DNA of 54,471 nucleotides, the filler included, from Dirinaria sp. TL-2023a (lineage: Eukaryota), in assembly GCA_051941275.1 (NCBI GenBank). It is 2 parts of 2 records of this genome, joined end to end, with 100 filler letters (N's around TTAATTAATTAA, not from the genome) between each part and the next. Parts side by side here need not be neighbours in the genome. Positions count along the whole stretch, not along the records: positions 1 to 27,192 come from JAVEBF010000147.1; 1 more part is not named here. The stretch is one strand, 5' to 3'. Both the position numbers and the translations under genes were made by a program. Shown piece by piece: positions 1-54,471 of this stretch; the first letter of the stretch is position 1; each line of letters starts with the position of its first letter. The notes under the pieces were generated by a model. The model ran no database searches. It was not told the origin of the DNA and saw only the letters and a list, made by a program, of their open reading frames with translations.

Positions 1-3000
1 CCTTAAAAACCTCATATCGCACCTTCTCCACATCGGCACACATCCCCAGCTCTTCCTTCGGATGCAACAGCAGCACGCCACCCTCCCCGTGCTGCACCAA
101 CACTCGGTCGAGATAAGCCCGCAGCCCCAATTGCCCCAGGAACCCCGCGCACGCGTCCATCGACCCCCGGCTATCGATATAGATGGCGCCGAGCAAGGAC
201 TCGACGAGATCGGAGAAGAATTTGGGCGCGTCGAGCGTCGCGAGCAGGGACCATGGGTATTTTTTCCCGGAGCGCAGGGATTCCGAGATGGGCGTGCGCA
301 GGGATGTGAAGCGGGCGAGGCAGGCGCGCTGGGCGCTGCGCACGGCGGGCGAGGAGTGGCGCATGAAAGTCCAGAGAGGGAGTTCGGTTTCGGTTTTTTC
401 GAGGGTGGGGGTGTCTTCTGTGTTGTTGGAGGGAGAGGTGGTTATTGAGGTTTTGGTGGCCGAGGTGTGCAGCTGCATGCACAGGAAGGCGAGGAAGTTG
501 GCGTTCACCAATGCGGTGCGGATCAGATGCAGGGTGTGTGTTGGGATCGGCGGGTCGTGCGCAAAGGCGGTGGTTGTCACGATGCGGTCTAGGATGGAGT
601 CGCCGAGGAATTCGAGACGCTGGTAGGAGGATGAGGCACCGTGGTGGGATGAGTGGGTGAGGGCTTCGATGAGGAGGATTGGTGAAGTAAAGCTGTAGCC
701 TAGTAGAGGCTCTAAGGGGGCCAAGTGTACGGGGAGCGACGTTGGTTTGGTGTAATTCGCGAACAGCGTTTCATTGAGGTTTGTGATAGGTTGCCATGGC
801 GTGCTTGGGAGGAAGATCTGAAGACAGGCCAGGGCTTTTGAGGGACCGCCGTCGAGGTAGGCGGCGCCTATGAGGGATTCGACAACATCGGCGAGGGTTT
901 TGGTGGACATTTGCCGGGTTTTTGGTGTTTCCGGGGCGAGAAGATCGGATATATAGTCTGGGCGCCACTTGTGCCCTGTGAATGGCTTCGTGAGGATGTA
1001 TTGATCGAGGCCGACTGCCAGAGCACTGCGCGCGAGGCTGGCATTGGAGACTATGTGGTCTTTTTGGTGGGAGAGGACACCCTCGTGCCAGTTGAGATGT
1101 GTCGCGATCAGAGTAAGCGACGTAAAATATTTCAAGATGGAGTCACCGAGAAATTCCAGTCTTTGGTAATTGGTTGTTTCCCGAGCAGCCGACGCGCTGA
1201 TAGCGGTGATCACGAGGGACAGATCTTCGAATCGAAGAGATGAAAGCAGATTGTTGCAGAGATGATCTGCAAGCATATTTACCTCCACCACATGCGTAAT
1301 CGAGGGTATGAAGAGAGCGAATTGGGAATGCTCAAACGCGAGTCTGTCCACCTCGCAATCCTTGGCAGGTAAATACCTGAAGCCTGGACCGGTTTTTTTG
1401 CTGTTTTGAGAAGGAACCGGATGTAAGAAGTCTGCGCGCTTTGGAAATTTCTTGACTCTTAGGTATACCGCCTTCTCCGCGCTATCTTCATCCTCGCTGC
1501 TCAAAATGGCTCCATCCAGCTGGTCATTTGGTCCTTTTGGGCGGGTGTATTCAACACCATCAAAGATGTGAGGCGTTTCGTTATTGGCAAGATCTCGTAT
1601 GATGCCTACTCCTCTATGAAGGTCGCCATCTTTGATGAGATGGTCGGCCCTGCAAGCCCCCCTCAAACAATCGAGGCTGTACCTGGATGAATCAGCGAAC
1701 TGGAACAAGGCAACAAAGTCACTGCGGCCAGTCTCCAGTCGACCGCCAAAGACTGATCTAAGTAGTAAGTCTGTCGTTGTGGAAGCTTCGGATAAATTGT
1801 ACCCATTCGTAGCATCGTGACATGGCGTGATCGTCGCTTGTACTTTAGTAATAGCATCCCAGTACAAGTCAATATACACGGGCTTCGATAATTGCCATGG
1901 GAGTAGCATCAACATATGAGGTATGGAACGACCGTTGATGGTGATAATTGAAGCTTCTGGAATTTTATCTGCTTGCCAAGCTTGCGCTACCGATTTCCAA
2001 ACGACGAGCTGGTCTTGTACGTCCATAAGTCTGACAATCTTCTCGACATCCTTTTGGGCCTCGGCCGCCGTTTCGTCGTATCCTCGCAATGGAAGTAAGT
2101 GGGGCGACACTAAGCCTGCTCTATAGAGGTTAACATAGGCTTCGAAGGCTGCGTCTCTTCTGGCGCATTTTTGGGAATCCCAATGTGACTGGCTTTCGGC
2201 TTCTCGGGCGTCGGCATCAACGGTATTGGGTAGTATCACTCTGGCACTTATCATTTTGGCATCCGGGCTACACATTTCGTCCTCGTAAAAAATAAATTCT
2301 GGCCGACGATCAACGTACGGATCCGCGGGCAGTGTGGCGCAGAAATGGTATAGATGCTGTACAGCATCTTCATGAGTAATCTTGGCGCTGTTCCACGTTG
2401 ATTAGCATCGTTCCTGTTCCTCGATGGTACGAGTTAGAGTGAGTTTTTGCGGCAAAGGCTTCGTCTTCGGGCACGATAAATATAGAGGGAAGAGAGGCGT
2501 ACCCAGTGGATTCGATTTTGAACTCTCTGTGCCCCTTTTCTGTCGCTTCAAGCTTTTCAAGTTCCTGAAGCTGTCTCATTTCATCCATGTACATTTCCTT
2601 CATTCTTTCCTCAAGATCTTCGTATGTCGCCACCGCTACTTGCTGGTCATTTTCTGGAAACATAAGCACATACTTCGATTTGGCCTTTCTAGCGCGACCT
2701 CTCCGTTGGATGAACGATACCAAATTTGGCGGTTTCTCGAAGCATATGACCACATTACAAGCCGACACATCGACGCCTTCTTCCAAAACGCTGGTGGCGA
2801 TGACCAAGTTCTTCTGGCCACTGCGGAGATCGTCCAAAGTGTCCTTCTGATTTCGTACATCAACAAGCTCGCCGATATTGAACTTCCTGCTACTACTCAT
2901 GGACATGCCGACAAACGTGCTGACTCTGAAATTATCTTTCGTCCGAACATGCGAGGCCAGTAGATATGCGAGCACTGCGCACGTAGCACGAGTGCGGACG

Positions 3001-4615
3001 AAGATGAGGCCCGTAAAATCTGTCGTATCAATACTCTCAAGGAAGTCGAGGAGACGCCGAACTTTTCCAGAAAGATAAGAATCCCCTTCCAGTGGGAGCA
3101 GAGCTAGAGAAGGTATCCGAATCGATAAGAGAAGCTTCTCAAGATATTCCTTTTCGGTATCGTCCAATGCGCTCATACCCGGTATGAGATCTTCTTCTCT
3201 CGAGCAGAATTTATCGACAACTGCATGGATGTAATAATGTGTAGCCCACGGACCAAGCTCGACGAAGATATCTGTGCTTTTAACATAAAGGCTCTTTATC
3301 TGCTCCGAGCAATAAGTTTTACCCTTCATTAAAGCTTTCTGCAGCTGCGGGGAATGTCTCCCATCCGACTCTGCTCGCAGTTTTATTACATATGGGTCCT
3401 GCTCTATATCTAGTCCAAAGTAGAGATCCGAGAGGTTTTCAAGAGCTTGTGGCTTGGGAGACGAGTCTGCATAGCAAACTGGGTACAGGATTGGTATCAA
3501 TTCGGGCCGGAAAACATGCTTCAGCAATTCCGCACGATGTATCTTCGGCGTCTTCGCAATCGCGTTCAGACTACCTTCGATGGTTCTGTAGGAAGAATTG
3601 TCAGGCCGCGAAGTAGGATACTGTGAGACTTCGTAACATACTCTAAAGAACCCGCTTTATTTCCTGTGATTGGACTTGCTGTCAGACCAAGGATGGCAGG
3701 TCTCGGACCTGTTTCTGAATGGTAAAAGTTGCGCATGATCCGGCTGGCCGGATGAGAACCAACACAATGGTGGGCTTTTTCTAAGTAAATGCTACCGTTC
3801 TGCGCAGAGTGAAACTGAGGTCACACCTTCATCGAAAACCAGCAACGCTAGCTTTGACATGGTAATAAAGCCATGTACAAGAGCATCGAGAAGTATCTAA
3901 GTTGCCAGTATTGTTAATAGGGGATCTCATTGTCGGAAACGATTGTACTACCTGGTAAGTGCAGACAACGACCCGTATATCCCTAAGCACTTCATCCCAA
4001 ATCCACTGGTCACGCCATCTTTCAACCCCATCCGCTCCAGATAAAAATCTGATTCTGGTTTTCACGGCTGGAATCTGGGACTCAACTACGTCGTACCACT
4101 GGGAAGCCAATGCTACTGTTGGTACAAGAACAAAGACTAGCTATACGCTGTTAGGCAAGAGTTGGCCTGCAAAAGATGAATGTGGATATAAGCGAACCTG
4201 ATCAGGACTGCATCGATCGAGCTCATCCTGAATTCGGAGTACTGCACTGTAACAAGCTCAGCTCTGCACCGTGGTCTAGTCCATTTTATTACTTACATTA
4301 GGGACTTTCCGCTCCCCGTGTCCATCTACGATCTTGTAAGCGGTTTGATCGCCCGTTCGGCATTCTCAAGCGTACAGCAACGATGATGTTCCTCTAATAC
4401 CACGGTCAGATTCTTGAACACGAATGTAGCAATCATTGCAATGGACTGACTTTCAAACTTTCTTCTACCATCTCTCGCTGGTACCCATAGGGGCGTAGCA
4501 TGTTGTTTCCTTGCCCCCCATCCGAGGGAATCTGAGGCTTTAAGGTCCCCAAAGAAGCCTCATCTTCGATAGATTGACCTTCAACGGCTCCAGGTCCATC
4601 CATAGTAGCATTCAT
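1..4615 (-). CDS. dcl2: Dicer-like protein 2 (DExH helicase, dimerisation domain, two RNase III domains); multi-exon, 3' end lies beyond the window start
   Basis: ATG at 4615 (MNATMDGPG...LRPYGYQREM). Small exons give NIIVA / MDTGSGKSL (motif I) and LLVFDE-AHHC (motif II). ORF 2370..3527 carries the helicase C domain (IATSVLEEGVDV, FIQRRGRAR). The last exon from ~2390 reads AVQHLYHFCATLP, then RNase III signatures YQRLEFLGDS (~1170-1140 and ~625-595) and KFFSDLVES (~220-195), running to the edge. Confidence 0.93.
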
Positions 4616-5538
4616 TGTTGGTAGAGCCACAATGTTACCCAGAAGATCCAATTAGTACCAAAACTCAATGCTGGAGTCCGTGAAAGTACAGCATCAACTA
4701 CATGAAAAGCATTGCTGGAGAAGACCGGCGGATGGGAAGGAAATTTTGGCTGATGAGCAGGAGACAGTTTGATCTGAGACAACTCGTAGAGATTGGATGC
4801 TTCACCTGATAATTCTGATGTAAGAAGCCTTGTCGAGCGAGTGGGTGTGCCCAATGAGAGTGGCCTATGCCATCGGTTGGATGCCGATCCCTCTTTTGTA
4901 CGACCAAAATTTGATCATAGTCATGCAAGTAAGACGCATTGAGCCTTCTGGGTATTTTTCTTCGATCGACTAAGGGTCCAGTCAGTGGTTGCAAGAAACT
5001 TCAGGGCTGGGTTTGGCCTAGGGTTCAGTGCAGTGACTCTACCTAAGGTAAGGTAACTTACGGAGCGACTTCCGACCAAACAACAGTACCCGCCACTATA
5101 CATATGCAGTAGGTATCTGCAGAGTTGTTTTAGGTACTTAATCTCGAATAATGAGCCGGAATGCCAAATTCTTTATATACATAGTGTTGAGAACAGGGAT
5201 GCCAGCCTCCATCTTGTGTTGAGTGTCCATAGACCTAAATCGGTTAGCGCAGCAAAGTCTGTACATACCTTTAAGGGAACCGCCTGTCTTCTGGCAGTTC
5301 GCATCCTAGGGAAAGATAGTCAAGTGAGTCAATCAATGCACCGCGAACGGTGCACGCGGTTCAACATGCAGCAGCATTGTGAATAGTATTGGTGCTAGAA
5401 ATATGAAAACTGCTCAAATTTTGCGTCGTATAGCTGGGGTATATAAATTCCAATCCTCATTTCTCGTAATCCATGATCTCAATCGCTAAATTCATATAAT
5501 CACAGCGCCCCGTCAAGCCCCTCAGATGATATGTGCAT

Positions 5539-7712
5539 TCAACCGGTTATCGGTTTTTCTGGATCATAGTCGTAGCCTACGTCGCCATCGGACGTATCCT
5601 CAGGCTCATAGAGTCGTTCAGGCTCCACATGCTGCCCAAGAAGATACCGTTTTATGAAGTACGGAATCTGCCGTAGCCCATATGCCGCATGGACATGCGT
5701 AGGCACGGAGAACACTTGATCTAATTCTTCAAGGGTTTTCCCTTTCGTTTCAGGCATGAACAGCAGCACTAAGAAGAAGCCGACGATATTCCACGCAGCG
5801 TACCAGGCAAAGCCTCCTTGAGGGGTGAAGGCCGTCGAGAGACTGGGCCAAGTGATCGAGAGGACGAAGTTGAACAACCATGTAGTAGCCGTCGCCAGAG
5901 ACATACCATATGCACGAACGTATAGTGGATATGCTTCTGCCGAGTAGGTGAAAGGCACCGGACCTTCTCCAGGCGAATAGCAAACGCCGAAGAGATAGAT
6001 GCCCACGGCAATGCAGGCGGTCCTCGCTGTCTTCTGGGGGATGAGGAAGCTGAACCCGGTGAAGAACATGAACAAGGCCATCAGCGGGAACGTCGCCAGG
6101 AGCAAGTTTCGCCGGCCGAAGGTATCAATCGTGTAGACTGCTGGAATAGCAAATACCCAATTGACTATACCAAAGCCCAGCGATGCGGAAAGGGCAGAGA
6201 TCGGAGTAAACCCACCGTCTAGGAATATCTGGGACGAGTAGTATCTGATATCCGCGAAGTCAGCAATGCCCTTCAGATACAGGATCGCCGCTTGTAGAGA
6301 TTAGCTTGAAAACCCATTCCATAGATCAGCCATCAAAGCGCGTATACATCAAGGCAGTATATTGATATAATGAAGTCACTCACGCGATAACGTTTACACC
6401 ACAGAACTGGTCAACATTAGCTTTCGTACGGTTCGAGGTAGTCGCGCTTTAGACTTACCTGCTGCATGAACATGACTATCTCGGACGCAAGTGCAGCTCG
6501 TCGATTTCGTGGCACGGCTATCAGCTCCACTACTTTATTCCGGCCGAGTTCGATTTCACTCTCTGCCTCGAGCAGCGTGTGCATGTAGAAAGCGTCCCGA
6601 GCCGCCTGAACTTTGAGATATCGCAGCTTACACATCGATTCGTACGCCTTGTTGTGCCGGCCTTTGCTCATGTACCATCGAGGCGATTCAGGACAAAAGA
6701 ATACGAAGCATAGAACCACGATGGCAGGCAACATGGCGGATGCCATCATCAATCTCCAATTTAGCCCGACAATCCCAGGCCTGTCGGCTACTTTGTAGAA
6801 TGCCAAGTCGGAGACGTAACCCAGCATGATGCCGAAAGCAGTCCACATCTGCCACTGCATAACAAGCGCGCCTCGGATAGCCGGTGGTGTGGTCTCTGCC
6901 GCATAGATTGGAACAGTCGCCGACTTGGGCCCAATGCCGAACCCAAGAAAGAATCGAGCAATGAACATATGCCACCAGGTGTTGACGAAGCCTTGCCAGA
7001 AGCATGCGAGCGCAGAGAAAAGACAGGTGATGAAGATTGTACCCCGACGTCCGAATATGTTATTGAAGGGGACCGTGAGCCAACAGCCGATCGTAGCACA
7101 GCAAAGATATGGGGCTGCATTCAAGAGTCCCGTAAGACCCGTCGACCTATGATCACGACCGTCGATACCGAACTGAGGTTTGTAGAACAACTGGCCGCCG
7201 TTCACAACAGCCTCGTCTGGCAAGGTATTAGCTTTCGGCATACCCTACTCTGAGGCCGACTCACCCATCCCCTGAACCGCTGCACAAGTCGAACACAGAA
7301 TAATCACAATGTACATCAGTTTTGGCTGCGACCATCGATTGGTGACCTCATTGCGAAGAACGCGCAACTCCTCCGGAGTCAATCCTTGGACCGTGTCGTA
7401 TTTGGAAGGGTCCTGAGCAAGGCAAGCGCCCATCTGAAAGGCTCGAATGTCTTCCTTTCCGCCTATCTGGTGCTCCGCAGCGTACTTTGCTCCCTTATCC
7501 ATGAGGGTGGCATGGCTGAGACGAGCGAGTGGGTTTGCAAGCTTGGCATTGATATTGCGTCTGAGGCGATCGGCGGCACTCATGGAGGCCTGGCGGGTCG
7601 AGTAGTCGGCGGCGTGGTTAAGCTCATCGTGCTCGCGCTCGGGCTCGTAGTCAAACTTGGTACGGGATGTGCCCGAGGAATCGCTATCGCGATGTGAAAA
7701 GTTTTTGGCCAT
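5539..7712 (-). CDS. MFS sugar porter family transporter (4 exons: ~7712-7265, ~7216-6459, micro-exon ~6407-6385, ~6244-5539)
   Basis: ORFs 7245..7712, 6417..7241 and 5539..6105 join through GT-AG introns. Motifs FGRRG, PIYAAE...RG, PESPRW, QQFCGVNVIAYY, DTFGRR, PETKGKTLEE. Confidence 0.95.
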
Positions 7713-9056
7713 GGCGGCGGTTTAGACTTCTTAGACAACTGGTGGTGGGGTTGTTGGCCGCAGAGACTGGCGGTCAGCCTTGCGTCCAAGACCAAGTCCG
7801 AGCAAAACGAAGATCAGTTCACAACTGAAGCGAAAGCGTCCTCTTGAATGCAGTAAAGGACCGCCGATGACAATTGACTGGCAAGCGAATAGAAGGCGCT
7901 GGAAGACGAGCAGCAACGACGGTTTGGAGGAGTGAGTGGGTATAATTCCATGGGGCGCAGTGAACTCGAGAGCACATGTGGACAGTCATTTTGTCGCCTG
8001 GTCCCGAAAAACGTAATGAATTTATCTTACAGCATCCTGGTCGTGATAATCAGCCTGGCGAGCCTGGCAGCCTAGAGGAAGATCTGAACCGAGTTCAGAC
8101 AAGCTGGCGATCCTGGAAACGTGTGGGGCGAAGCATCGCTTTCGAATTCGCAGTCACACACCGTCCGAATCTTTCTGCAAACCGCGAGCCCACATGTGTG
8201 GTGTGAGGTAATTGGGAACCAGCGCCAAGCGATTGCGCCACGGTTCCAAGACCGGCCAAGCTCCCAAATCCCCAAAACAAAACTTCAACCAAGTCGAATA
8301 ATGGCAAGAGCCAAGAAATAAGAGGACCACATGTGACATGTCTGCTTGACTTCTAAAGATCGGTTCTGCTCCCACACTTTGGGAAACCTGAGTGCGCAGT
8401 GGAGCCATCCAAATCCAAAGGAAGCGGAAAACTCGAACTGTACTGTAGATCCAAGTAACGTGACACCACTTGAAGGAAGGAAAATCAAAATAATGGATGC
8501 AGTAAGCTGGTACGTACGTTTTGGCGAATGACGAAGCATCGAAAATGAGAGGTGCGCATTTAGCGAAGCGGAGAAATACATCTGTGGGGTTGCATGAGCT
8601 GAACAGCCCTGGGGATCAAATAATTCACCCACTCAGCGCTTGGATGGCCCGAGCCTCACACGGGGAGTGGGGAAGGTTTTCTCACCAATGACCAAATCAC
8701 CCTAGATTACTTCCCATCGCTTCCAGCTGCTGTTCCCAAGCTTGTGCCCATCATGAACGGCAAGCAATGCCGAGGCTGTGTGGCTGTGGCACAGCCAATC
8801 GCGAAGATTGACCGCAAATAAATAACACGTAAAATACAGAGCGAAACGCAGTCCCTTTGCTCTGCCATGCAATCTGACAATCTACTCGCTGATGAACAGA
8901 CTGCTGAACGTGATTGCTGCGTATACAAGATCGAAGATAATTTATCTACTTCCACCTTTTCTGCAGGAAAATAAAGTTTGCCCGCTCATAAATCCTTGAA
9001 TCTTTCCGCTCGGTCACAGTAAGGAGATAGCATAGCCCTCCACCAGGACGACCACT

Positions 9057-12000
9057 TTATTTCTTCCCCTTGCCCTTCGAGGCGGCAGCCTTGCCTTTCC
9101 CTCCTCCTCGACCTTTCTTGGGCTTGACATCTTCCTCGCTTTCGTCCATCTCGTCGTCTTCATCGCCCTCGTCCACCTTGCCTTTTCCTTTGCCTTTGGC
9201 CCCTGCCTTTTTGCCTGTGGTCTTGGCCGTCGCTTTCTTCGCTTTTGGCACCTTGACGAACTTGTCTTTCTTGAGATCGAGTGTCTCCTCTTCATCTTCT
9301 TGCGCATCAATATCAGAGTCGACGAAAGCCACATCGTTCTCGTCAGATTCATCGATCGCCTCTTCAAGATCCGGTTTGACTTTCTTCAGGTTCTTTGGCG
9401 CCACCACTTGACTCGCCTTCATAAAAGGCATCGGGTGAGACTGCTGGTTGTAGAGGCGTGTGAAGCTAGCCTTGGCCTGCGTTTCGAGCTTGACAGACTC
9501 CATGTCGGCCGGCCCAACCCCTAGTTCCATGATAGCGTCCCAGTCATCTTTGGTTAAAAAGTAGCTGTCCATGAGCGCAATGACATCCTCCACGACCTCC
9601 TTGCCTTTGATTTGCATCTCCTTAATTAGCTGGAACCATAGTAGCGGTAGGTACTGCTGGCGAATTTCGTGGCGGTCGCCGGAAGCTCGAAGGCGCATGT
9701 GACCCTGGATCTCCTTGATGTACCGCATGAGCTTGCCTACTTATAAATTAGCATCGACTTTCCCGCTTTTTGAGGGTATTTCCACCCACCACTCTTGGAA
9801 TTTTGTCCAAGCCAAGCAGTGAAACGAGTCTGATTTCCTGCTTGACTGCCAGATATGAAGCTAGCTGGTCGAACAAAGCTGAATACAGCATGTGTAGGCA
9901 TGAGGCTCCATTGTTGCTGGGAACCATGGATCATGCGGTCGACCAGGTCCCCATCGCTGATACTCTCAGCCGCTTTGTCCGCCAGTTCCAGCAGCTTCAG
10001 ATTCTTCTCCTTGCCATTGTAGCCGTTTGAAAGCATCGGATTCGTGCCAAGGTAATTCTCTTGCAACATGAGCGAGCTGAACTCATGGTCGTTAAAGTAT
10101 AGCTCAATCTTATCGTTAAGACTGGACGTGCTGCTTGGGGCAAACATCCCTCCTCCTAGAATTTTGCTAACAATATCCCAGGGTTTCAAAATGACGTGCT
10201 TCTCCCATGCTTTTGACATTGCTTTTCCTTGATTAAAGTCCATCGCTGCCTGGTCCAACTTGGCAGTGGAAAGCATGTTGATGATCTGACGAATATCCGA
10301 TCCACTACCTTCAATAAGGGCATTGATCACATTCGGCGGAATCTTCAACCCTTCTCGATAGCAGATGGTCATGATGCGCGCGCGGATCATTTCGATTGTA
10401 GGTTTCTTGAATGGTAGGTCAAAGGTGACGTGATCGAACGGCCTCATTTTCGGTAATTTGCGATCGTTGCAGATTAATATCATTGGGATATGGGTCTTTT
10501 TGCAGACCGAAGCCAGAGCACCAACACCTCCACGATCTCCGGCAGACATACCGTCGACTTCATCCATGATCAGGACGAGCTTCTTTTTCTCAGCCTCAAC
10601 CTTCTTCCCGTCCCCAGCGAAGTACCCTAGCAGTGACGTTGTGTCAAGAACACCTTTCAAACCAGTTTCGACAAGTTTCTTGCTCCGGGTGTCACTAGCA
10701 TTGCTCTCAAGGATGTCATATCCTTCCAATTGCGCGACAAGATGGGCTGCGGTGGTCTTGCCAATCCCTGGAGGTCCGTGAATGCAAATTGCGCGGAATC
10801 CTCCTGACATATCTGGTCCAGGTTTTTTGAAGTTTGCTTTGGCATTCGAAGGCCAGGCCCTGAGCCATCGCTGTAACCTTTCGACCTGAATCTTATTCCC
10901 GCAAATCATACTAATAGCCGAAGGTGCGTACTTGACGGTCCAGAGTTGGGTATTAATATTGGAAGCAGCCTTGCTGTCACCCTTCTTGGGCGTCTTTAAA
11001 CCAGCGCTCCCAAGGGAGCTTTTCTCTGCTTTCTTCTCCTGCCTCATCATTTCTTTCGCAGCCTCTTCGACCTTCTTTGCTTCAGCTTCCTGCTTCTGCT
11101 TGAACTTCTCGGCTTCTTTACCGTCCCCACCATTTGGGGGCAGTCGTCGAATGAGTTCGAAGAGACCCTGCTCGTTGATTGTCTTAAGCTGATGTTGCGC
11201 AATCGTCTCCAGCTTCTTTGGTCCAGCATCACTGCCAAGAACAACATAATTGGTCTTTTTGCTCGGAGCAGTAGTGACTTTTCCTCCGTGCCGCTTTACA
11301 AGCTCCTGACCTTGTTCACGGCTAAGCGTACTCAAGACGCCTGTGAATACAAAAACGAGTCCTGCAAGACAATTCTCGGCACCGACTGGCAGCTCTGCCG
11401 ACTCACCTGCAGGTGGTGGCTGAGCGTTCTGTGCATGCGCGCGGTAGTCGAATTTTTTTGTCGCGTCACGTGGCGGAGGTGTTGGTGGTCGAACCGTAGG
11501 GATGTTGTCAAATATGTCTTGCACTTCGGCTCTCACATCGTCCTGCTCCTCCTTCTTCGCTTTTTTTGCTGTGGGTTTCTTTGGCGTGGTCTTCGATTTG
11601 GTACTGGCTGACTTCTTGCCTCTCGGAGTAACATCATCTCCATCCTCATCCTCATCTTGTAGTTCGGCGGACTTGCGTTTCCGAGATTTCGCTGGTTTGC
11701 TTCCATTTGTTTTTGGCTCTGAACGCGCGTCATCCATGAGTAGATCCTCATCCTTCACCGGTGCACCTTTAGTTTGATGGACCTTTTTGGGAGCTGGCTT
11801 AATGTCCTCCTGCTCGTCCCCGTCGCTCTGATAGTCATCCATCGCTCGGTTCTTACCGCGCTTGTAATCAGCTCCAAAAATGTCTTCACCCGAATCTTCG
11901 TCTTCTTTCATAACCTTGGGATTGAAATCACTAGCATTGTCCTCGTCACTGTTCTCTTCATTGTAATTCGGTTTCGATTTCTTTCTGGAAGACATCCTCC

Positions 12001-12680
12001 CATTCTGCCCTGCATTCGACTTTTGTGCAGCTTTGCTTGCCGGCGTGGACTTTGCAGAAGCCGCTCGCGATGGAAGCTTTGAGCTTTTCTCCTCCGGAAC
12101 AGTCTTCGTCTTTGTTGGAGTAGAGCGGGTGGGCTTTGATTTGCCGCTTGAAGCGAAGTAATCGGAGGTAGTCGTCACTTCACCGACTGGTGAATTTGGT
12201 CTCCTGCGCAGATCGCCACATTAATCGTAATGCACCAACTTCTGATGGCATTGGGGCGTACACTTGTTTCTTCCGAGCAGGTTTCTGAGGCGTTGGCTTT
12301 TTGTGCCTGGCGGCAATCAGCATTGTGACAATGGTATACATAATTTAATCATTGGCGTACGTAGCCTCTTGGACCTCATCCTCACTGTCGCTAAGAACCA
12401 CTCGTTTTCCTTTCTGACGTCATTTTCAGAGTTACGTTTCGCTGGATAGAGTAGCTTACCTCTGCCTTTTGACTTTGTGGTCTTGGCCTTGAAAGACAAA
12501 CGTTAGTACAGTATACATTCGGAGGCGTGCGTCGCTAGCACGTCTGAGTCCCAAGGTAGCACTCGAGTAGAGGAGGCAACTTCCAATACGTACATTGTCT
12601 TTCGCTGGCGTCTTCCCTTGACTGGGGACAGTGTCTTGCCCCCCTTTCCCGCCAAAAAAGCTTCTGATATCTGACGGCAT
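9057..12680 (-). CDS. RFC1: Replication factor C large subunit (BRCT + AAA+ ATPase + RFC1 C-terminal domain); several short 5' exons, one long exon, last exon ~9736-9057
   Basis: Start MPSDIRSFFGGKG at 12680. BRCT (LAGLVFVFTG...GGKVTTAPSKKT), LWTVKYAP, Walker A GPPGIGKT, ESNASDTR, Walker B IMDEVDGMSAGDRGG, ICND. C-terminal KASFTRLYN and an acidic/Lys-rich tail. Confidence 0.97.
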
Positions 12681-12867
12681 CGTTATTAAGACACCCGACT
12701 TAGGGCGCTGTGGATTGCGGAAAGGTCTGAACTTTGCGCTACTAGGCAAAGCCTATTGCGAAGATAAAGCAGTGTACTTTCTGGAGGGCGAGTAATAGCA
12801 TTCGTGGGTTCTGCCTTCAGTAAATCTAGGCAGTCGCCATCATCATCCCGTCAAGCGGAGGTAAAGG

Positions 12868-12883
12868 ACGCGCTTCGCGTAAA
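12868..12883. promoter_or_regulatory. Possible MCB/SCB-like G1/S element (two CGCG cores) upstream of RFC1
   Basis: ACGCGCTTCGCGTAAA about 190 bp upstream of the RFC1 ATG. CGCG-core elements are typical of fungal DNA replication genes; not a perfect ACGCGT. Confidence 0.35.
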
Positions 12884-13589
12884 GTGACGAAATCGAAGCG
12901 GGTGCCCAAAGCGGCTAGCGTCGAAGCCTGCAATAGGGGGAGTGAACTCCCGGACAAGGACGGCTATTGAGAAGAACATCCATCTTCTGCAAAATCACAA
13001 ACGGAAAGCTGGTCGCTAAATCAAACAGTGGATCCTTTAATTACTATCTTGCATATTGAAAAATCCAGCCTCACGAATCAAATCTAAAAGCGACTGGCCT
13101 GGCAAGAGTGTGAAAGGTCTTCGGACCTTTATGTGGCCTCCTAGGATAGCAATCGTACAGGCGCCTTTGATGGCTAATACTATTTAACGAGCGGCGAATA
13201 CTGTGCGCTCGCTGATCAGAATATACTACTCAACGTGCAGAATTCGTCGAGATAGCAGAGTGCATCACTTGTACTCGTACACGCTCAGCATAGAGAACGC
13301 TTAGCGTGGGCATATGCAGTATCCAGATACGGGAAAAACGAGAACGGTATGAGAAAGATTTTGATGTACCTAAGGTCATCGGTCCAATGAATGATGGAAA
13401 TCTGCAGACACAGTTTGGGTCCTGCCACATTTTAATATCTCGAATGGATTCCTGAAATCTTGATGACTTCTTGGGAGCGCAGCTGGATATGAAGTAGCGC
13501 TCATTCCGCACTTATTAATGCTACAGCTGCGCATCGGCTCTGCAGAACTCACTCGCATCCAGCGTTTCGCCCAGCCCAGATGAATTTCT

Positions 13590-13790
13590 CGAAGTGGACC
13601 CGCAAATCATCGATCACAGTCAGTAAGCAGATCTCCTAATCTACCTCATATGACCTTCATCACTGCGTCGTTGAAGCTTTTGTACAACCCGTCGATATCG
13701 GGTTCCACGATCACTACTTTGGCCTCTGGATACCAGACCGCCCTCCTAAACCCTATGCGCTTGCCCCAAATCGTTTGAATGCGTGGTTTT
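13590..13790 (-). pseudogene. Relic of a fungal P-loop sulfotransferase-like (Sulfotransfer_4-type) gene
   Basis: Minus-strand translation ...YPEAKVVIVEPDIDGLYKSFNDAVMKVI*GRLGDLL... resembles the family signature YPDAKVILxxRDxxxWYKS. Interrupted by stops; no intact ORF. Confidence 0.5.
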
Positions 13791-14829
13791 GTTCTGAAGC
13801 AGCGTTGAGTGAATTATTTCATAGAGACCTACGCTATCTTGGTCAAGATCTACTCATTAAGGCTTTATGGCGGCATAAGGAAAGGTGCTGATCATATCTG
13901 TATTGAGGCCCATTGACGCTAAGTGCTTTTCTCATTCGGCACGGTCTAAAACCCTTCGATTGGGCGCTGAGAACTTTCATGTCCTACGTTAGCTGTGTTG
14001 CATTCAGTGAAACGAAAGAGCATACGGTAGTGACTCCGTGGTTTTGTGATTTACATCGAGTTCGTCCTAAAATTCCATCTTTTGAAATACCAAATCACTT
14101 TTGTCCCTTTTCCACCCTATTGGCCGAAGTTGTCTCGAAGTGAAGATACATCTCTGCCTAGAACTTGTCTACACAACCACTGCTGTGTGGTATAGCCTTA
14201 GGTGATACTTTGAAGAAACTCATAGCTCCCATCTGCAAAATTCACAGGCGAATCGCGGCTGTTAGGGCTTATATATCCTGCAGATAAAAGCGTTGTGAAG
14301 CCATCTTCACGGTGCTCGCTCTATGCTGGTGTTCAATCTGGTGGAAAATTGTACAACCTTCAGCGCGAAAGAGCAATTCGCTGAGTAGGAGCAGTCATAT
14401 TTGAAGCAGAAACCAACCCAGCAGTTGACGGGACTGGCCTCGGAAGCATGAGAATCCAGAATCGTTCGGTAAGAGAGGATGTAGCGAAGACGGAAACGAT
14501 GACCACGTGCTCAATTTCAAGATGGAAGGCAGTCGAAGTGCTGACGTCTGACAAGTAGTTGCGGTTCTAGATGACCTGTCGGCTAGCAGTAGCACCTTTC
14601 AAAGCCTTTGCAATAAAGGGAAACTACAAAAGTAATTTGATAGGTGAAAAATGTAAAAGAGTAAGAGCCACTTCAATAGCAATTCGAATCTCAGTATGAT
14701 GCCCAGCAGACACGTAGTGTGAAAGATCGTAATTAGATATGTTGAAATACAAAAATGAATCTCAGATCCTTATCTTAGCACAATCTGATCTATCCGATAT
14801 ATATTTAAATTCGAGTGGAAGTTATCAGT

Positions 14830-14979
14830 AAGCGGGTAGTTTGGCCGAGTGGAAACACTCAATTGCCGACATCTTCAAGATGAACCCAAAAACCCCCATG
14901 AAGCCAAACCAATGCCGAGGGGTTTGGTAAGGTCCGCAGTTCGAATCTCGAACTTTCGGACCTGAGCTTTTGACTTTTT
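14830..14979 (+). ncRNA. Candidate RNA polymerase III transcript (~140 nt) with tRNA-type A/B boxes and four consecutive hairpins; not a canonical tRNA
   Basis: TATATATTTAAA 14798-14809; A box TGGCCGAGTGG 14842-14852; B box-like GTTCGAATC 14939-14947; T4/T5 terminators at 14968-14971 and 14975-14979. Stems: GGTAGTT/AATTGCC enclosing GAGTG-GAAA-CACTC; CATCT/AGATG; GCCAAACC/GGTTTGGT; GGTCCG/CGGACC enclosing AGTTCGA/TCGAACT. Confidence 0.65.
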
Positions 14980-16047
14980 CTTCTTTTGCTTTCTTCTAAT
15001 TCCTTTTTCTTGTTAATGCTGGCACAATGTACGGATGTTGAGTTATTTGGTGGGTGGGTAGCCTCGTAAGAGTACCATAAGAGCTGAATTTGCACACAGT
15101 CACAATCTTGGTTTTTTGGCAGGAGAGAGGGTTGGTGGCACGTGATGCGAGAAGCGAGCTTAGGGCTGCGCTAGAGGACTACGCTTTAGTACGAAGATTT
15201 ATGATGTAACATTAGAGCTTGCGAGCACCTTTCTGCTTACTATACTAATGCTTTGACTCCTCACAATTCGTTCCTATGTACATAGAAAGCGGTACCGGCA
15301 ACGAGGATCGATGGGGGATCGATAATGATGATGAAAGCATAGTTCAGCGACAAGGCATAGCAGGCCACTTAAAGGGGCTGCCGATAAAGGCGCAATGAAC
15401 GGACTAGTAGTGCTTAATTACACTCATCGTCTTTGAATTAATGTTATTAGAAGGTAGACGGAATAGATGGGTTATTAAAGAAAGGATTTGGGGAATAGGA
15501 ATAGGTATTACAGCCAGAAACGGTAAGCATGGTGGCTGCACTCAACAGTGTAGTGTGCTGGATGCAGCATTTCTGATGTCCGCCTCTGTTCGCCCTTGAA
15601 AGAAGCAAAAGATACTTTCTTACGATGATATGACCCCGCAGCAAGAAGCTTGTCTCCCTCTGAAGCGGCAACGAAGTATTTGCCTTGGGGCATCTACACT
15701 CACTACACCTGTAGAGCGTCTAAAGTGTCCATGATGGAACTACGGCTATCGTAGGTCTGATTAGTTTAGCATTTACTATTCTCGAATGCTCCTACAACAC
15801 CTGACTTTGACGAGTCCTTGCAGTGGAGATTCGGTGACGCTGCGGAAAGCCTCGGTAGTGCTCAGTCGGTGTAAGGCCGGGAATAATCGATCTTGACCAA
15901 TTAATCAAGGCCCATGCCTTGATGCCCTTCGAGGCTATGGGTACGGTAACCCAAACGGTGCATCGAGATAAACTCGTGAGGGTCACCGATTAAGTCGACC
16001 ATTCTGTGGGAGGCTTTAACGGATGAATCTCAAATTGTCTCAGTCGT

Positions 16048-16791
16048 CTACTCCATTGCCTGACCCAGCGCTACGATACTGAATTCCAAATCTTCTGATT
16101 TGGCGTGTTGCATAAATGTCCTGACGCCTAAACTCAGCGCACGATCGCTGAGTGCATCCTCCTCCGGCTTGAGACTGCCGCGATCAACGGGTCCATTCAT
16201 CCCACCATTAAGCTCCCATAGATGCCCGTCATCTGCTTTGACAAAGCAAATAAAGTGGTAGCCATTGTCTTCCTCGGGCAATGGAGCTTTGGTGTCGCCT
16301 TTTCGCGCAGCAGCCATGTGAGCGTCCTCCAGGGCTTGGGAGTTGTAGAGTAAATCTGCTCTCGGGTTTGGCCCCAATGGCAATGCTTCCTTTAGAAGTT
16401 TATCCAGATCCGAACCAGCGAGGATGTAGTCTCTTGCTCCTCCATTGCTGACAGCGTGCAGCAATCCAATGAGCCCGCATGCGTGACCTATAGTCTGCTT
16501 AAACCACATAACAGGCTCCTGCTCGCCGGAGCCTGTATACGGCTTTAAGTCAGCATCCTCTTGGTCTCGGGCTCTGTGGTAGACATTTTGCGGGCAAATA
16601 AAAAGCAACGCGTATACAGGACGTGGTAAGAACGCTAGGAATGAAGGTTCGTCTATGCTGTAAATATCATAGAAACCTAATTTCGGAGAGACGCCGAGAT
16701 GGTGGACGAGGTGGCTGAACACTTCGGGATTGTTCTCGAGTGGTATGAAGGTCTTCTTGGGAACACCGTTAGTTATGATCGTTGATGCCAT
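16048..16791 (-). CDS. Ubiquitin C-terminal hydrolase (peptidase C12, YUH1/UCH-L3-like), intronless
   Basis: FIPLENNPEVF, PRPVYALLF, FKQTIGHACG (Gln/Cys), GYHFICFVK (His), LWELNGG (Asn at the Asp position), FSIVAL C-terminus. Likely start MASTIITNG at 16791 rather than the ORF-track start at 16857. Confidence 0.92.
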   Translation of the reverse strand: MASTIITNGVPKKTFIPLENNPEVFSHLVHHLGVSPKLGFYDIYSIDEPSFLAFLPRPVYALLFICPQNVYHRARDQEDADLKPYTGSGEQEPVMWFKQTIGHACGLIGLLHAVSNGGARDYILAGSDLDKLLKEALPLGPNPRADLLYNSQALEDAHMAAARKGDTKAPLPEEDNGYHFICFVKADDGHLWELNGGMNGPVDRGSLKPEEDALSDRALSLGVRTFMQHAKSEDLEFSIVALGQAME

Positions 16792-18097
16792 AATCTTTGT
16801 CGATCGAGACTCGTTCCTGAGACATGAATATGAATGTGCTTGCACCGTGTGAGTCATAAGGTATGAGGTAGGTCGGTTCTTTATGCAAAGCCCTCAGCGA
16901 GCCCTAAGATGTGGCGCGTGGCGCGTTATGGGATTGCTCCCGAAACCAACAAGATCTCCTCATGACTCGCGAGTGTGTTTTCCGCATTCATCACTTAGAT
17001 GTCTCAGAGTCTTAGCACGGAGTTGCACCGGTGGCCGATGCTGTCCCCCCCTATTTTTTTTTTTTTTTTTTTTGCCCATTTTCAGTCTCAACAGATCTCA
17101 TGAATCAGTCCTCTATGTTCGACTGCCCTCAGATGATATCTCTAGCTTCTGCCGATGATCGAGGGAGATGAGTACTGCCATCAACAAATTGACTACCGGT
17201 AGTCACAATTCAAGAATTATCATCACTCTATCCGGAAGTATACATAGGCTACGGAACGGCTCATCATTCAGGTAGCCTACTAAAGCTTTTACCACCCAAT
17301 GAAGGGACGAAGAGGCAAACGATTCTATGCGGATTGGGGAATCCTCCGGTCAGCTCGAAGCCAAGCACTGTGAGTAATGATCAGATGTTTCTGTCTACAT
17401 TATCGTTGTTAAAGCAGCTTTCCACACCTGGAGGCTTCCCGCAGGCGCACGGAACCGAACTAGGCGCAACGAATGATACCTTGATCGCTCCGCCTAAATG
17501 CTCGTGCTACGTCTCGAAGTCCGACTTGTGGCCAGCTTGGTCATTCCTGACGTCAGCCTGTAAAGTGTCGATGTCTTCATAGGTAATTGTGATCATCACG
17601 GACTGCTTGCATGCATGGCGCTTTTCCGCTCTCGGCGGAATGTGCAAGCCACCTTCTTCGGGAACAGCTGAGGCTCACCACGCTGCTCTTGAACCTGGCT
17701 CTGCGCTATTGCCATATCAATAGAACGCAGGTAGGATGCACATCCTAGCTTCTCATGCTGCTTTAAGGGCGCAGACTTTATTATCGATGAAGCTTCTAGG
17801 CCTCGAATGAGAACCAATCGAGTTGCTTCATAGGCTTATTTATGCCGATTTGAATATGGAAAAAGGATATTGAGAGTTATGGCCATATTCACAAGGGGCA
17901 AGATCTTCAAGATCTGCCCTGCGCGAGCTTTGAGTTTCCAATATCACCGGATTCTAATCACCGCAAAGTGCCGCGGAGTCGTTGGCTTTAGTCTTTATTC
18001 TTCTTTCCCGTCCCTGTGCGTCGAACTCGCTATAAGAACACCTTCGAAGACTGTGCCATTGATCATAAAAAATTCCTAGAAGTATCTTTCACAGGCC

Positions 18098-20159
18098 ATG
18101 GAACAGCAGCATGGTTACGTGCCTCCCAAAGAGGACGCCTGGGGACCAACGCCAGCGGTCAAAAGGCTCATCATTTGTTGCGATGGGACTTGGCAGGCGT
18201 CAAATCATGCTACTCAGGAAATCCCCTCAAATGTTGCAAAGATATCGCATGCTATTTCTAAGACGTATGTTGACAAGAACAACCAAGCTGCGCCGCAGAT
18301 AGTGTACTATGATGCTGGGGTGGCGACAGCAGGCGTTCTTGACAAAGCTCTAGCTGGTGAGTCACCTTTGATTTCGCTTTTCGAAGCCCTCTGGGTCATC
18401 TCTTGTGGAGCTTTATTTTGGTAGCGCTGTGCCTCCTGCACATAGCTTGCTATGTCATTTCCATCCTGTTTTTGGTCTGAGGAAGATACTACATCATCTT
18501 GCGCTTTGGCCAATTCTACGATCTAGGCGTTCATTTTCCTTCATCCAGTACTCACTAGCCAGAAGTGCAACATCACGAACTTGACCATGTGCGCAAGCTG
18601 AGAGTAATTAGGGTACTTTGGGTCTGGGCTTGACGAAAATGTCTGCGAAGCCTACAATTTCTTAGCCAATAACTATAATCCTGGCGACGAAGTTTTCTTC
18701 TTCGGATTCTCTCGCGGCGCCTATACTGCGCGCGCCACCGCTGGCTTAGTAGCCCGTGTTGGGATTTGCCAAGATATCCAGATGCCTCGGTTCTGGGAGA
18801 TGTACAACGTCTACAAGAGTAAAGACTTTGCGACGCCGATTGAACAAACCACGTGGGGGAAGTATAATAAGGAAATTGCTGAAAAGCCTGAGAAAGACAT
18901 GAAGGAAGGAGACTGGCTGACCATCACTCCCGGAGACGATCAAATTGAACCGTATAGGGTCCGAAAAGGAGATGGAGATTCGTTCTTGTCGTATTGCCAT
19001 AAGCCAGTCAACATCAAGGTCGTGGGAGTTTTTGACACGGTCGGCTCATTGGGTTATCCAGAGAATAGATTTGTCGATGTTAGCAAATGGAACAAGCCAT
19101 ACGCTTTTCACAACACAGACTTACATCCCGGTAAGTACTCTATCCAGCCAAATTTAGATCATCTAGCTCAATAAATTCTCCCTAGAAATCGAGAATGCTT
19201 TCCACGCACTCGCTCTTGACGAACGCCGCAAACCCTTCGGTCCGACTATGTGGAACATGCCAGAGAGCAACGACCGTACGACTTTAATCCAATGCTGGTT
19301 CCCTGGCGTGCATGTCAACATTGGTGGCGGCAGCGAAGACGGTCTCAAACGTGAATCGAAAGGTGATCTAGAAACTATGGCCAACACCACATTCGCCTGG
19401 ATGGTCGATCGATGTCGGCCGTTCCTACGCTTCGAGGACAAGGTTCTTGCTCACATCATGTCCCAGTATTTCAACTCTCTCGAAAGACTTGCTGTTCGCC
19501 ATAAAGAGGCTCAGAAGAAAGATCCAAAGCTTGGGGAGGTGAACTACGGTTGGGGAGTTGGCCCCTATCAAAAAGATTTCAAAGGTTTGATGAACTACAT
19601 TTCGGGAGATCTAGTGCGCACACCCGGCCATTACCCTGCGAAGCGAGATACGAGAGAATATATTCACCCGGTTGTGTTCCACGCCCAAAAATCCCAAAAA
19701 TATGCATCTCCGGCCCTTGAGGGTTTCACTCGTATGCTCAACGGAGACGGACAAGGCCATTCTTGGGTCAAGACTTACACGCCAAAAGATGTAGAAAGCT
19801 GGAGCGAATGGGCTGGCTCACTCTTTAACCGCCGCACTGTTAAGAAGGCAGCCGAAGCTATCACTGTCACAATCCCGGAGTTCGTGATTCCAAAGATGGT
19901 GGAGCAGCAAGGACCGTATAGTCATAGGAGTTACTGGGCAAATCCCTTGGAGCGGCTTCTGATCGTCAGCAACCTATGGACTGAAGCGCAGTCGCAGCAA
20001 GCATTTGAGAGCGAGGAGCAATTCCGCAAGAGGGTCGATATTGTGAAGGAGAACAAGACGGCCAGTGAGTACTTGATGCAGCTTGATCGAGACAATCGAG
20101 GAACAAAATTCATTGGTGAAGACAAGACCTGGGGAACGCCAGTCGAGGGGGCTAAGTAA
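18098..20159 (+). CDS. DUF2235 / T6SS Tle1-like phospholipase-domain alpha/beta hydrolase (exons 18098-18356, 18612-19130, ~19186-20159)
   Basis: KRLIICCDGTW, SNVAKI, FFFGFSRGAYTAR (nucleophile Ser), VGVFDTVGSLG (Asp), AFHALALDERR, WFPGVHVNIGGG (His). Canonical GT-AG introns keep the frame. Confidence 0.92.
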
Positions 20160-20711
20160 GGTAGATTAAAGCAGATGCGAAGACTGTTGAGTAGGGCAGC
20201 GAGTCGGCTAAACAAACCATGGTAGCTCACGAAAAGCACACATAAGTTGCCATACTAATCTCAAGCATACGCTCTTTATAGACTTGTTGGTAAAACAGTA
20301 TTCTATACTTTCGTACGACCTTTTTTAAATGCTGAGTCTGATCAGAAGGAAGCTTCTCAGGCTCATACATCATAGCATAACCGATTTGTGAATTATGGGC
20401 GCTCGCAGAAGGATTTACTAGTAATCAACTGCTGTCGATTTCCAGAATTTCCATGTCTACTACACCAAGTCTTGTTTGAATATCTTCCTGCGAGTCTTTG
20501 CCAATGCCGCAAATTCAAAATCCGAATGTTTGCTGATCGAATCTACAGATAGATACAGCAAAAAAGCCCATGCATGTGCCACTCTGGCGATTTCATCTTA
20601 CAAGTCATAAAGATGATTGAGCTTGCAGCGCAGCAAGGACATCCTTTACCGACATCTCTAAAATCATAATAGAGATGCCACCTGTTGGCCGTGTATCAAT
20701 CTCACTGGACC

Positions 20712-20740
<29 letters not shown>
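20712..20740. repeat. Poly(A) tract, 29 nt
   Basis: Uninterrupted A run in intergenic DNA. A 20-nt poly(T) run also lies at 17054-17073. Confidence 0.9.
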
Positions 20741-20745
<5 letters not shown>

Positions 20746-21756
20746 TAAGAGCACAAGTCATGACTGCATTCATACTGTCGATGCTACTGAAGTATGAGCA
20801 CCATGAACACTTCGTATTCGAGGGTAATCATAACTGTCTCATTGCAGTCTAGAAGGTTAGTCAGCCATCAATTTAAGGGCATTCGTCTTGCTAAGTACCT
20901 GCAAAGGACTCCACTATCAAGCCCCCTAGTGGCGAGAACGAATATGCAATATCGACAAGCTATTCATTGATACTCCGATAATAGTTGTCCCTATTGAGAT
21001 TTGCGCAGCGTCCATTATCGATATTTGTCAAAGCCAAATTAAAATGATTGATATATGATTCTCCTACAGTACGATATTACGTACCTTGATCCAAATCGTA
21101 TTGCACTTCTGATATCTTCATCTGCGTGGAGTCAGACATGCTTTTGATGACCGCAAATTTGAGCTCGCTTAGATGAGAACAACAAGGTGGAGACTTACAA
21201 CCACATCAGATCCTAAGGAAGAGTCATGAAGCAGGAGTGTGGCATGTAAAGGATTGCAAATTTTGAAGCTTCTCGCATATGACTAAGCAGGGACTGTATA
21301 ATCGGGTTGCAGAGTCTGACCATATGTACCTCAATCTGAAAATGCATTGAACGGCTCCATACCTGAGTGTCCATTGTTCCAGCTCGCCGCTAATCCAAAT
21401 TAGGGTGATCATTTGACGTGTTGTTCCGACTTGTGAAGTCAGCGTCGTGTTCTTCATTTAGTGTGATCTCAGATACCAATTGTGATCTCCTTTCCATCAA
21501 CAAAGCGTGTGCTGAGCCTGTACAGGTCCTATCTATCTGCAACATTACTCTCTTCCTCTTCATACCATATCATGAATTCATGATTTGAGGGATCCATCTG
21601 CTCGTTCTCCGATATCTACTGGACCGACCTTCTAAGAATCTTCTTCATCTTGATGAGTCGGCTCAGTCTTGACTGAGAGCCGTGACTAAGAGCACTTCAG
21701 GCTTACCAAGCTGGAACTTCCAATTTACCACAAACACTTCGGCTACATAGTATAAG

Positions 21757-23070
21757 ATGGAATTGCCGTACGAGCTTCTGCGACAAGTGGTACAACATCT
21801 ATCCCGAAGGGATCTGAAGCAACTTCGCTCTACATGTAGACAACTAGCCGAACAGATTGTTCCCTTTCTCTTCGATTCTGTCTTTCTCTCCACTGATCCG
21901 TATGATCTTGAGCAAGCGGAGCGCGCTATCATCTCCTACAGACAGCAGATCAGGAGCGTGTTGGTGTCTGTCGTCGCTTACAACGAACTCACTCGGCTAG
22001 ATTATTATAAAAAGGTCAGACTGCAAAGGAAGAAAGGATCTTTTCATCTACCGCCTCATTCCCGTTTCGATCAGCACATGCAACATAACTACAAAAGATA
22101 TTGCACTCTGCAGAATAAATCAGCGCAGCCTGGCTGTACGTCGAAGTTGGAAGAGCTTCTTCGGATGGTAATCAACACTGCCCCTCAAATCAGTACGATC
22201 ACAATTACCCCGCGGTCACGCTTCAACGAATTGGAGTTGGCAAATTGCTGTCGCTGGAAGACTTGCCCACTACCACCAGAAGCGCATGCAATGTTTCGGA
22301 TAATGCCTCTGCACAGCTACAAGAAGATCAAATTCTTGGATCTCTCACCTTTGTTGCTCATAATCGGATCAAGCGGCGCTACAGGGCTTAGAGCAATGGT
22401 CATGGACTCATTTCCATTCTTCCAGATTTCTAATGGAACATTCGGTCGACTAGAAGGCCGCATATCTCAGGTCTCCGCCTTCTTGGCTAATTTGGCAAAA
22501 CTACGTCTCACTCTTGATTACCGCCACATCGAACAAACCAGGTTAGCAAGGCCGGGAGCCGTAGCTAGGTTCCTCTCTCAAGCACGGAATCTCGAATGTT
22601 TGTATCTCGAGAACTTCTCCCACAGGAGCGACATTTACCCGACTGAGCCCAATAGACTCCGAGACCTTGGAGTGTGTCAGCTACCGAAGTTGCGCGTTCT
22701 CATCCTCAGACAAGGCGAGATGTCAGGGGATGAAATACTGCGCTCCCTCAAGACACTACCGCGGCTCAAGCACCTTGTGCTAGAATATTGCGCTTTGGAA
22801 GGATACCTGTGGAAAGTGCTCATTGAGAAAATCAAAATGCAGCACCACTTGGAAAGCCTTCGATTGTGTTTCATCAGAGGCTACGCGCTTCTGGAATGGC
22901 CCTATGTGGACTACTGCGGCGAAGTCAAACGGTACCTGGTCGGTGACGGGCCCAACCCGTTCAGTAAAGAGGAACTGGCCAAAACCGTCTTGAAAAGATC
23001 CAAATTTGTAGAACTTACAGGTGACTCGGATCCATCCTTCGCAGAAGAGTGCTATCAGAGGCATTTTTGA
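21757..23070 (+). CDS. F-box protein with LRR-like C-terminal region, intronless (437 aa)
   Basis: N-terminal LPYELLRQVVQHLSRRDLKQLRSTCRQL F-box pattern. Repeated LxxLxL units (LAKLRLTL, LECLYL, LPKLRVLIL, LKHLVL, LESLRL). Confidence 0.8.
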   Translation: MELPYELLRQVVQHLSRRDLKQLRSTCRQLAEQIVPFLFDSVFLSTDPYDLEQAERAIISYRQQIRSVLVSVVAYNELTRLDYYKKVRLQRKKGSFHLPPHSRFDQHMQHNYKRYCTLQNKSAQPGCTSKLEELLRMVINTAPQISTITITPRSRFNELELANCCRWKTCPLPPEAHAMFRIMPLHSYKKIKFLDLSPLLLIIGSSGATGLRAMVMDSFPFFQISNGTFGRLEGRISQVSAFLANLAKLRLTLDYRHIEQTRLARPGAVARFLSQARNLECLYLENFSHRSDIYPTEPNRLRDLGVCQLPKLRVLILRQGEMSGDEILRSLKTLPRLKHLVLEYCALEGYLWKVLIEKIKMQHHLESLRLCFIRGYALLEWPYVDYCGEVKRYLVGDGPNPFSKEELAKTVLKRSKFVELTGDSDPSFAEECYQRHF

Positions 23071-24548
23071 GAGTGGAGATAGTCACCAATCGGAGGATAG
23101 TGATACACCAATCCGTCGTGCTCAGGCACATGTCGCATGGACTAATCGCGAATGATGAGAAGGCCATGAAAGCCTTGAGAATACCTTTTCGTGAAGGTGT
23201 GTAGGTGGAGGAGCAATGGGTGGATATGCGGTTGAGGAGATTTGCAAGGCTGGATCTCAAGCCCACTTTACCCCTAAATTCCCACAGATCGTTGACCTTG
23301 TTGCTTATTTAGTATCATCTCAAGCAAACTTAGTATATGCTTGCAAGATCAATGGCATAACATAAGCTTCCAATTCAAGAACCTCATTCACTGATCAGCC
23401 GTACACTGCTTGAAAGGGAATCCACAAGAGCCAGCATTCGCAATAATTATCGCCAACGATAAACCGTATCCACCCCCAGGCTACATTCATTCTCGATTTT
23501 GCAGCTTATACATACATACTTCTCAGATCCTACGTTCTTGGTCGCAGTATAAGTATGATCGTCAAGTGCAGAGTAATTGATTTTCCCTTCGATTTGCAGA
23601 AGACTGATGGGGGATCTTTAGTGTCCTACTGCCAAGCCGTAGCCTTCCTAGTCTCGTCCCGGAGAAGACCCGAATCCAGAGACCGACACCGACTCTGCCC
23701 TTCCATTGATCCTCGGACTTACCTGTGGATAGAGGCTTAGCCGGCACACTGCACCTACACGTCTGTTTGCTACGGTAAGGTAGATGTTTGCTCAACTGGT
23801 AGGTAGCTAAGGTGTTGAAACAGGTTCTCATTGGTTTGCAGGCACGAGAACCTGCAGAATTCATTATAGTAGGTCGTACGGATGTGAATAATGGTCCCCC
23901 CTTCCCTTTCTCCTCCCGCTCATCGTCATACTCTACCGAATGTTGCGGCTCGGCCACATGCATTGTTCATTAGCCTATGCCTGCTGGCAACTCGGTCGCC
24001 CTAGAGGTTCATTTGTCCGAGCTGAGGCGTTCGGCTCTGGAACTGGATGGGTTCCTCGAGCGTTTCGAATCTCAGTTTGCTCTCGGGGAGTCTTGTTACT
24101 CGTGACCGGCACGCATTGTGGCAGCGGCAAATAGCACCAATCAGGAGCCTGGAAACGTGTCAATGAGGTGCTATGAAAAGCAGCTGACGGATAGATGCAA
24201 CTTGATTCTGCACTTTGGTGCTCTCGCCACAGCGTGAAGCTGTTTCATTGCACGTACGACCTTCGAGGTAGGTCAAGCTGAGATACACTTCTCGTAAGCA
24301 GCAATGCAGGCAGTGATTCTTGAAGAGCATATCCCCGTTGTTTCGTCTTACACGAGTCTCATGTCCTTATTGCCATTTTCTAGCCTCTCTTCGATTTTCT
24401 GCCGTTAAAATCCTGTCATCGACCACGTTTCTCTAGGCCGCTTTTCTCTTAAGCAATTGCACAGTTTTGTTTCTTCTATTCATTTCATTCCGCCTTTTGC
24501 CCTTGGACGTGAAAAATACAAAGTGACTTTTCATCTCTTCGACAACTG

Positions 24549-26542
24549 ATGGCCCAAGACCTCGTGGCACAGTTTGGCAATCTGGCCCTCAACAACTCAA
24601 ATTGGCGTCCTGTCTATGTTGAGGATGATTACGTATCAAGGATCCCTCCATCGGGAAATTTGCAGTACTGGAATAGCACATTCAACAACTCCGACTATAC
24701 CTACCTCAGATATAGCCGCGACATCGCCGATCCGGTTGCCAATTTTGCTACTACTATGGCTCTCGATTATTACTTTCGGCCCAAAACTTTCAGCTATTCT
24801 GCAGCGTGCACTTATCCTATCAGCGGTCAATATGGGTTTCTCAACCGTCTTCTGTTCTACCTTCTGATGATCTTTGCGCTAGTTGCGCGTCGGCATGCTT
24901 GGCTGGCTACTGCCGCTCTGGGTACGGCTATGACCTATGCAGCTTCTGCTGCTGTCCATGCGTTCGCGCTCTTGGTGAAGGTCTCTCGTTCCCCAAATTA
25001 TGTGGAACATCTGCTAACATCCGTTGAAGGCGATATCGATATAGTGGGGACGCATTCGAGAGCGATCCCAAAGACCATGAGCCCAACCAGTATGGAGATC
25101 TCGATTTGGAGGGCATTTTCCCAATCCTGGTAGCCGGCTGTATAATGTTGACCCCAATTTTAAATTGGTCCAGCACAGTTCGTAAAAATGCTCGCATTGT
25201 TGCTGTCTGTTGGGGCGGTCTCATGTTTGCTGCACTCGTCCCAAGTTTTTGGAAAGTCTGGAAAGGAGTGGAACCTGTAATCGTCCTCGATCAACTCGTG
25301 ACATGTGTTGTTGACGTTGCAAAGAACTGTACATCGAATCACTTCCACGAGGGCGGAATTCTTCCTATCTCATATGATTTCTATGACATGTGAGCACATC
25401 GAGAAAGACAATCAATGGCCGAACACTAATGCAAAGCAGGTGTAGTTGTAACGACACTTGCGGCGCTGTCTCGGTACCCCACACCCCATTCAGGAAAGGC
25501 CAAGCGTTGCAAGCATATCTCATCTCAGACAGTACGATCAAATTAACCTCCACTGATTCCGTCTATCAGGCTTCCATTATTGATGCTGTCTTTCTATGCT
25601 TCATCATCGGTCATGGTATCCTTGGCTTGCTAGAGGTGGAAATTACACAAGCTGAACTGAGAAATAAGACGTTCCTCCTACTGAGTGGCCCGGGATCTTA
25701 TAGGACCCGCATAGGCTTTGTCTCTAGAACCCGTTACTACATAGCTAAATCTATAGGGTCTTTCTTATTCATGCTTGCAATTGCGGTGGCCATTATTAGC
25801 CCAGCCGTCTTCATCAGCTCCGCAATCATCAACGAGATCATCGTCTGGGGTTATCCAATATCTGAGGCACCCGATGCCGTTGGACAGGCAAGATAAATTG
25901 TCACTAATCGCCATTAAAAAGACTAATACATAACAGTGGAGCACTTACGTGGGCGCTGCGTTCGTGCTCACCGCAGCCGTGATACAAGAATTCCATTCGC
26001 AGTGGCGAAAAGCGAGGCCGGAGAGCGCAATTCCACCCAAGTTGACGATCTCTATCCAAAGCAAAGTGCGCAGCATTCTCGCAACACTGGGCGGCATTTT
26101 TGGCCAGCGCGCTCGACCTCTGGTGCATGCTCGAAAAAGTTTTCTCCGTTCGAGGGTACGAGTAATGGAGGAATGGGAAGACTTCAGATTATGGTGGAAT
26201 GACCCTATCTACAGATCCGATAAACCACACTACCGGAAAACGCACTATCAACCACTAAGTCCTTCCACTGAAATGCAACCTCTCGAAGGCGACATCATGC
26301 ATATCCATCGTGCGACAACGACAATACCAATACCGTCGAGCTTCGCAATGCACAGCCCTAAGCGACCTTCCGCAGTGGCCACTCTGCGCCCGGAGAACTC
26401 ATTATCGCCACTCATCCTGGCTAATAGTAGGCTTGCCTCTCCGCAACCGGTCGCCGATGAGCATAACTACTTCAATGACTCAGCGTCAAGTCAAGATCCA
26501 GTCCACAGGCATACATACGAACGAAGACCCAGCGCAGTATAG
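24549..26542 (+). CDS. Uncharacterised fungal multi-pass membrane protein (about 4 exons)
   Basis: Consecutive ORFs 24549..25133, 25106..25393, 25390..25896 and 25949..26542 with hydrophobic helices (CTYPISGQYGFLNRLLFYLL; PISEAPDAVGQ-WSTYVGA), separated by intron-like GT...CTAAY...AG stretches. The first intron boundary was not resolved. Confidence 0.7.
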
Positions 26543-27192
26543 TAGTAACGCTTTCAAGCTGAAGCAGGGCCTTTTCCGGAATCAACAGCCCATTCTCCAT
26601 TCCACAGAGTCGGTAATCTGGTGTTTGGTCGGGGAATAGTCCTGGTTTGGTGAATCAAGACTGGCGACTACTTTTGTCTTACTTGAAGATTTTTTCACCG
26701 AGGTCACATCTTCGCCGCAATTCACCGACAAGGGATTCCATCTTGTCTTATGCATTAGGCGAAAGTCGTTGAGGGCATTGCGGTTGAATTACAAGTCTCT
26801 TTCTTGCCGCGGATTACGGAGGTGGGGACAAGATCTTATAACTCGTTTGCCCCGGGGGGGGAGAGAGGGGAACACGCTATCTCATAACGAGACTAATACA
26901 GTTCACATTTCTCATTTCGAAAGCCAAGAAAAAGGAATATATCCTTGAATCTATGTTCCCATCTTTTTTTTTTTTCTTTTTTTTTTTTTTGGGACATTCA
27001 CATCCAATAGGACCCTTTCTGTATTTCTTTCCAGATCTGATTAGCTTTTTCAAGTAAGGAGGCGATCGTGTGTTTGGTCCCACTCCCCCACCTCTGAAAA
27101 GAACGTGAATGGACTCCGCTACAGGGATAAAAACGCCCGCCTATCCATCCATCCACCACATTCCTGCTGCCTCACCCCCCACCCCCTCACTC

Positions 27193-27292
27193 NNNNNNNN
27201 NNNNNNNNNNNNNNNNNNNNNNNNNNNNNNNNNNNNTTAATTAATTAANNNNNNNNNNNNNNNNNNNNNNNNNNNNNNNNNNNNNNNNNNNN
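27193..27292. other. Artificial contig-joining linker (N44-TTAATTAATTAA-N44)
   Basis: Exactly 100 bp of Ns with a central six-frame stop 12-mer. Both flanks are low-complexity homopolymer-rich sequence typical of contig ends. Confidence 0.97.
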
Positions 27293-27708
27293 CCATCCCA
27301 CCCCCCCAAAAAAACAAAAGAAAAGCAAATACCTCAATCAACAGTTCCATATACGCTCCCCATCCCGCTAATGCATCGATTTTTCTCTATATTTCTTGCG
27401 TGATTGTTGATGGTTGCTAATCAATACATCCATGCCCTCGATTTTTCAGATCCCTTAATTCATCCTGAAATTGAGTAGCTACTTGGTTTTGGCTGACAGA
27501 GCTTCTGGGGCTAGACGCTCGGGATATTGAGTATATCGACCGATATCTAAATTTTGTGCCCGAGATGCTTTTCTGCTTGCTTGTATCTACAATTGGACTT
27601 CGATGAATTGATTTGTGATATGTAAATAGTTCTTTGTGTTACTTTCCCAACGGTTCAGCAAAACGTGTGGATATACTCTCGTCTACCTTGCAGAGCAGAT
27701 CCACTACA

Positions 27709-29830
27709 TCAAGAATTCGCCCTGCTGCCTCCTTCATTACCCGTCCCAGCTCCAGGGCCAATCAACGCCACATCCATCTCCCCCGGGCCCCTCCCCAACA
27801 GCGACCTCACACTCCGTCTCGAGCCAGCAACCGGAAAAACATCACCAGGCACCGCATTTGGCGAGAGGGGAGGCGGGGCCCCGCTAAGCACCTTCCATAT
27901 GACCTCGATATCATTCTGCGTGAGCGTGGAATTGACGGCTTTCGCGGTCTGGTGATACAGCTCATACGACGTCTGCACAGACTGCGCTTCGACACCTTGG
28001 AACCTGAAGTCTTGGGATGTGCTGCCGAAGCTGTACGAAGCGTTGCCGGCGGATAGGTATTTGGCGGTGCCGGACTGGACAGTGCTGAGCTGGGAGCCGC
28101 TTAGGCGAGGGATGTTGCTTGCGAGCTGGATGGTTTCTGGCGATGTTTGTCCGGGGAGGCTGACTAGGCTTGGGTTCAAGATATTGAAGTCCTGGACACC
28201 GTTGGGGAAGACGGAGGGCCCGAAGGGGTTGAATGTGAGGCCTCGTGAGAGGGAGGCGTTGATGCCGACATTACCGGCTGCGTTGATTGAGAATGACGAT
28301 TGCACGTTCAAGGGGTACATGTAATCGTTTGAGTAGCCTGAAGTGTCTATATGGTAGCCTGAGCTTGCTCTATCGGATCCGGTCGTGGTTTGGTTCGTCG
28401 TCTGGTCAAATCCTTGGGCACTGAGAACATTGACGTTGTTATACACGAGGCGTTGGTACCAGGACGCCTTTTGGGCCCCACCTGAGGCGACGATCGTTGA
28501 TGTGATATTGATCTCTCGGAAGACTTGGGTACTATAGCTCAGAGACTGGTTGCCACCGGTCGAATTGGTGGTGATGCTGGAGCTAATTTGAATGTTTGGG
28601 GGACTGGCCTGGATGAACGGCGGGGTGCCTCTCGTGACAGAGCCTTGCCTGCCGGAAAAGATGAAGATCTTGCCGGTTACAACCCAATTGGAACCTACAG
28701 TCTCGGTGATAGTTGCATGATCTTTGCCATCGTCATCCAGCCCTGCGACGCGGATCTCGAATGAATGTGCTTTGCCATCACAGAGTAGCGGCAGCCAAGG
28801 AGTAACGTCTATCTCGTGCTCCCGAAGATCGAAAGCATCAATTCCCACAATGGGACGCCAGAACCCTGGCGCGATGCCTCCCGTAAAGATGATCGGAAAT
28901 GGCCATGAAACTCCCGCAAGTTGACCGTCGATCAAGAGCTGCACTTCTCTGAAAGGGGAAAACCCGTACAGCGTCCCTACTGTAGACTCAAATGTATTTA
29001 CCTGGGAGCTGAAGGTGTTTGTGTACCAAAATTCCTCGGTGGCTTGGCCACACGCTGACAAAGAAATCACCGCCCTCTCAATGTTTCGAGGTAAGGCGTA
29101 AGCGACCGAGGCATTATCTCCCGGGACGGTGAAGGCGCTTCCCTTATTCTGGGCGGACTGGCGGGATGAGATGGGAAGAATGGCGTCTGCGATGGGCTTC
29201 GGGTCGGGTTCCGGTACAGTGAAGAAGGTCGCAGTCAAGGTTGTGTTGAAAGTCCCAGTGTACGTGCTATCGATCAAGTTGCCAAGATCGAAAATGATTT
29301 TCTGCTCGGATTTCCACAGCGCGTTGTACTGCTCCATCTCCTTCACGTATGTCCAGACGATACCGTTCGCGGTAGGCTCAGCGGTCGACGTTCGGAAGAC
29401 TTCGATATCGCCAAGATACATAATCCCAAGACGATCGAACTGCCTACCTTTGCTGGTGACGGTAAAGTTCATTACCACTCGATTGAAGGCGCACGACGGC
29501 GGAGTATAAGTGCCTATGCCAGGGTTATTACCGCTCGACAGGTCACGGCCACCGCCAAAGGACTCCCTTACCAACAAAGGGTTTTCCATAGCTAAACGCA
29601 AAGACATAGCTCATCAGCAGTTGGGTGCAGGGAGCAGAAGACGGAACCAGGACCGGTTCATAGATTTGAAAATCAAGCAGAGGTTGAGAAGGCGGTGCGT
29701 TCTGTCGGCGGGCGAGCCCATGGTCAGAAGCCAGTCCGGGAGGAAACGTCTGGATTGAGAGTGCGACTGAGACAAACAGGATGAGCAAGAGGCAAAGACG
29801 CCAAGGGCCATTGCTCGTGAGTCTGCCCAT
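27709..29830 (-). CDS. Secreted peptide-N4-(N-acetyl-beta-glucosaminyl)asparagine amidase A (acidic PNGase A/At family); exons 29830-29572 and 29513-27709
   Basis: Signal peptide MGRLTSNGPWRLCLLLILFVSVALS. Motifs FAFSYGKPFVG, GRQFDRL, RTSTAEP, EEFWY, PFREVQLLIDG, IFTGGIAPGFWRPIVGIDAFD. Confidence 0.93.
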
Positions 29831-30581
29831 AGCACAGGCGGAACACTTGAGAGCTGATCAGCAACAGTCTGCAGCTCTCAGTAGGAAAGGAGGTTGTACT
29901 CATGGACAGAGGACCTAGCAGCCGCATGATAGGGCCAATGATAAGCGGCATAGTGGCGAGCCCACATGCACACTGGACTGTAGGCGAATACTCCGCCACT
30001 CGAGTGTGCGCTGCAAGATAGGCGACTCAGGCACGCAAATGGAAGGTCGTCTTGTCGCTTTCACTACTACTGATGCGCATGACATCGTTGTCGAGGGCTA
30101 GAGATCACTAGGCTGAAAGAGGTTAAATGGATCGGGTACCTTTTCGATAACCGCCGGGGACCCGGGCCGTCACTCCCTAAAGGTGGATTTACCAGAGATT
30201 TCGTTTAGACGAGACGATAGTAGTAGAGTAAGGCTTTTCAAACTACAGTACCTAAATCAAAATCTCTGAGTTGCCGAAACTGATTACGTGAGCCTCAGAC
30301 CCTGAAATTACTAGTCACGAAGCTGGTGTAAATCATCACAGGGTCAAATTCATTTCCAAGAACCTCGACCCACCCAATAACAGATAGATTGCACAACGTT
30401 CCCCAAGATCCTCATATTGCCGTGTCAGGGATCAGAGCTGCATAGATAGATATGATATGAACTAGAATACTAGCTATGCAGAACCATGGTACATGGGGGC
30501 GAGGTTTCTTCGAGGGAGCTCCAACGCTATCGCTCTGGACCCGTGACAGAACATTACTAGACCCGCCTGCAATAACTCCCA

Positions 30582-31538
30582 TCACACGTTATGCCGCGTA
30601 CCATTATCGCCCTTATGCAGGAATGCAGCAATCTGTCTGAATCGATCCCCCTCGGCCTTCGAATCGCTCGAGTCCAAACGCCAAACATGAATGCCCGCTA
30701 GATGCCCATCCTCATACGCCTTTTCCGTTTCAGGGATCGAGTGACTCTGCTGCGGAATCTCGGCATTGTACCCATAAAGTAGCTGCTGCGGCTTCAGGCC
30801 CAGATCCAGGAAGTCTTTCGTCGTCAATGAAATCCCACCCGAGTATGTCTGCATGTTCACGAAGCTGAGTGCCGGCACCGCAGCTTTGAGATACGTAGTG
30901 GAGGCGGGCGAGACACTGATAGAGAACTCGCGGCCGTCATTGATCTCGTCGAGTTTCGTGCGCACCTGTTTCAAGATGTCCCCGATGCTGGCCCGAACAT
31001 TCGTAGACTCGTAGTCGACGTCATAGCCTTCAACCTGTTTCCAATTTTCCATGAATGTCTTCACTGAGGTCGCGTACTTCTCGATTGCCGACGCATTGTG
31101 AAGTGCTGAGAGGTCACTTCCCCAGGTGTGAGGGTTGCTACCCCAGAACTGCGATCCGAAGATTTTGATATTGGGGTTGTGGGCACGAGCTCTTTGGATA
31201 GTCCATTGGAAGCGATGTGCAAGGGACCCTGTCTTGCTGGAGCTGTAGAGGCCGAATGTGCCATCGTCCTGAATGCCGACAGGCCCGATAAGCAGGAGAT
31301 CCACATCGGTGAAGCTGATGTGCTGCCATTTTGGAGGAATGCTGGTGTAATTCGAATCGTCCGAAAGGTACATCCATGTTGCTGCTATAGGTCGAGATAT
31401 GGTCGCGGTATTGGCGGAGTTCCCTGTACTCGGTGATGCTGATGGCTTGGAATGTGCTGAACGATTTGGAAGGGAGTGTATAAGAGGGAGGAAACTGATA
31501 AGGCATAAGAGAAGACGAAAGGCACTAGGAAAATGCAT
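30582..31538 (-). CDS. Secreted glycoside hydrolase family 18 (chitinase/ENGase-like TIM barrel), intronless
   Basis: Signal peptide MHFPSAFRLLLCLISFLPLIHS (ATG 31538), Ser/Thr/Pro linker, catalytic motif VEGYDVDYE, NMQTYSGG, C-terminal LAGIHVW. Confidence 0.8.
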   Translation of the reverse strand: MHFPSAFRLLLCLISFLPLIHSLPNRSAHSKPSASPSTGNSANTATISRPIAATWMYLSDDSNYTSIPPKWQHISFTDVDLLLIGPVGIQDDGTFGLYSSSKTGSLAHRFQWTIQRARAHNPNIKIFGSQFWGSNPHTWGSDLSALHNASAIEKYATSVKTFMENWKQVEGYDVDYESTNVRASIGDILKQVRTKLDEINDGREFSISVSPASTTYLKAAVPALSFVNMQTYSGGISLTTKDFLDLGLKPQQLLYGYNAEIPQQSHSIPETEKAYEDGHLAGIHVWRLDSSDSKAEGDRFRQIAAFLHKGDNGTRHNV

Positions 31539-33284
31539 GCTTATAGGACACGGAACAATAAAAATTGTGTTGGATAGATTTCTCACTTTTCTTATGTCAC
31601 TTTCATTAGGGAGTAGAATTTCTTTTATATAGAAGACGGAACTTACGAGATCTGTCGTAGCAGCGTGAACTGCTCCGCATGTCGGCTTGCGTAAGTCAAT
31701 CTTACTGCTGATTATTTAGTCGATCTCCCAGCCAGTCTGTGGATATTGTTCAGTTTCATTGTGACGCCTCATGTACGCGTGGCGACCAGACTATTTGCGT
31801 AGGTATTGTGCGAAATTGCGCCAAGGGATAGCTGACACCGCCCCCAAGCTAGCTGGTTCTAAAGCCTCGACTAGATAAGGTACCTTACCTATCCCCTGAC
31901 CGTACTCTGGATACTGCTCCTGGAATTCATGATTTCGTCGGTCTAGGGTAATAATTATGCCCCATCGTCCCCGTACCGAATACTGCTGTTGGCTTTCGTG
32001 ATGTTACGAGTGTCCGAATATTCAGCTAGCTCGCAATTTACGTCACAGAGCGATTCCAAAGCATTGGATCCTGTTGGAAGAACCCTCTGAATAAGGCATA
32101 TCTGCAGAAGTAATATCATCGCCTCTGTATTCGAGACGTCGTTTGTTCATGAACTTCCAAACCACTTCATGATCACGGTGTTGAAATCCTCGAGGCGCAT
32201 CCACGCAACTCCTCACAAGAGAGTTGAGACAGCGGACAACATGTTGCTGGCTCGACTCGAAAGAGTGCACTGACAGCTATCCCTCTCGAGTACGCGGTGA
32301 GTGCTCTTACAACATAGAAGCATTCGTTCAATGCAAGCGAAGATGAGGTCTATCTCTTCACGCCGAAAGCAATGCATGGCATGCTAAATTCTTGGAGCGC
32401 AACACTGGTGTTATGGCAATTAGCCAAAGTAGAGAGAAAACCCGATCGAGTTTAGCTTCTTCAGAATGATAAGAAAAGTGTGAAACGAGCCTCAGAAGAG
32501 AAAGCGACTTGCTATTCCAGAAAGAGATGAGTTACGCCAGGCTGATATTAATATTGGGAGCTGAAAGTGATCGTCGTGTCGTCGCTCACAGGCTAAATGA
32601 CACGCTGTACTATGTTTCAAATCTCTTGCTACAACCTTGTGAGCGAAACATGTGCTTTATGATTTCGCGTACGGGACAATGAATTAAATTTGGTTGGTGG
32701 CGCAAGGAGCGTACTTTATATATCTCCACCCCGCAATTAGCCTACACACGCGTCAACCTAACTAGCCAACCTTGAATCCAACAATAGATGATGATACTCA
32801 CCTAAAAGTGCAGATCCTGAGATATAAGTCAGCAGCAGGAGTTGGTACGTTTTGGGATACTAAAAAAAGTAGGTAGTAGAAGCTGAATAGTGACGGGAGC
32901 GTGGTGACGCGGTGCTAACAATGCCCTAATCTTAGGGAACCGGCAGGTCGAAACCCTAGGATAACCGAAGATAGATCAAGGTTGGTAGGGTTTACTCAGT
33001 GATCGCCATTGAAATGTTGAAACAAATGAAGGCATGGCGAATTGCGGAATAAGAAGGGAAAATTAGCGTGTCAAAGGATTGATGTATGCCGGAAAGGGTA
33101 TCTAAAGGTTTTGCTCAAAGATTATGTTCATGCCGGAAGCCTTCCAACCCAACCGTTCCTTCATATCATTCGTGGCCCGTCCATTGATTTCGTGACTTTC
33201 GTGATTGTGATCAAATGCTTCGTGAAAAAGAAAAGGAAAGAGTGAAATATTTTGGGTCATCACCAGAGCCCTCCTTGAGAGGAC

Positions 33285-35981
33285 CTAGCCGAAAAATTCG
33301 CCACACGCCAGTGTCTCCCACGGCTTTCCAGTATCCCATACCCGCTCGATAAGCGTTCTCGCTTTGTGTACCTACGAAAGACCGCGTCAGTCATCTTCGA
33401 AGCGGAACAACAGGTTGGTATTGTGAGTATACCTGCATCATCCCACTTAGTTCCATGGTTTTCAGCCGCTCCATGATCTTCTTCCTCCGTCCTTCTTCCC
33501 GCGCATGGCAGCCCGCCGTGAAAATGGGGAACAGCAGGCACGCTTCCGCTGGACTCCCCTTCCTCACCTCACCCAATGCCTCCACAATCTTACCGACAGC
33601 ATTTTGGATTTCAGGATCCCAGGACGCTTTCCCAATCACCCTGCGATCAAGGTGGATAAGACCTGCCCAATGAAAAGCCTCGTTGGTGGCTACCATTTCT
33701 TTAGCGTTCCACGAGTCGTCTGCGCCGCCTTCGTGCCGGTGCGGACAGCCTTGGTGCGTACGGAACCGTGATGCATGCAAGGCACTTTTCAACGCTAGGG
33801 CTGCGGAGTAGATATGGGACGGTGGCGTCCAGTCGTCAATCACCGCTCCGTCGGAATCAATCCGCTCGCTCAAACACTGTCGTGCCAGTTCCGCAATCTT
33901 AGCCAGTATCCCGATACACCGACTGGTGAAGCCAATGAGGCAGTCAATCTGGAAATCGCTCTCGTTATCTAGCTCATCGCTTGCCCAGTAATCGCCAGCG
34001 AAGAGCGGCTGGTCGCTTTTACCTCCACTCAGGCTGCCGAGCACGTCCAGATAGGCGAACCATCGACTAAGAAAGTAGGAAACCGTGTCCTTGCGACGGA
34101 TCGACCTAGCGCCGCCACGAGCCATGAGCATCCGCCTTGCAACGTTGAGGTGCGACTGCCAGGGTATGGGGACTTCGAACGTGTTCGGAGATATGATCTC
34201 CAAGGAAGCTAGCATGATCGCGGTGGCTAGATTAGCATTCGATATCTGTGAGCTTGGATCATTCAGAGCGCGGCTAAGGGCCGGAAATATATCCTGCACC
34301 CAAAGTGCGATCCGGTTGGCCGGTTCGGCATGTTTGAGCAATCGAGCGCGATGGCTTGCGGAGTATGCCAAAAGAAGATGAAGGAGGTTCTCATCCTGGA
34401 GAGCCATTTGAGGTAGTATGCTTCGGAAAGGATTCTCAATGCAGTCATGAGGCACGAGTATGCGAGCCGTGTGGTTTAGAAAATGATGGAAATAGAGGAG
34501 ATTCATAGGATTGTTTCGCAGGGTAGATGGGAGTCTCCCGAGTGACCTAGGGATAGAGACAGACACTGGCTTCTCATAGTAGCCTCCCTCGCCGTGAGCG
34601 GTATTGGCAGTGTGAATGCCGAACCCAAATTCAACGGCGGCGTAGTATTCTGCCTTACCGTCCGACTCCGCTCTAGCTAGCCCTGGGGTCGACAGCGAAG
34701 GGGTCAAGCCGTTTAGCGCAAGGGAATCATTGTTTCTAGGGAGATCGAGGTCATGGAAACCTCGATCAACGCCGTGATGAACGTACGGATCAATCGGTGG
34801 AGGGGGCACATTTTCCCCGCCGGAGTCTGGCTGGTCAGAGTCATCAGAAAGTAGCGATTTAACTGAAAGGCGCCTAATATCAAGGTTTTCTTGGTGCGAT
34901 GCTGCGGCTAGCTTCGAGGACATTGGCGTATTGTACTCGTCCCCAGTTGTGGAAGTGGCCGGGGTCAAGGCTCCAAACCTCGAAGGACTGTTGGCACCGA
35001 TACTAGACAAATACGGAGACGTACGCGCCGCGGCTGTCAGCACTCCACTCAGCGGGGCTGGTCGGGAAAAGCCCTCACTACGCTCCCAAGAGGAATCAAG
35101 GCGCATTTTCTTTGACTGAGGCTCCGCCGCGTCCTCGGTAAACTTTCGGAATGAAAACGAGAAGGGAGAAGTAGGCGGCGGACCTTGATACGGAGGTAGC
35201 ATTTGGGTTTGGTAAGGGAAGGTTGGATTTGAAAAGGGAGCGCCGTAGAACGGAGGGCTTTCAGCAGTTGAGTCTACCGGAGAAGGATAGGGTGCGATCC
35301 TGTGATCTCGTATCCGCGACAGCTGAGCAGCAGACATGTGATCGAGGAAATTAGCATTCTGTTTTTCGAGCACGTTGTTGACGGCTCGATCGGCTGCCGA
35401 GCCAAGGCGTTCTTGTGAGATAGATGGGAGCCCATTAGGGCCCGTAGCGACAGGATCGACTGCTGTCCCAGAAGAAACATGAGGTGATGTTTGTGCCGAC
35501 ACCACTCTTGCTTGCTCGGGACTGCGACTTTGCCCGTTGGATGGCGGCCGAGAGCTAGCGCTCCCATGTCTTGAATGTCCTTGCTTGGCCACTTGCTGCG
35601 GAGATGGTGAGGGCTTGGGAGGAGAGAGTAGAGGTGGTGACACCCCGGAAGCAGCATCTTGTAGTTTTCGCTTTCCACCCGGTCTAGGATACTCGCCTTC
35701 AGACGACGACCGTGTTGTCAGAGATGGACGGGTCGAGCCTGGGGGCAGCTGGGCGAAATCGCTGCGGAACCAGTTCAGGCGGATGCTGTAGTCGCAGGTA
35801 TCACCTTGACGTTCGCAGTTGAGGCAATTGGGCTTTTCCTCCCCACACTTGATCTTCCGGGTTTTGCAGGGCCTTTCTCTATCAGCGTTGCGTCTTCTCT
35901 ATCAGAGGATTCTACCGACCAGCAGCCATTTCGGCTTCTTCTCTTCGGTTCGGCAGCACCGGGCTTCTTCGCGCGCGGCAT
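33285..35981 (-). CDS. Zn(II)2Cys6 transcription factor with fungal-specific TF domain (exons 35981-35920, ~35872-33433, ~33370-33285)
   Basis: RSRNGCW|PCKTRKIKCGEEKPNCLNCERQGDTCDY binuclear cluster split by an intron. Fungal_trans_2-like region (NPFRSILPQMA, WFAYLDVLGSLS, LLFPIFTAGC). Last exon ends GEFFG*. Confidence 0.93.
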
Positions 35982-36324
35982 CGTCACAACACCTTGGGGC
36001 TCACGGCTTCAGTTCGTCATGCCGCAGAGTCTATCGCATGGCTTCGAGCTCGGCGGCTCCAGCCGTCCAAAGCAAGAAGAGGTCAATCCATCGGTACCCA
36101 ATGTTATCATCCTTGCATTGAGCGCGCCAAGCGTTCTAGATCTGGCTGTCTTGCTGCCGATGTTGCATTAGCGCCGAGGCGATTCTTCTGAGGTCGGAAC
36201 TCTCCCAAAGCGCCAGCTTGATATTACTCGACCGCACCTAATGATATCATATCACAACCGTCATAAACACCGGCAACGCCCATCTTCAAGGTATATCATC
36301 GCTACTCGCTGAAATACCCCTACA

Positions 36325-37286
36325 ATGCCTCTCAAGGAGGTGAGAACAGCAACAATACCAAACCATCATCCTCTACAACGGCTTGCCTCGCCCTCAACTA
36401 CATTTTCGTCGCTCATCCACGTTAGCTCATCGAAAAAGGCGCTCCACGATACGCGGGCTAACGCAATCAGTTCCTCGGTCTGTCAAGTTTTGCCGCGTCA
36501 TACAAATTGTATGCCCATCTAGGACTCGACTCTACTGTCTTGGTGCAAGCTCGCTGACGGTTTCATAGCCTTGTTGATAATCCTACTCCAATGTGCGATA
36601 TTCTTCTACTCAGCTTACAAGCCAGAGCTCATACTAATTCTTGGATAGCAATGATAGCTATGGCTGGCATTTCCAGTACCTCACCATCATCGGTCTTACC
36701 CTCGCCGCCATTACATTTTTCTTCGGGTCGCTTGCCGACATGACCTCCTCGAAGCTCCTCTTCCGCACCAAGAACTTCTTCTCCGTCTGCGCCGCGCCGA
36801 TGGAAGTTCTCGTTAGCCTACTATACTTCTCTTTGTCGGCTGTATGTCCTTGACATCTGTGAACGGGGCGGATAGGCTAATTCGTGACTGCAACAGTATG
36901 ACAAGTCCCTCGTAATCCCAGAGTGGGCTCAGCTGCCACTCTTCCCCGATCTCAGCTTCCATCTCTTCCCAGCGCTATTCCTCAGCCTTGATTACCTCCT
37001 CCTATCGCCTCCCTGGACGATCTCCACATCCGGGGCTTTGGTACTGAGTGGCTCCATCGCGACTGGGTACTGGTTTTGGGTACATCAGTGCTACGAACGT
37101 AATGGATTCTTTCCTTATCCGCTTTTCGAGCAATTGGATACAGTACCGAGGATTGCGTTATTCATTTCAGCGGCGCTGCTCATGACCGGTAGTACCATGG
37201 TGCTTAAATGGATCTACGGCAAGATGAATGGGAAGATATTAGAGGTACTGCAGGTAGAGCAGACCAAGAAGAAACCGAACAGATGA
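36325..37286 (+). CDS. FAR-17a/AIG1-like integral membrane protein (multi-exon), divergent from the Zn2Cys6 gene
   Basis: HPLQRL, SYGWHFQYLTIIGL (family Thr motif), APMEVLVSLLY, DLSFHLFPA (His), CYERNGFFPYPLF. GT-AG introns. Confidence 0.88.
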
Positions 37287-38029
37287 TGATCTAACTTGGG
37301 CCTACGAAATATGTATATATTCCATCAGCGTTAAAGTATTAGGTATGATAGTTTAGCAACCAAGTGTTCTAGAATGCAGCCCTCCCCAAGCGATTCATAG
37401 CCTTTCATGGTTCACTTCTATGCGACTTTTCTAGCGGGCATGTACCTTTATTGCTGTGATGCAGACTCATGTATGGAGGTGGTCGAGTGTACTTCAACAG
37501 CGGCGAAATCACAGCAGCGCAAAGCTCAACAGAACATCAGTCTAGATGCGGTCTACGTCCTTACGTTTCCTGAAATTATTTGATGTGCCGGTGATTAGCG
37601 AAAATCCCGCGTTCCTTTCTCATGAACATTAGTTTCCATGATCATGTGTGATCAGACCTGGAGCTGGAGCTTGGAGGCAGGAATCCAGCTAGGAGAGGAA
37701 GCTTGTTTCGAGTTTTTCCAGACGGTCTGGAATAATTGGAGCCGGACGTTGGGGATTGTTTAGCGTCATTGTTCCGAGCTTTGAGCAAAGTGAAGATGAG
37801 TTGCATTTCCATATCAATGGGGTAAGAGGGCAGCGCCAGTTTATCAGATGAGGCATCGTGTCTTTAGGTCAGAGAATTGGTTGTGCGGAGGCCCAAGCCT
37901 CTTGGTGCTGAATGCTGACTCAAGTTACCGCGTTGTATGGCGAGTATGCTCAGCGAGTTGTTGATAGTAAACTGAGCCCAAGCAAGCATAGGGCAAGCCA
38001 AACTTCATCGAGATTGAACTAATCGTATT

Positions 38030-38260
38030 TCCAAGCCGCATGCATTTATGTTTCGGGCGGGCTTTGGTGAACCAGTCAACAAGCTGCCCATCAGTGGGGG
38101 CGTATTCCAATCGGACCTGCCCTTTCACGACTCTTTCGCAGAGGAAGTTGTTATGTTGTTGTACATCAATTTGCCTAGTCTGGCAAAGCTGCGTGAAGTT
38201 CTTAGCCATAAGGGTTGGTGCACTGCGCCTGATAATCGTGGATGATGATCTGGATTTTGT
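38030..38260 (-). mobile_element. Degenerate Ty1/copia retrotransposon RNase H fragment
   Basis: IIIHDYQAQ / MAKN...TRQIDVQQHNNFLCERVVKGQVRLEYAPTDGQLVDWFTKARP matches the copia consensus DNQxAIxLAKN...TKHIDIxHHFxRE...LxYxPTxxQxADxLTKxL, with a frameshift. No LTRs or RT seen. Confidence 0.8.
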
Positions 38261-39080
38261 GCTTGTAGGTACCGTTAGCGTTGAAAGGTTCGTGCTCAGA
38301 GGGCCAACGATCAATACATGAGCGAGCAGAGTCAGGCAGGCCAGAGAAGTATCTAAAGATCAGCCAACTTTCAATCATATTGGGACCTCCAGGATACGTT
38401 TCGAATTCGTCAATGATATATTAACATTCACAACAATTGTGGGTAACGCTCGCGCAGTTGAAAGCCCTGATGGTCTCGAACTTGGGGAAGGTACTATTTA
38501 GTACAGACCGACAGGGCTTACGAGCCTAAAGTAAAGTAAGGTCGTAATAATGTGGTTTCGATCTCCACACACTACATACTTGTACAGAATGTTTTCTCAG
38601 GCCTTCATTCACCATCACCGTATTCACTGGGGAGGTGGTCAATGCTCGTTTCGCGACGGGCTGTAGTAACCTTTCCAGCCTCCTGCTCGGCGGAAGCGAG
38701 TCAGCAAGCCACGAAGATGTGCACTCGATCGGTTTTCAGCCATTTCAAGCCTCGTATCAGGTCTCTCAACAGATACGATGCTACCAGAGCCTATGCCCAG
38801 AGAATGCATCCTCATAGTTGACAAAGCGAACACCTGTTGGAGCTTGTCTCTTTGCCCAATCCCCGTCACATGCTGTACATACTACGATATCGGCATATTG
38901 ATGATGCAGATGATGGCCTGTGTTGTCCATGATATCGGTAGCATTATCGGTAACTTACCGGGTCACGTGGAGTCTTTATTGATTCTTCAGATTCCTTACA
39001 CGTGAAAGCCCAGGAAATACCGAGTGATTACCAGGATCACCAGCTTCCCCCTACCAAGTGGTCCCGTACAGCTTAATGGC

Positions 39081-40800
39081 TTAGAAGTAGTTGAAGTACG
39101 TCGCAGTTCGCGTCTTGGAGGCAGCAGCGGCATGGATTGCGTCTAGCTCTTCTCGATATAAGTCAATGGTCATCTTCCGTCGCACCGTTCCTTTTCCGGC
39201 CCGTAACATTGGCCTGTCAGGAGTTGTGAAGATAATTAGATCCTTGGCGACTCGACTGTGCTCCAAACTGGCCTGATTCGCCCGCTGGACAGTAGGCCAT
39301 ATTTCGCTGAGCAAAGTTTCCCTGTCTACGTTCGGTTTGGGTTCAATTAACAGTGCGGCCTGACCTTTGCCGTGTCCGTGCACGAGTGCGGAAACAACAT
39401 CAGGATGAGATGATACCAGGCTTTCCATGTTCAACGGATTGAATTTTGCGCCGGTTGAATAGACAATCACATCATCCACTCGCCCTTCCCAAAGCCACAG
39501 CCCTTCTTTGTTAGGATGCCTCGAATAGAGATCTTTTGTTGAATACTCTTCGATATCTGGAAATGTTGTGAATATTGCTTGAAAGAGATCTAGCTTGCTA
39601 TCTCGAACGATGACATGCTCGAAAAGCCCTTGACCGTAGTGACGGAACTCATGGCCTAGAAAGGGGCTATAGCTGATATACTGCCAGTCTTCAGAGTCAG
39701 TAACTTCTGTCGGTAACATGCCGGTTTCGGTTGCGCCAAACATGGTGGTAACTCTCGTCTTTTCTGATATTTTATCTCCCACGTTCTTCGGTACCGGTCC
39801 GCCGCCATACGTAATCCATTTGAGCCGTCGCAGATTGTCGAGGTACACAGGCTTTTGCGAAAGCTCAATCAACATTGACGATGGAAAAGCACTTTCTTGA
39901 ACATTTCCATATGTGTGAACCAAGTCTGCTATTTGTGCAGTCATCGGCACAGGTGGCGGAAGCACGACGGTCCACTCGCAGTAGATGTTAAGAGCCAGAA
40001 CATAAGAAATCGCGGCAGAATGAAACAAAGGAAAAGGTATGAATATTCTTGTACCTCGCCAATAGGATCCATGAGTGGGCTGACCTCCTAGCGAAGGTAT
40101 CAGTTGGAATGCGTCCAGTGCAGCCATAGTCCCATTGGTCATGATTATGGGCTTTGGTCTCGAAGTCGATCCCGAAGTGTGTAGAGCAACAAAGGCGTCA
40201 TAGCGGGCCTCCTCAAATGTTTTGTTGTAAGGATAAAGAGGAGTGTCCAGCCTCGTGCCCTCATCTTGCAGCCATTCATCAAGCTCTGGCATCGTAAGAG
40301 TGTCCATAGAGCATTTCTCCAGTATGGATGATATAATCGGAGGTCTCGTCTGTGGGGTGATGAATAGCCTGCAATGCATGGTATTCATAAGCATTACATG
40401 ATCATCTTCTCGATTAGTTGGAGAACTGAAGAATGCCTACAAATAATTAGTATGATGTTCAGGAAGTTTCAACCACTATAACAGCGATAGTGCTAACTTT
40501 ACGACCTGTTTTGATAGCTGCAATAATCAGGATCGGGTAGCGGAGGTCCGAAGGTCCCATGTAGGTGATTGTCTCAGAGTCCTGACTTTTGCCCAGTTTC
40601 TCGTCTAGCCACCACGCACAGCGATTGATAGCTCTAGCAAATACTTCATAGCTAATGTCATTGAAACCGTCCTGCAGATGCAATGATCGGGGCGTCGATA
40701 TAAACGGTCGCTGAGGGTCTGTGCCAGCGATATCGTCGATCAATGTGGGAAGCAGCCTTTGGCCGCAATCCGATGGCATCTGCGGCAATTCCAGTTCCAT
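39081..40800 (-). CDS. NRPS-like adenylation-domain-only enzyme (ANL superfamily); exons 40800-40498 and 40436-39081
   Basis: GQRLLPTLID, YMGPSDLRY, LHTSGSTSRPKPI (A3), YGGGP / FGATETG (A5), STKDLY (A7), GRVDD (A8), RAGKGTV (A10). Stops shortly after A10 with no T or R domain. Confidence 0.9.
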
Positions 40801-41661
40801 TTGATCACAGATGGCTTGGAAATGTTTTCTAAATGAGAGGTAGAAACGTACGCGGGCATGAAAATACCGAAAGTGAAGGTGAGATGAATGAGCAGGAGAT
40901 GGGGTTTTATGTATATGTATCAGCGCAAGAACTGCTAACGAGTTCAACTTGAGTCCTGATTCCACAGCTCAGGGTACAACGCTGCAGGTAAAAGACTGCC
41001 ATGAAAGTGGTGCGGATCCCTTGAATGATCCGGTACGGAGTTAGTAAGATATTCCCCGATAGTCGGAAATTAGCAGGCAAAAGCACTAATGTTGTGTAGT
41101 TGCAGAGCCCCCACTACCTTAGATGATCTTCGCTATATATGTCAAAGTGACGTCTGGCTTGCATGTACATAGTACATCTCTATACACCTTGGTAGGTAGC
41201 ATCCTAGAAATCGCAACCGGCGGGAGGGGCCGGCTCATGCATGCAATTGCGAAGGATTCGTGTGCTAAGAAGGCAACCATTATGGACGACCAAACCTTTC
41301 ATGCGCAGCGCCCGCTTTGATTGGACTGACTGCTTCGATAAGAGTCGGATTCGCCACTGTTTGAGACGCTCGTCAATCCTATCGAAAGACATTAGCCACT
41401 GATCTGCAGATTCCCTACACCACGAGAAACGGTCGATCACTGGGCAAAAGCCGATGCTTACACATCCATGGTCCTCACCCGAATTTGTATATGCACAGCG
41501 CGCGTCATACTCAACCTACGCCGCCTCCCTGCTGCATTATGTTACCACTGCGAGACTAATTTCATAGGTAGCACACCTAGTGCCCATCTGGTCCCCTGCT
41601 TCTGAACCCGTCGACGAGTGTATGTATTCACGTCTATCATGTCAATTGCCCCAAAATCATC

Positions 41662-43025
41662 ATGGCCGAATTTGACAGAGCAAATCGAGCCCCTGCAGTT
41701 GTCGCAGTTTGCAGCTTAATGATCATTGTGTCGTGTGCAGCTATAGTACTACGTTTTGCGTCAAGGAAACTATCCAGAGCTGGGTTTTGGTGGGATGATT
41801 GGGTTATCCTCGTCGCCCTGGTATGTGTGTCAATATTCCGAGAAAACCAACTGCTTTGAACGCTTACTCGCTCTAGCCCTTTAGTATTGGAATTAATATC
41901 AACGAGTTAATAAGTCAGGGGTTTCTTCGTGGATCCTGTTCCCGGATTTGCTTATACTGACGTTGAACTTCAGGTGTTCATCGAGGCCTCGGAAAACATG
42001 ACCACGAACGTTCCACAGAGACAAAAGACTTCTTCCTCCAGTTGTTTTTTGACGAGCTATTGTATACCACGAGCATAACTTTATGCAAATGTTCCGTTCT
42101 ACTCTTTTATGGTCGGATTTTCTCGAGAAACAAACCGTTCCGGGTCGCTCTTTGGTTCACGGCTGGTACGGTCCTGAGCTGGTTTGTATCGATCAACCTT
42201 CTCATCATTTTTCAATGCAATCCTGTTCATAAAGCTTGGGACGCACTGCAGCCAGGCCACTGCATTAACCTACATGGATTCTTCATTGGCCAAGCTATTC
42301 CGAACGTTACTACAGATGTAGTCTTGCTCATACTACCATTGCCAATGCTGTGGAAGCTACATGTCCAGCGACCGAATAAGATCGCTCTAGCAGCGATATT
42401 TCTTCTTGGCTATTTGTGAGTTGTTACACGAGCTTTAGAATCAAATCAGAGGCTGACGAATGCCACACGTAGCGTGCCCGTTGTGACTATTATTCGCTTA
42501 GTTTCCATCATCGATCTAGGGGAGAAGACACACGAGGACGTAACTTGTAAGCGATTGGTGACCATTTCGTACATTTCCTGTATCCTTTCCCAGTGCGCTT
42601 GATGGGTTTGAATGGGCGCGTGATATCAGCTGGCTAAAAGCACGATAACCTTAGGGAACTATGTCAATCCTTTCATTTGGACGACTGTCGAGATTTCCAT
42701 CGCGGTTGTCTGCGCCTGCAATCCCAGTATCTCCTACCTCTTTAGACAGGCCGTGGAATTACTTAGCTCCTACAGGCACAAAGTCTACTCTCCGGGCCGA
42801 GATAGATCCCTTCATACAATACCTACGTCCAAGCACGGAAGCAGAAATTTCGGTTTTGCAAAACTCGATCAAGGCATTGGAAATACCAAATTCAATGAAG
42901 AAGATTATGGCACTTCTCCACCTGCGTGTCGCGGCAGCGCAGGCGCAGCGCATGCCAGAAGGTATGGCAACAGCGATGAAGAGCTTGGATTACCCGCGGT
43001 CTCGTTACAACGAATCGTGGTGTGA
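41662..43025 (+). CDS. PTH11-like integral membrane protein (fungal rhodopsin domain, no CFEM); 5 exons
   Basis: LRFASR...WWDDW, GLGKH, KCSVLLFYGRIF, FQCNPVHKAWD, DVVLLILPLPMLWKL, WTTVEISIAVVCAC. Exons ~41662-41820, 41877-41913, 41974-42415, 42473-42546, 42655-43025. Confidence 0.9.
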
Positions 43026-43256
43026 TACGATTGTTGAAAATCGACCTGATTTGATGACACTGGAGATGGAATTGCTGGGATGCCTGTGGCCCTCGATACA
43101 CACAACCCTGCCAGGACGCCAGGAAAAGTCTCTGCGAGGATATTGAATCAAGGAAAAATGAGAACTTTCCAGCTGCACATTCAAATAGTCATCTGTCTTA
43201 AAACAGGTCGTCTCATTTCATCGCCGTAGCACCATACAGATGCGCACTGTATGGTT

Positions 43257-45112
43257 TTAATCTTTTTTCGAATAAAGCGCTCCAATTTCGGCTGCGTTCA
43301 ATGTTAAGCTCTGCACTTTGGCCACGCTGCCCTTCATCGTTCGCGCGAATGGCTTCTCTTTCTTCACGATTATGACTGCATCAACCGAAAGCTGGACAGC
43401 AGGATTGCATTGAGAATTGACTCCGTCGAGGACAGGCTGCAAAGTTTGTAGCAGCGCTGAGCGCTCCTTCTCGCCCGTATCCTGAGCGCTTGGTATGAGT
43501 TCTAGTAAAAGCACAGGCGCAGGCCGCCCATAACTGCCGATCAGCGCGGTTTTAACAAGCTCATGCCGCTCGATAATCGATTCCAGAGTCGAGGCATGGA
43601 GTCCCTCCCCATGCGCAAGATATACGTAGTCATCTGTACGACCCACAATCTTCCATAGACCCTCGTGTTCGCGATGCTCGACCCAGAGATCATTTGTCTC
43701 ATGGCGGTCCTTGTTCGGGTATACAAGAAATATTTGTTGCATTGGCGCAGTTTCCTTGCGTACGAAGACGAGCTCGTGCAAATTGTCCAAGCGCGGTTCA
43801 AACTCTGCTCCAGCGTGCGGTTCAAATTCGACATAGTCCCAATTGTTTGTAGTAGGTGTGGTCTTTATAAAGTATCCCCCTGCTTCCGTACTGCCAATGG
43901 ATGGGACAATCCGCACATACAGCGATAACTTGGTGCCCGTGTCGACGTTTAGGGGTGCTCCTACATAATGAATGTACTTGAGTTTGCGTAATGCGGCGAG
44001 GGCCCCGGCGTCTAGACACATTGAGTCGATAAGAGCTGGAACTAACAATGCACCATCGACGTTGCCATTGTCCAGGACTGACTTGACAACAACAGATGTC
44101 AGTGGCTCAGCTACAGGATCTAAGACCACAGTAGTACGTAGAAAGACGCTCATCGACAGCACCATGAGTATTCCCACGAACTGTACGCCAAATATCAGTA
44201 TTGATGATATAATGAAAGTCGGCACGAATCTACAATCATGGAGCATTGGCAAAGGCACATACCACCGTCTCAGCGCGTAGTGATGGATGTGAGTCTCTGC
44301 GATATCTTGTAGTCCTGCAGCAATGTCTGGAATCGCCATCATCCTATGAGTGTATGTAATTGGCTTTGGATGGCCTATATTGCAGCCAAGTAAACTCTTA
44401 GTCTTTGCCTACTGAGTCAACTTACCCACCAGTAGTTCCAGACGTATGAAAAACCAGCCATGGATCGTCTTTTCCTTCCTCCCACGATTTTGTATACGTA
44501 ACAGGTTCCGCTATCATAGGCTGTAGGAGCTCGTCGAGTTGAATGGCATCTATGATATGAATGCTGTTATGTTGGCGTACAAGATCGTCCACGGTCGCTG
44601 CCATTTCTTCGGTCCTAACGTAGAGTATACAATCTTTCTTGAGCAGAATCTGTAGTTAAGCTTCTGGAGTGAGCAGCGGAGACGGTAAGATCATCTGTAT
44701 CATAGTCAGTAGAAGGATAAATATGTTCCTTCGAAAACCGCAGCAGTCAACACTGAACACACGAAATCATACGTGATGATCAAAGAGATACGACACCACA
44801 GACAACTTTTCCCAGCTTGCCTGCCGCGACGGCCAATATAGGATACCGAAGATCCTTGGGTCCTGCATTTGCAAAAGATGAGAAGGGACCTGTCGAAGGA
44901 GGAAGTTGGCCATTCAACCAGTGCGCGGCGTAATTTACAGCATTTTCAAATTGGCCATAGGTAATGTCTCGATACCCTTTGGCCAAATCCTGATCATCGA
45001 TAGGAACCGAAATGCAGGAGTTGAGAGGATCCGACTCAACCCTCTCTTGCAGAGCGGAGAGCACAGTGCGCTGGCCATGACGGTCATGAGGTACCGGAAG
45101 CATTTCGGTCAT
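43257..45112 (-). pseudogene. Second NRPS-like adenylation-only gene, with an in-frame TAA in exon 2 (probable recent pseudogene)
   Basis: Exons 45112-44804, 44694-~44427, ~44376-43257. Motifs AGPKDLRY, FHTSGTTG-HPKPI, YVGAP, IGSTEAG, ETNDLW, GRTDD, RTMKGSV. Exon 2 reads MILPSPLLTPEA*LQILLKKDC with TAA at 44658-44656. Confidence 0.75.
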
Positions 45113-46250
45113 GGTTTCGAATACGAATGTCACCGTTCTTTCGCCTCTTCGATTGACGAGTAGCAGAGGGATAGAAAGAGCTGACAAGGGGAACGAGTAC
45201 TGTTAAAACTTGAAAATCACAGGTGCATGAAATTGGCGGTGAAGGCTATGGTGAAGATCGCGGAGTCTGCGTGACGCCGACCTCGCCGTGCAAGTAAGGT
45301 ACTCTCAACGAGGAAGTTCGACTAAAAGTCATGCCAAAGTCCAAAATCTGCCCGGACCTCGCCCTCCATCGGGTCTGGATTCCGAGGTGATCCTGGGGTT
45401 CTGCGTCGCCTTCTCGGAGGTTGGCTGCTGCCTGGTTCTTTCGGGCGTAGTGGATCCGCAGTAAGCTGATTGGAGTGCTCAGCTAGAATAGAGCCTTCGC
45501 GTGTCTACAAGGTAGAGTACGGCGACAACCGAAATAACTTCTAATATGGATTCCAAACACTCTTTTCCTTCCTGTTTTCGTGAAGATTTAGGACTGGTGC
45601 AGAGCCAAGACACATGCAGGAATGTGTCTTCAGATATCTCTAGGGGGCAAGAAGGAAATTCACTTACCTGCAGCAAGAGAAGCAGGCAGGCGAGGTAGGT
45701 ATGTACATGACTTTACTTCATGCGCATGGGCGAGCTGCATCCTTTAATCCTCATCCAATCGGAGTTATCTACCGTCGACCAACCGCAGAACCTGACTAGA
45801 AATTTCGGGCTTCCACCACACCTGTATCAAAAGCTCCATAGGCGCTGCTGAACCACTGCAATTATCCTACCGATGATCCCAACAGTCAACGATACCTATT
45901 TTCTTTACTCTCTTTCCTTCCTTTGCCTTCCCTTTCCGAGCCCACAGCTCACGTAGCTACCGGTCTCTCTAAATTATCGTCTCAAGCCTTTTCGTTCGAA
46001 CCTGCGTCCAGTATGATCAAGCAGAGACGATCTTTCCAGGTTTGATAACGTCAATCCTAGTCAGAACACTCTCATAAGTTGCTGACTGTCATTTCGAAGG
46101 CAGTCGAGCTTAAGCTATGTCAGTAGATGCTTGCAGATGATGCAGGCAGTATTTGGAAGCAGTGTATAGCGGTCAACTTGCACCATGTATTAATTGGGTG
46201 GGAGGAGTGTCTATCGTGGCCAAAACATATAAGGTCGCGTGACATGGAAG

Positions 46251-47457
46251 TCAGCATCTGCTTTGTAATATGGAGGCGCTCCCTGGAGATCTTGGAAAAC
46301 TCTTGGATCGTGCTTTGTGCAGTGCTCTACCCCCAATCTCGTTTACAGGGCTACCTCCAACCTCGGTTACAGGTAAGCCTCTGATTTCTGTCGCAGACAG
46401 ACTGGTGGGTAATTCGGAGAGTTGTGCGTCCATTTCTTGTCGCAGCTGGTCTCCTGGAGCTTGGGTGTGAAGTTCAGCCTTGTAAGACGTCCTATGTCCA
46501 GCTTTTCGTCGACGAAAGAAGAGGCAAAGTCCAATCCCGAGCAGAATGAATGCAATTAAGGGCACTAAGACACTGATAGCAACCTTGGAACCTGCTGATA
46601 GACCACTGGAATGTGGATTTGATATTCTTGTGGCAGAAGGAAGAGATAAATCCTTTGTAGCGGAAGGCGGAGCTGAATTTGGGCTGGGTATCATGATGGT
46701 GGAGGTATCAGTCGGTGTAGCTGTCACGGTTGTTGCCACCGCGCCCGTCACGGCTTTTGGCGCACTGGTACTTATGCTGTTCCTCTCCGACGAGAGGCTC
46801 AGTATTTCGCGATCTGTAGCCTGCCATTGCACTTGAATGACATCGGCGACCACAGTAGCCGCATTATGTCGGGCGTTGGTGCTGGTTAGAGACGCATCAC
46901 TTGGAATCTTAGCGTTGCCTGCGGTCGACGTCCAGTAAACATTATTCCGCACGCCTCTAAAGACGCTAGCACATTCGTAGGCGTGATACAATCCTGAAAG
47001 AAAATAGCCCCTGCAAAGAAGTCAATATGGGTTGGATCTCAGATCAAGTCGTAAATTACTTTGGACAGCACCTTTATGAAGTCAGCAGTCTACTCTCGCC
47101 GCAGACAAAGCTCCAATGCGAGGCCAGAGAATGGAGTGCCTAGGTGGCGCTCTAGGAAGATCCAAAGTTCCTTACTTACATCGCATCATAGCCCGTAAAT
47201 TTTTGGACCGAACCCGCACTCGTCCACCGATGCGGACAAATTCCTGGAGAATACCAGCTGTTGAGAATAGAACGAAATTTGGGCGGATAGCAATCTCCGC
47301 CGGTTTGATTAGTCCCATACTGCCAAAAGTGACTGCCATCCCATGTGATGATAGAATGGCAAGACGCGGGAGGCGAGTAGATCGTCGTTAACGGTATGTG
47401 AGGCCTATGACCACTTGTCACGGTCACGTATACCGTAGAAAAGTGATCCGCCGCCAT
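46251..47457 (-). CDS. Mid2-like type I membrane / cell-surface protein (Cys-rich N-domain, Ser/Thr stalk, one TM helix)
   Basis: PLTTIYSPPASC...CYPP...YSPGICP..W, micro-exon CCP (~47071-47060), VIQVQWQATD, S/T-rich stalk, GLSAGSKVAISVLVPL...FFRRRK, tail with repeated xEL/xEI motifs. Confidence 0.8.
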
Positions 47458-48843
47458 TAGGGCTCAACAGCTGACGACCGACAATCGAGCATCAGAGCTA
47501 TAAGCGCAGGTGATGCAAGAATGAACGGATGAGTGAAATTAAAATGTCCGTATTTGCATCTTCTTGAGGGCTGAAAAGCAACCTTGCACATGGCTGGATC
47601 ATCAGTAGCACAATGGGGAGCGCCGCAGAACGAGATTACGCGTTTCATCATGGCCTATGCAGTCATGCTTTGACTGCGCAGCTGTCTACACATCGTTTCC
47701 GGCGATGAATGGAAGTAAAGCTGCCTCATCGAGCAAAGACGGCATCAGATACGGCATAGTCATATCAATCAAGATCCGGAACCATTTAGTCCAATAGCCA
47801 CTTTGACCCAGAGTTTTTTACAGATCGAGGGGCATATTTCACTCCGGATAAGTTGGCTTGTACCATCGCACAGTGATGACAAGGCTGGCCAATCTAATTC
47901 TTAGAGCTAGAGCATCCAAGACTCTTCAAGGGAGGTATGCTCTCGGAAAGTTGCGCAGATGAGTTTCCAGCACGGCGATGTGCGAGACTAAAGGGATACC
48001 TTAGTGCATGAGACACGCCCAATCCCCACATTATGCAAGGCTGAAACGGCTACATGTCGCTCGATGAGGCCCAGTCTCAAAGGTGATTTAGCTGATCTAA
48101 AACAATCGCGCAGTAAAAAGGGGTTCGAACATCTGAGAGTGTCTTCGAGAAGATTGCTACAATGAATCTTGAAAACCCTCAACCGACATTTCGTCGACTC
48201 ATACTGAGGACACCAGAGTGCCTTGCTTGGCTAGGGGGAAGTGTCTGGATGCCTCCTCAGGCTAACAGCAGTCACGCAGGGACGGCATCGCCACCTGCAA
48301 TGCCACCTCGTGGAAATGTGGGGCAGAACGATGTGTGACGATTGTCTGAAAGGGCAGATAGTAGTAGGCGAAGCAATGAATGGGTCCGGGGTGTTAGTAG
48401 AATTGAACCATGAGAAACTCAGACAGGGATCCTCCTTACGGAGGTACAGTTCATGAAAAATCGAAGACACTACGAAGACGATGACTGGGCGGACAGCCGA
48501 GCACCCCTGTAACGAATCTTGGCGGTGACGTAGCAAGTACCGTATCTTAGGTAAGGTAAGGTAACTCGGTAAGTATAATTCTCTTATGTAAGCTAGGTAC
48601 TGACAGGTAACAACTTATGAAGATCCTCCTTCTGATATTGTACGATTTTATGCAAGGTACACATTTTGTGCTTCTCTACATGAAAGATCTTCTTTCATTG
48701 ATACGACATCACTTCCACATCAAGATGAGGGTCACTGTCCCTTTTCAGCTTAGAATGCATCCATAATGCTCTCCGTCTACGTTACTCAGGGTTCGCAGGA
48801 CGACGGGCTAAGAACGACAACTTAACCACTACACCATTGTACC

Positions 48844-48924
48844 AGCGCCCTTGGGAATCGAACCCAATATGAGATAAATTACATCTCACTGACTACAGGC
48901 TATCCAGACCCGAAGACCAGCACT
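48844..48924 (-). other. tRNA-like remnant (perfect T-arm with B box, partial acceptor pairing)
   Basis: Minus strand: AGTGCT...GGTCTTCGGGTC...TGAGAT(7 nt)ATCTCA TA TTGGG-TTCGATT-CCCAA GGGCGCT. No canonical D arm or anticodon arm. Confidence 0.35.
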
Positions 48925-49054
48925 TTATTATTCTGAGCGTTTGCTACCGGTCAACCCAAAATTTAAAACTAGCCACTACCCGTAGGTCCCCTACTAGATA
49001 GACCAGATGCCATCTAGTAGGCGCCACCTCAACCGCCAGAGATCCCAATTCTAG

Positions 49055-49830
49055 GCCCATTGTGCGCGTCACCCCGGACGAGCTGAATGCCAATGGCCCT
49101 TTCCTTGTCCCATAGGCACTCTCCTGGGCGACCGGGGTCGCTAGTGGTCATGGTTTACATCGAACTAGTCGAGAGGCCATGGCTAACATGTGTTCCAAGG
49201 ACCCGATCAGGCGGCTGAAACAGATCATGAAGAGATCATTAAACACCTTCATCGCCAGACTCGAAGAAGCTCGAATGAAAGGCGTGAAGATTCGAGTGTT
49301 GCACATGTTCAGGGCCTTTACCAACGACGTAATCTCGGAATATGCGTACGGCTTCAGTCCAGATTGAATGACTGAACCTCGTTTCAACCATGCCTTCCTT
49401 CAGATGATAATAGATGATCGCAAAGCTATGTTCCTATTTAGATCTGAATTTTTAACAGCTAGACGGTTTCCATGCAGTCTCGGCTTATGCATTCCAATTG
49501 AAATGGTTCCTGCCGTTGTTATTCATGCTTCCTAAATCAAACGTGCGGCAACTTATGCAGGATTCGAGAGCTTTATCAGCTTTAGAAAGGTGACATTCCA
49601 TCTGGGTCTTGTGTTCATTTGCATTTGACGGGTCTGCGGGAACTTTCAAGTAATATAGAACGAAAGAGTAATGGACGATCATCACGAGTCCAAGGATCGA
49701 TCAACCATATTCGACGAGATCCTCGGAAGCAGACTGCTTGAAGAGGATAAGAGCCCCTGCGATGACTGCAAGCCCCACAGAAGATTCCAGCCGGAGGCAC
49801 AATGACGACGGCTTTGATCTTCAGCGTAGG
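49055..49830 (+). pseudogene. Cytochrome P450 pseudogene (trichodiene-oxygenase-like clan), N-terminal half only
   Basis: GPIVRVTPDEL, HGLHRTSR...SKDPIRRL, FRAFTNDVISEYAYG, PTIFDEILGSRLLEEDKSP, degraded I-helix AGGTMTTA. Several stops and frameshifts; no ExxR or heme-Cys motif found downstream. Confidence 0.85.
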
Positions 49831-50592
49831 TGTTTAGTGTCAACGAAAATCTTCAAATTGAGAGTCAGAGAGAACCAAATAAGTGACTTACCCTTCAGCA
49901 TATGATCGTCTACGAGTAGAGAACATAACCAGACTCTCAACGGCAGGGTTTGGGTCAGATGGCACAGTCGCGGATCATAGTATTTTTACCCACCGAACAC
50001 CGTTTCTAATAGCCTATTTGGAGATATGGCCGAGGCTCTTTTGCCTTTGTTCGGTTTTATTATCTCGGTACCTCAATCTCTGCACCCTATCAACTCTTCA
50101 CCTCGAAATAGCTTACCATAACGATGTCCGCTAAAAGTAACCGAGATGGTTCAATATCATCGACAGAATCTCGCAAAACCTAACCGATTGATCGAACAAT
50201 ATCGAATGCAAGAAACGGATCACCAGTGCTAGAAAACTGGTCTTAGTCGTTAAGAACGCCGAATCAAAGATTTTTTATCTCTACAATCTGGTGCGTTGAC
50301 TCATTAAATCTTTTGAAGGGGGGGAAGAAATAAGAAAAGATGGTTTTCAGTGAGAATAATGTGCACTTTGTTGTAATCCTGCCAGTTGGGGGAGTTTGTT
50401 GACCTCGTGACGGTTCAAATCATGTTCTACACTGCAGTCACGCTACGGACAACAGGGAATTTGCAGTAATTTCAGTCAACCCTGTCATAAAAACCAGAGG
50501 AAAAGGATTCACGTGAAAGACTGCTATTTCGAACTCAGCGGCCTTTGAAAGTATGTGGTCAATGACTATGGACCTGGTTTGTTGTTTACCCT

Positions 50593-52058
50593 TCAAGCTA
50601 CTGATTGCTCCTGCTCCACGACTGCTTCGATCAGCCCCTCGACTTCCGGTCCAACAGACCAGAATTTAACGATCTTCAACCCCACGGATTCGAGTAGGTC
50701 CTTCCACTGCGTTTGAGTCCTCTGCATTCCTGAAAACAGAGCCATCATGTTGATATCCAGGAGAGCAGGGTAGAGGGGAACGCCAGCTTCCGGTAGAACC
50801 CACTCGTTAACTAGAAGCTTGGAATACCCTGGCTTCATCGCCTTGACGACGTTTTGAAGGATATCACGGCATTTGCTGTCGGTCCAGTTGTGGAATATGG
50901 CTCGGAAGTAATATGCTCGAGCGCCTGGAGTGTATGTAAGGGACGTGATCGTGCAATAAGATCAGATTGGCGTCCACGATGACTTACCTATGACCGGCTG
51001 TGGAGTGAAGAAGTCATACTTCATCCGCAGAATACTCTCATCCAGATGCTCTATCTCATCGATGGCCGCTGGCAAATCCTCAAGAATTAACTTCCCAAAG
51101 GCGTCTGGAAAGCGTTTCCTGAAAGCTTCTAAATCGTGACCTCTGCCGCCCGCAATGTCAACTAGAAGGACTTCATCGTTAATTCGCTGGAAACCATGAA
51201 ATAGAATATCTTGCACAGGGAAAGCGTCAAACCAGTCTACGCGACTGTTACGTTGACCCGCCATGAAAACATTGAAGTCAGTCAGCTGCTTGGGATGTTG
51301 TCGCAGCCATTCAAATGTGGGGAGTGGGGAATTGTGTGCGTATTGAAAGCTGCCTTGCGGGCCCTCTGGATTCTTGAAGCCTGTTTGACTTAGGAATTCA
51401 GGCAGCTTGATGCACGAAAACGCGGCTCCGTCAAACCTACATCGGCACTGTTACCTTTTACGCCTTTTGAAGATCATTCAAGGAAATGTAGAGATCATAC
51501 ATGCATTTGAAGCCGGCAACGAGTGGTGGAGAAGCAAATGAATGAGCGATTTTGCCGGCTCTGTAGGTCTCGACGCCGGTCTCGATAAAGATACCCAGAG
51601 CGACCAAAGGTCTTAGCATACGAACTAGCCTAAGTTAGCAGCAGAGGCTTGACATAGCAAACACGTCAATCCTATGAGATCAGACATACCAACAAGAAGC
51701 TGATCCGCTCTTACCATGTCCGCCAATTCACCAGCAGATTTCGGACCATCGCTTGCTATCAGTGCTTCGACCAGACCCAGTTCCAAGGCCACTCTCAAAC
51801 AAGCATTTTGATGGGGCTGATCCAAAACTTTTAGCGGTTCTAACCCCACTAAAAATTTGAGAGCATAGCTCGATGCCAAAGAAGCGAGTGTCTGCATACT
51901 TGCATCATCATTTTCCAAATCACGGCAGGGCCCGGCGTCACAACGTTGATTGCTTGTTGACACGCCTCCGTCAGCATTTTGCTCGCCTGCTCATTTCCTT
52001 GGACCTGCGCCGTGAGTGCTTCCAGTTCACGCGCGACAGCCTTAACACGGTCCTGCAT
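50593..52058 (-). CDS. SAM-dependent O-methyltransferase (Methyltransf_2, OmtB/DMST-type); 5 exons, frame intact
   Basis: Exons 52058-51900, 51816-51690, 51624-51501, ~51436-50988, ~50924-50593. LVDIAGGRGHD, LILEDLP, YDFFTPQPVIGARAYYFRAIFHNW, AMKPGYSKLLVNE, LDINMM. Confidence 0.93.
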
Positions 52059-53166
52059 TGTGGATTCGGGCCCTAGAGGTCTTGGAAAAGCGTTCGCATT
52101 GAAGTATTGACTAGATTAGGGACGAAGACAATTCGCAAAGAAGAAAGAAAAAGAAAGAGGTTTGTGAACCAGAACCCGTGTTAAAAAGTTGACCGTGCAT
52201 GCCGGGTAGCTTAGTGAAACAACATTCATAGTGTGAGCAGTTGATCCGCGTCACTAGTGCGGAAGTCGTGATAGGTTGAGGCTGATTCCTCCAATATGGA
52301 TTCGGAGGCGAGTGTGGAGGAAGCTGAGATTCATAGGAGGAAGCTCCTAGTATGTACTACACACACTAGACCTCGATCGGTCTGCCAAGAAAGTTGTGAA
52401 TCAGATTTGCAAGTTGAGGAAAGTCTGGGCGAAGCAGTCGTCCACTTACGCTCTACCACCCGGGACGTATCTGATGCCGTGCCACAAGTCAGCCTGAACA
52501 TCGGACAGTGAGAGGAGGAGTCCACGGTCGTGTCACCCTTACTTGACGTCTGCTTGGTTATGACACGATTCTCACTCGAACGATTTTCGGTTGCATACCT
52601 TAATCAGCAGTTTCATGTCCGACTAATAGTCAAAGGGGTATCATGTAGCCAGTACCTAGGTTTGAATAACACAGAGAACGCTAGAAGCGTGCTGTTGCTA
52701 TACCCAACACCATACTACAGAAATCGCGAAGGGAAGAAGCCGGGCCACGGGTGCACTGACGGGAATTGTCCGAACCTACGTGCGCTAATGCTGCCTTAAA
52801 GCATCTTGACGCAGTTTGGGATAAAACTACCGATCATGAACATGGCTAAAATGTTGACATGCTAACGCAGGGGCCGAGTACGAGTTTCTCGTGCATGCTA
52901 TCCTTCCTCTCTCCGGTCTTACCGACAAAACCTCGACCACTCACGGCTTCGCCATAACTACCCAGCAGATGCATGTATTAAAGCTATTATCTAACACATG
53001 CCCGGGTACATGAACCCGCACCTGGTCCGCACACCCCTTTATGTCTTTCCTCTCTTTTCATCTTCGTGATTTGTCTCGTAATTGTCCTGTATCAGCAACA
53101 TTCTAGTCAAAAAAGCTCTACTGAAATTCCTTGTTGACCAACCATTGACAGAACCATTGCTTCACA

Positions 53167-53664
53167 ATGGCTGGATCTAGTACCACAAACAGGAAGGGCA
53201 GGTCTGATCGCTCGAACTTCACGAGTGAGCTTATGTACAGCGTCCGCTCATTTAAAGATCTCCGCTTGAATATGTTCGACTCAGTACAATCCTTAACCAG
53301 GACATTCTGCGAGTTAGATCGCAGGATTTCTACAATGTCTCGTCAAGTTATACCGGAACCGATCCTAATAGCGCAATACCTCCTAGCTCTAGGGCCAGCC
53401 TACAAAGACTTCTCACAGCGATTTAACAGCTCGTACTCGCGCTTGTTCGACGAGGATGGGGCGCCCAGCATAACCTTACAGGACGCCGTATGGGATGCTC
53501 TAGATGCGGAGCGTGCAAAAATGGGCTTAAAAGTTCCATTGCCAGGAAGCTCGGATGGAATACTAGAGAAAGAAGCTCTGATAGCTTCAATAATGGGCGA
53601 ACGCTTGCTGTACTGTGAACAGAATTTACTCAGCGACGACCAACGCATTCTATTGGCCTATTAA
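53167..53664 (+). CDS. Ty1/copia Gag-like ORF (165 aa) with no adjoining pol
   Basis: LRLNMFDSVQSL...F.EL...IPEPILIAQYLLALGPAYKDF...ITLQDAV...AE resembles the fungal copia Gag capsid C-terminal pattern. The C-terminus LLYCEQNLLSDDQR looks like a decayed CCHC knuckle. Confidence 0.55.
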   Translation: MAGSSTTNRKGRSDRSNFTSELMYSVRSFKDLRLNMFDSVQSLTRTFCELDRRISTMSRQVIPEPILIAQYLLALGPAYKDFSQRFNSSYSRLFDEDGAPSITLQDAVWDALDAERAKMGLKVPLPGSSDGILEKEALIASIMGERLLYCEQNLLSDDQRILLAY

Positions 53665-54471
53665 AACCTATTAATATAGGCATTATACTTCTTTCTTAAT
53701 CTCTTAGGGGACTTCTTTGGGTAATGAAGGTTCCAAAACTTCCCTCCGAACATTTGATTACAGACGTGAAAACCCGCATACGATCTATACACCACGTATG
53801 AATTCTCGACAATGTGTTCTCCTATTTGAGCTCGCACTTTTTCACCTGTTCTGATTCGAAGAACGATTGAGCGGACAAGGACAACTATCTCTTGTTGTTG
53901 GTGGCTGTGCTGCAGTCTGTAGGATTCCTGTTTCAAACTACTTTCTTGGACCCTCGAAACATATTCCGCAGCCCTCATTTTGATTAAATCAATGAAGACA
54001 CGCTGTTGCAATCTATTCGTCATATCAAGCTGTTGATCGTTAGATACGAGCACAGCTCACTCGCAATTTCTTATCGGGCTTCTTGTCCATATATTTTAAT
54101 CTTACGTTGTTTGTTTCAAGACCAACACTATGTCAAGCATCATGTTCTGCATCGATGTCATACTTTGGGGCCGATTCTCGCATAGTTGGTGCCACATTCC
54201 TAGATGGAGCAGGATTTATGCAACAGTCGTGCCCTCTCTGTGGGCGAGTCTTCGGGCAAGATCCTTCCTGCAAGACTGACATAAGAAGCACGTCCCGAAT
54301 CCTCAGTCAGAAATCAACATTAATCTACCCATAATTTAACCGAGCGCCCATGCAATAAGACTCCGTAGGCTCGATGAACTCGATTTCCTAATCCCACAAA
54401 GCTACTATCCGCAGATCTCAACCCCCTTCACAATTTCCACAAGAATGCAACCACCGCTCTCCGTCCCCCTC

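Follow-up and report, generated by a model that had tools for sequence, protein, structure and literature searches.

A probable relic of a tRNA-Leu(CAA) gene that keeps its Pol III promoter signals in a fungal intergenic spacer

Relics and Derivatives of tRNA Genes

Relics of tRNA genes that retain Pol III signals are already known as a class. In Saccharomyces cerevisiae, ZOD1 and iYGR033c/ETC9 are the remains of tRNA-Ile and tRNA-Arg genes; they lie in intergenic spacers, can no longer give a tRNA and still bind the Pol III machinery. In yeast, the A box is found at +8, the start site lies 10-12 nt upstream, and distances between the A and B boxes run from 31 to 93 nt (PMC5356446, in part).

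Other units are derived from or linked to tRNA genes. BC1 RNA of rodents has a 5' domain that derives from tRNA-Ala and has turned into a stem-loop (PMC4923876, in part). In Aspergillus fumigatus, the AfuSINE2 elements are tRNA-related sequences of 140-493 bp in which Pol III A and B boxes and an oligo-T tract are found; they occur once or in few copies, and transcription is described for five of the eight (PMC5063351, in part). The major milRNAs of Neurospora are Pol III-dependent, and the source of milR-4 is a transcript that contains tRNAs and is cut by RNase Z (PMC3547838, in part).

The locus considered here is found on the plus strand at positions 14835-14979 of a 54-kb window (the whole stretch of DNA analysed, 54,471 nucleotides) from Dirinaria sp. 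TL-2023a. Its features point to a relic of a leucine tRNA gene, tRNA-Leu(CAA), in which a type-2 Pol III promoter probably still works, in the manner of ZOD1 and iYGR033c. It is most likely a relic of a known sort and no proven new RNA gene. For now it looks like an ordinary tRNA pseudogene, one whose promoter signals are unusually well preserved.

Pol III Signals in the UCH-RFC1 Spacer

The element is alone in a 3.3-kb gene-free spacer, with a UCH (Peptidase_C12) gene on one side and RFC1 on the other, both on the same strand. No protein-coding signal above the cut-off was found among the 32 ORFs of the spacer (46-103 aa) when compared with Pfam; there was one weak match, to Sulfotransfer_4 (E 0.045). 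The 54-kb window holds no second copy and no extended duplication of the element. The B-box region is matched at 13 of 14 positions by an upstream stretch at 14679-14692, a borderline score that was reached in 4 of 200 shuffles.

A type-2 Pol III gene was defined by an A box of the form TRGCNNAGTGG at about +8, a B box with the core GGTTCGANTCC 31-93 nt downstream, and an oligo-T shortly after. The locus has all three, with 86 nt from the end of the A box to the B-box core (Table 1). The initial annotation had described a full layout of TATA, A box, B box and oligo-T, and every one of these signals was found, including the TATA that it placed about 30 bp upstream. Its B-box spacing of about 87 nt holds as well, save that the exact gap is one of 86 nt. 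Upstream, the TATA-like run belongs to a rare kind of sequence: over the two strands of the window, 109 kb in all, TATAWAW occurs only 16 times. The first of the two T runs is a T4, which is weak as a terminator in fungi; more T runs follow the T5, up to about 15008. Only one locus in the 54-kb window has a strict A box with a B box and then a T run downstream. The Pol III layout is complete and goes beyond chance.

Table 1. Positions of the promoter, tRNA-derived and predicted structural features of the locus
Feature	Sequence or content	Position	Strand	Remarks
TATA-like run	TATATATTTAAA	14798-14809	+	26-37 nt before the tRNA-like 5' end; at about -25 to -30 relative to the expected Pol III start
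Acceptor-stem 5' strand relic	GGTAGTT	14835-14841	+	Pairs 6/7 with AACTTTC (14951-14957), register shifted by 1 nt
A box	TGGCCGAGTGG	14842-14852	+	Pattern search; 11/11 to TRGCNNAGTGG; first base at +8, counted from the tRNA-like 5' end
Hairpin 1 (predicted)	GGC/GCC around GAGUG-GAAA-CACUC	14843-14867	+	Inner stem pair probability 0.99-1.00
Hairpin 2 (predicted)	CAUCU-UCA-AGAUG	14870-14882	+	Pair probabilities 0.78-0.97; holds the anticodon-loop relic
Anticodon-loop relic	TTCAAG	14874-14879	+	CAA at 14876-14878
Intron-equivalent	34 nt, includes AACCCAAAAACCCCC and the 5' strand of hairpin 3	14880-14913	+	Directly after CAAG
Hairpin 3 (predicted)	GCCAAACC/GGUUUGGU	14903-14928	+	Pair probabilities 0.92-0.96; 3' strand in the variable-arm equivalent
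Hairpin 4 (predicted)	GGUCCG..AGUUCGA-AUC-UCGAACU..CGGACC	14931-14962	+	13 bp, interrupted; pair probabilities 0.75-1.00
B-box core	GTTCGAATC	14939-14947	+	Pattern search
Pol III terminator zone	T4 (14968-14971) and T5 (14975-14979)	14968-14979	+	T4 starts 20 nt past the B-box core; T5 lies 3 nt past T4

None of the searches for a tRNA or a known RNA family recognized the locus. ARAGORN found no tRNA gene in the window, and with introns allowed and thresholds lowered it returned only poor sub-threshold models. Among 9504 single-deletion variants, none was called a tRNA, with or without an extra canonical intron. Rfam gave no match at gathering score across the whole window, with U6, SRP, RNase P/MRP, 5S, snR52 and the Afu sRNAs among the families compared. 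Within 14600-15100 there was no Rfam tRNA match at E<=10; the matches seen there were unrelated and sub-threshold (E 0.86-9.3). These results agree with two earlier statements, that no cloverleaf can form and that hallmarks of U6, SRP, RNase P/MRP and 5S were not recognized, and they extend the second to the Afu sRNA families.

The same results weigh on the two most extreme readings, an unusual but still functional tRNA-Leu gene whose introns are additional or misplaced and, at the other end, a chance resemblance. The 18 nt at the 5' end, the CAAG, the T loop and the geometry of the gene are all tRNA-like. A functional tRNA is at odds with the variants that went unrecognized even when a further canonical intron was allowed, and with a T stem and an anticodon stem that keep only 2/5 and 0/5 of their pairs. 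Chance is at odds with an A box, B box, TATA-like run and T runs that come in the right order and spacing, once in the window. Taken as one alternative, these extremes are hardly credible.

A snoRNA reading was also considered and rejected. A box C/D RNA was taken to have a C box (RUGAUGA) near its 5' end, a D box (CUGA) near its 3' end and a terminal stem. By eye, the locus offers AAGAUGA (14877-14883, 6/7) and CUGA (14962-14965), but the flanks pair at 1 of 4 positions, hairpin 4 encloses what would be the guide, and no Rfam snoRNA was matched. The H/ACA reading was ruled out on anatomy.

Descent from a tRNA-Leu(CAA) Gene

The tRNA-Leu(CAA) genes shown in PMC4536317 have the following order: a 7-nt acceptor strand, TGGCCGAGTGG, the rest of the D loop, a 5-nt stem, (C/T)TCAAG, an intron of 32-38 nt, 26 nt, and TTCGAAT. 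The element follows this order part by part, with 60 nt from CAAG to TTCGAAT. Its A box is identical to that of the Leu(CAA) genes of C. elegans in the same paper, and it shares with Leu(CAA) genes the B-box core, an insert of intron size after CAAG and an equal distance from the B box to the terminator. The insert length of 34 nt is a count made against the exon layout of the genes in PMC4536317. The departures in length are few: 7 nt more in the D loop, the 34-nt intron-equivalent, and 1 nt missing near the 3' end. The earlier proposal that the locus derives from tRNA-Leu(CAA) is thus borne out by a collinearity that extends to the intron-containing form of the gene. The ancestor was probably a tRNA-Leu(CAA) gene with an intron, in the nuclear genome of an ascomycete, to judge from worm and yeast sequences in published papers and from general knowledge of such genes.

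What sets the element apart from Leu(CAA) genes is the loss of the anticodon stem, the T stem, the variable stem and the acceptor register, along with the longer D loop. In the canonical register, pairing amounts to 0/5 in the anticodon stem, 2/5 in the T stem and 4/7 in the acceptor stem, which reaches 6/7 only when shifted by 1 nt. This shifted acceptor pairing was seen in a low-threshold ARAGORN model, and its predicted probability is about 0. The two surviving T-stem pairs fall inside the B box. The anticodon and T stems are thus at about chance level, and the promoter boxes are intact, which suggests that the promoter has been preferentially kept. By a rough tally, at least 8 pairs are broken in 16 stem sites outside the boxes, against 0 changes among the constrained sites of the boxes, which number about 18. 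Both the degree of decay and the argument for selection on the boxes are rough, because the ancestor is drawn from genes of other organisms, worm and yeast, and from general knowledge. A few indels or template switches, and not many substitutions, could have broken several stems, which would allow for a young neutral pseudogene. RIP was considered as the cause of decay and set aside; by eye, C-to-T and G-to-A changes do not make up most of the differences from a canonical stem.

The same anatomy bears on whether the locus might be a low-copy tRNA-derived SINE or a retroposed tRNA-like element of the AfuSINE2 type. Both are low-copy, tRNA-related sequences of ascomycetes that carry A and B boxes and an oligo-T tract; in size and signals the element fits the AfuSINE2 description, and some AfuSINE2 elements are transcribed (PMC5063351, in part). 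The marks of retroposition are another matter. AfuSINE2 elements have target-site duplications and a tRNA-unrelated extension, as told in the portion of PMC5063351 that covers them, and the element has neither: the longest word common to both flanks is 5 nt, a length reached in 944 of 1000 shuffles, and tRNA parts plus the intron-sized insert account for its full length. It carries no A-rich or LINE-like tail, and only one copy was found, copies being judged within the 54-kb window. The intron-equivalent has been kept, which is unexpected in a copy retroposed from a mature tRNA, and the main text of PMC5063351 mentions neither an AfuSINE derived from tRNA-Leu nor a match to the GCCGAGTGG motif. 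A SINE origin is improbable.

Searches beyond the window, in metagenomes and in prokaryote genome and viral contigs, gave no relatives. A metagenome scan for the pattern of an A box, 61-91 nt and a B-box hairpin returned a single locus, judged a chance match; it is GC-rich, looks like bacterial coding sequence and has no tRNA by ARAGORN. The same pattern had no match in prokaryote genome contigs. The 18-nt 5' end had three chance matches in genome contigs, none with a tRNA, and none in viral contigs. No description of a Pol III RNA derived from Leu(CAA) in filamentous fungi was found in the open-access literature searched.

Predicted Fold and Its Bearing on an RNA Function

In place of a cloverleaf, the predicted fold of 14824-14979 has four local hairpins, with pair probabilities of at least 0.75, and mostly at least 0.9, in the main helices. 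They correspond to the GAAA-tetraloop stem, the CATCT/AGATG stem, the 8-bp stem and the interrupted 13-bp 3' stem of the initial annotation, all four of which reappear at that level. The outer GGC/GCC of hairpin 1 is the D-stem equivalent, 1 nt out of register, and its pair probability varies between 0.47 and 0.83 with the stretch folded (three were used), standing at 0.82-0.83 in the fold of 14824-14979. Hairpin 3 is missing from the centroid of the shorter fold. Hairpin 4 takes up the T-loop, the 3' strand of the T stem and the 3' strand of the acceptor. A C/A-rich linker had been described as unpaired; the stretch is there (14883-14897), but its CCC runs pair with the GGG at the 5' end (14834-14836) with a probability of 0.49 or 0.34.

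The minimum free energy is -46.6 kcal/mol (z = -3.71), and only 1 of 200 shuffles was equally stable. With correction for GC, 13 of 5434 windows of the same size in the 54-kb window are as stable or more so, which places the element in the top 0.24%; some of the 13 overlap one another and some lie in coding sequence. Only Watson-Crick pairs, with no mismatch, make up the four new helices, and G-U pairs are nearly unused. The minus strand folds equally well, also at -46.6. Taken together, the fold goes beyond chance only moderately.

These values count in favour of reading the locus as an exapted tRNA-derived small RNA, a true Pol III gene whose product of about 140-150 nt would act via its new fold of four hairpins, an RNP scaffold being one example. 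No damage is seen in the promoter, the TATA-like run or the terminator, the hairpins are predicted with high pair probabilities, the stability is seldom reached by shuffles or by other windows, and perfect Watson-Crick helices have appeared where the tRNA helices were lost. Stable new helices of this kind are not predicted by plain decay and leave room for selection at the RNA level. Nothing points to such selection over DNA palindromes, because the opposite strand folds equally and G-U pairs are almost absent. Moreover, 13 of the scanned windows are equally structured, hairpin 4 follows in part automatically from the TTCGAA palindrome of the T-loop and the CTCGA strand of the T stem, and no Rfam family was matched. 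An exapted RNA is judged unlikely, if the foremost of the alternatives. The initial annotation had taken the new fold as a sign of a new functional ncRNA; that claim finds no support, since the hairpins lie on what is probably a collinear relic of tRNA-Leu(CAA), with a stability that is not unique in the window and shows no strand bias.

A bolder and somewhat more doubtful form of this idea would make the locus a counterpart of BC1 in a filamentous ascomycete. A tRNA-Leu(CAA) gene would have been converted in place, and not retroposed, into a Pol III gene for an RNA of about 145 nt that would act through a new five-way-junction fold, in which a leader-trailer stem and four hairpins are joined by a single strand rich in C and A. 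Template-switch-type mutations would have given rise to the perfect local inverted repeats beside each promoter box. Like the element, BC1 RNA has a tRNA-derived 5' part, internal Pol III boxes, a stem-loop where a cloverleaf would be and a length of about 150 nt (from the part of PMC4923876 that deals with it). Unlike the element, BC1 was retroposed, its central domain is A-rich, and its RNP and function have been demonstrated; the element has no A-rich domain and no sign of retroposition.

The suggestion of a Dicer substrate transcribed by Pol III, a milRNA-type precursor or another, takes its appeal from the Pol III-dependent milRNAs of Neurospora and from milR-4 with its tRNA-containing transcript (PMC3547838, in part). 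A milRNA precursor was expected to have a hairpin arm of about 20 bp or more, giving a duplex of 19-25 nt. The longest helix here is 13 bp, broken by a bulge and an internal loop, and too short for such a duplex. The milR-4 tRNAs are intact and flank the hairpin, as given in the same portion of PMC3547838, whereas the tRNA part of the element is itself destroyed, so that no substrate for RNase Z is predicted. The milRNA-type precursor put forward earlier is therefore a poor anatomical fit, and any Dicer-substrate reading is very improbable.

Proposed Mechanism and Comparison with Known Relics

The relic of a tRNA-Leu(CAA) gene remains the preferred reading. What the analysis established is the set of sequence features, the match in order to a Leu(CAA) gene, the inability to pass as a tRNA and the predicted fold; factor binding, transcription, RNA fate and any function in the account that follows are inferred. 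The locus has lost the ability to make a tRNA, with the pairing of the anticodon and T stems and the acceptor register gone. The type-2 Pol III geometry has been kept whole: the TATA-like run, the A box at +8 and the B box are all present, and the T-run terminators lie as far downstream as is normal. TFIIIC would bind the A and B boxes and bring in TFIIIB and Pol III. Transcription from about 14824-14828 to the T4 and T5 runs would give a primary RNA of about 140-155 nt, which is predicted to fold into the four local hairpins and no cloverleaf. Because these hairpins replace the cloverleaf, the transcript would have no acceptor/T-arm minihelix for RNase P or RNase Z. Lacking such a substrate, the RNA would either be turned over or persist unprocessed, bound by La.

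Should the locus have been retained for some purpose, the simplest explanation would be the Pol III/TFIIIC complex itself. Such a complex might form a boundary or roadblock that separates the 3' end of UCH from the RFC1 promoter, as has been proposed for yeast tDNA relics.

ZOD1 and ETC9 are among the nearest counterparts of such a locus. The element has a recognizable origin in a tRNA gene and has lost the tRNA function, which is the kind of descent that they represent. It likewise lies in an intergenic spacer and can no longer give a tRNA, and weak transcription or a poised state would be expected of it as of them (PMC5356446, in part). The differences are in ancestry and in what has been kept. 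The element comes from another ancestor, a class II Leu(CAA) gene with an intron, and from another fungal lineage; it has kept the full gene length, the TATA-like run and the terminator, and it has gained stable local hairpins. ZOD1 and ETC9 are also defined by occupancy and conservation.

Significance

If TFIIIC and Pol III still bind it, the locus would show that outside budding yeast, too, a dead tRNA gene can be retained for the sake of its promoter. In its spacer, it could serve as a chromatin boundary or as a roadblock to Pol II between the same-strand UCH and RFC1 genes. It would also be a reminder that Pol III units of this sort escape genome annotation. If the RNA proved to be conserved and stable, the locus would represent a tRNA gene turning in place into a different structured RNA, which would be of moderate interest for the origins of Pol III genes.

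Promoter and Terminator Signals

The element, a candidate Pol III-type small RNA locus at 14798–14979 on the plus strand, carries every signal listed for it in the initial annotation, each at the place given there. Its A box matches the consensus at all 11 of 11 positions and lies at +8, a gap of 86 nt separates the A box from the B-box core, and the first T run begins 20 nt past the B box. In the excerpted part of a review, yeast Pol III genes have the A box at +8, an A–B distance of 31–93 nt, and a start site that precedes the mature 5′ end by 10–12 nt (PMC5356446). Because the A-box position and the A–B gap fit these excerpted values, the element has the geometry of a type-2 Pol III gene. 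The TATA-like run is unlikely to be there by chance, since TATAWAW occurs just 16 times in 109 kb (both strands of the window).

Features of the element and its surroundings
Feature	Positions	Strand	Remark
RFC1 gene	~9057 to ~12752	−	
55-aa open frame	13649–13813	−	in spacer
Upstream motif GCAATTCGAATCTC	14679–14692		resembles B-box region
TATA-like run TATATATTTAAA	14798–14809	+	
Upstream motif CGAGTGGAA	14812–14820		resembles A box
tRNA-like 5′ end GGTAGTT	14835–14841	+	
A box TGGCCGAGTGG	14842–14852	+	
TTCAAG	14874–14879	+	
B-box core GTTCGAATC	14939–14947	+	
Pyrimidine-rich tract	14967–15011	+	directly 3′ of element
T4	14968–14971	+	
T5	14975–14979	+	further T runs behind
Stable-fold stretch	15878–16035	both	
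UCH (Peptidase_C12 ubiquitin hydrolase) ORF	16048–16857	−	nearest protein-atlas clusters most commonly Ascomycota
303-aa ORF	19248–20159	+	
Second tRNA-like relic	48844–48924	−	48780–48843 (−) just after

The pyrimidine-rich tract contains three imperfect 16-nt repeats (CTTTTGACTTTTTCTT and variants) and gives back-up T runs for Pol III; it is similar, too, to the CT-rich tracts found in fungal Pol II promoters. Two short motifs upstream recall the internal boxes. One matches the B-box region (14936–14949) at 13 of 14 positions, a borderline similarity whose score is reached by 4 of 200 shuffles, and the other is identical over all 9 of its 9 positions to part of the A box. These copies could be small local duplications or chance.

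Genomic Setting

The window is eukaryotic, with a G+C content of ~48.7% and genes that look ascomycete-like. The element sits inside the 3.3-kb spacer separating RFC1 and UCH, 1.07 kb from the UCH stop codon (beyond the stop) and ~2.1 kb upstream of the RFC1 start. None of the 32 spacer ORFs (46–103 aa) reached the family cut-off in Pfam. The 55-aa frame gave a weak Sulfotransfer_4 match below the cut-off (E 0.045, 14 bits) and may be a decayed-gene trace or noise. Just beyond the UCH stop codon at 16048, the stable-fold stretch is, once corrected for G+C, among the window's most stable predicted folds, at −47 to −49 kcal/mol for each 134 nt; the prediction may reflect a 3′ UTR that is structured or else an inverted repeat. 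The first 54 residues of the 303-aa ORF match the end of a T6SS_Tle1-like_cat (DUF2235-type hydrolase) domain (E 3.5e-9), and this ORF probably represents a single exon within a larger fungal gene.

The flanks bear on whether the element is a low-copy tRNA-derived SINE, like AfuSINE2 as excerpted from PMC5063351. The flanks show no target-site duplication (the longest word common to them is 5 nt, a length reached by 944 of 1000 shuffles). The element has neither a tRNA-unrelated body nor an A-rich tail, occurs only once in the window, and still contains the intron-equivalent. A SINE is thus quite improbable.

Probable Descent from a tRNA-Leu(CAA) Gene

ARAGORN found no tRNA genes in the whole window and, with introns allowed and thresholds lowered, nothing but poor models. 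Rfam 15, a check proposed in the initial annotation, returned no family at gathering score in the window, and only unrelated weak matches, with no tRNA, in 14600–15100 at E ≤ 10. Removing each single segment of 1–99 nt from 14825–14985, as for a misplaced intron, gave 9504 variants, which were run through ARAGORN both with and without an additional canonical intron; it recognised a tRNA in none of them. These results bear out the annotation's statement that the element is not a cloverleaf. They also count against an odd functional tRNA, as does, against a chance assembly, the finding that a strict A box, B box, and T run occur in that order at one locus in the whole window, the element; the two readings together have very little probability. 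A metagenome scan gave one match, a GC-rich, tRNA-free, bacterial-coding-like stretch attributable to chance, and no relevant match came from scanning prokaryote and viral collections.

The seven C. elegans Leu(CAA) genes printed in PMC4536317 served as the reference set. In these printed genes, a 7-nt acceptor strand is followed by TGGCCGAGTGG, nine further D-arm nucleotides, a 5-nt stem, CTCAAG, and a 32–38-nt intron, and then by 26 nt of anticodon-stem, variable-arm, and T-stem sequence, TTCGAAT, and the 3′ strands of the T stem and acceptor. Compared with them, the element has the same order of parts, an identical A box, and the same B-box core. Its CAA comes 7 nt later because its D-loop equivalent is 16 nt rather than 9 nt. 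From CAAG to TTCGAAT there are 60 nt, equal to the 26 nt plus a 34-nt intron-equivalent, and the T run is placed as a tRNA gene terminator. Yeast tRNA-Leu(CAA) likewise resembles the element in its 5′ GG-T-GTTTGGCCGAG-GG pattern, in the variable-arm motif GGT...GTAAG, and in AGTTCGAATCTC.

Read from the sequence in the canonical tRNA register, the anticodon stem forms 0 of 5 pairs, the T stem 2 of 5 (both inside the B box), the D stem 2 of 3 (3 of 3 if shifted by 1 nt), and the acceptor 4 of 7 (6 of 7 if shifted by 1 nt). The shared order and these counts therefore indicate that an intron-containing tRNA-Leu(CAA) gene survives here as a collinear relic of full length, and collinearity with the printed genes agrees with the tRNA origin proposed initially. 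The helices appear to have decayed to about chance level, with the promoter positions apparently untouched.

The window also contains a second tRNA-like relic. Its T arm is perfect (TTGGG-TTCGATT-CCCAA), and it includes a variable-arm-like hairpin of 8 bp and an acceptor-like stem of 6 bp but lacks a D arm and an A box. Its Rfam matches are weak only (mascRNA-menRNA, E 0.62; tRNA-Sec, E 5.6), and ARAGORN with long introns gave a dubious tRNA-Arg(CCT) at 48843–49120 with a 186-nt intron. An A-box-like stretch, TGGTGTAGTGG, follows directly, as if the two were a decayed tandem tRNA gene pair. There are thus two tRNA relics in the window, and an intact tRNA gene is lacking.

Predicted Fold

The 134-nt core has a minimum free energy of −46.6 kcal/mol (z = −3.71), and 1 of 200 dinucleotide shuffles is as stable. 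In a separate fold of the likely primary transcript (14824–14979), the helices GAGUG/CACUC, CAUCU/AGAUG, 14903–14928, and 14931–14962 have pair probabilities of 0.75–1.00 and the short GGC/GCC helix 0.82–0.83; tRNA acceptor pairing is predicted at ~0. The hairpins described initially are thus upheld. The C/A-rich linker is not the plain single strand it was taken for, as its two CCC runs are predicted to compete for the 5′-end GGG (probabilities 0.49 and 0.34). Once leader and trailer are included, a terminal stem closes the molecule, and the predicted shape, a terminal stem with four hairpins, is that of the class II tRNA cloverleaf topology with every arm re-made.

In a G+C-corrected comparison of 5434 windows of 134 nt on both strands of the 54-kb window, 13 were as stable as the element or more, placing it in the top 0.24%; the 13 include scan positions that overlap one another and others within coding sequence. 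Folded as its opposite strand, the element has the same energy, −46.6. For these two reasons the predicted fold is not unique and lacks a strand signature favouring RNA over DNA palindromes. A functional RNA with a new fold, BC1-like in the sense of the excerpt of PMC4923876, is favoured by the perfect new helices and the z-score, but the absence of strand bias and the comparable structures elsewhere in the window make it rather unlikely. The suggested milRNA-type precursor (compare the excerpt of PMC3547838) is disfavoured by the longest helix, 13 interrupted base pairs, and is very improbable.

A Relic That May Still Engage Pol III

On balance, a tRNA-Leu(CAA) gene relic that still works as a Pol III/TFIIIC locus seems the likely identity of the element. 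We infer that the promoter was kept preferentially, because the boxes are intact and a TATA-like run and a terminator accompany them, beside stems that are randomised. At least 8 pairs are broken in 16 non-box stem sites, against 0 changes in ~18 constrained box sites, a rough count in which a few indels or template switches could together break several pairs and the ancestor is inferred. TFIIIC would bind the element, and Pol III would start near 14824–14828 and stop in the T4/T5 zone. The RNA would form four local hairpins, offer no acceptor/T-arm minihelix to RNase P or RNase Z, and then be degraded or stay as an unprocessed small RNA. The bound complex might plausibly form a boundary, or a roadblock, that separates UCH from RFC1.

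Yeast offers exact precedents for a tRNA-gene relic with a Pol III promoter, ZOD1 and iYGR033c/ETC9. The tRNA origin, Pol III layout, and non-cloverleaf form first proposed for the element are retained; the evidence does not establish the proposed undescribed structured RNA gene. The parsimonious view takes the element as one more case of an already known class, the tRNA gene relic whose Pol III promoter has been preserved.
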